Below are positions 1-25,130 of a DNA stretch of 25,130 bases, in pieces; within the stretch, counting starts at the first letter, position 1, and every line of letters starts with the position of its first letter. The notes under the pieces were generated by a model, which made no database searches, had not been told where the DNA came from, and was given only the letters and a program-made list of their open reading frames with translations. The stretch is from assembly GCA_043822065.1 (NCBI GenBank), contig JBDRCC010000008.1, positions 1 through 25,130 on the forward strand, given 5' to 3'. This DNA is from an archaeon. Its GTDB lineage: Archaea > Undinarchaeota > CAZHTU01 > JBDRCC01. The position numbers and the translations under genes were made by a program.

Positions 1-454
1 GTTTCAAGTCTAAGCCCGATAGGATAAGCAGAGCGCCAAATAAAAGCCCCAAACGAAACATAAAAATCCCAGCAAGGACGAGTATAGCACCTACAAATAG
101 TGCAGTATCCGCCTCTTTATCTATTTTAGAGTAGGTCTCCGTTTTTTCTCTGCCAGATTGCATCCAGCTAAATGCGAGGATTACCCAAAGTACGGGACTG
201 ATAACTGCTAACATAAAGGCAATGTAATACAACCATATTTTTCTTCCAGTCAATATTTCACCAGAGATCGCACTCTTAGCAACATACGCAGAAAAGATTG
301 CATAGAGGATAAGATAATTTGTGTAAACTGGGGCTAATGATGCATAGTACGCAGCGAGGAGGCCTATGCTAAGAAGTATAACAGTTATAGAGTAGTAGCC
401 TACCGCTTTCCGCGTAGCATCCATTTTCAGAAATTTCCCGAACCCATCAAACAT
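1..454 (-). CDS. Hypothetical polytopic membrane protein, truncated by the window edge
   Basis: Translated by hand, not in the ORF track. ATG at 454 and open to the window start: MFDGFGKFLKMDATRKAVGYYSITVILLSIGLLAAYY..., with several hydrophobic helices. AT-rich. Confidence 0.7.
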   Translation of the reverse strand, partial: MFDGFGKFLKMDATRKAVGYYSITVILLSIGLLAAYYASLAPVYTNYLILYAIFSAYVAKSAISGEILTGRKIWLYYIAFMLAVISPVLWVILAFSWMQSGREKTETYSKIDKEADTALFVGAILVLAGIFMFRLGLLFGALLILSGLDLK

Positions 455-567
455 ACCTATAATATGGCTGTTCGTCTTTTTGTGCGTTTCTATATGACGG
501 GGGTTAGATGCGGGAGACGTGCCTCTTCTTGAGCTCTATGCCGCCCTCCGAGGTAAAAATAGTCCAT

Positions 568-1329
568 TTAATGTTTTGACCTTAGTTTACTCCATTCACT
601 ATAGATATGGTCATATTTCATTCTCATGTAAGTCCCATATAATTCTTTCGAAATTCCCAAATCGACTTTTTCAACTTCTTGCATCTTTGACTTCGCATCA
701 ACCAAACATTCTTTTATATAATCTAAATGTTGTTTCTTTGAATAGAACTTAGTCAAAAGCAATTGCATAGTCTGGTATGCTTCATATGCAAATGGAGGGA
801 TATCAAAATCTTCCGAAAGAGGGAGGTTTTGCTCTTCCGTTCTCCTTTGAGATTGTTTAATAAGCTTTTGGGGATTATAATGGAGGTAACCACTACGGAG
901 ATCAGATAACGACTGGAGTTTATCTTTCATAGGAATAATCCCTAATTTTTTAATGACTTTATAATCTTGTATTAATTGACCTAATGTAGTGTAAGAAGTT
1001 ATTCGAGTTCCGTAGTCTATAGGTACCCCTCTCAAATACTCGTATTTAATAACTAATTCGCAACAAGTCGCAGAGCAAGCTATGCTCGCAAGGTAGTATC
1101 CATTCTTATAACAAAGATACGCTTGCTCGGCGAATGGTTCTATTAGCTCTTGCAGACCATACCATTCTTTTTCATTAAGATACCAATCAGTTATGAGTAC
1201 GTGGGGTTCTGGGAATTGTATAAACTGAATATTTGGCTGCTTTATGGGTCTTGGATAAAAATGGCCATCGGCGTCCTCAATAAAAACTGAGGTTCTGCCC
1301 CGGTAGGCATCATTTATCCTGTCTGTCAT
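568..1329 (-). CDS. HEPN-superfamily (DUF4145-like) protein, putative RNase
   Basis: 253 aa. EQAYLCYKNGYYLASIACSATCCE, TLGQLI and LRSGYLH (Rx4H) match the DUF4145/HEPN pattern. GAGG SD-like sequence upstream. Confidence 0.65.
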   Translation of the reverse strand: MTDRINDAYRGRTSVFIEDADGHFYPRPIKQPNIQFIQFPEPHVLITDWYLNEKEWYGLQELIEPFAEQAYLCYKNGYYLASIACSATCCELVIKYEYLRGVPIDYGTRITSYTTLGQLIQDYKVIKKLGIIPMKDKLQSLSDLRSGYLHYNPQKLIKQSQRRTEEQNLPLSEDFDIPPFAYEAYQTMQLLLTKFYSKKQHLDYIKECLVDAKSKMQEVEKVDLGISKELYGTYMRMKYDHIYSEWSKLRSKH

Positions 1330-1369
1330 CGTATTTTCCTCTTAATACCTCTCTTCACCTCTATTCTAT

Positions 1370-1380
1370 AAAAAAATAAG
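1370..1380 (-). terminator. Oligo-T tract, probable rRNA operon terminator
   Basis: CTTATTTTTTT on the minus strand immediately after the 3' arm of the 23S processing stem. Could also serve as the TATA box (TTTTATAG) of the downstream gene. Confidence 0.5.
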
Positions 1381-1446
1381 TCATAAGCCATCCTGCTTTG
1401 CCATATTCCCCAAGCGCGCATGTTTCTGGGCGTGGCTGAAAACTGT
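1381..1446 (-). other. 3' arm of the 23S pre-rRNA processing stem with BHB
   Basis: Transcript GGAAUA-UGGC-AAA-GCAGGAUGG pairs with CCAUCCUGC-GCCA-CAA-UAUUCC from 4389-4484, giving a canonical 3-4-3 BHB. Confidence 0.9.
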
Positions 1447-1449
1447 AAC

Positions 1450-4388
<2,939 letters not shown>

Positions 4389-4484
4389 AACATTTTCAGC
4401 CTAACGCTAGAACAAAGTCCTAACGTTTTGCCCTCAAAACGATTGCGCGTCTTGAGGAATATTGTGGCGCAGGATGGCCTATGA
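4389..4484 (-). other. 5' arm of the 23S processing stem with BHB
   Basis: Long imperfect inverted repeat of 1381-1446. Bulge at 4462-4464 and central helix at 4465-4468. Confidence 0.9.
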
Positions 4485-4615
4485 TGGATCATTAACCCCT
4501 CATCGCGCCGCCGACTGGAGGCGCTGGGTTTTACCCAGGCAGACGAATCTGCCCTTCACACCAAGCGGGGTTTCCGCCCGTGCTGTTTCATCGAAACGAT
4601 GAATGTGATGCGCAG

Positions 4616-4879
4616 TTACAGGAACTGCTCGTTTTCCTTTGACGTCATTTTGCCGACTGCCTCTGAGACTGAAAGGGTGTTGTCCTCTACGGTCTGCCCG
4701 CAGTCGTTGCACACTTTCTTGTGCGTGCTTTCGACGTCCGATGTGCAGTTTTTGCAGACCCGCTTCCCGAAGAGGAATATTGCCCTCTTCGTCTGGCTTG
4801 CGGGAATTGTGCCGCACTTTGCGCAGTAAAACTGCTCCTCCACTGCGTTTTTGTCACAGTACGGGCAGTTTTCCGCCAT
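4616..4879 (-). CDS. Double zinc-ribbon protein encoded inside the 16S-23S spacer
   Basis: 87 aa with four CxxC pairs (CPYC, CAKC, CKNC, CNDC). ATG start preceded by AAAGGA, same strand as the rRNAs. Confidence 0.75.
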   Translation of the reverse strand: MAENCPYCDKNAVEEQFYCAKCGTIPASQTKRAIFLFGKRVCKNCTSDVESTHKKVCNDCGQTVEDNTLSVSEAVGKMTSKENEQFL

Positions 4880-4892
4880 TTTTTTCCTTTCA

Positions 4893-4918
4893 GTTTTTTT
4901 GTATCAGCTTAAGCTGAC
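4893..4918 (-). repeat. Truncated copy of the tRNA-associated hairpin repeat
   Basis: GTCAGCTTAAGCTGATACAAAAAAAC shares TCAGCTT..AAGCTGATRCAAA with the insert at 18365-18425 but lacks the central loop. Starts 2 nt after tRNA-Ala. Confidence 0.5.
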
Positions 4919-4919
4919 A

Positions 4920-5020
4920 TGGACCCGCCGAGATTTGAACTCGGGGCCTCTACCAGTCAGGAGCCCGATTTTACCCGGGCTGTGCCAGGGTAGCGCTCTA
5001 CCAGACTGAGCTACGGGCCC
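4920..5020 (-). tRNA. tRNA-Ala(GGC) with a 27-nt intron at 37/38 (4956-4982)
   Basis: Cloverleaf with acceptor GGGCCCG/CGGGTCC (G3:U70), loop CT-GGC-A[intron]T and T-loop TTCAAAT. The intron forms a BHB-like junction with one U-U mismatch. CCA is not encoded. Confidence 0.95.
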
Positions 5021-5037
5021 ATGATTGATGCTGGTTT

Positions 5038-5074
5038 GGTGTCCGATTTGACGCTTCGAGCAACCCTCTCAATT
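5038..5074 (-). other. 3' arm of the 16S processing stem
   Basis: GUUGCUCGAAG-CGUC-AAA-UCGGACACC pairs with GGUGUCCGA-A-GACG-AAA-CUUCGAGCAAC from 6614-6651. Confidence 0.85.
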
Positions 5075-5106
5075 AAAGTGCGGGTCGGAAGCCGACCCGC
5101 AATACT

Positions 5107-6580
<1,474 letters not shown>

Positions 6581-6613
6581 TGGTCGCTATCTTGCTAAAC
6601 TTTACTTAAATTG

Positions 6614-6651
6614 AATTGAGCGAGTTGCTCGAAGTTTCGTCTTCGGACACC
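6614..6651 (-). other. 5' arm of the 16S processing stem (relaxed BHB/BHL)
   Basis: Inverted repeat of 5038-5074: a 4-bp central helix, one 3-nt bulge and one 3x1 internal loop. Confidence 0.85.
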
Positions 6652-6874
6652 TACCTCACCAGCTGGCAGCTGCCAACCGGCTCATCTTTTGTACACAGAG
6701 CGAAAGGTGCCTCTCATGCTAGCGTCAAATGTATCGACGCAGTCAAAGCCATCGCCGGCTCTGTGCGTGAACTTATAACGAGTGCGCATCCCCTATAGCA
6801 TCGAAGGGAATACTTAACGACCTCCGGAGTTTAAGCGGAAGTCTCCTCTGTGTTCACCAACCCGTTATTAGTCA

Positions 6875-6895
6875 GAAAAGGTTTATAAAGGTTCT
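6875..6895. promoter_or_regulatory. Palindromic TATA box with BRE-like flanks, probably serving both the rRNA operon (-) and the 6912 gene (+)
   Basis: GAAAAGG-TTTATAAA-GGTTC. The ATG at 6912 lies about 23 nt downstream, consistent with a leaderless mRNA. Confidence 0.6.
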
Positions 6896-6911
6896 GTATA
6901 TATCCTGCGTC

Positions 6912-7502
6912 ATGGAAAAATACAGGCACAAAAAGCCCAACAGGCTGGTCGAATTAATCCCCGACAGCACGGCGTTCTACCTCATAATTGCCATCGTCGC
7001 CGTCCTCTCCCTGACCACGATTTTGTCCTTCGCAATCGAGTTCATCCAGCCAATCGTCAGGAAGGTTTCAGTCCTTGCCATGCTCATGGCATTTACCGCA
7101 CTCCTCAGGTACCCTGAAAGGTACAAGGCGCCGTTCTCATTCAACGTCGCCATGGCTTTTACAATTCTCGTCACAATCTCCGACGGCATAATCGCAGGCA
7201 TGATATTCGGCACCATACTCTCGTTTGTCGAGTGCAGGACCACCCTTCACTACAACAGCCTGCCGATAACAATGTTCGAGCGCTGGCTCTGCGCGGTTCT
7301 GGCTGCGGTTTTCTACGCAGGAGGGGGCGTCGTCTTTTACCCGGTCATTTTCATCGCGCTGACCCACCTGGTTTCAATCCCAATCCGGATGACGATTGGC
7401 GACGCGCCGATTCCGCTCATGCTGGTCTATGCCGCGTTCAACACCCTTTGGCAGGGGTGGTTCCTTTCCGTTTTAGGCTCGACGTTCCTTGCGCTCATCT
7501 AA
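6912..7502 (+). CDS. Membrane protein, ECF S-component-like
   Basis: 196 aa with about 6 TM helices. AFTILVTISDGIIAGMIFG resembles the S-component GxxxGxxxG segment and resembles 9436-10209. Confidence 0.6.
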   Translation: MEKYRHKKPNRLVELIPDSTAFYLIIAIVAVLSLTTILSFAIEFIQPIVRKVSVLAMLMAFTALLRYPERYKAPFSFNVAMAFTILVTISDGIIAGMIFGTILSFVECRTTLHYNSLPITMFERWLCAVLAAVFYAGGGVVFYPVIFIALTHLVSIPIRMTIGDAPIPLMLVYAAFNTLWQGWFLSVLGSTFLALI

Positions 7503-7539
7503 ACCAACAGTTAAATACTTCTTCTGATTTACATTCTTC

Positions 7540-8310
7540 GTGGTGCAAGTGACGGAATTCGATAAAATATTCGTTTCGGCGCTCTTGCTGGTCCTTGCAG
7601 CAATAGTCGCGTACTCTGGCGTCATTCCCGGGTCTAACGCGCATACTGTGATTACCAACGCCTTTTCTATTCTCTTTCCAATGCTCGCGCTTGCGGCATC
7701 CCTCCTGCTGCTCAGAACTGTCGGCGGCAAGGAGCGCTTTGTATGGGGCTGTTTTGCGCTTGGCATACTCCTGAACCTGTTCGGCGAGCTCTCGTGGGCA
7801 GTCTACGAGCTTCTCCTTGGCGTTGAGGTCCCGTATCCCTCCTTCGCGGACGTCTTCTGGCTCGCGGCGTATATCCCATTGGCTGTTGGTCTGCTGGCAG
7901 AAATAAAATCCATCCGTTCACTCAGCGTCAGGCGGGTGCCGCACGTCCTTGCAGTCGGAGCTGTCTCCTATGTGGCGCTCTACTACTTCCTCGGGCGAGA
8001 CATACTGGCGTCGGCGAACATTTCGCTTGCCGAGAAATTCCTTGACCTTGCCTACCCTGCAGTGGACATAGCCGTAATGATGCTCGCTATAATGGTCGCC
8101 ATCACGTACTTTGGCGGGAAAATCGCCCAGTCCTGGCTGTTCATCTCCATGGGCTTTTTCTTCCTCACCCTTGCTGACATAATGTTCAGCTACCTGACGT
8201 GGCACGAATTATTCGCCCAGAGCACTGGTATGGATATCCTCTGGCACATCGCCTACCTGCTCTTCGCGATTGGCTTTTATCGCCAGTACCTCCTCTTCCG
8301 GGAAACCTGA
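7540..8310 (+). CDS. Stand-alone multi-TM sensor-like domain protein
   Basis: 256 aa. W..FALG..L..FGE..W and PYPSFADVFWLAAY are typical of N-terminal membrane domains of His kinases and GGDEF proteins. Internal two-fold repeat, no output domain. Confidence 0.7.
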   Translation: MVQVTEFDKIFVSALLLVLAAIVAYSGVIPGSNAHTVITNAFSILFPMLALAASLLLLRTVGGKERFVWGCFALGILLNLFGELSWAVYELLLGVEVPYPSFADVFWLAAYIPLAVGLLAEIKSIRSLSVRRVPHVLAVGAVSYVALYYFLGRDILASANISLAEKFLDLAYPAVDIAVMMLAIMVAITYFGGKIAQSWLFISMGFFFLTLADIMFSYLTWHELFAQSTGMDILWHIAYLLFAIGFYRQYLLFRET

Positions 8311-8311
8311 C

Positions 8312-8596
8312 ATGGCAACCTACGCAGAGCTGATGACAGCGGTTATCCAGAAGCACATCCAAATCATGGGCGCCAAGCCCGCAGTCGCAATCGCACGGCG
8401 CGTCCAGGAAATCCGGGTCTCCGACGACGGGAAAGTCACGCGCGGTGCCAGCAAGGACACGTTCGAGCTGCTTCTTAACGCATACAAGGATATATCCGGG
8501 CCGATATCCCTTTTCTTCGCAAAACAGGCGGTGACGCCCATCCTCGATGGGGATGAAGACCTGCCGCAAGAGTTAAAGTCGACACCACTGCTGTAG
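8312..8596 (+). CDS. Small soluble hypothetical protein, likely partner of the upstream membrane sensor
   Basis: 94 aa from ATG 8312, 1 nt after the upstream TGA: MATYAELMTAVIQKHIQIMGAKPAVAIARRV...LLNAYKDISG. Confidence 0.7.
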   Translation: MATYAELMTAVIQKHIQIMGAKPAVAIARRVQEIRVSDDGKVTRGASKDTFELLLNAYKDISGPISLFFAKQAVTPILDGDEDLPQELKSTPLL

Positions 8597-8600
8597 CAGT

Positions 8601-9329
8601 CTATCGCTCGTCGGAACTGGCGTTAAGCTTTCCCATTACTTCGGCAATCATCGGCATTATTTTTGCCTCCGCCTTCCTCAGGTGCTCTCTTGCCGTCGAC
8701 TCCCTAAGGTCAAGCGCATGTGCTATCTCCTTAAGGTTTATCTTTCTCGGCCATCCATAATACCCTTTTTTGTATGCGAAATTGAATACTTCCAGCTGTT
8801 TCGGGCTGAGGTTGTTCCTAAGGAGTTCCGTGTTCTTCAGGGATATAAGCTTCAGCATGCTGTCGAGCCCGGACGTTTCAGTCCGGCTGTTCTTGAACCT
8901 TAGGAGTCTGGCGTCCCCCATCTCCTTTACTAGATTATACATGTCGTGAATCTGCTCTCTGCTGTCCGCAATTAGCGTCCCAACTTCCCAGCCGTCCTTC
9001 TCCGCAGCGGATTCGAGCATGACACAACCTGACGAGTAAACCGCCCTCGCTGCGCTTTCCTCATAGGGGGTCTCGCTGACGAGCCGGAGGCCGCATTTGC
9101 TTCGCTCCACTACCCTCACGTTTGTCGTAAGCTCGTGCATTCTGAACTTTTCCAGGGCGGCGTCAAGATCCCGCTCAGAGCCAATAATGACTTCCTCTCG
9201 CCTTACGATTCCCTCTGCGATGTCTATGAATAACGGGCGGACGTACCAGTCAATGTCCGGGAACCCCTCAGCAGTCTCGATATCACTGCAATGGTGCCTC
9301 CATTTTATGTCAGCAATATATGTCTTCAT
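8601..9329 (-). CDS. Bacterio-opsin-activator-type (HTH_10) transcriptional regulator
   Basis: C-terminal LSPKQLEVFNFAYKKGYYGWPRKINLKEIAHALDLRESTAREHLRKAE is the HTH_10 signature. N-terminal putative ligand-binding domain. Confidence 0.9.
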   Translation of the reverse strand: MKTYIADIKWRHHCSDIETAEGFPDIDWYVRPLFIDIAEGIVRREEVIIGSERDLDAALEKFRMHELTTNVRVVERSKCGLRLVSETPYEESAARAVYSSGCVMLESAAEKDGWEVGTLIADSREQIHDMYNLVKEMGDARLLRFKNSRTETSGLDSMLKLISLKNTELLRNNLSPKQLEVFNFAYKKGYYGWPRKINLKEIAHALDLRESTAREHLRKAEAKIMPMIAEVMGKLNASSDER

Positions 9330-9363
9330 AAGCCAATCAACAATATTTGGGTAACTTTTGGAT

Positions 9364-9424
9364 TATTTAAACCTTTTGCAAAACCCGCGATAGCGCGGTA
9401 TAACGTGGATATATTAAAATATCC
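9364..9424. promoter_or_regulatory. Divergent promoter region with candidate operator palindromes
   Basis: Minus-strand AAAAGG-TTTAAATA at 9364-9377, CCGCG-ATAG-CGCGG at 9385-9398, and GGATAT-ATTAAA-ATATCC at 9407-9424 overlapping the plus-strand TATA-like box. Confidence 0.55.
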
Positions 9425-9435
9425 AAACTTATGGC

Positions 9436-10209
9436 ATGGTAAAAATAGCTAACCTTTTTCCGCCGGTAATCAAGTGGGACCTGCTCTTTTGGATGAGCGT
9501 CTCAGTATTTGCGCTGATATTCATAACCCTGCCATTCAACCCTTTTGTCTCTACACTCTTCTCATTTCTCCTGCTCTGCATGTGGTCACGGATCCCTTGC
9601 CACATAGGCTACTATACCAAGGACATGGAGATCATCGACTTCTTTGCGGTAGTCATTGGAGTCAATATCGGGTTCATCTGGGGCGGTCTTTGGGGCTTTG
9701 CAGTAATGTGGCTTACAGCAGTCTACGGCAAGTGCGAGGCGCCACTCCACACCCTCGCATCCTCAATGGGCATGTTCGCGGGCGGGATTGTGGCACCGTT
9801 CGCATATGTGTACTTCGGAAACAATCTCCTGCTTGCGATGTACTCCTTCACAGTCGCCCGCTATATCGTAGGATACGCTACAGTATTCACAATCGGCCAA
9901 GCAATCGCGTTCGAGGAGCTAAAGGCGCTCGTACCCTGCCTCGTGATAGCATACGCCACAAACACCTTCTATGTTCTCCTGTTCGGCGACTACTTCACAG
10001 AGAAGCTCCTCCTAACAGGAATACACATCGACTGGGCTCTTGTGCTTTTCATGGGGTGCATCCTGGCAGTACTAGCCTTCATAAAATTCCGGCCAGCGGC
10101 TCCCGTCCAGAAAGACCAAATGCACAAGATGGACTACTCAAAACTTAAGGAAGCGCGGCCGTCCTGGAAGGATTACGCCCCTGCAGAAGGTTCCAATTGC
10201 CTCGTTTAA
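9436..10209 (+). CDS. Membrane protein, ECF S-component-like
   Basis: 257 aa with about 7 TM helices. MEIIDFFAVVIGVNIGFIWGGLWG motif. Confidence 0.6.
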   Translation: MVKIANLFPPVIKWDLLFWMSVSVFALIFITLPFNPFVSTLFSFLLLCMWSRIPCHIGYYTKDMEIIDFFAVVIGVNIGFIWGGLWGFAVMWLTAVYGKCEAPLHTLASSMGMFAGGIVAPFAYVYFGNNLLLAMYSFTVARYIVGYATVFTIGQAIAFEELKALVPCLVIAYATNTFYVLLFGDYFTEKLLLTGIHIDWALVLFMGCILAVLAFIKFRPAAPVQKDQMHKMDYSKLKEARPSWKDYAPAEGSNCLV

Positions 10210-10427
10210 TTCCACGCGTGCTTAGGGTTTTTCGGCACTACAAGCCAGCAGACAAGGTAAAGCAGCAGCCCTATCCCCCCAACGAGTATGGCAACTGCCC
10301 ACGCTATGCGTATCAGCGTCGGGTCCATCTCCAGGTACTCGCCAAGCCCTCCGCATACGCCGGCTACAAGCTTGTCCTCGCCGGAGCGGTAGAGGCGCTT
10401 TATTTGCTTTCGGTTCTTCGCAGCCAT
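10206..10427 (-). CDS. pspC: PspC domain protein
   Basis: KRLYRSGEDKLVAGVCGGLGEYLEMDPTLIRI...YLVCWLVVP is the PspC signature. Start placed at ATG 10427, 1 nt after the upstream stop. Confidence 0.9.
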   Translation of the reverse strand: MAAKNRKQIKRLYRSGEDKLVAGVCGGLGEYLEMDPTLIRIAWAVAILVGGIGLLLYLVCWLVVPKNPKHAWN

Positions 10428-10428
10428 C

Positions 10429-11442
10429 TCACAGCTCCTGTCTTGATCTATACGCACAATGTCCATCAGATGTGCCTATATTGTGCATCGGGAACTTCTC
10501 TAAAATCTTATCTCGCAGGTTTTTAATACTATCCGCTCTAACGTTGCCTATTACTTGTTCATTGCCTGGGCAGGGGCTCACTCGCCCATCACCGTATATT
10601 TGCATAAACTCCACACAAGGCATAGTTATAAAATTATTATATGTGGGGTGGTCATAGCCATACTCCTTTGCGTCAATTCTCCTCACTAACTCCCGCAAGG
10701 CTTTTTTGTTTTCTTCCGAAACTAATAGACCCCTATCAAAGTTATCGCGCCCGCTTCTCCCCGACGGCAAAAAGAATGCGAAAATAATCCATATGTTGTT
10801 ATTTCGACAGAAACGAAGGGTTCGTTCAACTTCCCCCTTATTTTTATTATTGACAATCATATCAAAGCCAAGGCGCGTGGTGCCATCCCGTTCAACCTTA
10901 TTAAAACCCTCCGAAATTAGGAGCTCCATGGCTTCCTTTCGCAGATTAAAATACGTCCGCGAGCCATCGTTCACGACGTCGTTCTGGTAGTCAGCATTCC
11001 AAAGACTATCACACTTCAGTACAATGCTAGCTCCCGTGCCATTAATTCGCCTCACAAAATTCACATCTCGCAGCATCGTTGCCCCATCAGTATACACTAC
11101 TGGTTGTATGCCCTTGGAAACACTATATTCAATTATCTCAAAAAAATCTTTATCTAGTGTTGGTTCCCCCTCTCCCAAGAAATCAATACTCTTTGTTTTT
11201 AAGAGTGAAAGCTGGTCTATTACCGATTTTATCTCTTCCAAACTAAGGGTTTTCTTGTTCTTATCCGTAAAACAATGCGCACAATCGTGCGGGCATTTTT
11301 CAGTCATAGCTCTAAAGTCTACTACCGGGAGAGAATCTTCGTCTCGGAATTCTTTCTCCGCTATGTTCCAGCCCTTAATCACTGCACCTATCCCAACTGG
11401 CACGCGCCCCAGGCCGAAATATCGTTCTCGCGATAATTGCAT
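10429..11442 (-). CDS. Radical SAM protein with a C-terminal Twitch/SPASM-like domain
   Basis: CPHDCAHC (CxxxCxxC), GEGEPTL, and PCVEF..IYGDGRVSPCPG..IGNV..HC. Start re-placed at ATG 11442 because BRE/TATA GAAAGGTATAAT lies at about 11467-11478. Confidence 0.9.
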   Translation of the reverse strand: MQLSRERYFGLGRVPVGIGAVIKGWNIAEKEFRDEDSLPVVDFRAMTEKCPHDCAHCFTDKNKKTLSLEEIKSVIDQLSLLKTKSIDFLGEGEPTLDKDFFEIIEYSVSKGIQPVVYTDGATMLRDVNFVRRINGTGASIVLKCDSLWNADYQNDVVNDGSRTYFNLRKEAMELLISEGFNKVERDGTTRLGFDMIVNNKNKGEVERTLRFCRNNNIWIIFAFFLPSGRSGRDNFDRGLLVSEENKKALRELVRRIDAKEYGYDHPTYNNFITMPCVEFMQIYGDGRVSPCPGNEQVIGNVRADSIKNLRDKILEKFPMHNIGTSDGHCAYRSRQEL

Positions 11443-11519
11443 ACATACTCTACAAACTAATTCTTTATTATACCTTTCGCCCACAAAAGGCGTAAATACT
11501 AGCGCGCATTATCATATCC

Positions 11520-12722
11520 ATGCTGCTAATAGCCGCAATCCTCGCCGTGCTGCTTATCGCGAAGCTGTTCGGCGAGCTTGCAAACCGTTTTGGCTTCCCT
11601 AGCGTTATAGGCGAGCTGTCTGCCGGCGTCTTTATAGGCCCGGTGCTCCTCTGGCTGTATGGCATCACTGGCATAGAGCAACTTGCCGCAATCCCGAACT
11701 TCGTAATTGGCAACCCGATATTCCAGGTGTTCTCCGACCTTGGCATATTCTTTTTGATGATACTCGCGGGGATGGAGATGAGCCTGGACGAGCTGCTGAA
11801 GGTGAAATACCGCGCCTTTGTCGTTACCTCAGGCGGGGTCATCCTCTCATTCATACTGGGCTATGCCGTCGGCGCCTACTACAAGCTGCCGTTTCTTGAG
11901 AACTTCTTCCTCGCGTCGTTTTTCACAGTCACAGCAGTCGCTGTCTGCGTCAAGCTCCTGCTCGACCTGAACCTCCTGCGGTCGCGCATAGGCTACACAA
12001 TAGTCACTGCCGCCACGGTGGACGACGTAATTGGCATGTTCCTCCTGACTGTCCTAATCGCGATGTCAAAAGGCACGGTAACTGCCCTGAACTTTGCCAT
12101 ACTACTCGGAAAAGTGGTTTTGTTCTTCTTCGTTTTCCTTGGCGTTGGCAGGTATCTGATGTTCAACTTCATCCACATCTCCCGCAAGATGAAGAGCTCA
12201 GAAGCAGTTTTTACCATGGCGCTGGTCGGCGGCCTGCTGATAGGCATCGCAGCGGAGGCAGTCGGGCTGAGCATGATAATAGGCGCCTTCATTGCAGGGC
12301 TCCTCATACGCGAAGCGACGCTGTACACCCGCGACGGGAGCATGATTGCCCATCGGTTCTCCGGAATAGCCCTCGGCTTCCTGGCGCCGATATTCTTCGT
12401 ATGGGTCGGGCTTTTTGTCAACCTGCACGCGCTCGCAACTAATCTCGGATTCACACTCCTAGTCATAATCGCCGCGCTGGCGGGAAAGATAATCGGGTGC
12501 GGCGGGGGCGCATGGCTTACAGGATTCAAGAAAAAGGAGGCCCTGACCATAGGGATAGGCATGTCCGCAAGGGGCGTCGTCGGCTTGGTCATACTCGAGA
12601 TGGGCAGGGCGGCAGGCGTAATCGGCCCGACTGTCTTTTCGATAGCCGTTGCGATGGCCTTTGTCACAACGCTTATAACTCCCGTCCTCTTTGGTCGGCT
12701 GATAAAAGATGCCAAAATTTAG
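11520..12722 (+). CDS. Cation:proton antiporter (CPA2, NapA/Kef-like)
   Basis: 400 aa, about 12-13 TM helices. PSVIGEL.AG..IGP, AATVDDVIG, PIFF..VG, AGKIIG and GMSARG motifs. Confidence 0.93.
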   Translation: MLLIAAILAVLLIAKLFGELANRFGFPSVIGELSAGVFIGPVLLWLYGITGIEQLAAIPNFVIGNPIFQVFSDLGIFFLMILAGMEMSLDELLKVKYRAFVVTSGGVILSFILGYAVGAYYKLPFLENFFLASFFTVTAVAVCVKLLLDLNLLRSRIGYTIVTAATVDDVIGMFLLTVLIAMSKGTVTALNFAILLGKVVLFFFVFLGVGRYLMFNFIHISRKMKSSEAVFTMALVGGLLIGIAAEAVGLSMIIGAFIAGLLIREATLYTRDGSMIAHRFSGIALGFLAPIFFVWVGLFVNLHALATNLGFTLLVIIAALAGKIIGCGGGAWLTGFKKKEALTIGIGMSARGVVGLVILEMGRAAGVIGPTVFSIAVAMAFVTTLITPVLFGRLIKDAKI

Positions 12723-13386
12723 GATTTTTCCGCACAGAGAGTACGAAATGAAGATTCTGAGGATTGTCGAGGACGAGCTTGATGCGCTTGATGCGGTCAA
12801 CGACGCCTGCATTCACGCTATAAAACATTTCCTTTCAAAAAAGAAAACTTCTGCGAAGCAGCTTGACGACGACGTCTGCGAGGCGGACAAGCTGGAGGAC
12901 AGCATTGACGAGCTCATGATGAAGCTCGAGAGCAGCTATTACGACAACATATTCTTTCCGCTCTCGCCCGACGACCGCGTAATCATCGCTAAGGATGGGG
13001 ATGCAATTGCGAGCGCACTGAAAAGCGTGATATCCCTGCTCGAATACGACGGCATCGTGCCTATCCACTCCCTCGATAAGGAGCTGCTCAGGTTTGCAGA
13101 GAAGATACATTCCATCGTTGCAAGGGCGGCTCAGATGACCCGGAAGTTCTACAAGTACGAGGCAGAGGAGTACAACCTCGTTGACGACTACCGAGCAGTT
13201 TCCGACGCCGAGCGGGAGATAGACGCCCTTCTGTGCTCCCTCCTGAAAAAAATACCCAAATTCAAAAAAGCAGACCCATACAATGCCATCCTTTACAGGG
13301 ACTTGGTCCTTTACTGCGAACGGGTTGCTGACGGCTGCATGAAGGCGGCGGAAAATATCCTTGTAATCCACACCAAGATAACATAG
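12709..13386 (+). CDS. DUF47 / PhoU-like helical protein
   Basis: Duplicated LEDSIDE and AEREIDA motifs, FFPLSPDDR, CERVADGC..AAE. Overlaps the antiporter 3' end. Confidence 0.8.
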   Translation: MPKFRIFPHREYEMKILRIVEDELDALDAVNDACIHAIKHFLSKKKTSAKQLDDDVCEADKLEDSIDELMMKLESSYYDNIFFPLSPDDRVIIAKDGDAIASALKSVISLLEYDGIVPIHSLDKELLRFAEKIHSIVARAAQMTRKFYKYEAEEYNLVDDYRAVSDAEREIDALLCSLLKKIPKFKKADPYNAILYRDLVLYCERVADGCMKAAENILVIHTKIT

Positions 13387-13417
13387 ATTTATAAACTGCA
13401 GGATCCACCGGCATTTT

Positions 13418-13912
13418 ATGAAATGGCTGATACTGGCTATTGTTTTGGCCATAGGCTGCGCCTCGCCTCATGCGGAGCCTGTCGAAAGTATGCTGCCTGC
13501 GCAGGCGTACTTTTGCCCGCAGGACGACTGCACCTCAGCTATTCTCGCAGAGCTAAGCTCCGCAGAAAAATCAATCCACTGCGCGTTTTACCTGTTCACA
13601 CTACCTGAAGCCGCTGACGCGATTGTACAAAAGCACCGCGCGGGCGTTGACGTGTCTGTCGCCTTCGAAGCTCAGTTTACCGACTCCAAATGGTCCCAGT
13701 ACGGCTACCTTGAGCAGAGCGGCGTTCAGGTCCGCAAGGACTCAAACCCCGAGCTCATGCATTCCAAATACTGTGTCATCGACGGCAAGACCGTCATTAC
13801 CGGTTCATTCAACTGGACGAGGACCGCGGCAGAGTTGAACGACGAGAACATCCTAATCATCCGTTCGCCAGAGCTTGCAGAAAAATACGAGTCCAATTTT
13901 AGGCGGCTCTAA
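13418..13912 (+). CDS. Single-HKD phospholipase D/Nuc-like lipoprotein
   Basis: Signal peptide ending LAIGC. Motif HSKYCVID-x6-GSFNWT..A...NDEN. Confidence 0.9.
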   Translation: MKWLILAIVLAIGCASPHAEPVESMLPAQAYFCPQDDCTSAILAELSSAEKSIHCAFYLFTLPEAADAIVQKHRAGVDVSVAFEAQFTDSKWSQYGYLEQSGVQVRKDSNPELMHSKYCVIDGKTVITGSFNWTRTAAELNDENILIIRSPELAEKYESNFRRL

Positions 13913-14292
13913 ACGAAAATGCTCATGCCGACTAGCGCGACAGCAATTATGCTTAGCATGACCGCGATTATCAGCTGGAGGAGCCATGCGACAAGCGCGC
14001 CGCTCCAGGAGATGCCGAATCCGAACTTGTACACGCCCAAAAGCGCGAAAAACGAGAGGAGGCCGATAAGCGGGGTGCCAACTGCGTCCAGCAGGAAAGT
14101 CGAGGCTGTGACAATGACCATGCCTATGAGGTTTACTGAGAGGACCTTGTAGAACGTGAGCCCCTTTCCGCCTTTTGTCGCCCCCATGGTTATGACCTTT
14201 AGGGCAAGATACAGCGGCACCGAGCCAAGGATGAACGAGACCACTATAATGCCTACAAAAACTAGGAGCCCGCCAAGGATTTCAAGAGCCAT
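13909..14292 (-). CDS. Small 4-TM membrane protein
   Basis: 127 aa and hydrophobic. VYKFGFGISWSGALVA resembles VLKYRFDMEWGKSVLVA in 15758-16189. Confidence 0.75.
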   Translation of the reverse strand: MALEILGGLLVFVGIIVVSFILGSVPLYLALKVITMGATKGGKGLTFYKVLSVNLIGMVIVTASTFLLDAVGTPLIGLLSFFALLGVYKFGFGISWSGALVAWLLQLIIAVMLSIIAVALVGMSIFV

Positions 14293-14520
14293 TTACTCAC
14301 CCTCAAACTGCTTTTTTAGGCAGGCTGCCGCGGTTTCAGGCATCAATGAAAAATTCTTCGCAACCTTCGGGAATGCGAACATAAAACCCAGCAGCGCCGC
14401 AACCTTTAGCATCTCCATTTGGAGCGTTTCAACGCCCGGGAAGCCTATTGTCCTGACCCCAGTGCACCCTGCAGCAAGCAATGTGGAAAAAACCCCAGCT
14501 AATCTATGTGCTTTTCTCAT
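14293..14520 (-). CDS. Hypothetical small membrane protein
   Basis: Two hydrophobic segments. Its stop abuts the next ATG (TAAATG). TATA AAGGTATATAAAT at about 14566-14578. Start uncertain. Confidence 0.55.
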   Translation of the reverse strand: MRKAHRLAGVFSTLLAAGCTGVRTIGFPGVETLQMEMLKVAALLGFMFAFPKVAKNFSLMPETAAACLKKQFEGE

Positions 14521-14648
14521 TTTTTTAGCGTCAATCAACTTACAATACTAATATTGCCCTTTGTTATTTATATACCTTACACCACTATATCCCGGTATAT
14601 ACTCTCCAGCCCACTAGTTTTATATCTTTCCCAAGCTTTGTGTTCTTG

Positions 14649-15470
14649 ATGGTCTTCGAGTACTTCCTTGAACCGGAAAAAGCCGAGCAGGACCCGAGGC
14701 AGGCGTTTCTCCTCGCGGCAATGCTCTCGACCATAGCCATACTCCTAAGCATAATTTTGTTCCCCCAATATGCCAGCTTTACCACCCTATTTTTCGTGGC
14801 TCTTGGCTCGTCACAGTTCATCCACAAGATTTTCCTCGACGAGGCAGTCGGCGCGGAAAAGGCGAAAAGCGTGAAGGAAATGCTCAAGCGGGACCTGCCG
14901 GTTACAAAAATCTACTTTTACTTTTTTCTCGGCATGGTCGCGACATTTCTGTTTTGGATAGTCGTCCTAAAAGATTATGGCTTCTTCCTCTTCCGTGCGC
15001 AGGAGGAGTTCCTTGGAATCCCGATCGCGGGCGGCAATGTCGGCGGCGGCTCGTTCGCGTTCTTGGTTATCCTCTTAAACAACATCCTCGTGCTGACAGT
15101 ATTTTTCTTCATCTCAATAGTCTTCACAGCCGGCTCCCTTTTGGTCCTCGGGTGGAACGCATCCCTTTTCGCAATGTTTATAGTCCTAGCCGCGAAGCGC
15201 GTTTCCGAATACGGCCTCCTCTCCGCAATAACCAAGATTGCGCTGATATACTCTGTGCATTCAATCCCGGAGTTTATCTCCTACTTCCTTGCGGCGAACG
15301 CAGGCGCCGTCCTATCAATGGGCATAGTGAAGCGGGGCAAAATAGATGCTGCCCTCCAGAACATAATAAACGACTCTTTTGTGCTGATGTTCCTTTCCTA
15401 CGCCATCGTGCTAATCGCTGCGTTCCTGGAGGCGTTTGTCTCGCCGCACCTGATTGCTTCGCTGTTTTAA
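14649..15470 (+). CDS. SpoIIM/DUF95-family membrane protein
   Basis: ILLNNILV, LGWNAS and HSIPEFISYFLAANAG..LS motifs, plus AAFLEAFVSP. Start at ATG 14649, about 25 nt after TTTTATAT. Confidence 0.85.
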   Translation: MVFEYFLEPEKAEQDPRQAFLLAAMLSTIAILLSIILFPQYASFTTLFFVALGSSQFIHKIFLDEAVGAEKAKSVKEMLKRDLPVTKIYFYFFLGMVATFLFWIVVLKDYGFFLFRAQEEFLGIPIAGGNVGGGSFAFLVILLNNILVLTVFFFISIVFTAGSLLVLGWNASLFAMFIVLAAKRVSEYGLLSAITKIALIYSVHSIPEFISYFLAANAGAVLSMGIVKRGKIDAALQNIINDSFVLMFLSYAIVLIAAFLEAFVSPHLIASLF

Positions 15471-15480
15471 TAAAATAAGG

Positions 15481-15572
15481 GGCCGAAGCCGAGATTTGAA
15501 CTCGGGGCGGGGGATTTCTGCAACTATTGGTTGCCACAGTCCCCCATGTTACCAGGCTACACCACTTCGGCC
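15481..15572 (-). tRNA. tRNA-His(GTG) with encoded G-1 and an 18-nt intron at 37/38 (15516-15533)
   Basis: Acceptor GCCGAAG/CTTCGGC, C73, loop CT-GTG-G[intron]A. CTGT/GCAG central helix with two 3-nt bulges. Confidence 0.95.
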
Positions 15573-15574
15573 AT

Positions 15575-15656
15575 TTGTTCGACCTAATGACTGCCCCGCG
15601 ACCTTTCTTGGTCCAGCTTCTTTTTAAAGAAGGTGGGGCTACACCACTTCGGCCAT
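15575..15656 (-). repeat. 62-nt hairpin insert plus 20-bp duplicate of the tRNA-His 5' end
   Basis: ggctacaccacttcggccat is identical at 15555-15574 and 15637-15656. The insert begins CCACCTTCTTTAAAAAGAAGCTGGACCAAGAAA. Confidence 0.85.
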
Positions 15657-15757
15657 CTTAGAATCCTGGTTTGGGGCAGCACTACTATAGACGCACCCCG
15701 ATTATTAAAGATTTTGGTATCGGAAGGTTTTTATCCTAAAAATACCCATATATCCGC

Positions 15758-16189
15758 ATGGACCTAACCGCGACCACCCTGATAGCAGCCATGACTGCGT
15801 TTATGGCAGTCCTTGGGGTAAGAATGCCCCGGCTGGCGGTTTGGGACATCGTCATAATACTCACCGTCGCATACTTCGTCGCCCTAGCCGCCTCCCTGAT
15901 GATACTGCGGTTTTCCCTGTTCGTCCTTTCTGCAAAAAACGAGGCAATCAACTGGAAAAACCTGTTCGTGTGCATAATATTCCGGGACATAGTCTCGATT
16001 TCACTTTCCATCGTGCCATTCTTCATAGGGGGCATAATCGCCTTTGCAGTCTGGGTCGGCGTCCTGAAGTACCGTTTCGACATGGAATGGGGGAAGTCGG
16101 TTCTTGTCGCCGTCGTAGCCTCGATGATACCGATAGCCATTGCGATATTTGCCCTAATGGGGCTTTTGGCGCTGGCTGTCGCCCTGTAG
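15758..16189 (+). CDS. Small membrane protein, paralog-like to 13909-14292
   Basis: 143 aa with 5 hydrophobic segments. BRE/TATA GGAAGGTTTTTAT at about 15722-15734. Confidence 0.75.
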   Translation: MDLTATTLIAAMTAFMAVLGVRMPRLAVWDIVIILTVAYFVALAASLMILRFSLFVLSAKNEAINWKNLFVCIIFRDIVSISLSIVPFFIGGIIAFAVWVGVLKYRFDMEWGKSVLVAVVASMIPIAIAIFALMGLLALAVAL

Positions 16190-16226
16190 CACAAAGCTTT
16201 TATTTGAACGCCATATCCTACTCACA

Positions 16227-16970
16227 ATGCCGCCTAAGATAATACTCTGGGACTTTGACATGACCCTGACCTCCTCGAACTCCGAGCGGATGCTGCTTGT
16301 CGAGGTCTACAGGCACCACTTGCGGAACCGCAACGTTATCCGGCTCATCCAGCTCGCGCCAATCACATTGGCATTGATAGCCATACGCGGGATATACAAA
16401 CTCGTAAAGCGGGTCCACCGCCACTATTCCGACCGGGGCTTTTCTTTCTTTTATTCATTCTCCGCTATGGCATTCCTGCGCTTCTGGCGCGCCGGCTTTA
16501 ATTCTGTCCTCCGGACCTATCCATATTCCGCCCTCGTCAAGTGGACGGAGGCAAACAAGAACGTAATCCTGCCGGGGGCAGGAGATGTGCTCAGGCGGGC
16601 GAAGAGGCGCAAAATCCGGAATTACATAATCTCTTTCGGCTCTGACCAGCTCATAATAAACATCCTGAAGTCAGCCGGGCTGTGGAAGCTTTTCGACGGC
16701 ATTTACTCAAACCAGCTTGTATATGACGGGGAGCGGATCGTTTCGACAAAGACGAACATCTGCGCCATGCCGGACAAGCTCAACGCTGCAAAGCAGATAC
16801 TCAAGAACTACAACCTCCAGTTCAAGGATGCTGCCGCGGTGGGCGACGGTCCGCTTGACATTGAGCTGCTTAATGCAGTCGGCTATCCCGTCGTAAAGTA
16901 CAACCCAGTAAACCCCATTTCCGTCAAAGGTGCGAAGGTAATCCGAAACCTTGGGGAGTTCCCGTATTAA
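16227..16970 (+). CDS. HAD-superfamily hydrolase (SerB/IB-like)
   Basis: Motif I DFDMTLT, motif II IISFG, motif III K, motif IV GDGPLD. Confidence 0.9.
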   Translation: MPPKIILWDFDMTLTSSNSERMLLVEVYRHHLRNRNVIRLIQLAPITLALIAIRGIYKLVKRVHRHYSDRGFSFFYSFSAMAFLRFWRAGFNSVLRTYPYSALVKWTEANKNVILPGAGDVLRRAKRRKIRNYIISFGSDQLIINILKSAGLWKLFDGIYSNQLVYDGERIVSTKTNICAMPDKLNAAKQILKNYNLQFKDAAAVGDGPLDIELLNAVGYPVVKYNPVNPISVKGAKVIRNLGEFPY

Positions 16971-16971
16971 A

Positions 16972-17691
16972 ATGGGCATAGTTTATTCTGACGAAGGGCA
17001 CCATGGCATGACCCTGGTGGAAAAGGCAGATAGGTTTTCGGAATGGATGTACTCTGAAATAAAGCCTTACCTCCACGGCAACATTATTGAAATTGGAAGC
17101 GGTATTGGAATCTTCTCCTCAAAGGTCATAAGGGATTTTAGGGGCAGCAAAATAGTAGTTTCGGACATCGACCCACATTACGTGCAGCACCTTACCGAGC
17201 GCTTTAAATCCAACAAAAATGTGTCAGCAATCCGACTTGACTTTTCAAAATCTACAGATTTCAAACAAGTTAAGCACAGGGCAGACTCTGTTTTTGCACT
17301 GAATGTCTTGGAGCATGTCAAAGACGACGTTGGTGCCCTGAACAATGCCTACGATCTCTTGGCAAAAGGCGGAACCTGCATTATCCTAGTTCCCGCACAC
17401 AAATTCCTGTTCAACTCTCTCGACAAGGTTATGGGACATTACAGGAGATACACCAAGAAAGAGCTAGTTCAGACGGTAGCAAAAACAAAATTCAAGGTCA
17501 AACGGGTCTTTTACTTTAATTTTTTCTCGATATTCGGGTGGTACCTGAATGGCAACATCCTCCGAAAAACAACAATCCTCGAAAGCGGGATGGGGCTGCT
17601 GAACTTGTTAGTTCCGTTTCTCCGCTTTTTCGAGAAACACCTATTGCGGCAGATGTTGGGGCTCTCCCTAATTATCGTTCTAGAAAAATAA
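16972..17691 (+). CDS. Class I SAM-dependent methyltransferase
   Basis: IIEIGSGIG, NVLEHVKDD, GG..IILVPA and D..MGHYRRY, a type often linked to surface-glycan genes. Start at ATG 16972. Confidence 0.9.
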   Translation: MGIVYSDEGHHGMTLVEKADRFSEWMYSEIKPYLHGNIIEIGSGIGIFSSKVIRDFRGSKIVVSDIDPHYVQHLTERFKSNKNVSAIRLDFSKSTDFKQVKHRADSVFALNVLEHVKDDVGALNNAYDLLAKGGTCIILVPAHKFLFNSLDKVMGHYRRYTKKELVQTVAKTKFKVKRVFYFNFFSIFGWYLNGNILRKTTILESGMGLLNLLVPFLRFFEKHLLRQMLGLSLIIVLEK

Positions 17692-17692
17692 A

Positions 17693-17780
17693 TGGTGCGG
17701 AGGACGAGATTTGAACTCGCGTAGGCACTAAGCCACTAGCCCCTCAAGCTAGCACGTTTTCCAGGCTCCGCCACCTCCGC
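17693..17780 (-). tRNA. tRNA-Leu(GAG)
   Basis: Acceptor GCGGAGG/CCTCCGC, loop TT-GAG-GG, long variable arm, encoded ACCA. Confidence 0.96.
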
Positions 17781-17824
17781 ATGGAGGGCGTGACTACTTA
17801 GTAGTCCGCCTTAAATTAAATAGT

Positions 17825-18187
17825 TTATCCAGTCTGCTGGCACCTGCTCTTGAATCCCACTGAGCAGAGCATTCTCCTGAACCCGTTTGGCTCGTCGGCT
17901 GAGCCCTGCTGCGACTCCTGGAAGGCATTCTGGCTTCCATTTTGGCTTTCTGAGTCTCCCTTGCCAAACATGTTCCTGAAGAAGTTCGAAAACCTCTCCC
18001 TAAGCCTTGTCTGCTCCTGTGTTTGGGTCTGAGTGCCGTCTTGGCCTGAGCCGCCTGAGCCTTGGGCTCCATTTTCCAGTGAGAGGGTCGTGGATTGGTC
18101 ACTCCCGTATCCTGCGTTTCCTCCCTGTTCTGCGAGGGCCGCCGGCAGCGCTAACAGGAGCGCAAATACAATAACTGCTGTTTTCAT
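17825..18187 (-). CDS. Secreted low-complexity Gln/Gly/Ser-rich protein
   Basis: Signal peptide MKTAVIVFALLLALPAALA, GGTGA SD upstream of ATG 18187, QTQTQEQTRLRERF, two C-terminal Cys. Confidence 0.75.
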   Translation of the reverse strand: MKTAVIVFALLLALPAALAEQGGNAGYGSDQSTTLSLENGAQGSGGSGQDGTQTQTQEQTRLRERFSNFFRNMFGKGDSESQNGSQNAFQESQQGSADEPNGFRRMLCSVGFKSRCQQTG

Positions 18188-18210
18188 TCGCATCACCTTT
18201 TTTTGTTGGA

Positions 18211-18285
18211 TGCCCCGGACGGAATTTGAATCCGTGTCGTGGCCTCGAGAGGGCCAAATGCTTGACCGGTCTACACCACCGGGGC
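18211..18285 (-). tRNA. tRNA-Glu(CTC)
   Basis: Acceptor GCCCCGG/CCGGGGC, anticodon arm TGGCC-CTCTCGA-GGCCA, T-loop TTCAAAT. Confidence 0.96.
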
Positions 18286-18289
18286 ATAG

Positions 18290-18363
18290 CGCGCCTGGGC
18301 GGATTTGAACCGCCGACCGTCCGGTTAACAGCCGGGTACTCTACCAGTCTGAGCTACAGGCGC
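18290..18363 (-). tRNA. tRNA-Asn(GTT)
   Basis: Acceptor GCGCCTG/CAGGCGC, loop CT-GTT-AA, G73. Only 4 nt upstream of tRNA-Glu. Confidence 0.96.
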
Positions 18364-18364
18364 A

Positions 18365-18441
18365 GCTTTACAGTCCTTTGCGTTTCCCGTATTCTTTGCA
18401 TCAGCTTTCTTTATAAGAAAGCTGACTGAGCTACAGGCGCA
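18365..18441 (-). repeat. 61-nt hairpin insert plus 16-bp duplicate of the tRNA-Asn 5' end
   Basis: ctgagctacaggcgca is identical at 18349-18364 and 18426-18441. The insert begins TCAGCTTTCTTATAAAGAAAGCTGATGCAAAGAA. Confidence 0.85.
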
Positions 18442-18510
18442 TTTTTGCAGCTCTTTGCATACGCAAAGCTGTGCAGAGTAGATATGCTCGTTTTCTTATA
18501 AACTTATCCG

Positions 18511-19644
18511 TTACGGCAGCCAGTCCTCGTTCTTTATCTTTTCTGGGAGGTACTCCTCCGAGACGAATTCGAGGGACTTGTTTGCGAGCGCCTGCTGCTC
18601 TATCCTCAGCCCCATTGTCATCATCTTCTTCAGCTCATCCTGCCAGTGCTTGTTCTGGAACCACGGGTACTTGAGCTCCTCACGTATCCTCTTCTTGTCG
18701 AGCTCCTTGAGCCTTTCAGTGACGTTCTGGAGCTTGTAGTTCTCGATGTCGTCCATCCGCATCCCGATGAACTTGCACTCCGGCGTGCCGAGCTGGTCGG
18801 AGAGGTAGGCAAGGTTTATCGAGCCCATCTTTATGACCGAGTATATGTAGTACCCATAGGGGTCCCCGTCCGTGAAAACGATTATCGGCATCTTCTTTTC
18901 TTCGCTCAGCTTGTGTATGAGCCGCCTTATGCCCCTTGACGCCTGCCCTTGGGTAGCAAGGAGTATCGCCTTGTTCTTCTCGGCGAACTTTTCCTCTATC
19001 AGCCGCTCAAACATGGCGGCGGTCTCTATCACGAGGGCGTACTTCGCCTTGACCGACTTTATCTCGAGCTCCTCGACGTTTGAGGGAATGCCCCATCCGC
19101 CCCTCCCGAGCTTCGAGCAGTCTATCTTGTCCTTGCCGTCCTTAATGACAATGTCTCCGTACAGGTAGCCCTTCCTGTCCGCAGATATGTTGAGCCTTTC
19201 CCGCAGGGTGTCGAGCATCCGCTCAAGGTCCTCTATGCACGGGTCTGACTCCTCCTGCCCCTCGAATGTGTTATCGTTCGTGCTTCCGAGGGTGTGCTTT
19301 AGCTGGTAGTAGACCTCCCTGATGCTTGCGTGCTTGTTCGCGTCAACAAGCCTTTTGGCGAGCGACGCTACGAGGACTGTCTGCATGAACTTCCGCGCGT
19401 GCGCGACGTTCATGAAATGCCGGTAGGAGTATTTGTTTCCGAGCTTCAGCAGCCTCTCCTTGGTGTCGAAATAGACGTTGTTCAGCCCCCGCATGGGTAT
19501 CCTTAGTGCCGGGTCCTTCTGCTGCGAAAACGAGTCGACTACTGTCTTGCCCATAGTCGTTATCTTGCCAGAGACGTCCTTCCCAGTGTAAATCGCCTTT
19601 GTCTTCTTCACTCCAGCCGCCTTCTGTATTTTCGACGTTGCCAT
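18511..19644 (-). CDS. top6A: DNA topoisomerase VI subunit A
   Basis: SIREVYY catalytic Tyr, QEESD, TOPRIM IE and [14 protein letters not shown]. Confidence 0.97.
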
Positions 19645-21414
19645 TTACTCATCGCCTCCGCCGTTTTCTTCCTCATCCTCTGAGAACTCTTCCTTTTTCC
19701 CCCTGCCTGCATTTTCCTTAGTGCCTGGTATAAGCTCCATCATCTTCTGCTTGCTGGTGTCTATCTCCCGTTGATCCTCGATTGTCAGCCCTGGCCCCCT
19801 CTCCTTCGCCATCTTCGTCGGGACTGCCTTCGACTTGAGGTCCTCCAGGCTTCCGAACCGCTTCTCCGCGAGGGTGTCTATGCTGCTGAGTATCTTCTTC
19901 TCCGGCTTGCCGGTTATCTCCGCCAGCGCCCTGGCTACCTCCTTTCCGTAGGCGTCTATTGTGACCCTCTTGGATATCTTATCTTTCGCCCTGTACTTCG
20001 ACCTGAGGTGCGCTCCAAGCTGGCGCCCGCACTCCTGCAGGGCAAGCTTCATCTCGTCTATTATCTCAGGGTAATTGGCTATGGCCTCCTTGGACTCCGA
20101 GGTGTACGGCACCCACACCGACGCCATGTGCACCGCTACTACGATGGGGCCCTTCGGCACTCCGCGCCCGCCCGTTTGATTGAGCCCATACCGCTTCCAG
20201 TTAGTCTCCGATACTGCAGCGGTGACTGCGCAGCCGCTCTTCTGGTAGAGCAGGGGCACCTTGTTTGCGTACCTCATTATCTTGGCTTCCGTGAGCGACT
20301 TCTCGTCATCGTCCCTTTCAGTCCTGTCAATCTCGCCGCCCCAGGCAATTCCTGCCTCTATCTGGAACGGGTATCCGCGGTAGACTGCCGGCGGCCTTGT
20401 TACTGCGGCGACAAACTCTGCCTCTATCTCCTTTTTAAGCCCTGCTTCAACGCCGCCCTTACCTATCGGGGAGAGGCAGTCAGTCGGCGGGGACATGAGC
20501 TGCGCCCCCTGCATCGCAAGAAGCAGGCGCTCTGACTCGTCCCTGCTGAATTTCCTTGGCTGGACCTGCGGGTCAACCTGCGCCTCTTTGCATATCTTTG
20601 TTATTGACGTTGAGCCCATTCTTGAGAACTCGTTGGAGAGGAAAGACCTGAGGTTTCTCGCCTTGCTTTCGCGCATCATGCGCATCAGTATGCCGAGCTC
20701 TATGCCGTGCGGGTGCGGCTTAATCTGCTTCGGCATCTTGGGCAGGCTGTCCATCGCCCGCTTGTAGAGTATCTTAGTCCCGTCCGGCTCCTTGAACGTT
20801 ATTTCGGCGTACGGGTTCATTATCGCGACCTGCCTAAGGAACTCATAGGGCGAGTGGTGCGTCTTGACGTACTTCCCGACGAGCTCCATCTCAACCCGCG
20901 TCCCGTGCTTTGCCCAGTTCTTGACGGTCTCTTCTTTGGTTATGGTAGGCCTGTTCTTCTTGGTGTCAATCAGCAGTTCATAATACTGGGCTTCCTTGTC
21001 GCTGTCCGTCCTGGAGTAAACCTTAGTTGATTTGCCCGTTGTCAGCTGGGAGTAAAGGACGGAGGCAGATATGCCAATCCCCTGCTGCCCGCGCGACTGC
21101 TTGAGCCTGTGGAACTTTGAACCGTAGAGGAGCTGCCCGAACACCCTGGTTATGTGGTCCTTCTTGATTCCGGGGCCGTTGTCCTCGACAGAGACCTTGA
21201 ACCTGTCCTCCCTTACCTGCTCTATGTCGACCTTGACATCCGGGAGTATCCTCGCCTCTTCGCAGGCGTCAAGCGAGTTGTCAACCGCCTCCTTGACCAC
21301 GGTAATGAGCGCTTTTTGCGGGTTGTCGAATCCAAGGAGGTGCCTGTTCTTCTCAAAGAATTCTGAGATTGCGATCTCCTTCATTTCCGATGCCATCTCT
21401 TCCGCGCTTCCCAT
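19645..21414 (-). CDS. top6B: DNA topoisomerase VI subunit B
   Basis: GHKL motifs KEAVDNSLDA, DNGPGI and SRGQQGIG, plus PHPHG, RYANKVPL and VPYTSESKEA. Confidence 0.98.
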   Translation of the reverse strand: MGSAEEMASEMKEIAISEFFEKNRHLLGFDNPQKALITVVKEAVDNSLDACEEARILPDVKVDIEQVREDRFKVSVEDNGPGIKKDHITRVFGQLLYGSKFHRLKQSRGQQGIGISASVLYSQLTTGKSTKVYSRTDSDKEAQYYELLIDTKKNRPTITKEETVKNWAKHGTRVEMELVGKYVKTHHSPYEFLRQVAIMNPYAEITFKEPDGTKILYKRAMDSLPKMPKQIKPHPHGIELGILMRMMRESKARNLRSFLSNEFSRMGSTSITKICKEAQVDPQVQPRKFSRDESERLLLAMQGAQLMSPPTDCLSPIGKGGVEAGLKKEIEAEFVAAVTRPPAVYRGYPFQIEAGIAWGGEIDRTERDDDEKSLTEAKIMRYANKVPLLYQKSGCAVTAAVSETNWKRYGLNQTGGRGVPKGPIVVAVHMASVWVPYTSESKEAIANYPEIIDEMKLALQECGRQLGAHLRSKYRAKDKISKRVTIDAYGKEVARALAEITGKPEKKILSSIDTLAEKRFGSLEDLKSKAVPTKMAKERGPGLTIEDQREIDTSKQKMMELIPGTKENAGRGKKEEFSEDEEENGGGDE

Positions 21415-21415
21415 C

Positions 21416-21928
21416 TTATACTGTGCTCCTTTGCAGGAACCGCATTACGGTCGAGTGCTCCTGCCCGTTTCCAAGCCGTGTGACTGCTTCCCTTGCGGTG
21501 GCGACGTCCTCAATCTTCCCTATTATGCCGACCGTTTTTCCGTATATCACTATGTTTGTGCTTGTCATCTCCTCTATGCGCTCCTTCGCCTTTCCGTCCC
21601 GCCCGATTATCCGCCCCCGTATCCTGTCGAGGTGCTGGGGCTGGACGAACTCCGTGAGCTCTACAAGCTCAAGGACGCAGTCTGGCTCCTCCGATATCCT
21701 CATCGCGGTCTCCGGGTTGAAGCCGCGCGCAATCGCCTTTACGATGTCCCGCGCCTTCCACTCGCCTAGCGGGTCCCTTGCGTTTTCCTTTCGCCGGATG
21801 GAGACTATCCCCGTCTCACTGTTTATAGTTAAGATTGTTTCGGTGTTTGCCTCTATTTGCCCCTTCGTGGCGCCGTCGGTCCCTATCAGGACGGCAATCC
21901 GGTCCTTTGGAACCCTGACGTCTTCCAT
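21416..21928 (-). CDS. KH-domain rRNA-processing protein (Dim2/Pno1-like)
   Basis: RIAVLIG..G, AIARGF.PE.A, RIRGRIIG..G and G.EHSTV. Usual position upstream of top6B. Confidence 0.93.
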   Translation of the reverse strand: MEDVRVPKDRIAVLIGTDGATKGQIEANTETILTINSETGIVSIRRKENARDPLGEWKARDIVKAIARGFNPETAMRISEEPDCVLELVELTEFVQPQHLDRIRGRIIGRDGKAKERIEEMTSTNIVIYGKTVGIIGKIEDVATAREAVTRLGNGQEHSTVMRFLQRSTV

Positions 21929-22028
21929 CTTTTTTTGTATCCTATTTCTCCCTAGAAATCATTGATTTCTCGAGGAAAATCCATCCAAATTAGTAATGGC
22001 TTCTGCCTTTAAATAACTTATGCCGGCG

Positions 22029-24689
22029 CTATCTCTGCCTTGAAAAAATGTAAAATCCTACTAGGGGAATGACCAAAACCGCAGCCAAAATCACTGCCCA
22101 GCTGCTCATTTTAGCCCCCATTTCGGCGGCCGCCAGCTCCTGCTGGGCTGCAGCTTCTGGGTCGATTTCCATCCGCCTTGTAGCAATCTCCACCCCGTCT
22201 GCTTCCACCTTGACCGCCAGCGGGTCTCCTGGGTACTCGTAAATGGTCGCCTCCCCCCTCTGGTTGGTAGTTGCCCGTATCACCGCGCCGGTGGATGTTA
22301 TGAGCGCGACTTCGATGTTTTCGACCGGACTCCCGAACCTGTCCGTGACCGTGATCACAATCGGCGGCCTTCCGCTCCCCGTAGCCGTTGCGTACCTTAT
22401 GTTTATGCCTGCTGCGTTAATCTCGACGCTTGGCGCCGAGGATGTCGTCATCGGCGGACCCCCCGAATCAACGGTCTCCTCCGGTTGCTCTACTGCCGGC
22501 GCAACAACTTTCTTAGTGATTATCTGCGGTGTGATGAATTCCGTTGGTGCGGCGCATGCCGAGTCGTCGAGATAGGTTTCTCCCGAGTCACAGTACCCGT
22601 CGCCGGAATACGTTGAAGTCGCCCTGCAAACCGAGTGGACGCAGTACCTCTCACAGTCCGAGTCGTCCGAGCATGGGCTTAGGTTATACGAGATGTCGAG
22701 CAGGCTCAAAACCAGCCTGCCTGCGCTTCCCGAGCTTACGTTGATGTAGACTGCATCACAGTACCCATCTGAGTCCGAATCCGTGCAGTTTGAAGCTATC
22801 TGCGTCAGAGCCGAAGTGAAATCTACTGCCGGGGGCAGGATAGTGTAGTTTAGCTCCCCAGTGTAGTTAACATCAATACTGCCATCATTGCCAACATCTA
22901 TGCCAATGTTCCGTGGATAGCTGTCAGGCATGCCTGTGTAATTATAGGATAGCAGGCGCAATTTGTAGTATAACCCGTCGGTTTCCCCTGCCACTATAAA
23001 CGCCTTTATGTTTCCATCCTCAAACGAGCTGACTGCAGAGATCCCTATTGACTCATTGGCAAACGCAGGGTAGGTGCGGTTCTCAAGGAAGAAGCCCCCG
23101 TTCGTGTAGTTCAGCACCGCTGCGTGCATCACATTGCCGCCAAGCTCCCCGCCATACCCAGCGGCGAAAAGCTTTGTATTCCCATTTAAAACATAAGTAT
23201 CTACGGAAAATAAGTTGTCGTAGCTCGCTGCAGTCAGGTCAACTATGGTGTAGTTCTCAAGGGTCACGGCCCCTCCTGAATAATTGAAGGCGGCAAGGAA
23301 CGAATTGGTGCCAGGCTTGGTCCCGTCTGACAGGGTGCCTGCCACAAATAGCTTTACCACTCCGCCGCTTTCCCTCTGGGTGATGGAATACGGAATGTCT
23401 TGGACATCCAGGTCGTAATAGTCAACACTCTCCTCGTAAAGATGGCAGTCCGTATAGTTGTAAACTGACAAGTAGGTATCATCCGCAGTGCAGTCAGATT
23501 GTGAAACTACGAAGACCTTGGTCCCTGTTTCCCCAACATAAGTCGCGTGTGACGCTGGGTAGTCGTTGCTCCCGCCGCCGTCGCAGAGGTCCCTGAATGT
23601 TATGTTTTCCCTGTACAGCATGCCGTCTGTGTAATTATAAACTGCGAGGAAGACATCCGCCCCGGTGTCTGCATTGTCTGCCGACCCGGATACAAAAACC
23701 TTAAGGCTGCCGTCGACAATGACTGCAGATACGTCCTTTGCGTAGTCAGTCGAGTAATTGTAGTCCTCGAACGTGTAATTCTCGACGTACAGCCGCCCGC
23801 CAGTGTAGTTGAGAGCTATAACTGTGATATCATCACCCGTCTCAGTATGGGTGATTTGCCCTGCGGCGAAGACCCTTACTATGCCGCCCACCTCTATGGC
23901 GTCAACAGCATTCCCGTAGTCATCCACATCAGGAGATCCCTGAACTGTGAAGTTCTCAATATAGGTATTTCCGCCTGTGTAGTTCAGGACTCCAACAATA
24001 GCGTCCAATGAGCTTGTTGAATTAATTAAATTATTCCCGTAGCCGGTTACAAAAATCTTCGTGTTCCCGCCCACGTTCAGCAGTTTGCTTCTCTGCCCAT
24101 CCGTCCCTACCTTCCAGACGTCGTTTGCCGTGCGGTTCATCTCCTCCAGCTGCCCTTCCCCTCCAATGCCGACTGAAAAGCCATAAAGGCTGAGTTTAGC
24201 GGAAACAACGCTCGCAAGGCTGCGCACCTTTAGGTATGTCGAGGCGTCAGTCCCGGCTGCCGTGAAGTCTATCTCATAGAACGTGTTGTTGCTATCTGCG
24301 AACGGGTCCTGGGACCACCAGCCGTCATTGCACCAGTACGTGCCTGTCTTTGCGTCAGCATAATCCCTAGTGAACAAGCCGTAAGCCCGGTTTACCAGTA
24401 TGTTCGCGCTGCTGTGCACCGGGCAGGTGTATGAGTCGTTTACGCAGTACTGGTAGCCCTGCAGGTCATATCTGCACGCGCCACTGCCGCAGTCGCTTGT
24501 GAAATTGCAGCTCTCAAGGCGCCAGACTGGCAATGTTACTGGGCCAGGCGGGGCAGCCATGCCGCTCGGGCCTGCAAATTCAACCCCAGGGATTAAAACT
24601 ACCGCCAATCCCAATAAAATAACTAAGGATGCAAATATTAGTGTGAAACTAATCCTCTCAAACATCATCTTCCTTCCAGCATCTGCCAT
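22029..24689 (-). CDS. Large cell-surface glycoprotein with beta-propeller-like repeats and a C-terminal membrane anchor
   Basis: 886 aa. N-terminal hydrophobic signal, about 7 repeats of hhhhNYTxGxxxxENxT, Cys-rich motifs, Ig-like C-terminal domain, TM helix plus basic tail. BRE/TATA AAAAGGTTTTTATA at about 24715-24728. Confidence 0.85.
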   Translation of the reverse strand: MADAGRKMMFERISFTLIFASLVILLGLAVVLIPGVEFAGPSGMAAPPGPVTLPVWRLESCNFTSDCGSGACRYDLQGYQYCVNDSYTCPVHSSANILVNRAYGLFTRDYADAKTGTYWCNDGWWSQDPFADSNNTFYEIDFTAAGTDASTYLKVRSLASVVSAKLSLYGFSVGIGGEGQLEEMNRTANDVWKVGTDGQRSKLLNVGGNTKIFVTGYGNNLINSTSSLDAIVGVLNYTGGNTYIENFTVQGSPDVDDYGNAVDAIEVGGIVRVFAAGQITHTETGDDITVIALNYTGGRLYVENYTFEDYNYSTDYAKDVSAVIVDGSLKVFVSGSADNADTGADVFLAVYNYTDGMLYRENITFRDLCDGGGSNDYPASHATYVGETGTKVFVVSQSDCTADDTYLSVYNYTDCHLYEESVDYYDLDVQDIPYSITQRESGGVVKLFVAGTLSDGTKPGTNSFLAAFNYSGGAVTLENYTIVDLTAASYDNLFSVDTYVLNGNTKLFAAGYGGELGGNVMHAAVLNYTNGGFFLENRTYPAFANESIGISAVSSFEDGNIKAFIVAGETDGLYYKLRLLSYNYTGMPDSYPRNIGIDVGNDGSIDVNYTGELNYTILPPAVDFTSALTQIASNCTDSDSDGYCDAVYINVSSGSAGRLVLSLLDISYNLSPCSDDSDCERYCVHSVCRATSTYSGDGYCDSGETYLDDSACAAPTEFITPQIITKKVVAPAVEQPEETVDSGGPPMTTSSAPSVEINAAGINIRYATATGSGRPPIVITVTDRFGSPVENIEVALITSTGAVIRATTNQRGEATIYEYPGDPLAVKVEADGVEIATRRMEIDPEAAAQQELAAAEMGAKMSSWAVILAAVLVIPLVGFYIFSRQR

Positions 24690-24733
24690 CCTCTAGTTAT
24701 ACTATACTCGCCAGTATAAAAACCTTTTTTCCA

Positions 24734-25130
24734 TTATCTCTTCTTTGAAAATACGTAGAATCCTATTGCAGGTATTAGCAAAATCACTACGATAAGCACG
24801 GTCCAGCTCCCCATCCGTTGGCTGACTTCCGCCGCCCTGATGCCCTCCGCAGCCGCCTCTTCTGGCGTCGAAACCCTCTGGGTGGCTATCTCCACCCCGC
24901 CAGCTTCGACCTTTACCGACAGCGGGTCTCCCGGGTACTCGTAAACCGTCGCCTCACCGAACTTGTTTGTTGATGCCCGTATCACAGCCCCAGTCGAGGT
25001 TATGAGTGCGACTTCGACGTTCTCAAGAGGCTCGCCCTTCGTGTTCGTTACGCTCATTATCACTTCTCCTCTCGAGCCTATCTTAACCGTAAGCACTACG
25101 CCCGTGTCTTTAAGGGCTTGCGACGTCCAG
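24734..25130 (-). CDS. C-terminal part of a paralogous surface protein (5' end outside the window)
   Basis: Frame is open to the window edge. ENVEVALITSTGAVIRASTNKFGEATVYEYPGDPL is nearly identical to the C-terminus of 22029-24689. Confidence 0.85.
   Translation of the reverse strand, partial: WTSQALKDTGVVLTVKIGSRGEVIMSVTNTKGEPLENVEVALITSTGAVIRASTNKFGEATVYEYPGDPLSVKVEAGGVEIATQRVSTPEEAAAEGIRAAEVSQRMGSWTVLIVVILLIPAIGFYVFSKKR

What the first reader, a model, noticed from the sequence alone, without database searches (positions are those of the whole stretch)
4616..4919. Protein-coding double zinc-ribbon gene inside the rRNA operon spacer
Seen: an 87-aa ORF with four regularly spaced CxxC pairs and an AAAGGA SD lies between tRNA-Ala and the 23S processing stem. 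It is co-oriented and no T-rich terminator precedes it. Known: 16S-23S spacers normally hold only tRNA and processing structure. Inference: the mRNA would be released from the pre-rRNA by tRNA 3' processing and BHB cleavage, tying its synthesis to the rRNA promoter. It could be a ribosome-biogenesis regulator or a hitchhiking cargo gene.
Basis: partly seen in the sequence, partly recalled or inferred. Interest (0 to 1): 0.7.

Follow-up and report, generated by a model that had tools for sequence, protein, structure and literature searches.

The report
Zinc-ribbon gene inside archaeal rRNA spacer
A small, otherwise unknown zinc-binding protein gene sits in the spacer between the 16S and 23S ribosomal RNA genes of a tiny-genome archaeon, apparently with no promoter of its own, so it would be made only as a by-product of ribosomal RNA synthesis; this is rare but still unproven without RNA or protein data.

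Summary
The window carries one archaeal rRNA operon on the minus strand: 16S 6579..5108, intron-bearing tRNA-Ala(GGC) 5020..4920, an 87-aa ORF 4879..4616 with four CxxC pairs, and 23S 4396..1445.

ORF length alone means nothing here: 2189 of 5000 dinucleotide shuffles of the spacer give an ORF of 87 aa or more. No shuffle gives four CxxC or the observed codon score. That score sits at the median of the genome's own genes, and synonymous codon choice is native.

The protein is an orphan. Only generic zinc-ribbon similarity was found, and Pfam DZR and DZR_2 score just under their cut-offs.

Both rRNAs are flanked by long helices with canonical bulge-helix-bulge motifs, and the ORF lies outside both. 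The genome's own BRE/TATA model finds the operon promoter at 6897 and nothing before the ORF. No T5+ run occurs before a T7 at 1376.

Most likely this is a real small gene co-transcribed with pre-rRNA and released by tRNA 3' processing and EndA cleavage. That step is inferred, not shown. The SD is weak and the RNA is unusually structured.

One phylum relative has a different orphan ORF at the same spot. Others have kilobases of genes between 16S and 23S.

The parts
6882..6897 (-). BRE/TATA-like operon promoter, about 300 nt upstream of 16S
   Evidence: Best hit (14.8 bits) of a BRE/TATA matrix trained on this genome's own gene starts, scanned over 7000..1300
6614..6651 (-). 5' strand of the 16S processing helix (4-bp helix 6641..6638, 3-nt bulge 6637..6635)
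   Evidence: Cofold with 5074..5038: 36 pairs, -55.1 kcal/mol, bulge-helix-bulge geometry
5108..6579 (-). 16S rRNA
   Evidence: Rfam RF01959, 1503.8 bits, full length. Only copy in the assembly
5038..5074 (-). 3' strand of the 16S processing helix (bulge 5049..5047)
4920..5020 (-). tRNA-Ala(GGC) with an intron of about 27 nt (my reading: 4982..4956)
   Evidence: Rfam tRNA 59.3 bits. ARAGORN -i calls Ala(ggc) with an intron. G3:U70 seen. The 74-nt spliced form was aligned to other tRNA-Ala genes
4902..4919 (-). 7-bp hairpin (12-nt palindrome) directly after the tRNA 3' end. It would be the 5' end of the released ORF RNA
4885..4890 (-). AAAGGA, a weak Shine-Dalgarno-like element in an A-rich leader
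   Evidence: 4-bp AGGA duplex with the 16S 3' tail, -4.0 kcal/mol. 31% of random 18-mers do as well
4616..4879 (-). 87-aa ORF encoding a double zinc-ribbon-like protein (four CxxC)
   Evidence: Codon score 0.386 against an in-frame mean of 0.36 and an off-frame mean of -0.51. 0 of 5000 shuffles match it. Synonymous codon usage is at the 78th percentile of native windows. Pfam DZR_2 26.7 bits against a cut-off of 27
4485..4615 (-). Cluster of four to five short GC-rich hairpins between the stop codon and the 23S helix
   Evidence: Fold of 4640..4485: -60.4 kcal/mol, z = -2.99
4451..4484 (-). 5' strand of the 23S processing helix (4-bp helix 4468..4465, 3-nt bulge 4464..4462 = predicted EndA site and 3' end of the ORF RNA)
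   Evidence: Cofold with 1414..1381: 37 pairs, -61.5 kcal/mol, canonical 3-4-3 BHB
1445..4396 (-). 23S rRNA
   Evidence: Rfam RF02540, 2635.2 bits, model positions 1-2987
1381..1414 (-). 3' strand of the 23S processing helix (bulge 1399..1397)
1370..1376 (-). T7 run, the likely operon terminator
   Evidence: First T5+ run on the sense strand downstream of the promoter

Best explanation
The ORF at 4879..4616 is a real gene for a small (87 aa) double zinc-ribbon-type, probably zinc- and nucleic-acid-binding protein. It has come to reside in the 16S-23S spacer of the organism's single rRNA operon.

It has no promoter or terminator of its own. It is transcribed from the rRNA promoter (about 6897) as part of the pre-rRNA.

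RNase Z cleavage at the tRNA-Ala 3' end (4920|4919) would create its 5' end with a 40-nt A-rich leader. EndA cleavage in the 23S bulge-helix-bulge (about 4463) would create its 3' end. RtcB may then ligate that end to the short 3' trailer.

The output of this roughly 460-nt mRNA would therefore be tied to rRNA synthesis. A weak SD and a compact RNA fold would damp translation.

Shown: the anatomy, the coding signature, the processing helices and the presence of the enzymes. Inferred: co-transcription, the cleavage sites, translation and any function.

My best guess for function is a passenger or accessory RNA-binding protein rather than an essential ribosome-biogenesis factor.
For: Coding:
- The in-frame codon score is 0.386. 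That is the 50th percentile of native in-frame windows and the 99.8th percentile of off-frame windows.
- 14 spurious ORFs inside the rRNA genes score -0.48 to -0.05, and 0 of 5000 shuffles reach 0.386 or four CxxC.
- Synonymous codon choice is at the 78th percentile of native windows, and 0 of 2000 uniform-synonymous nulls reach it.
- GC by codon position is 0.45/0.40/0.73 against 0.54/0.40/0.68 in the genome's long ORFs.
- The Pfam DZR profile aligns over its whole length (profile positions 1-45, residues 5-61).
- The nearest ESM Atlas clusters are DZR families at 0.86.

One transcription unit:
- The genome-trained BRE/TATA matrix scores 14.8 at 6897. It scores at most 1.6 upstream of the ORF, and -1.6 in the leaderless register, which 16% of random sites reach.
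- No T5+ run lies between 6897 and the T7 at 1376.

Processing:
- Both helices carry canonical BHB motifs and the ORF lies outside both.
- EndA (112 bits) and RtcB (578.7 bits) are present.
- BHB cleavage, circularisation and ligation of the leftover spacers are described for model archaea (passages read in PMC7038931, and PMC10351888).

Assembly coherence:
- Each end of the spacer is complementary to the outer flank of its rRNA gene (36 and 37 pairs). The spacer therefore belongs with the contig's flanks.

Precedent in kin:
- G011 has a 107-aa co-oriented ORF between tRNA-Ala and 23S, with a good SD and a codon score above all off-frame windows.
Against: - There are no homologs anywhere. The searches covered 5.8 billion protein clusters, 1.84 billion representatives, 41 and 17 related genomes, and genome and metagenome contigs. 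Purifying selection therefore cannot be shown.
- ORF length is not significant (2189 of 5000 shuffles).
- The SD duplex is no better than 31% of random sequence.
- ORF plus leader folds at -108 kcal/mol, z = -6.3 against shuffles. Against 700 native coding windows, z = -2.85 and 1 of 700 is as low. That is as structured as rRNA, and a 9-bp helix (4894..4886 with 4676..4668) covers the SD.
- The AlphaFold2 single-sequence model is poor (pLDDT 50).
- T5+ runs occur inside five other long archaeal spacers. Their absence here is therefore only weak evidence for read-through.
- There are no expression data of any kind.
Confidence: 0.55

Rival explanations
1. The stretch is structured spacer RNA and the ORF is untranslated. 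It is either an accident of a T-poor, terminator-free spacer or a decaying relic.
For: - 44% of shuffles give an ORF this long.
- The RNA is as folded as rRNA.
- The real sequence is more stable than 395 of 400 synonymous-codon shuffles.
- The ORF is an orphan.
- The SD is weak.
Against: - 0 of 5000 shuffles give four CxxC or the codon score.
- Synonymous codon usage is native.
- Two well-formed zinc-ribbon halves have 10-11-residue spacers, and the second knuckle of each is CxxCG.
- 14 spurious ORFs in the rRNA genes all score below 0.
Confidence: 0.2
2. It is a real gene but is transcribed from its own weak promoter inside the spacer, for example the TTAAG-containing palindrome at 4913..4908, giving a short-leader mRNA independent of rRNA synthesis.
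For: - Many genes in this genome are leaderless, with TATA at -28 to -30.
- An A/T-containing palindrome lies at -34 to -23.
- The analogous ORF in G011 has a TATA-like TTTAAAG about 45 nt upstream plus a strong SD (read by eye).
Against: - The genome-trained matrix gives at most 1.6 bits there, against 14.8 for the operon promoter and a gene median of -0.7. 16% of random sites do as well in the leaderless register.
- Even with such a promoter, read-through from the rRNA promoter would still cover the ORF.
Confidence: 0.12
3. It is recently captured cargo of a mobile or selfish element, in the way of intron or IVS ORFs in rRNA genes, and is of no use to the host.
For: - The spacer was remodelled. 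It carries tRNA-Ala(GGC) with an intron, whereas all 7 phylum relatives examined carry tRNA-Ala(UGC).
- A relative (G013) carries a PF05635 '23S rRNA IVS protein' gene 7 nt upstream of its 23S.
- The ORF is an orphan.
Against: - No second copy or related repeat exists in the genome.
- No terminal inverted or direct repeats bracket it.
- No endonuclease, transposase or PF05635 domain is among the 25 Pfam rows shown of 31.
- Codon usage is fully native.
Confidence: 0.08
4. The spacer is an assembly chimera at the rRNA locus of a metagenome-assembled genome.
For: rRNA loci in metagenome-assembled genomes are prone to chimerism (caution stated in PMC8997704, passage). No reads were available to check.
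Against: - Both spacer ends pair with the outer flanks of their rRNA genes over 36-37 bp, with BHB geometry.
- The ORF's codon usage matches the genome.
- The operon is single-copy and sits inside a 25-kb contig with archaeal genes on both sides.
Confidence: 0.04

Closest known systems
Canonical euryarchaeal-type linked rRNA operon (16S - tRNA-Ala - 23S) processed at bulge-helix-bulge motifs by EndA and RtcB
   Same: Gene order, co-orientation, a 711-nt spacer (linked by the 1500-bp criterion of Brewer et al., passage), long flanking helices with 3-4-3 BHB motifs, and EndA and RtcB present.
   Different: The spacer holds a protein-coding ORF. The tRNA is Ala(GGC) with an intron instead of Ala(UGC). 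5S is elsewhere, on C7. In my sample of 71 same-contig 16S-23S pairs the median spacer is 294 nt and 60 are 500 nt or shorter.
Unlinked rRNA genes, or genes inserted between 16S and 23S (Brewer et al.; noted as common in DPANN and Asgard archaea in PMC8997704)
   Same: Protein-coding DNA lies between 16S and 23S. In the same phylum, G004 (3.47 kb) and G013 (about 4.65 kb) have several genes there.
   Different: Here there is one small co-oriented ORF, a spacer under 1500 nt, no recognisable internal promoter or terminator, and both processing helices intact. It looks like a still-linked operon and possibly an early stage of the same process.
ORFs carried inside rRNA genes: 23S rRNA intervening-sequence protein (Pfam PF05635) and homing endonucleases of rRNA introns or insertions (for example in CPR bacteria; PMC11270868, seen only as a listing and the start of the abstract)
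   Same: A small protein gene rides on the rRNA transcript.
   Different: The ORF lies in the spacer outside the rRNA processing helices, not in an IVS or intron. No PF05635 or endonuclease domain was found.
Double zinc ribbon domain (Pfam DZR PF12773, DZR_2 PF18912). Also small archaeal multi-CPxCG zinc-finger micro-proteins; the latter comparison is recalled, not tested
   Same: Four CxxC knuckles in two ribbons, with the whole DZR profile aligned. The nearest ESM Atlas clusters are DZR families.
   Different: Scores fall just under the curated cut-offs. There is no detectable orthologue, and a 27-residue C-terminal tail has no match.

Membership tests
Linked archaeal rRNA operon with BHB processing | 16S and 23S co-oriented and no more than 1500 nt apart | tested here: met
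   The spacer 5107..4397 is 711 nt, on the same strand. The criterion is from 10.1101/705046.
Linked archaeal rRNA operon with BHB processing | Inverted repeats flanking each rRNA form helices with a 3-nt bulge, a 4-bp helix and a 3-nt bulge | tested here: met
   The cofolds give 36 pairs (16S) and 37 pairs (23S). Bulges are at 6637..6635 and 5049..5047, and at 4464..4462 and 1399..1397.
Linked archaeal rRNA operon with BHB processing | Splicing endonuclease EndA and ligase RtcB are encoded | tested here: met
   PF01974 at 112 bits on C6, and PF01139 at 578.7 bits on C19.
Linked archaeal rRNA operon with BHB processing | A single primary transcript covers 16S, the spacer and 23S | not testable with these tools
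   Only sequence signals are available: the promoter matrix and T-runs. No sequencing run was listed.
Double zinc ribbon (Pfam DZR / DZR_2) | Four CxxC pairs arranged as two zinc ribbons | tested here: met
   C5/C8, C19/C22, C42/C45 and C57/C60.
Double zinc ribbon (Pfam DZR / DZR_2) | Score at or above Pfam's gathering cut-off | tested here: not met
   DZR_2 scores 26.7 against 27. DZR scores 23.6 against 27.3.
Double zinc ribbon (Pfam DZR / DZR_2) | Zinc binding and zinc-ribbon fold | tested here: inconclusive
   The AlphaFold2 single-sequence model has pLDDT 50.1. The Atlas model has pLDDT 0.52.
rRNA-embedded selfish ORFs (PF05635 IVS protein; homing endonucleases) | The characteristic domain (PF05635, LAGLIDADG, HNH or GIY-YIG) | tested here: not met
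   None appears among the 25 rows shown of 31 Pfam families at E up to 10. There are no NCBIfam hits of that kind.
rRNA-embedded selfish ORFs (PF05635 IVS protein; homing endonucleases) | Located inside the rRNA gene (IVS or intron) | tested here: not met
   The ORF lies in the spacer, outside both processing helices.
Unlinked rRNA genes | More than 1500 nt between 16S and 23S, or the two on different strands or loci | tested here: not met
   711 nt, co-oriented.
Zinc-ribbon ribosomal proteins (e.g. L37e) | A family profile match | tested here: not met
   Ribosomal_L37e scores E 0.26, 11.8 bits against 27.6.

The most novel reading that the evidence does not exclude
The spacer ORF is a functional mRNA with no transcription signals of its own. 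It would be carved out of the pre-rRNA by the tRNA and rRNA processing machinery (RNase Z at its 5' end, EndA and RtcB at the 23S bulge-helix-bulge at its 3' end), so the cell makes the zinc-ribbon protein in step with ribosome synthesis.

Two further observations fit a broader reading. G011 has an unrelated orphan ORF at the same site, and G004 and G013 have kilobase gene insertions there. The tRNA-Ala-to-23S spacer of this small-genome archaeal phylum would then be a recurrent landing or birth site for genes, and the first step on the road to unlinked rRNA genes.
Probability: 0.35. Interest if true: 0.7.

Novelty: new variant of a known kind. Interest (0 to 1): 0.5.

Why it matters
Archaeal 16S-23S spacers are treated as holding only a tRNA and processing helices. 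In my sample, most spacers are too short to hold anything else.

A translated gene lacking its own promoter in such a spacer would be an mRNA matured by rRNA and tRNA processing enzymes. That would be a hard-wired way to couple a protein's dosage to ribosome production.

It would also give a concrete intermediate between linked operons and the unlinked rRNA genes that are common in DPANN and Asgard archaea. One phylum would show all the stages: a plain spacer, a spacer with one small ORF, and several kilobases of genes.

If the ORF is not translated, the finding shrinks to an unusually long, highly structured spacer in a single metagenome-assembled genome.

Tried and rejected
Homolog searches
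- The word-indexed search found only the protein itself.
- The exhaustive phmmer search gave 11 weak multi-zinc-ribbon hits, E 1e-5 or worse, all in long proteins.
- tblastn-type searches of 41 related genomes gave only two weak hits.
- The genome contigs and metagenome-contig scans gave only 35%-identity zinc-ribbon matches, in a Treponema MAG and three metagenome contigs. I did not follow these.
- No dN/dS was possible.

Sequencing runs
- None was listed and no RNA holder was listed.

Structure and families
- The AlphaFold2 single-sequence model was too poor to search with (pLDDT 50).
- The PDB sequence search had no hit below E 0.4.
- NCBIfam gave nothing above its cut-offs.
- Rfam at a permissive threshold found nothing in the spacer but the tRNA.

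Mobile-element idea
- blastn of the spacer against the genome found no second copy. A 31-nt match on C20 lies antisense in a GMP-synthase-like frame and is chance.
- No bracketing repeats were found.

Halophile idea
- The proteome (D+E)/(K+R) ratio is 0.95, which is not acidic.

G011
- Its 23S flanks fold into a short terminal helix only, and I found no clear BHB in one quick cofold. I therefore do not claim the same processing architecture there.
- Its ORF is also an orphan.

Spacer survey
- One search listed 150 of 282 matches. From those I used the 16S rows for handles up to G120 whose 23S lay on the same contig (72 rows), paired with 72 of the 23S rows.
- I left out genomes whose 16S and 23S lay on different contigs, and G013. 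Handles above G120 were not surveyed.
- Spacers of 500 nt or less were not inspected for ORFs.
- Sense ORFs in G079 (73 aa) and G060 (67-113 aa, two overlapping the tRNA) were not tested for codon usage.

Literature
- Searches surfaced no paper describing a protein gene inside a linked archaeal 16S-23S spacer. I judged this from the listings and the starts of abstracts only.
- Supplements were not available. The rRNA-organisation tables of PMC8997704 and of Brewer et al. may hold such cases.

Full report
WHAT IS THERE

The window is a whole 25,130-bp contig (C8) of a 1.03-Mb, 22-contig, 82%-complete archaeal assembly with 52.9% GC. Its phylum has only 17 species genomes in the collection, and its family and genus have no other member.

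Rfam finds the assembly's only 16S (6579..5108), a 101-nt tRNA (5020..4920) and a full-length 23S (4396..1445), all on the minus strand. 5S lies on another contig.

With introns allowed, ARAGORN calls the spacer tRNA Ala(GGC). It has G3:U70 and, by my reading, a 27-nt intron.

The 87-aa ATG ORF at 4879..4616 is co-oriented with the operon. It starts 40 nt after the tRNA 3' end and has CxxC at residues 5-8, 19-22, 42-45 and 57-60.

IS IT A GENE?

Length is not evidence. The sense strand of the spacer is T-poor (15.5% T in the ORF), and 2189 of 5000 dinucleotide shuffles of 4919..4397 contain an ORF of 87 aa or more.

What is not chance:
- None of the 5000 shuffles gives four CxxC, and none reaches the codon score.
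- The in-frame codon log-odds score is 0.386. Native genes average 0.36 +/- 0.16 in frame and -0.51 +/- 0.19 off frame. The other five frames of the ORF score -0.86 to 0.15.
- 14 spurious ORFs inside the rRNA genes score -0.48 to -0.05.
- Synonymous codon choice alone is at the 78th percentile of native windows. It beats 2000 of 2000 uniform-synonymous nulls.
- Only 2 of 6101 ORFs of 40-150 aa in the genome have four or more CxxC. The other is a 109-aa four-CxxC ORF on C1 that I read, without a family search, as a TFS/RpoM-type zinc-ribbon protein.

Pfam aligns the whole DZR profile to residues 5-61, and DZR_2 reaches 26.7 bits against a cut-off of 27. The nearest ESM Atlas clusters are DZR families at 0.86, which is a lead only.

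The protein has no detectable orthologue in any search, so conservation and selection cannot be assessed. The AlphaFold2 model is uninformative.

THE TRANSCRIPTION UNIT

I trained a BRE/TATA matrix on this genome's own gene starts. Many genes are leaderless, with TTTAWA peaking 28-30 nt before the ATG.
- Across 7000..1300 the best hit is at 6897 (14.8 bits), about 300 nt upstream of 16S.
- Nothing upstream of the ORF exceeds 1.6 bits.
- In the leaderless register the best score is -1.6, which 16% of random sites reach.

On the sense strand no T5+ run occurs between that promoter and a T7 at 1376..1370, just past the 23S helix.

One caveat applies. Five other long archaeal spacers that I inspected do contain T5+ runs. 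Such runs are evidently tolerated in pre-rRNA, so their absence here is weak evidence.

PROCESSING ANATOMY

Cofolding the flanks gives two helices:
- a 36-pair 16S helix, 6651..6614 with 5074..5038;
- a 37-pair 23S helix, 4484..4451 with 1414..1381.

Each has a 3-nt bulge, a 4-bp helix and a 3-nt bulge on opposite strands. This is the bulge-helix-bulge substrate of the splicing endonuclease. EndA and RtcB are encoded in the genome.

In model archaea, EndA cuts these motifs and RtcB circularises the pre-rRNAs. The leftover leader and spacer pieces are reported to be ligated as well (passages read in PMC7038931, and PMC10351888).

The ORF lies outside both helices. The expected product runs from the RNase Z cut after the tRNA discriminator (4919) to the 5' bulge of the 23S BHB (about 4463). 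That is roughly 460 nt, possibly ligated to the 28-nt trailer that ends at the T7. This is inference from anatomy. No RNA data could be obtained.

The complementarity of each spacer end to the outer flank of its rRNA gene also argues against a chimeric assembly of the spacer.

TRANSLATION SIGNALS AND RNA STRUCTURE: THE WEAK POINTS

The AAAGGA gives only a 4-bp AGGA duplex with the 16S tail (-4.0 kcal/mol). 63% of native genes are no better, but so are 69% of random 18-mers. In other words, 31% of random sequences do as well or better.

The leader plus ORF folds far more stably than expected:
- It folds at -108 kcal/mol, z = -6.3 against dinucleotide shuffles.
- Against 700 native coding windows corrected for GC, z = -2.85, and 1 of 700 is as low. 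The rRNA windows themselves average z = -2.0.
- Synonymous-codon shuffles that keep the protein average -96.7. Only 5 of 400 are as stable as the real sequence.

So part of the structure follows from the amino-acid sequence (Cys and Ala codon complementarity), and a smaller part looks selected. A perfect 9-bp helix (4894..4886 with 4676..4668) would cover the SD, although a 9-bp inverted repeat within 300 nt is not itself improbable.

I read this as an RNA shaped by life inside a pre-rRNA spacer. It is compact and stable, and probably translated at a low rate. The same data are the main support for the rival view, that it is a structured spacer with an untranslated frame.

RELATIVES

Spacers of the eight phylum relatives that have the region:
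- Five are plain 16S - tRNA-Ala - 23S spacers: G006 295 nt, G012 403, G014 446, G005 479 and G008 about 483.
- G011 has an 897-nt spacer with a co-oriented 107-aa ORF between tRNA-Ala(UGC) and 23S. It has a GAGGTGA SD. Its codon score of 0.208 is at the 10th percentile of in-frame windows but above every off-frame window and above the spurious rRNA ORFs (at most 0.115). It has no Pfam family and no homolog.
- G004 and G013 have 3.47 kb and about 4.65 kb between 16S and 23S, with several genes on both strands: NUDIX, tRNA-binding, CAP, CN-hydrolase, DUF488 and HTH_10. G013 also has a PF05635 '23S rRNA intervening-sequence protein' gene ending 7 nt before 23S.

All 7 relatives examined with a tRNA between 16S and 23S carry Ala(UGC) there. 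Here the spacer tRNA is Ala(GGC), with a different anticodon stem and an intron. Ala(UGC) sits on C7. The spacer has therefore been remodelled in this lineage.

In a wider sample, 71 16S-23S pairs lay on the same contig and strand among the 120 related genomes. The sample comes from a truncated listing and excludes pairs split over contigs.
- The median spacer is 294 nt.
- 60 pairs are 500 nt or shorter, 6 are 500-1500 nt and 5 are longer than 1500 nt.
- Of the six in the 500-1500 class, only G011 has a tRNA-independent, coding-like sense ORF. Sense ORFs in G079 and G060 were seen but not scored.

COMPARISON WITH WHAT IS KNOWN, AND NOVELTY

Genes between 16S and 23S are known as 'unlinked rRNA genes'. 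They are said to be prevalent in DPANN and Asgard archaea (passages in 10.1101/705046, and PMC8997704).

ORFs riding inside rRNA genes are also known: IVS proteins and homing endonucleases.

This case differs in four ways. The operon is still linked (711 nt). The processing helices are intact. The ORF is outside them. It has no recognisable signals of its own.

My literature searches (listings only) turned up no description of such a case. Supplements were closed. I rate it a new variant of a known kind.

VERDICT

My estimates:
- real gene: about 0.75;
- co-transcription with pre-rRNA, given a real gene: about 0.8;
- any role in ribosome biogenesis: speculative, about 0.2.

Interest is moderate at 0.5. 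The arrangement is rare and mechanistically suggestive. It rests on one metagenome-assembled genome, an orphan protein and no expression data.

Noticed in passing
window 4920-5020 (-); G000:C7:121615-121689: The spacer tRNA is Ala(GGC) with an intron of about 27 nt and its own anticodon stem. All 7 phylum relatives examined carry Ala(UGC) between 16S and 23S. This genome's Ala(UGC) sits on another contig.
   Followed up: partly
L036:1980-2303 (-) (G011:C12): A 107-aa acidic, helical orphan ORF with a GAGGTGA SD lies between tRNA-Ala(UGC) and 23S in an 897-nt spacer. Its codon score is above all off-frame windows. It has no Pfam family and no homolog.
   Followed up: partly
L035:1440-1799 (-) (G013:C22): A 119-aa PF05635 '23S rRNA intervening-sequence protein' gene (E 5.9e-38) ends 7 nt upstream of the 23S start. 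16S and 23S are about 4.65 kb apart, with DUF488, HTH_10 and CxxCxxCC genes between them. The tRNA-Ala(UGC) there has a 129-nt intron and lies on the opposite strand.
   Followed up: partly
L034:1451-4916 (G004:C47): 3.47 kb lie between co-oriented 16S and 23S. The stretch holds NUDIX, tRNA-binding, CAP and CN-hydrolase genes on both strands and an inverted tRNA-Ala(UGC).
   Followed up: partly
window 4772-4782 and 4454-4464: An exact 11-nt direct repeat is shared by the ORF and the 5' strand of the 23S helix at its BHB bulge. About 0.06 such repeats are expected by chance in 711 nt. It could allow alternative pairing.
   Followed up: no
window 4959-4980 and 4519-4540: The tRNA intron hairpin and a spacer hairpin downstream of the ORF are 77% alike over 22 nt.
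   Followed up: no
window 15479-15571 (-): ARAGORN in default mode calls this tRNA-Thr(tgt). With introns allowed it calls tRNA-Tyr(gta) with an 18-nt intron. Rfam at gathering threshold did not list it.
   Followed up: no
whole genome G000: TTTAWA boxes peak 28-30 nt before the ATG, preceded by an A-rich BRE. That implies many leaderless mRNAs. GGAGG is about six-fold enriched at -16..-6 in the rest.
   Followed up: partly
window 21416-21928 (-), 18511-21414 (-): A Pno1/Krr1-type KH-domain protein gene (a small-subunit biogenesis factor family) lies directly upstream of the topoisomerase VI B and A genes.
   Followed up: no
L054 (G030:C5:2943-3662): In another archaeal lineage, a 720-nt spacer owes its length to a 158-nt intron in tRNA-Ala(UGC), not to an ORF.
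   Followed up: no

Follow-up and report, generated by a model that had tools for sequence, protein, structure and literature searches.

A short hairpin element flanked by repeated gene ends at tRNA and protein genes of a small-genome archaeon

The 62-nt insert that separates a displaced tRNA-His start from the intact gene in this archaeal contig is one copy of E, a widespread small structured DNA element of tiny-genome archaea. The 1.03-Mb genome carries ~25 copies of E, in inserts of 35 to 110 nt, and ~20 of them are flanked by direct repeats of 13 to 42 bp. Where these repeats cover protein-gene ends, the differences between the two copies preserve coding, and E recurs in tRNA introns and at the att borders of integrase-bearing elements. 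We propose that E and its repeats represent a non-autonomous recombinational mini-element, a reading to which we assign a probability of roughly 0.5 and for which we infer the mechanism, the enzyme, current mobility, and processing.

RESULTS

Two E loci lie in the window, i.e., the 25,130-nucleotide stretch of contig JBDRCC010000008.1 analyzed here (Table 1). A genome-wide exact-repeat scan returned a 20-nt repeat with a period of 82 nt, corresponding to positions -3 to +17 of tRNA-His, with the extra copy upstream of the gene and a gap of 62 nt. The description in the earlier note of a duplicated tRNA-His start around a hairpin insert is thereby confirmed, including the 20-bp exact copy, the length of the insert, and the TATA-like box. 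This box is probably the original tRNA-His promoter; similar A/T boxes lie 28 to 57 nt upstream of other tRNAs in the genome. We identified the gene as tRNA-His because our own cloverleaf reading gives an encoded G-1 opposite C73 and the anticodon GUG. ARAGORN labels it Thr or Tyr, and the Rfam tRNA model did not report it at the gathering score. At that score, Rfam matches in the window comprised rRNA and tRNA families only, with none at the His and Asn inserts.

Table 1. Coordinates of the features at the tRNA-His and tRNA-Asn loci of the window
Feature	Positions	Strand	Basis
TATA-like box, 5' of the displaced tRNA-His fragment	15702-15709	-	Read in sequence
Displaced tRNA-His 5' fragment (copy 1), ending in the D-loop and abutting the hairpin	15637-15656	-	Exact 20-nt repeat
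62-nt insert (hairpin, box, and tail)	15575-15636	-	Read in sequence
Hairpin of E, 24 nt (11-bp stem, conserved C.C mismatch, short loop)	15613-15636	-	Covariation; covariance-model match of 47.7 bits
9-nt box ACCAAGAAA after the hairpin	15604-15612	-	Columns nearly invariant in alignment
29-nt tail, variable between copies	15575-15603	-	Copy comparison
Repeat copy 2, start of intact tRNA-His	15555-15574	-	Exact repeat
Intact tRNA-His(GUG), encoded G-1	15479-15572	-	ARAGORN coordinates; identity from cloverleaf reading
tRNA-His intron, ~18 nt, beside the anticodon	about 15516-15535	-	Cloverleaf reading
Displaced tRNA-Asn 5' fragment, 16 nt exact	18426-18441	-	Exact repeat
Second E copy of the window	18365-18425	-	Covariance-model match of 27 bits
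Hairpin of the Asn copy	18401-18425	-	Read in sequence
Box of the Asn copy	18392-18400	-	Read in sequence
Tail of the Asn copy	18365-18391	-	Read in sequence
Intact tRNA-Asn(GUU), with repeat copy 2 (18349-18364) at its start	18289-18364	-	tRNA callers; repeat scan
Additional hairpin just upstream of the Asn fragment, 3' arm within the extended repeat	18448-18471	-	Read in sequence

The same architecture had been claimed for tRNA-Asn, and the exact-repeat scan indeed found a 16-nt repeat there around an insert of 61 nt; when mismatches are allowed, the repeat covers 17 nt more upstream, up to position 18458. The additional hairpin at this locus may be an older, nested insertion. A covariance model of E gave exactly two matches in the window, the His and Asn copies, with E values of 3e-15 and 1e-7, respectively. 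The degenerate hairpin motif suggested previously for such scans recovered the Asn copy but left the His copy unmatched, two matches being reached in 0 of 100 shuffles of the window. A search of sequencing reads returned no RNA run and a single DNA run (0.12 of words), whose contigs cover positions 15300-15476 and 15645-785, unjoined and with none spanning the insert; these reads bear neither on the correctness of the assembly nor on expression of the locus. The architecture recurs in independent assemblies, namely, at L265 of G001, at L268 and L272 of G011, and at the metagenome loci L224 and L195.

Structurally, E combines an 11-bp hairpin, in which a C.C mismatch is conserved, with the box ACCAAGAAA and a tail that varies. 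The conserved motif measures 32 nt, and near-identical copies are found at unrelated sites. Among 57 aligned copies, 97.2% of the stem cells are paired, and the outer stem pairs covary (GC 32, UA 14, AU 3, and CG 3 for one pair; AU 35, CG 13, and GC 6 for another), with a covariation score that was reached in 0 of 500 shuffles. This covariation of the aligned stems supports a real hairpin. Conservation stops after the box: the tails are unrelated, the single internal hairpin sits at one end, and the alignment of copies revealed no terminal inverted repeats of the MITE type. With respect to the direction of tRNA transcription, E is found both ways round; clustered copies share one orientation, and S-E-S-E arrays occur. 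The earlier suggestion of a non-autonomous element is supported, the insert belonging to a repeated small element and the window being free of integrase and transposase genes. A promoter in the hairpin loop was considered and is not general: three loops are A/T-rich, but that of the Tyr copy is GC-closed and tetraloop-like. Likeness to a C/D box, H/ACA RNA, a terminator, or an Xer dif site, as judged by eye, was in no case convincing.

Repeats of gene ends are by no means confined to tRNA starts. Copies of E with repeats sit at tRNA 5' ends (4), at tRNA 3' ends (2), and at protein-gene stops, starts, or junctions. An exact copy (at least 15 nt) of the gene's own 5' start lies 69 to 82 nt upstream of 4 of the 41 ARAGORN tRNAs. 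The targeting of tRNA 5' ends that this note envisaged is too narrow, only 4 of the ~25 copies being at such ends. The rest are at tRNA 3' ends (the downstream copy being 18 nt and exact in one case and having 1 mismatch in the second), in a tRNA intron at the canonical position, or at ordinary protein genes, where they mark stops, starts, or junctions and mostly lie between convergent genes. A significant left-flank repeat was found 2 to 108 nt beyond E in 18 of the 25 copies examined, two more being recognized by alignment, and no kb-range repeats were found around these 25 copies. The outer edges of the repeats coincide with gene termini, at -3 to +1 for tRNAs and within 3 nt of stop codons, and one edge takes in a start codon plus the ribosome-binding site that serves it. 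The protein genes targeted include those of a TctA transporter, a corrinoid adenosyltransferase, and a geranylgeranyl reductase. Across the phylum, repeat lengths range from 9 to 64 nt, i.e., there is no fixed length.

The two copies of a repeated gene end differ in a way that preserves coding. In 10 protein-gene pairs, 37 differences in 309 nt correspond to 23 synonymous codons, 6 stop-to-stop changes, and 5 non-synonymous codons, with 0 stop-to-sense changes, compared to a mean of 23.7 and a minimum of 13 amino-acid-changing codons in 20,000 runs of a neutral-drift simulation. Three loci of the same-order genome G001 add 7 synonymous and 0 non-synonymous differences, in a frame that stays open into the gene. 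As pairs were detected by likeness, heavily decayed remnants are missed, which biases the set to young pairs and not to synonymous differences. Since the differences are mostly synonymous or stop-to-stop, they point to att-like, gene-end-restoring repeats rather than to drifted transposase target duplications. A target duplication of 16 to 20 bp had been inferred in the earlier note; it is not supported, a staggered cut followed by drift not being expected to preserve coding sense between the copies, and the lengths of 9 to 64 nt and the outer edges 0 to 3 nt from the gene terminus do not fit this duplication either. An overlap of convergent genes does not explain a remnant kept under selection, the neighbor's stop lying at the outer edge of the remnant and not across it.

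In metagenomes, the 32-nt motif was found at 90 loci, as tRNA introns, 1 to 5 nt from tRNA ends, or at the att border of integrated elements; E lies inside ARAGORN-called tRNAs at 16 of these loci and at most 5 nt from a tRNA end at 26. E-type introns occupy canonical, D-loop, and T-loop positions, and such introns are also present in the focal genome and in relatives. Folding of two focal intron-bearing tRNAs places the E-type hairpin as a helix of the intron itself, separated from the tRNA by a short helix and an internal loop. A bulge-helix-bulge (BHB) intron interrupts the mature tRNA, whereas the inserts at tRNA-His and tRNA-Asn are each succeeded by a complete tRNA. Some further E copies are embedded in protein genes without breaking the frame, and E is also found in a viral contig. 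In G001, tRNA-Gln shows the same fragment-E-gene architecture as the focal tRNA-His, and tRNA-His is without E, repeat, or intron.

Integrated elements of 4 to 6 kb carry E between the att repeat and a split integrase gene. At L152, E has an intact tRNA-Arg on one side and a ribbon-helix-helix reading frame on the other; this frame continues across E and the att repeat and matches the frame of the integrase catalytic part 5 kb away. The integrase matches PF00589 and PF16795, the latter being a domain assigned to suicidal integrases in a review (PMC8371274). Exact tRNA repeats of 41 to 54 nt, 3.9 to 6.2 kb apart, were present at 9 of the 15 such loci examined. The hairpin of these full-size elements is in contact with the intact tRNA at its outer terminus, whereas that of the mini-inserts adjoins the displaced fragment at its inner end. 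Compared to the full-size elements, E in the mini-inserts is inverted and flanks the repeat from the other side.

Regarding the search itself, the phylum set comprised 17 species genomes, and the covariance model replaced a degenerate pattern that gave 0 matches in the 16 other genomes but recovered only 2 known focal copies and is hence uninformative. Among relatives, only multi-copy, strong, and individually read matches were relied upon, weak ones (rough E values of 1e-3 to 1e-2) not being taken as presence. A 17-nt pattern search of contigs proved too short, giving single chance matches in unrelated bacteria; its one archaeal match (L094) is inside a coding sequence and was likewise set aside as chance.

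The earlier note had advised correlating the presence of the element with HUH/Y1, Cas1-like, RT, or integrase genes. Searches of the 82%-complete assembly for Y1/HUH (PF01797), Cas1 (PF01867), and RT genes returned none; its single tyrosine recombinase is Xer-like, with a housekeeping look, and lies on another contig. EndA types are listed in PMC5829648. RNase P RNA is present in the genome. The splicing endonuclease is also present, in a short form of 177 aa; short forms are the narrow-specificity kind.

DISCUSSION

In the tRNA-His gene, E occupies the D-loop position, and the opening 20 nt of the gene (-3 to +17) are repeated after it, which keeps the gene intact. We take the upstream 20-mer to be the displaced old gene start, still beside the old promoter. 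The flanking repeats behave as attL and attR do, the gene-end-restoring patch being either carried with E or swapped by recombination, and unlike the staggered-cut duplication of a transposase. E and the adjacent gene-end copy would constitute a cargo-less recombination module moved in trans, and the likely mover would be a tyrosine recombinase like those of the 4- to 6-kb split-integrase elements, which carry E directly beside the tRNA att site, or possibly a host Xer-type enzyme. In genomes with a tolerant splicing enzyme, E sits inside tRNA genes as an intron, without duplication. Transcription would most likely run from the old promoter through the fragment, hairpin, and tail, RNase P then releasing the tRNA.

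Several observations weigh against a recombinational module. No recombinase acting on E was found, and the one tyrosine recombinase that the 82%-complete assembly encodes looks like a housekeeping Xer. The hairpin geometry differs from that of the full-size elements, and ~20 different target sequences at ordinary genes of a single 1-Mb genome are a poor match for a classical site-specific integrase. A circle of 60 to 150 bp is also a strained recombination substrate. Neither empty/filled polymorphism nor a circular junction nor a spanning read was seen, the reads being uninformative.

Among the closest known systems are the SSV-type ("suicidal") tyrosine-integrase elements. The exact tRNA-His repeat, with one copy inside an intact gene, has the form of the att repeats generated by SSV- or pNOB8-type integrases. 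As in the E loci, a terminal direct repeat of the tRNA leaves one copy as the intact gene and the other as a displaced fragment, the tRNA terminus marks the limit of the repeat, and mismatches between copies are tolerated; moreover, the SSV-type elements of 4 to 6 kb found here have the same E hairpin directly beside the att repeat. In contrast, the tRNA-His repeats are 62 nt and not kilobases apart with no integrase between them, repeats measure 13 to 42 nt versus 41 to 54 nt, the repeat is flanked by the hairpin on its opposite side, and most E targets are ordinary protein-gene ends.

The disruption of a Caldiarchaeum tRNA, as modeled by Sugahara et al. 2012 (PMC3293823), likewise leaves a 5' fragment upstream of a complete gene through mobile-element integration, an intron-bearing attP being the source of the intron gained. 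That case concerns a 1.8-kb insert encoding a recombinase at one locus, whereas E is cargo-less, 35 to 110 nt long, and present in ~25 copies; and unlike the Caldiarchaeum insert, the E sequence is common to introns across genomes. E differs from the introns of Thermoproteales in occurring also outside tRNAs, where it is found next to the att sites of integrases, within protein genes, in a virus, and with gene-end duplications. For those introns, Fujishima et al. reportedly described in 2010 a transposition of one sequence family into different tRNA types and positions.

REP/REPIN and the Rickettsia palindromic elements are short, multi-copy, imperfect palindromes, often between convergent genes and some of them in frame in protein genes. 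E resembles them in being a multi-copy palindrome with convergent-gene sites and in-frame copies, whereas the RAYT/Y1 gene of REP/REPIN was not found (PF01797, 82%-complete assembly); to our knowledge, coding-preserving gene-end repeats are not a feature of either family. With integron attC sites, E shares a structured hairpin, a conserved mismatch, a covarying stem, same-orientation clusters, and S-E-S-E arrays, whereas the attC core motifs were not seen in E by eye, and we know of no integron cassettes that duplicate target gene ends.

Among the other explanations, an unlikely one is that E is a MITE- or REP-like transposon, moved by a transposase that makes long and variable staggered cuts, and that only those insertions that duplicate a gene end survive in a compact genome. 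Such a transposon would agree with the multi-copy nature of E, its near-identical copies at unrelated sites, and the direct repeats, several of them exact, around most copies; the in-frame copies in protein genes and the viral contig are reminiscent of selfish repeats, and the location mostly between convergent genes is a habit of bacterial REP elements. However, the repeats vary from 9 to 64 nt, their outer edge lies mostly 0 to 3 nt from the gene terminus and not randomly beyond it, and the overwhelmingly synonymous or stop-to-stop differences argue that the remnant is not drifting neutrally. Terminal inverted repeats are lacking, conservation ending after the box, and the searches of the 82%-complete assembly, which covered Y1/HUH, Cas1, and RT genes, found none of these. 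A casposon or Cas1-type mover would moreover be expected to leave a duplication of 14 to 15 bp, at odds with the variable lengths seen and with the lack of a PF01867 match in this assembly.

A still less likely explanation is that the E loci are fossils, i.e., full-size integrase elements that lost all their cargo and left the att repeats and the att-adjacent hairpin, with nothing mobile now. Full-size elements with E beside att do exist, integration into tRNA 5' or 3' ends is known to leave fragment-plus-gene pairs (PMC3293823 and PMC9897764), and attP/attB mismatches are inherited (PMC3293823). This course would nevertheless require ~20 independent deletions, each with one end immediately past the box and the other immediately short of the repeat, and it conflicts with E being inverted and on the opposite side of the repeat compared to the full-size elements, with targets that are ordinary genes, and with a genome in which neither a partly deleted intermediate nor a kb-range repeat was found.

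We consider improbable an RNA-level device, whether programmed leader, decoy, or intron, in which both copies are selected since spliced and unspliced RNAs are used. The covarying hairpin and the E-type hairpins that form tRNA introns elsewhere are consistent with it, and the use of both copies would explain the retained coding. Nevertheless, E occurs in both orientations relative to tRNAs, and the pairing between fragment and tail is no better than in shuffles (P = 0.08 to 0.40), two results that also speak against the programmed leader or decoy offered as an alternative in the earlier note. From the geometry of the motif, bulge-helix-bulge cutting at equivalent points of direct repeats would need a self-complementary repeat, and the endonuclease is the short 177-aa form, of the narrow-specificity kind. 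A mini-tRNA or decoy was also rejected on the likeness of the tail to a tRNA 3' end, which was within shuffles (P = 0.04 to 0.72 for the pairing and likeness tests together). Finally, an assembly artefact from the palindrome and strain variants is hardly credible: no contig or read spanning 15555-15656 was recovered and the genome is fragmented into 22 contigs, but a palindrome misjoin gives inverted and not direct duplications, the tails between copies are unique, and the architecture is seen at ~20 loci here and in independent assemblies.

The recombinational mini-element could be taken further, as a tentative and clearly less secure proposal, to an active cargo-less integrative module. The hairpin would act as a handle, the gene end would guide and patch the insertion, split integrases would aid shuttling between lineages, and patchless landings in tRNA loops would be a DNA-level source of introns in small-genome archaea. 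If such landings occur, the arrival of archaeal tRNA introns becomes directly testable, the origin of these introns and of tRNA fragments being an old open question. The presence of one 32-nt motif in introns, att borders, and gene-end-duplicating inserts provides a sequence family with which to trace the route from integration to intron. Moreover, the coding-preserving repeats point to gene ends exchanged or carried by a very small element, for which we found no description in the literature searched. Displaced fragments also confuse tRNA callers, ARAGORN giving three different identities for the tRNA-His gene or missing related ones.

Results

A gene start duplicated around a small hairpin element

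The start of tRNA-His in the window is duplicated around a 62-nt hairpin insert downstream of a TATA-like box, as the earlier note had read it; a genome-wide repeat scan returned the pair as an exact 20-nt repeat with a period of 82, and a 29-nt tail following the box closes the insert. By sequence reading, this gene is tRNA-His: its anticodon is GUG, C73 faces an encoded G-1, and ~18 nt of intron adjoin the anticodon; ARAGORN labels it Thr without the intron mode and Tyr with it, and the Rfam tRNA model does not report it at the gathering score. The same architecture was recovered at tRNA-Asn, also on the minus strand, with 16 exact nt at 18349-18364 and 18426-18441 around a 61-nt insert, the repeat extending 17 nt further upstream when mismatches are allowed. 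These are exactly the two copies found in the window by the covariance model of the element, hereafter E, which consists of a small hairpin, a box, and a variable tail.

Features of the tRNA-His locus in the window
Feature	Position	Strand	Basis
TATA-like box	15702-15709	minus	sequence reading
Displaced 20-nt copy of the tRNA-His start	15637-15656	minus	sequence reading
Insert at tRNA-His, 62 nt	15575-15636	minus	sequence reading
Hairpin opening the insert, 24 nt	15613-15636	minus	sequence reading
Box ACCAAGAAA after the hairpin	15604-15612	minus	sequence reading
Second 20-nt copy, continuing into the complete tRNA-His	15555-15574	minus	sequence reading
Complete tRNA-His	15479-15572	minus	ARAGORN; identity by reading

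A second hairpin (18448-18471, minus strand) lies just upstream of the tRNA-Asn fragment, with its 3' arm inside the extended repeat, and suggests successive insertions at one tRNA. The gap between tRNA-Asn and tRNA-Glu (18286-18289) is ~2 nt by ARAGORN and ~4 nt by Rfam coordinates; the two genes are probably co-transcribed, which would place the Asn insert in the leader shared by both tRNAs.

E at gene ends across the focal genome

The focal archaeal assembly (1,026,769 bases in 22 contigs, 52% G+C, stated to be 82% complete, the window being contig C8) holds about 25 copies of E, as found by regular expression, nhmmer, and covariance model. The small non-autonomous element proposed in the earlier note is thus retained, and its restriction to tRNA 5' ends is not, since the copies include tRNA 3' ends and protein-gene ends. 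Among 41 ARAGORN tRNAs, four (His, Asn, Pro-UGG, and Tyr) have their first 15 to 20 nt exactly duplicated 69 to 82 nt upstream; the 3' end of tRNA-Arg(UCG) recurs as 18 nt at a distance of 72 nt downstream, that of tRNA-Arg(UCU) as 17 nt with a single mismatch, and the hairpin-plus-box pattern also matched two sites without a tRNA. At tRNA-Arg(UCG) (C1:28567-28733), CCA is encoded at the end of the intact gene, and the displaced 3' fragment has no CCA and is directly followed by a T-rich run.

The 50 nt left of the hairpin are significantly repeated 2 to 108 nt beyond E in 18 of the 25 copies, alignment shows weaker or more strongly diverged repeats at two others, and the five copies without a repeat include the canonical intron of a tRNA read as Thr(CGU) and a copy abutting the 3' end of tRNA-Ala(UGC). 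No kilobase-range repeats were found around the 25 copies. Whatever the gene end, the order in all repeat-flanked copies is constant (displaced fragment, hairpin, box, tail, intact gene), so that E runs in the sense direction of the tRNA at 5' ends and against it at 3' ends. Convergent gene pairs flank most copies, and the four annotated target genes are ordinary (a TctA transporter, a corrinoid adenosyltransferase, a geranylgeranyl reductase, and one without family). A different short repeat, a TAGTGTAGG-like word in both orientations, forms two clusters (C3:16830-16943 and C6:74753-74853) and is unrelated to E.

Repeat copies preserve coding sense

The outer edge of the repeats coincides with the gene terminus, at positions -3 to +1 for tRNAs and at the stop codon plus 0 to 3 nt for protein genes; one repeat takes in a start codon, the associated ribosome-binding site, and the overlapping stop codon of the gene before it. 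For ten protein-gene pairs, both copies were taken from the genome and translated in the frame of the intact gene. Their 37 differences in 309 nt amount, by codon, to 23 synonymous, 6 stop-to-stop, 5 non-synonymous, and 0 stop-to-sense changes, and one pair encodes an identical ten residues and stop despite 9 differences in 33 nt. When equal numbers of substitutions were placed at random with the transition share kept (20,000 runs), amino-acid-changing codons averaged 23.7 (sd 2.6, minimum 13), compared to the 5 observed. Three further pairs in G001, a genome of the same order, gave 7 synonymous and 0 non-synonymous changes in a frame staying open into the gene. Detecting pairs by likeness misses old decayed remnants and creates no bias towards third codon positions. 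These coding-preserving differences show that the displaced copy has been under selection to encode the same peptide. It either served as a functional gene end until not long ago or is carried, in the manner of an attP copy, by an element that must restore the gene.

A transposon making long, variable duplications would also leave E between repeats, and we hold this alternative to be rather unlikely. The flanking repeats are not drifted target duplications, and the plain 16- to 20-bp target duplication of the earlier note gives way before repeat edges set at gene termini and differences that are mostly synonymous or stop-to-stop.

The hairpin is conserved in metagenomes, a virus, and relatives

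Scanning with an exact pattern in which 26 bases were specified returned the motif from 90 metagenome stretches, drawn from many samples, and from a single viral contig. We aligned 57 copies (6 focal and 51 metagenomic, the latter selected from the non-duplicate contexts of the 90, not all of which were included). In the 10-pair stem, 97.2% of cells are paired, compared to 88.3% in shuffles and 48 to 63% in slid controls, and a C.C mismatch is kept across copies. The two outermost pairs, which lie outside the search pattern or in its free positions, covary strongly (GC 32, UA 14, AU 3, CG 3, GU 2, other 3; AU 35, CG 13, GC 6, other 3), with a score reached by 0 of 500 shuffles; the inner stem is uninformative for covariation because the pattern fixed it. 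The hairpin is real and old.

Context was counted over the 90 metagenome loci, 16 of them flagged as duplicate contexts. By ARAGORN, the motif lies inside a tRNA gene in 16 loci, in the anticodon loop or the D-loop and in either orientation, 1 to 5 nt from a tRNA terminus in 26, and 15 nt away in one. By reading, several loci carry it in frame within a protein gene, and others between a TATA-like box and the start codon. A 30-nt form, ~ten residues if translated, is in frame near protein-gene starts in loci L148, L226, L205, L214, and L217, the last with a 15-nt imperfect repeat around it. In the viral contig (L234, 5499-5530), E lies between genes, close to portal-, terminase-, and methylase-like ones, names read from translations.

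The covariance model matches 62 of 151 genomes at an E-value ≤0.01, the focal genome included, these values being rough and single weak matches to be ignored. Strong multi-copy genomes are G001 (10 matches), G011 of the same phylum (14), G087 (32), G047 (9), and G110 (8). In G001, E is the canonical intron of tRNA-Ser(CGA), and E is also flanked by an 18-nt repeat of the start of tRNA-Gln (L265), with the architecture of the focal tRNA-His. The tRNA-His of G001 has a promoter-like box and neither E, repeat, nor intron, and the focal tRNA-Gln has no repeat; the insertions are thus lineage-specific. Just downstream of the G001 tRNA-His (L002, contig C182, 1209-1260) are one or two apparent partial tRNA T-arm/3'-end fragments, possibly old att remnants. 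Repeats in G011 measure 51 and 64 nt, and its arrays have E after each repeat copy (L268, L272). In G087, the ~80-nt T-loop intervening sequence of tRNA-Gly consists of two inverted E copies whose boxes pair mutually (L238, C23 1397-1560); many of the matches in this 0.6-Mb genome are back-to-back E pairs.

E at the borders of split-integrase elements

In many terminus-adjacent loci, a common small gene lies beyond the motif as seen from the tRNA. Locus L152 reads intact tRNA-Arg(UCG), three bases, E, a CcdA/ribbon-helix-helix-like frame running antisense through E and the end of the tRNA, small genes over ~5 kb, a tyrosine integrase, and a 44-nt copy of the 3' part of the tRNA. The CcdA/ribbon-helix-helix-like and integrase reading frames stay in register across the repeat, so that recombination there would join them as a single gene, as is characteristic of SSV-type "suicidal" integrases. 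Families matched by the integrase are PF00589 and PF16795, the latter tied to suicidal integrases in a passage of PMC8371274. A second exact tRNA-end copy (41 to 54 nt) lies 3.9 to 6.2 kb away in 9 of 15 loci, the remaining 6 being too short to tell. Integrated elements of 4 to 6 kb with a split suicidal-type integrase were seen in L152, L166, L155, L181, L192, L204, L211, L218, and L227, on contigs from groundwater and sediment metagenomes to judge by their names; suicidal integration is described, again in part of PMC8371274, as a feature of hyperthermophilic archaea.

Mini-inserts could be fossils of such full-size elements, with which they share E beside a repeat copy. This origin is improbable: in full-size elements, the intact tRNA meets the hairpin at its outer terminus, whereas in mini-inserts the hairpin adjoins the inner end of the displaced fragment; mini-inserts are therefore not simple internal deletions.

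Discussion

The junction of the restored gene with its displaced end is occupied by a conserved structured element, both gene-end copies look selected, and E is common to split-integrase att borders and tRNA introns. We propose, at a probability of about one half, that E and the adjacent gene-end copy form a cargo-less recombination module served by an enzyme in trans and transcribed from the old promoter. In this model, (i) the module would comprise E plus the gene-end copy without cargo, (ii) entry would be through recombination at the homologous gene end, either in a Campbell-like manner or through cut-and-join at the hairpin, (iii) a tyrosine recombinase would catalyze in trans, and (iv) the tRNA-His transcript would start at the old promoter and run through fragment, hairpin, and tail before RNase P releases the tRNA. 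Parts of PMC5495485 and PMC8371274 report that some archaeal tyrosine recombinases also act on short homology.

The focal genome encodes RNase P RNA (131 bits) and a splicing endonuclease of 177 aa. The short form of this enzyme is the narrow-specificity kind, which would fit anticodon-only introns, all ARAGORN-called introns of this genome being beside the anticodon, and would also fit D-loop and T-loop insertions having a duplicated gene end rather than intron form. The single tyrosine recombinase of the assembled genome, with a SAM-like N-terminal domain and a catalytic domain, looks like Xer. The mover genes sought after the earlier note (Y1/HUH, Cas1, and RVT_1 reverse transcriptase) had no match in the 82% complete assembly.

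An RNA-level device, close to the tRNA leader or decoy suggested initially, is quite improbable; the covarying hairpin and the tRNA introns formed by E would suit it, and the occurrence of E in both orientations relative to tRNAs speaks against it. An assembly artefact is hardly credible for an architecture recurring at about 20 loci here and in independent assemblies.

The inserts are akin to the att repeats of integrative elements, to palindromic repeat elements, and to mobile archaeal introns. In Thermoproteales, tRNA intron families are common to different tRNA types. Passages of PMC9897764 and PMC3293823 present tRNA fragments beside intact genes as a known by-product of the integration of kilobase-scale elements, and one in PMC3293823 proposes intron gain from an intron-carrying attP. 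In the main texts of the open-access papers searched, we found no description of a cargo-less insert this small flanked by gene-end repeats, of such inserts at protein-gene ends with coding-preserving repeats, or of a single motif common to introns, att borders, and mini-inserts.

Two further tRNA observations concern the focal genome. The tRNA-Ala in the 16S-23S spacer (window 4919-5021, minus strand) carries an intervening sequence and was found by Rfam and missed by ARAGORN without the intron mode. A second tRNA-His(GUG) gene (C6:71226-71297, minus strand) has no intron, is ~70% identical to the window copy (alignment, by eye), and has a T-loop unlike the other tRNAs read in this genome; one of the two tRNA-His genes may be foreign.

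Follow-up and report, generated by a model that had tools for sequence, protein, structure and literature searches.

A dispersed three-arm repeat and the duplicated start of an archaeal tRNA-Asn gene: a probable insertion

The tRNA-Asn locus

The window, a 25,130-nucleotide stretch of DNA, belongs to an archaeal genome assembled to 1.03 Mb in 22 contigs (82% complete) and carries a 16S-tRNA-23S operon and several tRNA genes. Among the latter is an intact tRNA-Asn(GTT) gene on the minus strand (18289-18363), called by ARAGORN and scoring 65.7 bits with the Rfam tRNA model. A tRNA-Glu gene lies just downstream of it, and the genes for topoisomerase VI A and B lie upstream. Read along the tRNA strand, the locus runs from a TATA-like word (18502-18495) through ~37 nt into a 33-nt block (18458-18426), a structured core (18425-18391), 9 nt of unique sequence, and a second 33-nt block that leads directly into the intact tRNA-Asn.

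The first-pass annotation had described an exact 16-bp copy of the tRNA start, ending at G15, ahead of a 61-nt insert, and the coordinates confirm both. On the plus strand, 18349-18364 is an exact copy of 18426-18441, comprising tRNA nucleotides 1-15 (to G15) and one leader base, at a spacing of 77 and with an insert of 61 nt (18365-18425). The repeat is, however, longer than had been noted. A repeat search of the window extends it to 33 nt at 85% identity (18349-18381 versus 18426-18458; repeat score 18), so about 18 nt of leader are duplicated too. The gene-proximal copy on the minus strand joins tRNA nucleotides 1-15 (18349-18363) to an 18-nt leader (18364-18381); the distal copy, on the same strand, joins an orphan tRNA-Asn 5' fragment, again nucleotides 1-15 (18426-18440), to its own leader (18441-18458). 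All 15 tRNA bases are identical in fragment and gene, and the 18 leader bases differ at 5. Small as these numbers are, the conserved orphan bases could mean that the fragment is under constraint.

The element core (18391-18425, minus strand) rests on matches to two models, R1 and R2, and on its fold. It consists of a hairpin (18401-18425), a 3-nt linker, and a third, purine arm (18392-18397). The insert begins with this hairpin, a perfect 11-bp stem closed by a 3-nt loop, which folded as DNA reaches -10.6 kcal/mol (z = -6.2) and is equalled by none of 200 shuffles. The third arm is an exact parallel complement of the first and starts 8 nt past the second. A unique 9-nt stretch, hereafter called the tail (18382-18390, minus strand), leads from the third arm to the repeat. 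The 61 nt between the exact repeats hold no open reading frame.

Upstream of the duplicated block, the TATA-like word at 18495-18502 (minus strand) is present in the sequence, as had been noted. It stands 3' of the topoisomerase VI A stop codon and is a candidate for the original tRNA promoter; its distance to the orphan fragment is greater than the usual tRNA promoter distance. In the interval between this word and the fragment, 18441-18471 (minus strand) resembles by eye an older, decayed copy of this element type. We rejected this candidate, which scores 9.7 bits with R2 (E 2.2, not significant; fold z -1.95).

A dispersed repeat family

The hairpin module is not confined to tRNA-Asn: the first pattern searches found it dispersed all over the genome. 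We curated 26 copies in the 1.03 Mb, which fall into three sub-types differing in pyrimidine tract and outer stem. R1, a covariance model, was built from seven His-type copies with the Asn copy left out, and R2 from four Asn-type copies elsewhere with the window left out. R1 recovers the Asn copy in a genome-wide search (26.3 bits, E 5e-4) and R2 recovers it in a search of the window (52.4 bits, E 2e-9).

A sister locus in the window has the same design. Ahead of tRNA-His lies a His-type core (15603-15636, minus strand), which scores 56.6 bits with R1 as a training member and 21.8 bits (E 0.006) with R2. It is preceded by an orphan tRNA-His 5' fragment (15637-15656, minus strand) that a repeat search identified as an exact 20-nt copy of 15555-15574, at a repeat spacing of 82 and with an insert of 62 nt. 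The intact, intron-containing gene occupies 15479-15572 (minus strand), with G-1 at 15572 (ARAGORN and sequence reading). ARAGORN calls this tRNA Thr(TGT) or Tyr(GTA), and it is absent from the Rfam gathering list. With its G-1, GTG anticodon, 18-nt intron at 37/38 and C73 it reads as tRNA-His, the identity that the first-pass annotation had given it. A second tRNA-His is present on contig 6. The window also holds a short Asn-type copy without a flanking repeat (4894-4917, minus strand; R2 27.0 bits, E 4.7e-4), directly 3' of the tRNA-Ala in the 16S-23S spacer. That spacer tRNA-Ala (4919-5021) contains an intron, and the shortened element adjoins its 3' end.

The suspected kinship of the His and Asn inserts is thereby borne out. 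The two are homologous over their first ~35 nt, and models from which the tested copy was left out recover Asn (5e-4; 2e-9) and His (0.006). The likeness goes well beyond that of shuffled AT-rich hairpins; a covariance model of the kind the first-pass annotation had proposed, built without Asn, still finds Asn, and further cases exist in related genomes, 17 of the 151 sampled relatives among them. Pairing in the stem is conserved across the family: over 46 distinct copies from many genomes, in an alignment fitted to a model that favours pairing, 99.3% of stem cells are paired and 7 of 10 stem pairs have changed on both sides. None of 500 shuffles reaches as high a value, and no slid register, a control that preserves the relatedness of the copies, comes close.

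The element follows a constant plan. A pyrimidine arm and its complementary purine arm enclose a loop; after a short linker comes another purine arm, the third, which mirrors the second. Because of this symmetry, a single strand could form a hairpin onto which its third arm folds back, a predicted triplex-type structure. We compared two readings of the third arm, as the parallel complement of arm 1 (that is, the mirror of arm 2) and as a direct repeat of arm 2. The comparison covered 17 short-loop hairpins whose pyrimidine tract is asymmetric. In 14 of them an exact parallel-complement arm follows 8-17 nt past the stem; six tract variants are represented among the 14, and the direct-repeat reading leaves at least one mismatch in every one of them. 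The other three show 2-3 mismatches and may not be family members. For the Asn copy, the parallel complement fits with no mismatch at offset 8 and the direct repeat with one. A mirror repeat cannot arise by templated copying and so points to selection for a fold, a predicted triplex on either strand, in which the third arm lies on the duplex.

Beyond this genome, R1 finds the element in 9 of 17 genomes of the phylum (E<=1e-3) and, at E<=1e-4, in 17 of 151 sampled archaeal relatives, ten of which lie outside the phylum, all with small genomes. The nearest sampled relative carries it too, including a 91% copy of the Asn type. In genome G001 (contig 175, 738-772), a 91% Asn-type copy apparently stands in frame at the end of an open reading frame, before the next start codon (sequence reading). 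A strict pattern search also turned up three viral contigs with element-like copies that score 43-46 bits with the family model. One viral copy is directly 3' of a tRNA-Ser and two are upstream of a ParB-N/DNA-methylase gene; one of the two ParB-methylase contigs also carries a terminase gene.

Flanking duplications at gene ends

Direct repeats of 14-41 nt with a score of at least 14 flank 16 of the 26 curated copies. Chance is excluded as their source, since such scores occur at only 6 of 1500 random genome sites and 4 of the 41 tRNA genes called by ARAGORN carry an exact copy of at least 15 nt of their own 5' end 69-82 nt upstream. These four are Pro-TGG and Tyr-GTA on contig 7 and His and Asn in the window; tRNA-Arg(TCG) has an exact copy of its 3' end after the gene. 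Each locus has a repeat of its own, which matches whichever gene end is local: the 5' end at Pro, Tyr, His and Asn, the 3' end at two tRNA-Arg genes, and the 3' end at nine protein genes. Their length is 14-41 nt here and 10-51 nt in other genomes, and they enclose inserts of 35-113 nt.

The arrangement has a strict polarity. Read in the orientation of the element, the orphan copy invariably comes first, the hairpin and third arm follow, and a unique tail (0-42 nt) leads to the intact gene end. In 13 of the 14 tRNA-linked cases, which come from the source genome and five others, ARAGORN places an intact tRNA overlapping the repeat on the tail side; the fourteenth reads likewise by eye, and in none does the tRNA lie on the hairpin side. 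In 10 of 13 cases no more than 3 nt separate the outer edge of the repeat from the tRNA end as called; the remaining three are Asn (+18) and two tandem or nested arrangements (+24, +25). The inner edge falls after tRNA nucleotide 15-20, in the D-loop, when the 5' end is duplicated, and 12-20 nt from the 3' end, in the T-loop, when the 3' end is duplicated. The nine protein genes turn their 3' ends toward the tail; the stop codon of seven is at most 2 nt from the repeat edge, and that of the other two lies within the tail or element.

We considered whether transcription sets this orientation, as it might if the reverse strand were a terminator that is harmless only behind genes. By crude codon-usage gene calls, 14 of the 26 copies have their tail-side neighbour on the opposite strand and 12 have it on the same strand, a mixture on which we rejected the idea. 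We likewise rejected the view of the tails as a diverged outer duplication: in two pairs with close cores (His and a contig 2 copy; Pro and a contig 20 copy), the tails are unrelated and differ in length.

Other genomes widen the range of settings, with repeats at gene 5' ends that include the start codon, elements directly 3' of a tRNA without a repeat, copies within canonical tRNA introns, and a tandem double unit. In genome G007 (contig 35, 46288-46408), the 3' end of one tRNA is preceded by two tandem units of fragment, element and tail, an arrangement that unequal exchange between flanking repeats might have produced.

Judged by its sequence, then, the Asn insert is one copy of a dispersed non-coding repeat rather than a tRNA-specific cassette. 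The first-pass annotation had seen in it a constant-hairpin cassette targeted to tRNA genes by structure or position. Targeting by position over sequence agrees with the wider survey; specificity for tRNA genes does not, with copies also at the ends and starts of protein genes and in tRNA introns. A random staggered cut followed by survival of the gene should put the gene terminus anywhere in the duplicated block and the element in both orientations, which is not what is observed. Placement would instead call for either a cut aimed at the AT-rich gene boundary, or copying of the gene end as far as a physical terminus, followed by a template switch that joins the new copy to the element and leaves the tail as filler.

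Probable insertion and its rivals

We consider it probable that the tRNA-Asn locus arose by insertion of the dispersed three-arm element with duplication of its target. A small, non-coding three-arm repeat has spread through this and other small (DPANN-type) archaeal genomes, and one copy would have entered tRNA-Asn in the D-loop, after G15. Its insertion would have duplicated a 33-bp target of 18 bp of leader and tRNA nucleotides 1-15. The upstream 15-nt piece would then be the orphaned original start of the gene, still behind its original upstream region. The downstream repeat copy completes the gene, so the tRNA survives. The gene is presumably read from the old promoter through fragment and element, and RNase P would remove the resulting leader of ~110 nt. 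RNase P RNA is present in the genome (131 bits).

Several observations fit insertion with target duplication. The orphan copies sit in their original context: upstream of tRNA-Pro, a TATA-like word stands ~30 nt from the orphan fragment (sequence reading), and at one convergent gene pair the stop codon of the neighbour overlaps the orphan copy. A putative unoccupied site is seen in the nearest sampled relative, a member of the same order, where 59 nt separate the topoisomerase VI A stop codon from a tRNA start and neither hairpin nor fragment is present; this relative is distant, and its contig ends 21 nt into the tRNA. A metagenome scan with the topoisomerase VI A protein gave five loci at 47-49% identity, none with a tRNA nearby and hence no orthologous filled or empty site. 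By sequence reading, several flanking repeats match at 100% over 20-24 nt and few bases distinguish the cores that are most alike, and the insertions therefore look recent. The Asn insert may not be harmless: in the predicted minimum-energy fold of the precursor (18289-18460, minus strand) the 3' strand of the acceptor stem pairs with the orphan fragment and not with the true 5' end, and the fragment could thus compete during tRNA folding.

The first-pass annotation had offered two functional readings of the insert, as a new promoter and as stored, spacer-like sequence. For the former, the A/T-rich centre of the hairpin would serve as a new TATA box, or the hairpin as a control element, for the displaced tRNA. 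The loop region does read TATA-like, and the hairpins are centred on such a word as had been claimed; its distance from the intact tRNA is not the 46-48 nt given but 49.5 nt at Asn and 52.5-54.5 nt at His. Both values lie outside the main cluster of 20 other tRNA genes, in which the nearest TATA-like word is at a median of 31 nt and 14 of 20 fall at 24.5-36.5 nt. The same T-arm/A-arm centre recurs in copies that lie behind genes, at gene 3' ends or within tRNA introns. As a by-product of any T-arm/A-arm hairpin it lends the promoter idea no support; the mixed orientation to neighbours (14 opposite and 12 same of 26) speaks against that idea, and a promoter role does not account for the duplication of gene ends. 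Somewhat in its favour are two of the three viral contigs with copies, where the element precedes a ParB-methylase gene, and tRNA-Glu(TTC) on contig 7, where the third arm is followed by a TATA-like word at the usual tRNA distance. We judge a leader or promoter cassette improbable. At that tRNA-Glu locus (contig 7, 2270-2427), the third arm of the upstream element may double as a purine-rich promoter part. The storage reading, with the hairpin as a CRISPR-like repeat and the ~28-nt variable part as a captured spacer, draws on a constant hairpin joined to a variable stretch of spacer-like length, and we give it almost no credence. No Cas1 and no array were found in the genome, and the Asn variable part is mostly a copy of the local leader: duplicated leader, identical at 13 of 18 positions, plus 9 unique nt. 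The search of the variable segments that the annotation had suggested found nothing beyond chance, with chance-level matches in the genome and no exact match among viral contigs, exact matching being a weak test. Searched as one 27-nt stretch (18364-18390), the Asn tail and the leader beside it likewise match nothing else in the genome significantly and no viral contig exactly.

Two further rivals concern the orphan fragment itself. It could be the scar of an attachment site: a kilobase integrative element would have recombined into the tRNA near its 5' end and then lost all but 61 nt by deletion. Integrated elements are described as leaving a partial tRNA copy beside a complete gene (PMC9897764), an archaeal tRNA-Thr gene with a 5' fragment 1.8 kb ahead of it is on record (PMC3293823), and the genome encodes one tyrosine recombinase. 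The Asn repeat also has the att-like property of running from inside the tRNA to its terminus, and 18 nt beyond. Against this, the same ~35-nt core lies between the repeats of at least 16 different local targets, in inserts of 35-113 nt; independent deletions would not each leave one core, and a site-specific integrase has one target. No integrase is found at or near the Asn locus and no recombinase gene between the repeats, and we hold such a scar to be very unlikely. Less likely still is a D-loop intron, in which the orphan fragment would be exon 1 and the element together with the second copy of nucleotides 1-15 would be spliced out. Family members do sit within canonical tRNA introns of other genomes, and the minimum-energy precursor fold uses the orphan fragment as the 5' strand of the acceptor stem. 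Archaeal tRNA introns are marked by a bulge-helix-bulge at the exon borders, two 3-nt bulges with a 4-bp helix between them. The minimum-energy fold, the one fold considered, contains none; the intact tRNA downstream makes splicing unnecessary, and the same layout recurs at the ends of protein genes.

Insertion with target duplication raises the matter of the enzyme. Searches of the genome for Cas1, RVT_1, Y1_Tnp, a TnpB-type family, DDE_Tnp_1 and rve found no match; for Cas1 (PF01867), control genomes did give matches. At 82% completeness, this absence of a transposase partner falls short of proof. The only tyrosine recombinase gene is Xer-like. RVT_1 occurs in 1 of 17 element-positive genomes and in 9 of 134 others; canonical reverse transcriptases thus do not accompany the element, and we rejected them as the mobiliser. 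Nor does the element have the usual marks of a MITE: it lacks terminal inverted repeats at both ends, its sole inverted repeat being the hairpin at one end with the variable tail at the other, and its target duplication is neither short nor fixed in length (14-41 nt here, 10-51 nt elsewhere).

One rival is an origin free of any transposase. A copy of the gene end would be synthesised up to the end of the gene's own transcript or the edge of an R-loop, or from a nick at the AT-rich gene boundary. A template switch would then join this copy to an element template, and the unique tail would be filler. As an alternative to insertion we find this unlikely. The outer repeat edge at the gene terminus, a strict polarity despite mixed orientation to transcription, the unique tails of 0-42 nt and the lack of any transposase among the families searched would all suit it. 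So would a CCA at the junction in both tRNA-Arg genes with 3' copies and in one tRNA gene of G001, where the orphans lack CCA. Yet that sign appears in only 3 of 9 tRNA 3' cases, and since ~13 of 41 tRNA genes encode CCA anyway we set it aside as too weak a mark of an RNA template. RVT_1 shows no co-occurrence with the element (1 of 17 versus 9 of 134), mRNA ends are not expected at stop codons, and the Asn repeat extends 18 nt past the mature 5' end. The version with a host polymerase is similarly doubtful: it would copy the gene end to its terminus, at the transcript end or R-loop edge, and switch template onto the hairpin, whose triplex-prone fold would stall and recruit replication or repair. 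The element would spread with no transposase of its own and would leave a polar duplication of gene ends anchored at the terminus. The two tRNA-Arg genes with CCA at the element junction are on contig 1 (28567-28643 and 37395-37504), and the orphan 3' fragments of both are followed by a T-rich stretch, as in a usual tRNA trailer.

Relation to known mobile repeats

MITEs, REP/REPIN sequences, Rickettsia palindromic elements and Correia elements are tiny, non-coding, multi-copy and hairpin-forming, and MITE-like repeats are mostly intergenic or at gene ends, with insertions tolerated inside some genes. The archaeal element differs from MITEs in having no terminal inverted repeats that span it, no short fixed duplication, and no partner transposase that we could find. 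Casposon and CRISPR spacer integration is Cas1-mediated, with a target duplication longer than is usual for transposons, and casposons often sit at tRNA 3' ends. The element departs from these as well, with no Cas1, no terminal inverted repeats, no array, and a duplication of 10-51 bp that is not fixed.

Closest in structure are the bacterial intrastrand-triplex repeats PIT, BoxC and TMECO, described as short, dispersed, non-coding and three-armed, with one strand able to form a hairpin plus a third strand (Holder et al. 2015, PMC4666352) and associated there with raised variability of the surrounding genomic context. Compared by description only, they and the Asn element share three arms on one strand and mirror symmetry between two of them. 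Duplication of gene ends is not reported for them, the words "duplication", "direct repeat" and "tRNA" being absent from the text of PMC4666352. The archaeal element is set at tRNA D- and T-loops and at gene termini, an unrelated setting. Closest in their duplications are certain bacterial restriction-modification units, for which one account gives long, variable target duplications (46 bp and more) without a mobility gene, and repeats that in some units overlap a gene 3' end by 2-15 bp (Furuta et al. 2010, PMC2853133). As portrayed there, these carry kilobase cargo, in contrast to a multi-copy hairpin element in inserts of 35-113 nt with 10-51-bp duplications and strict polarity. Archaeal tRNA integrative elements resemble the Asn locus in their partial tRNA copy and in a repeat that ends at the tRNA terminus (PMC3293823, PMC9897764). 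In these two accounts, however, they span 1.8-23 kb, encode a recombinase and have one target, as opposed to 61 nt here and many unrelated targets.

A literature search that reached few subscription journals returned no description of such an element. In the literature found, a triplex-type three-arm fold, terminus-anchored duplications of variable length and the lack of a recognisable enzyme are not reported together.

Small repeats are among the few things still moving in the tiny, streamlined genomes of symbiotic archaea, and tRNA and protein genes can survive such insertions because each one rebuilds the gene end. The family accounts for orphan tRNA fragments, and for unusual tRNA calls, in genomes of this kind. 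If insertion is driven by the host, gene ends would be duplicated and long tRNA leaders produced by a new route, from which tRNA introns and split genes might perhaps arise as well. The transposase-free template-switching reading, if true, would add a new way for DNA to move in reduced archaeal genomes.

Genome G087 (0.6 Mb, outside the phylum) has 24 matches to the element, many of them as inverted pairs ~45 nt apart. Separately, the window holds a 170-nt direct repeat (22180-22349 and 24882-25051) with its two copies 2.7 kb apart at 77% identity.
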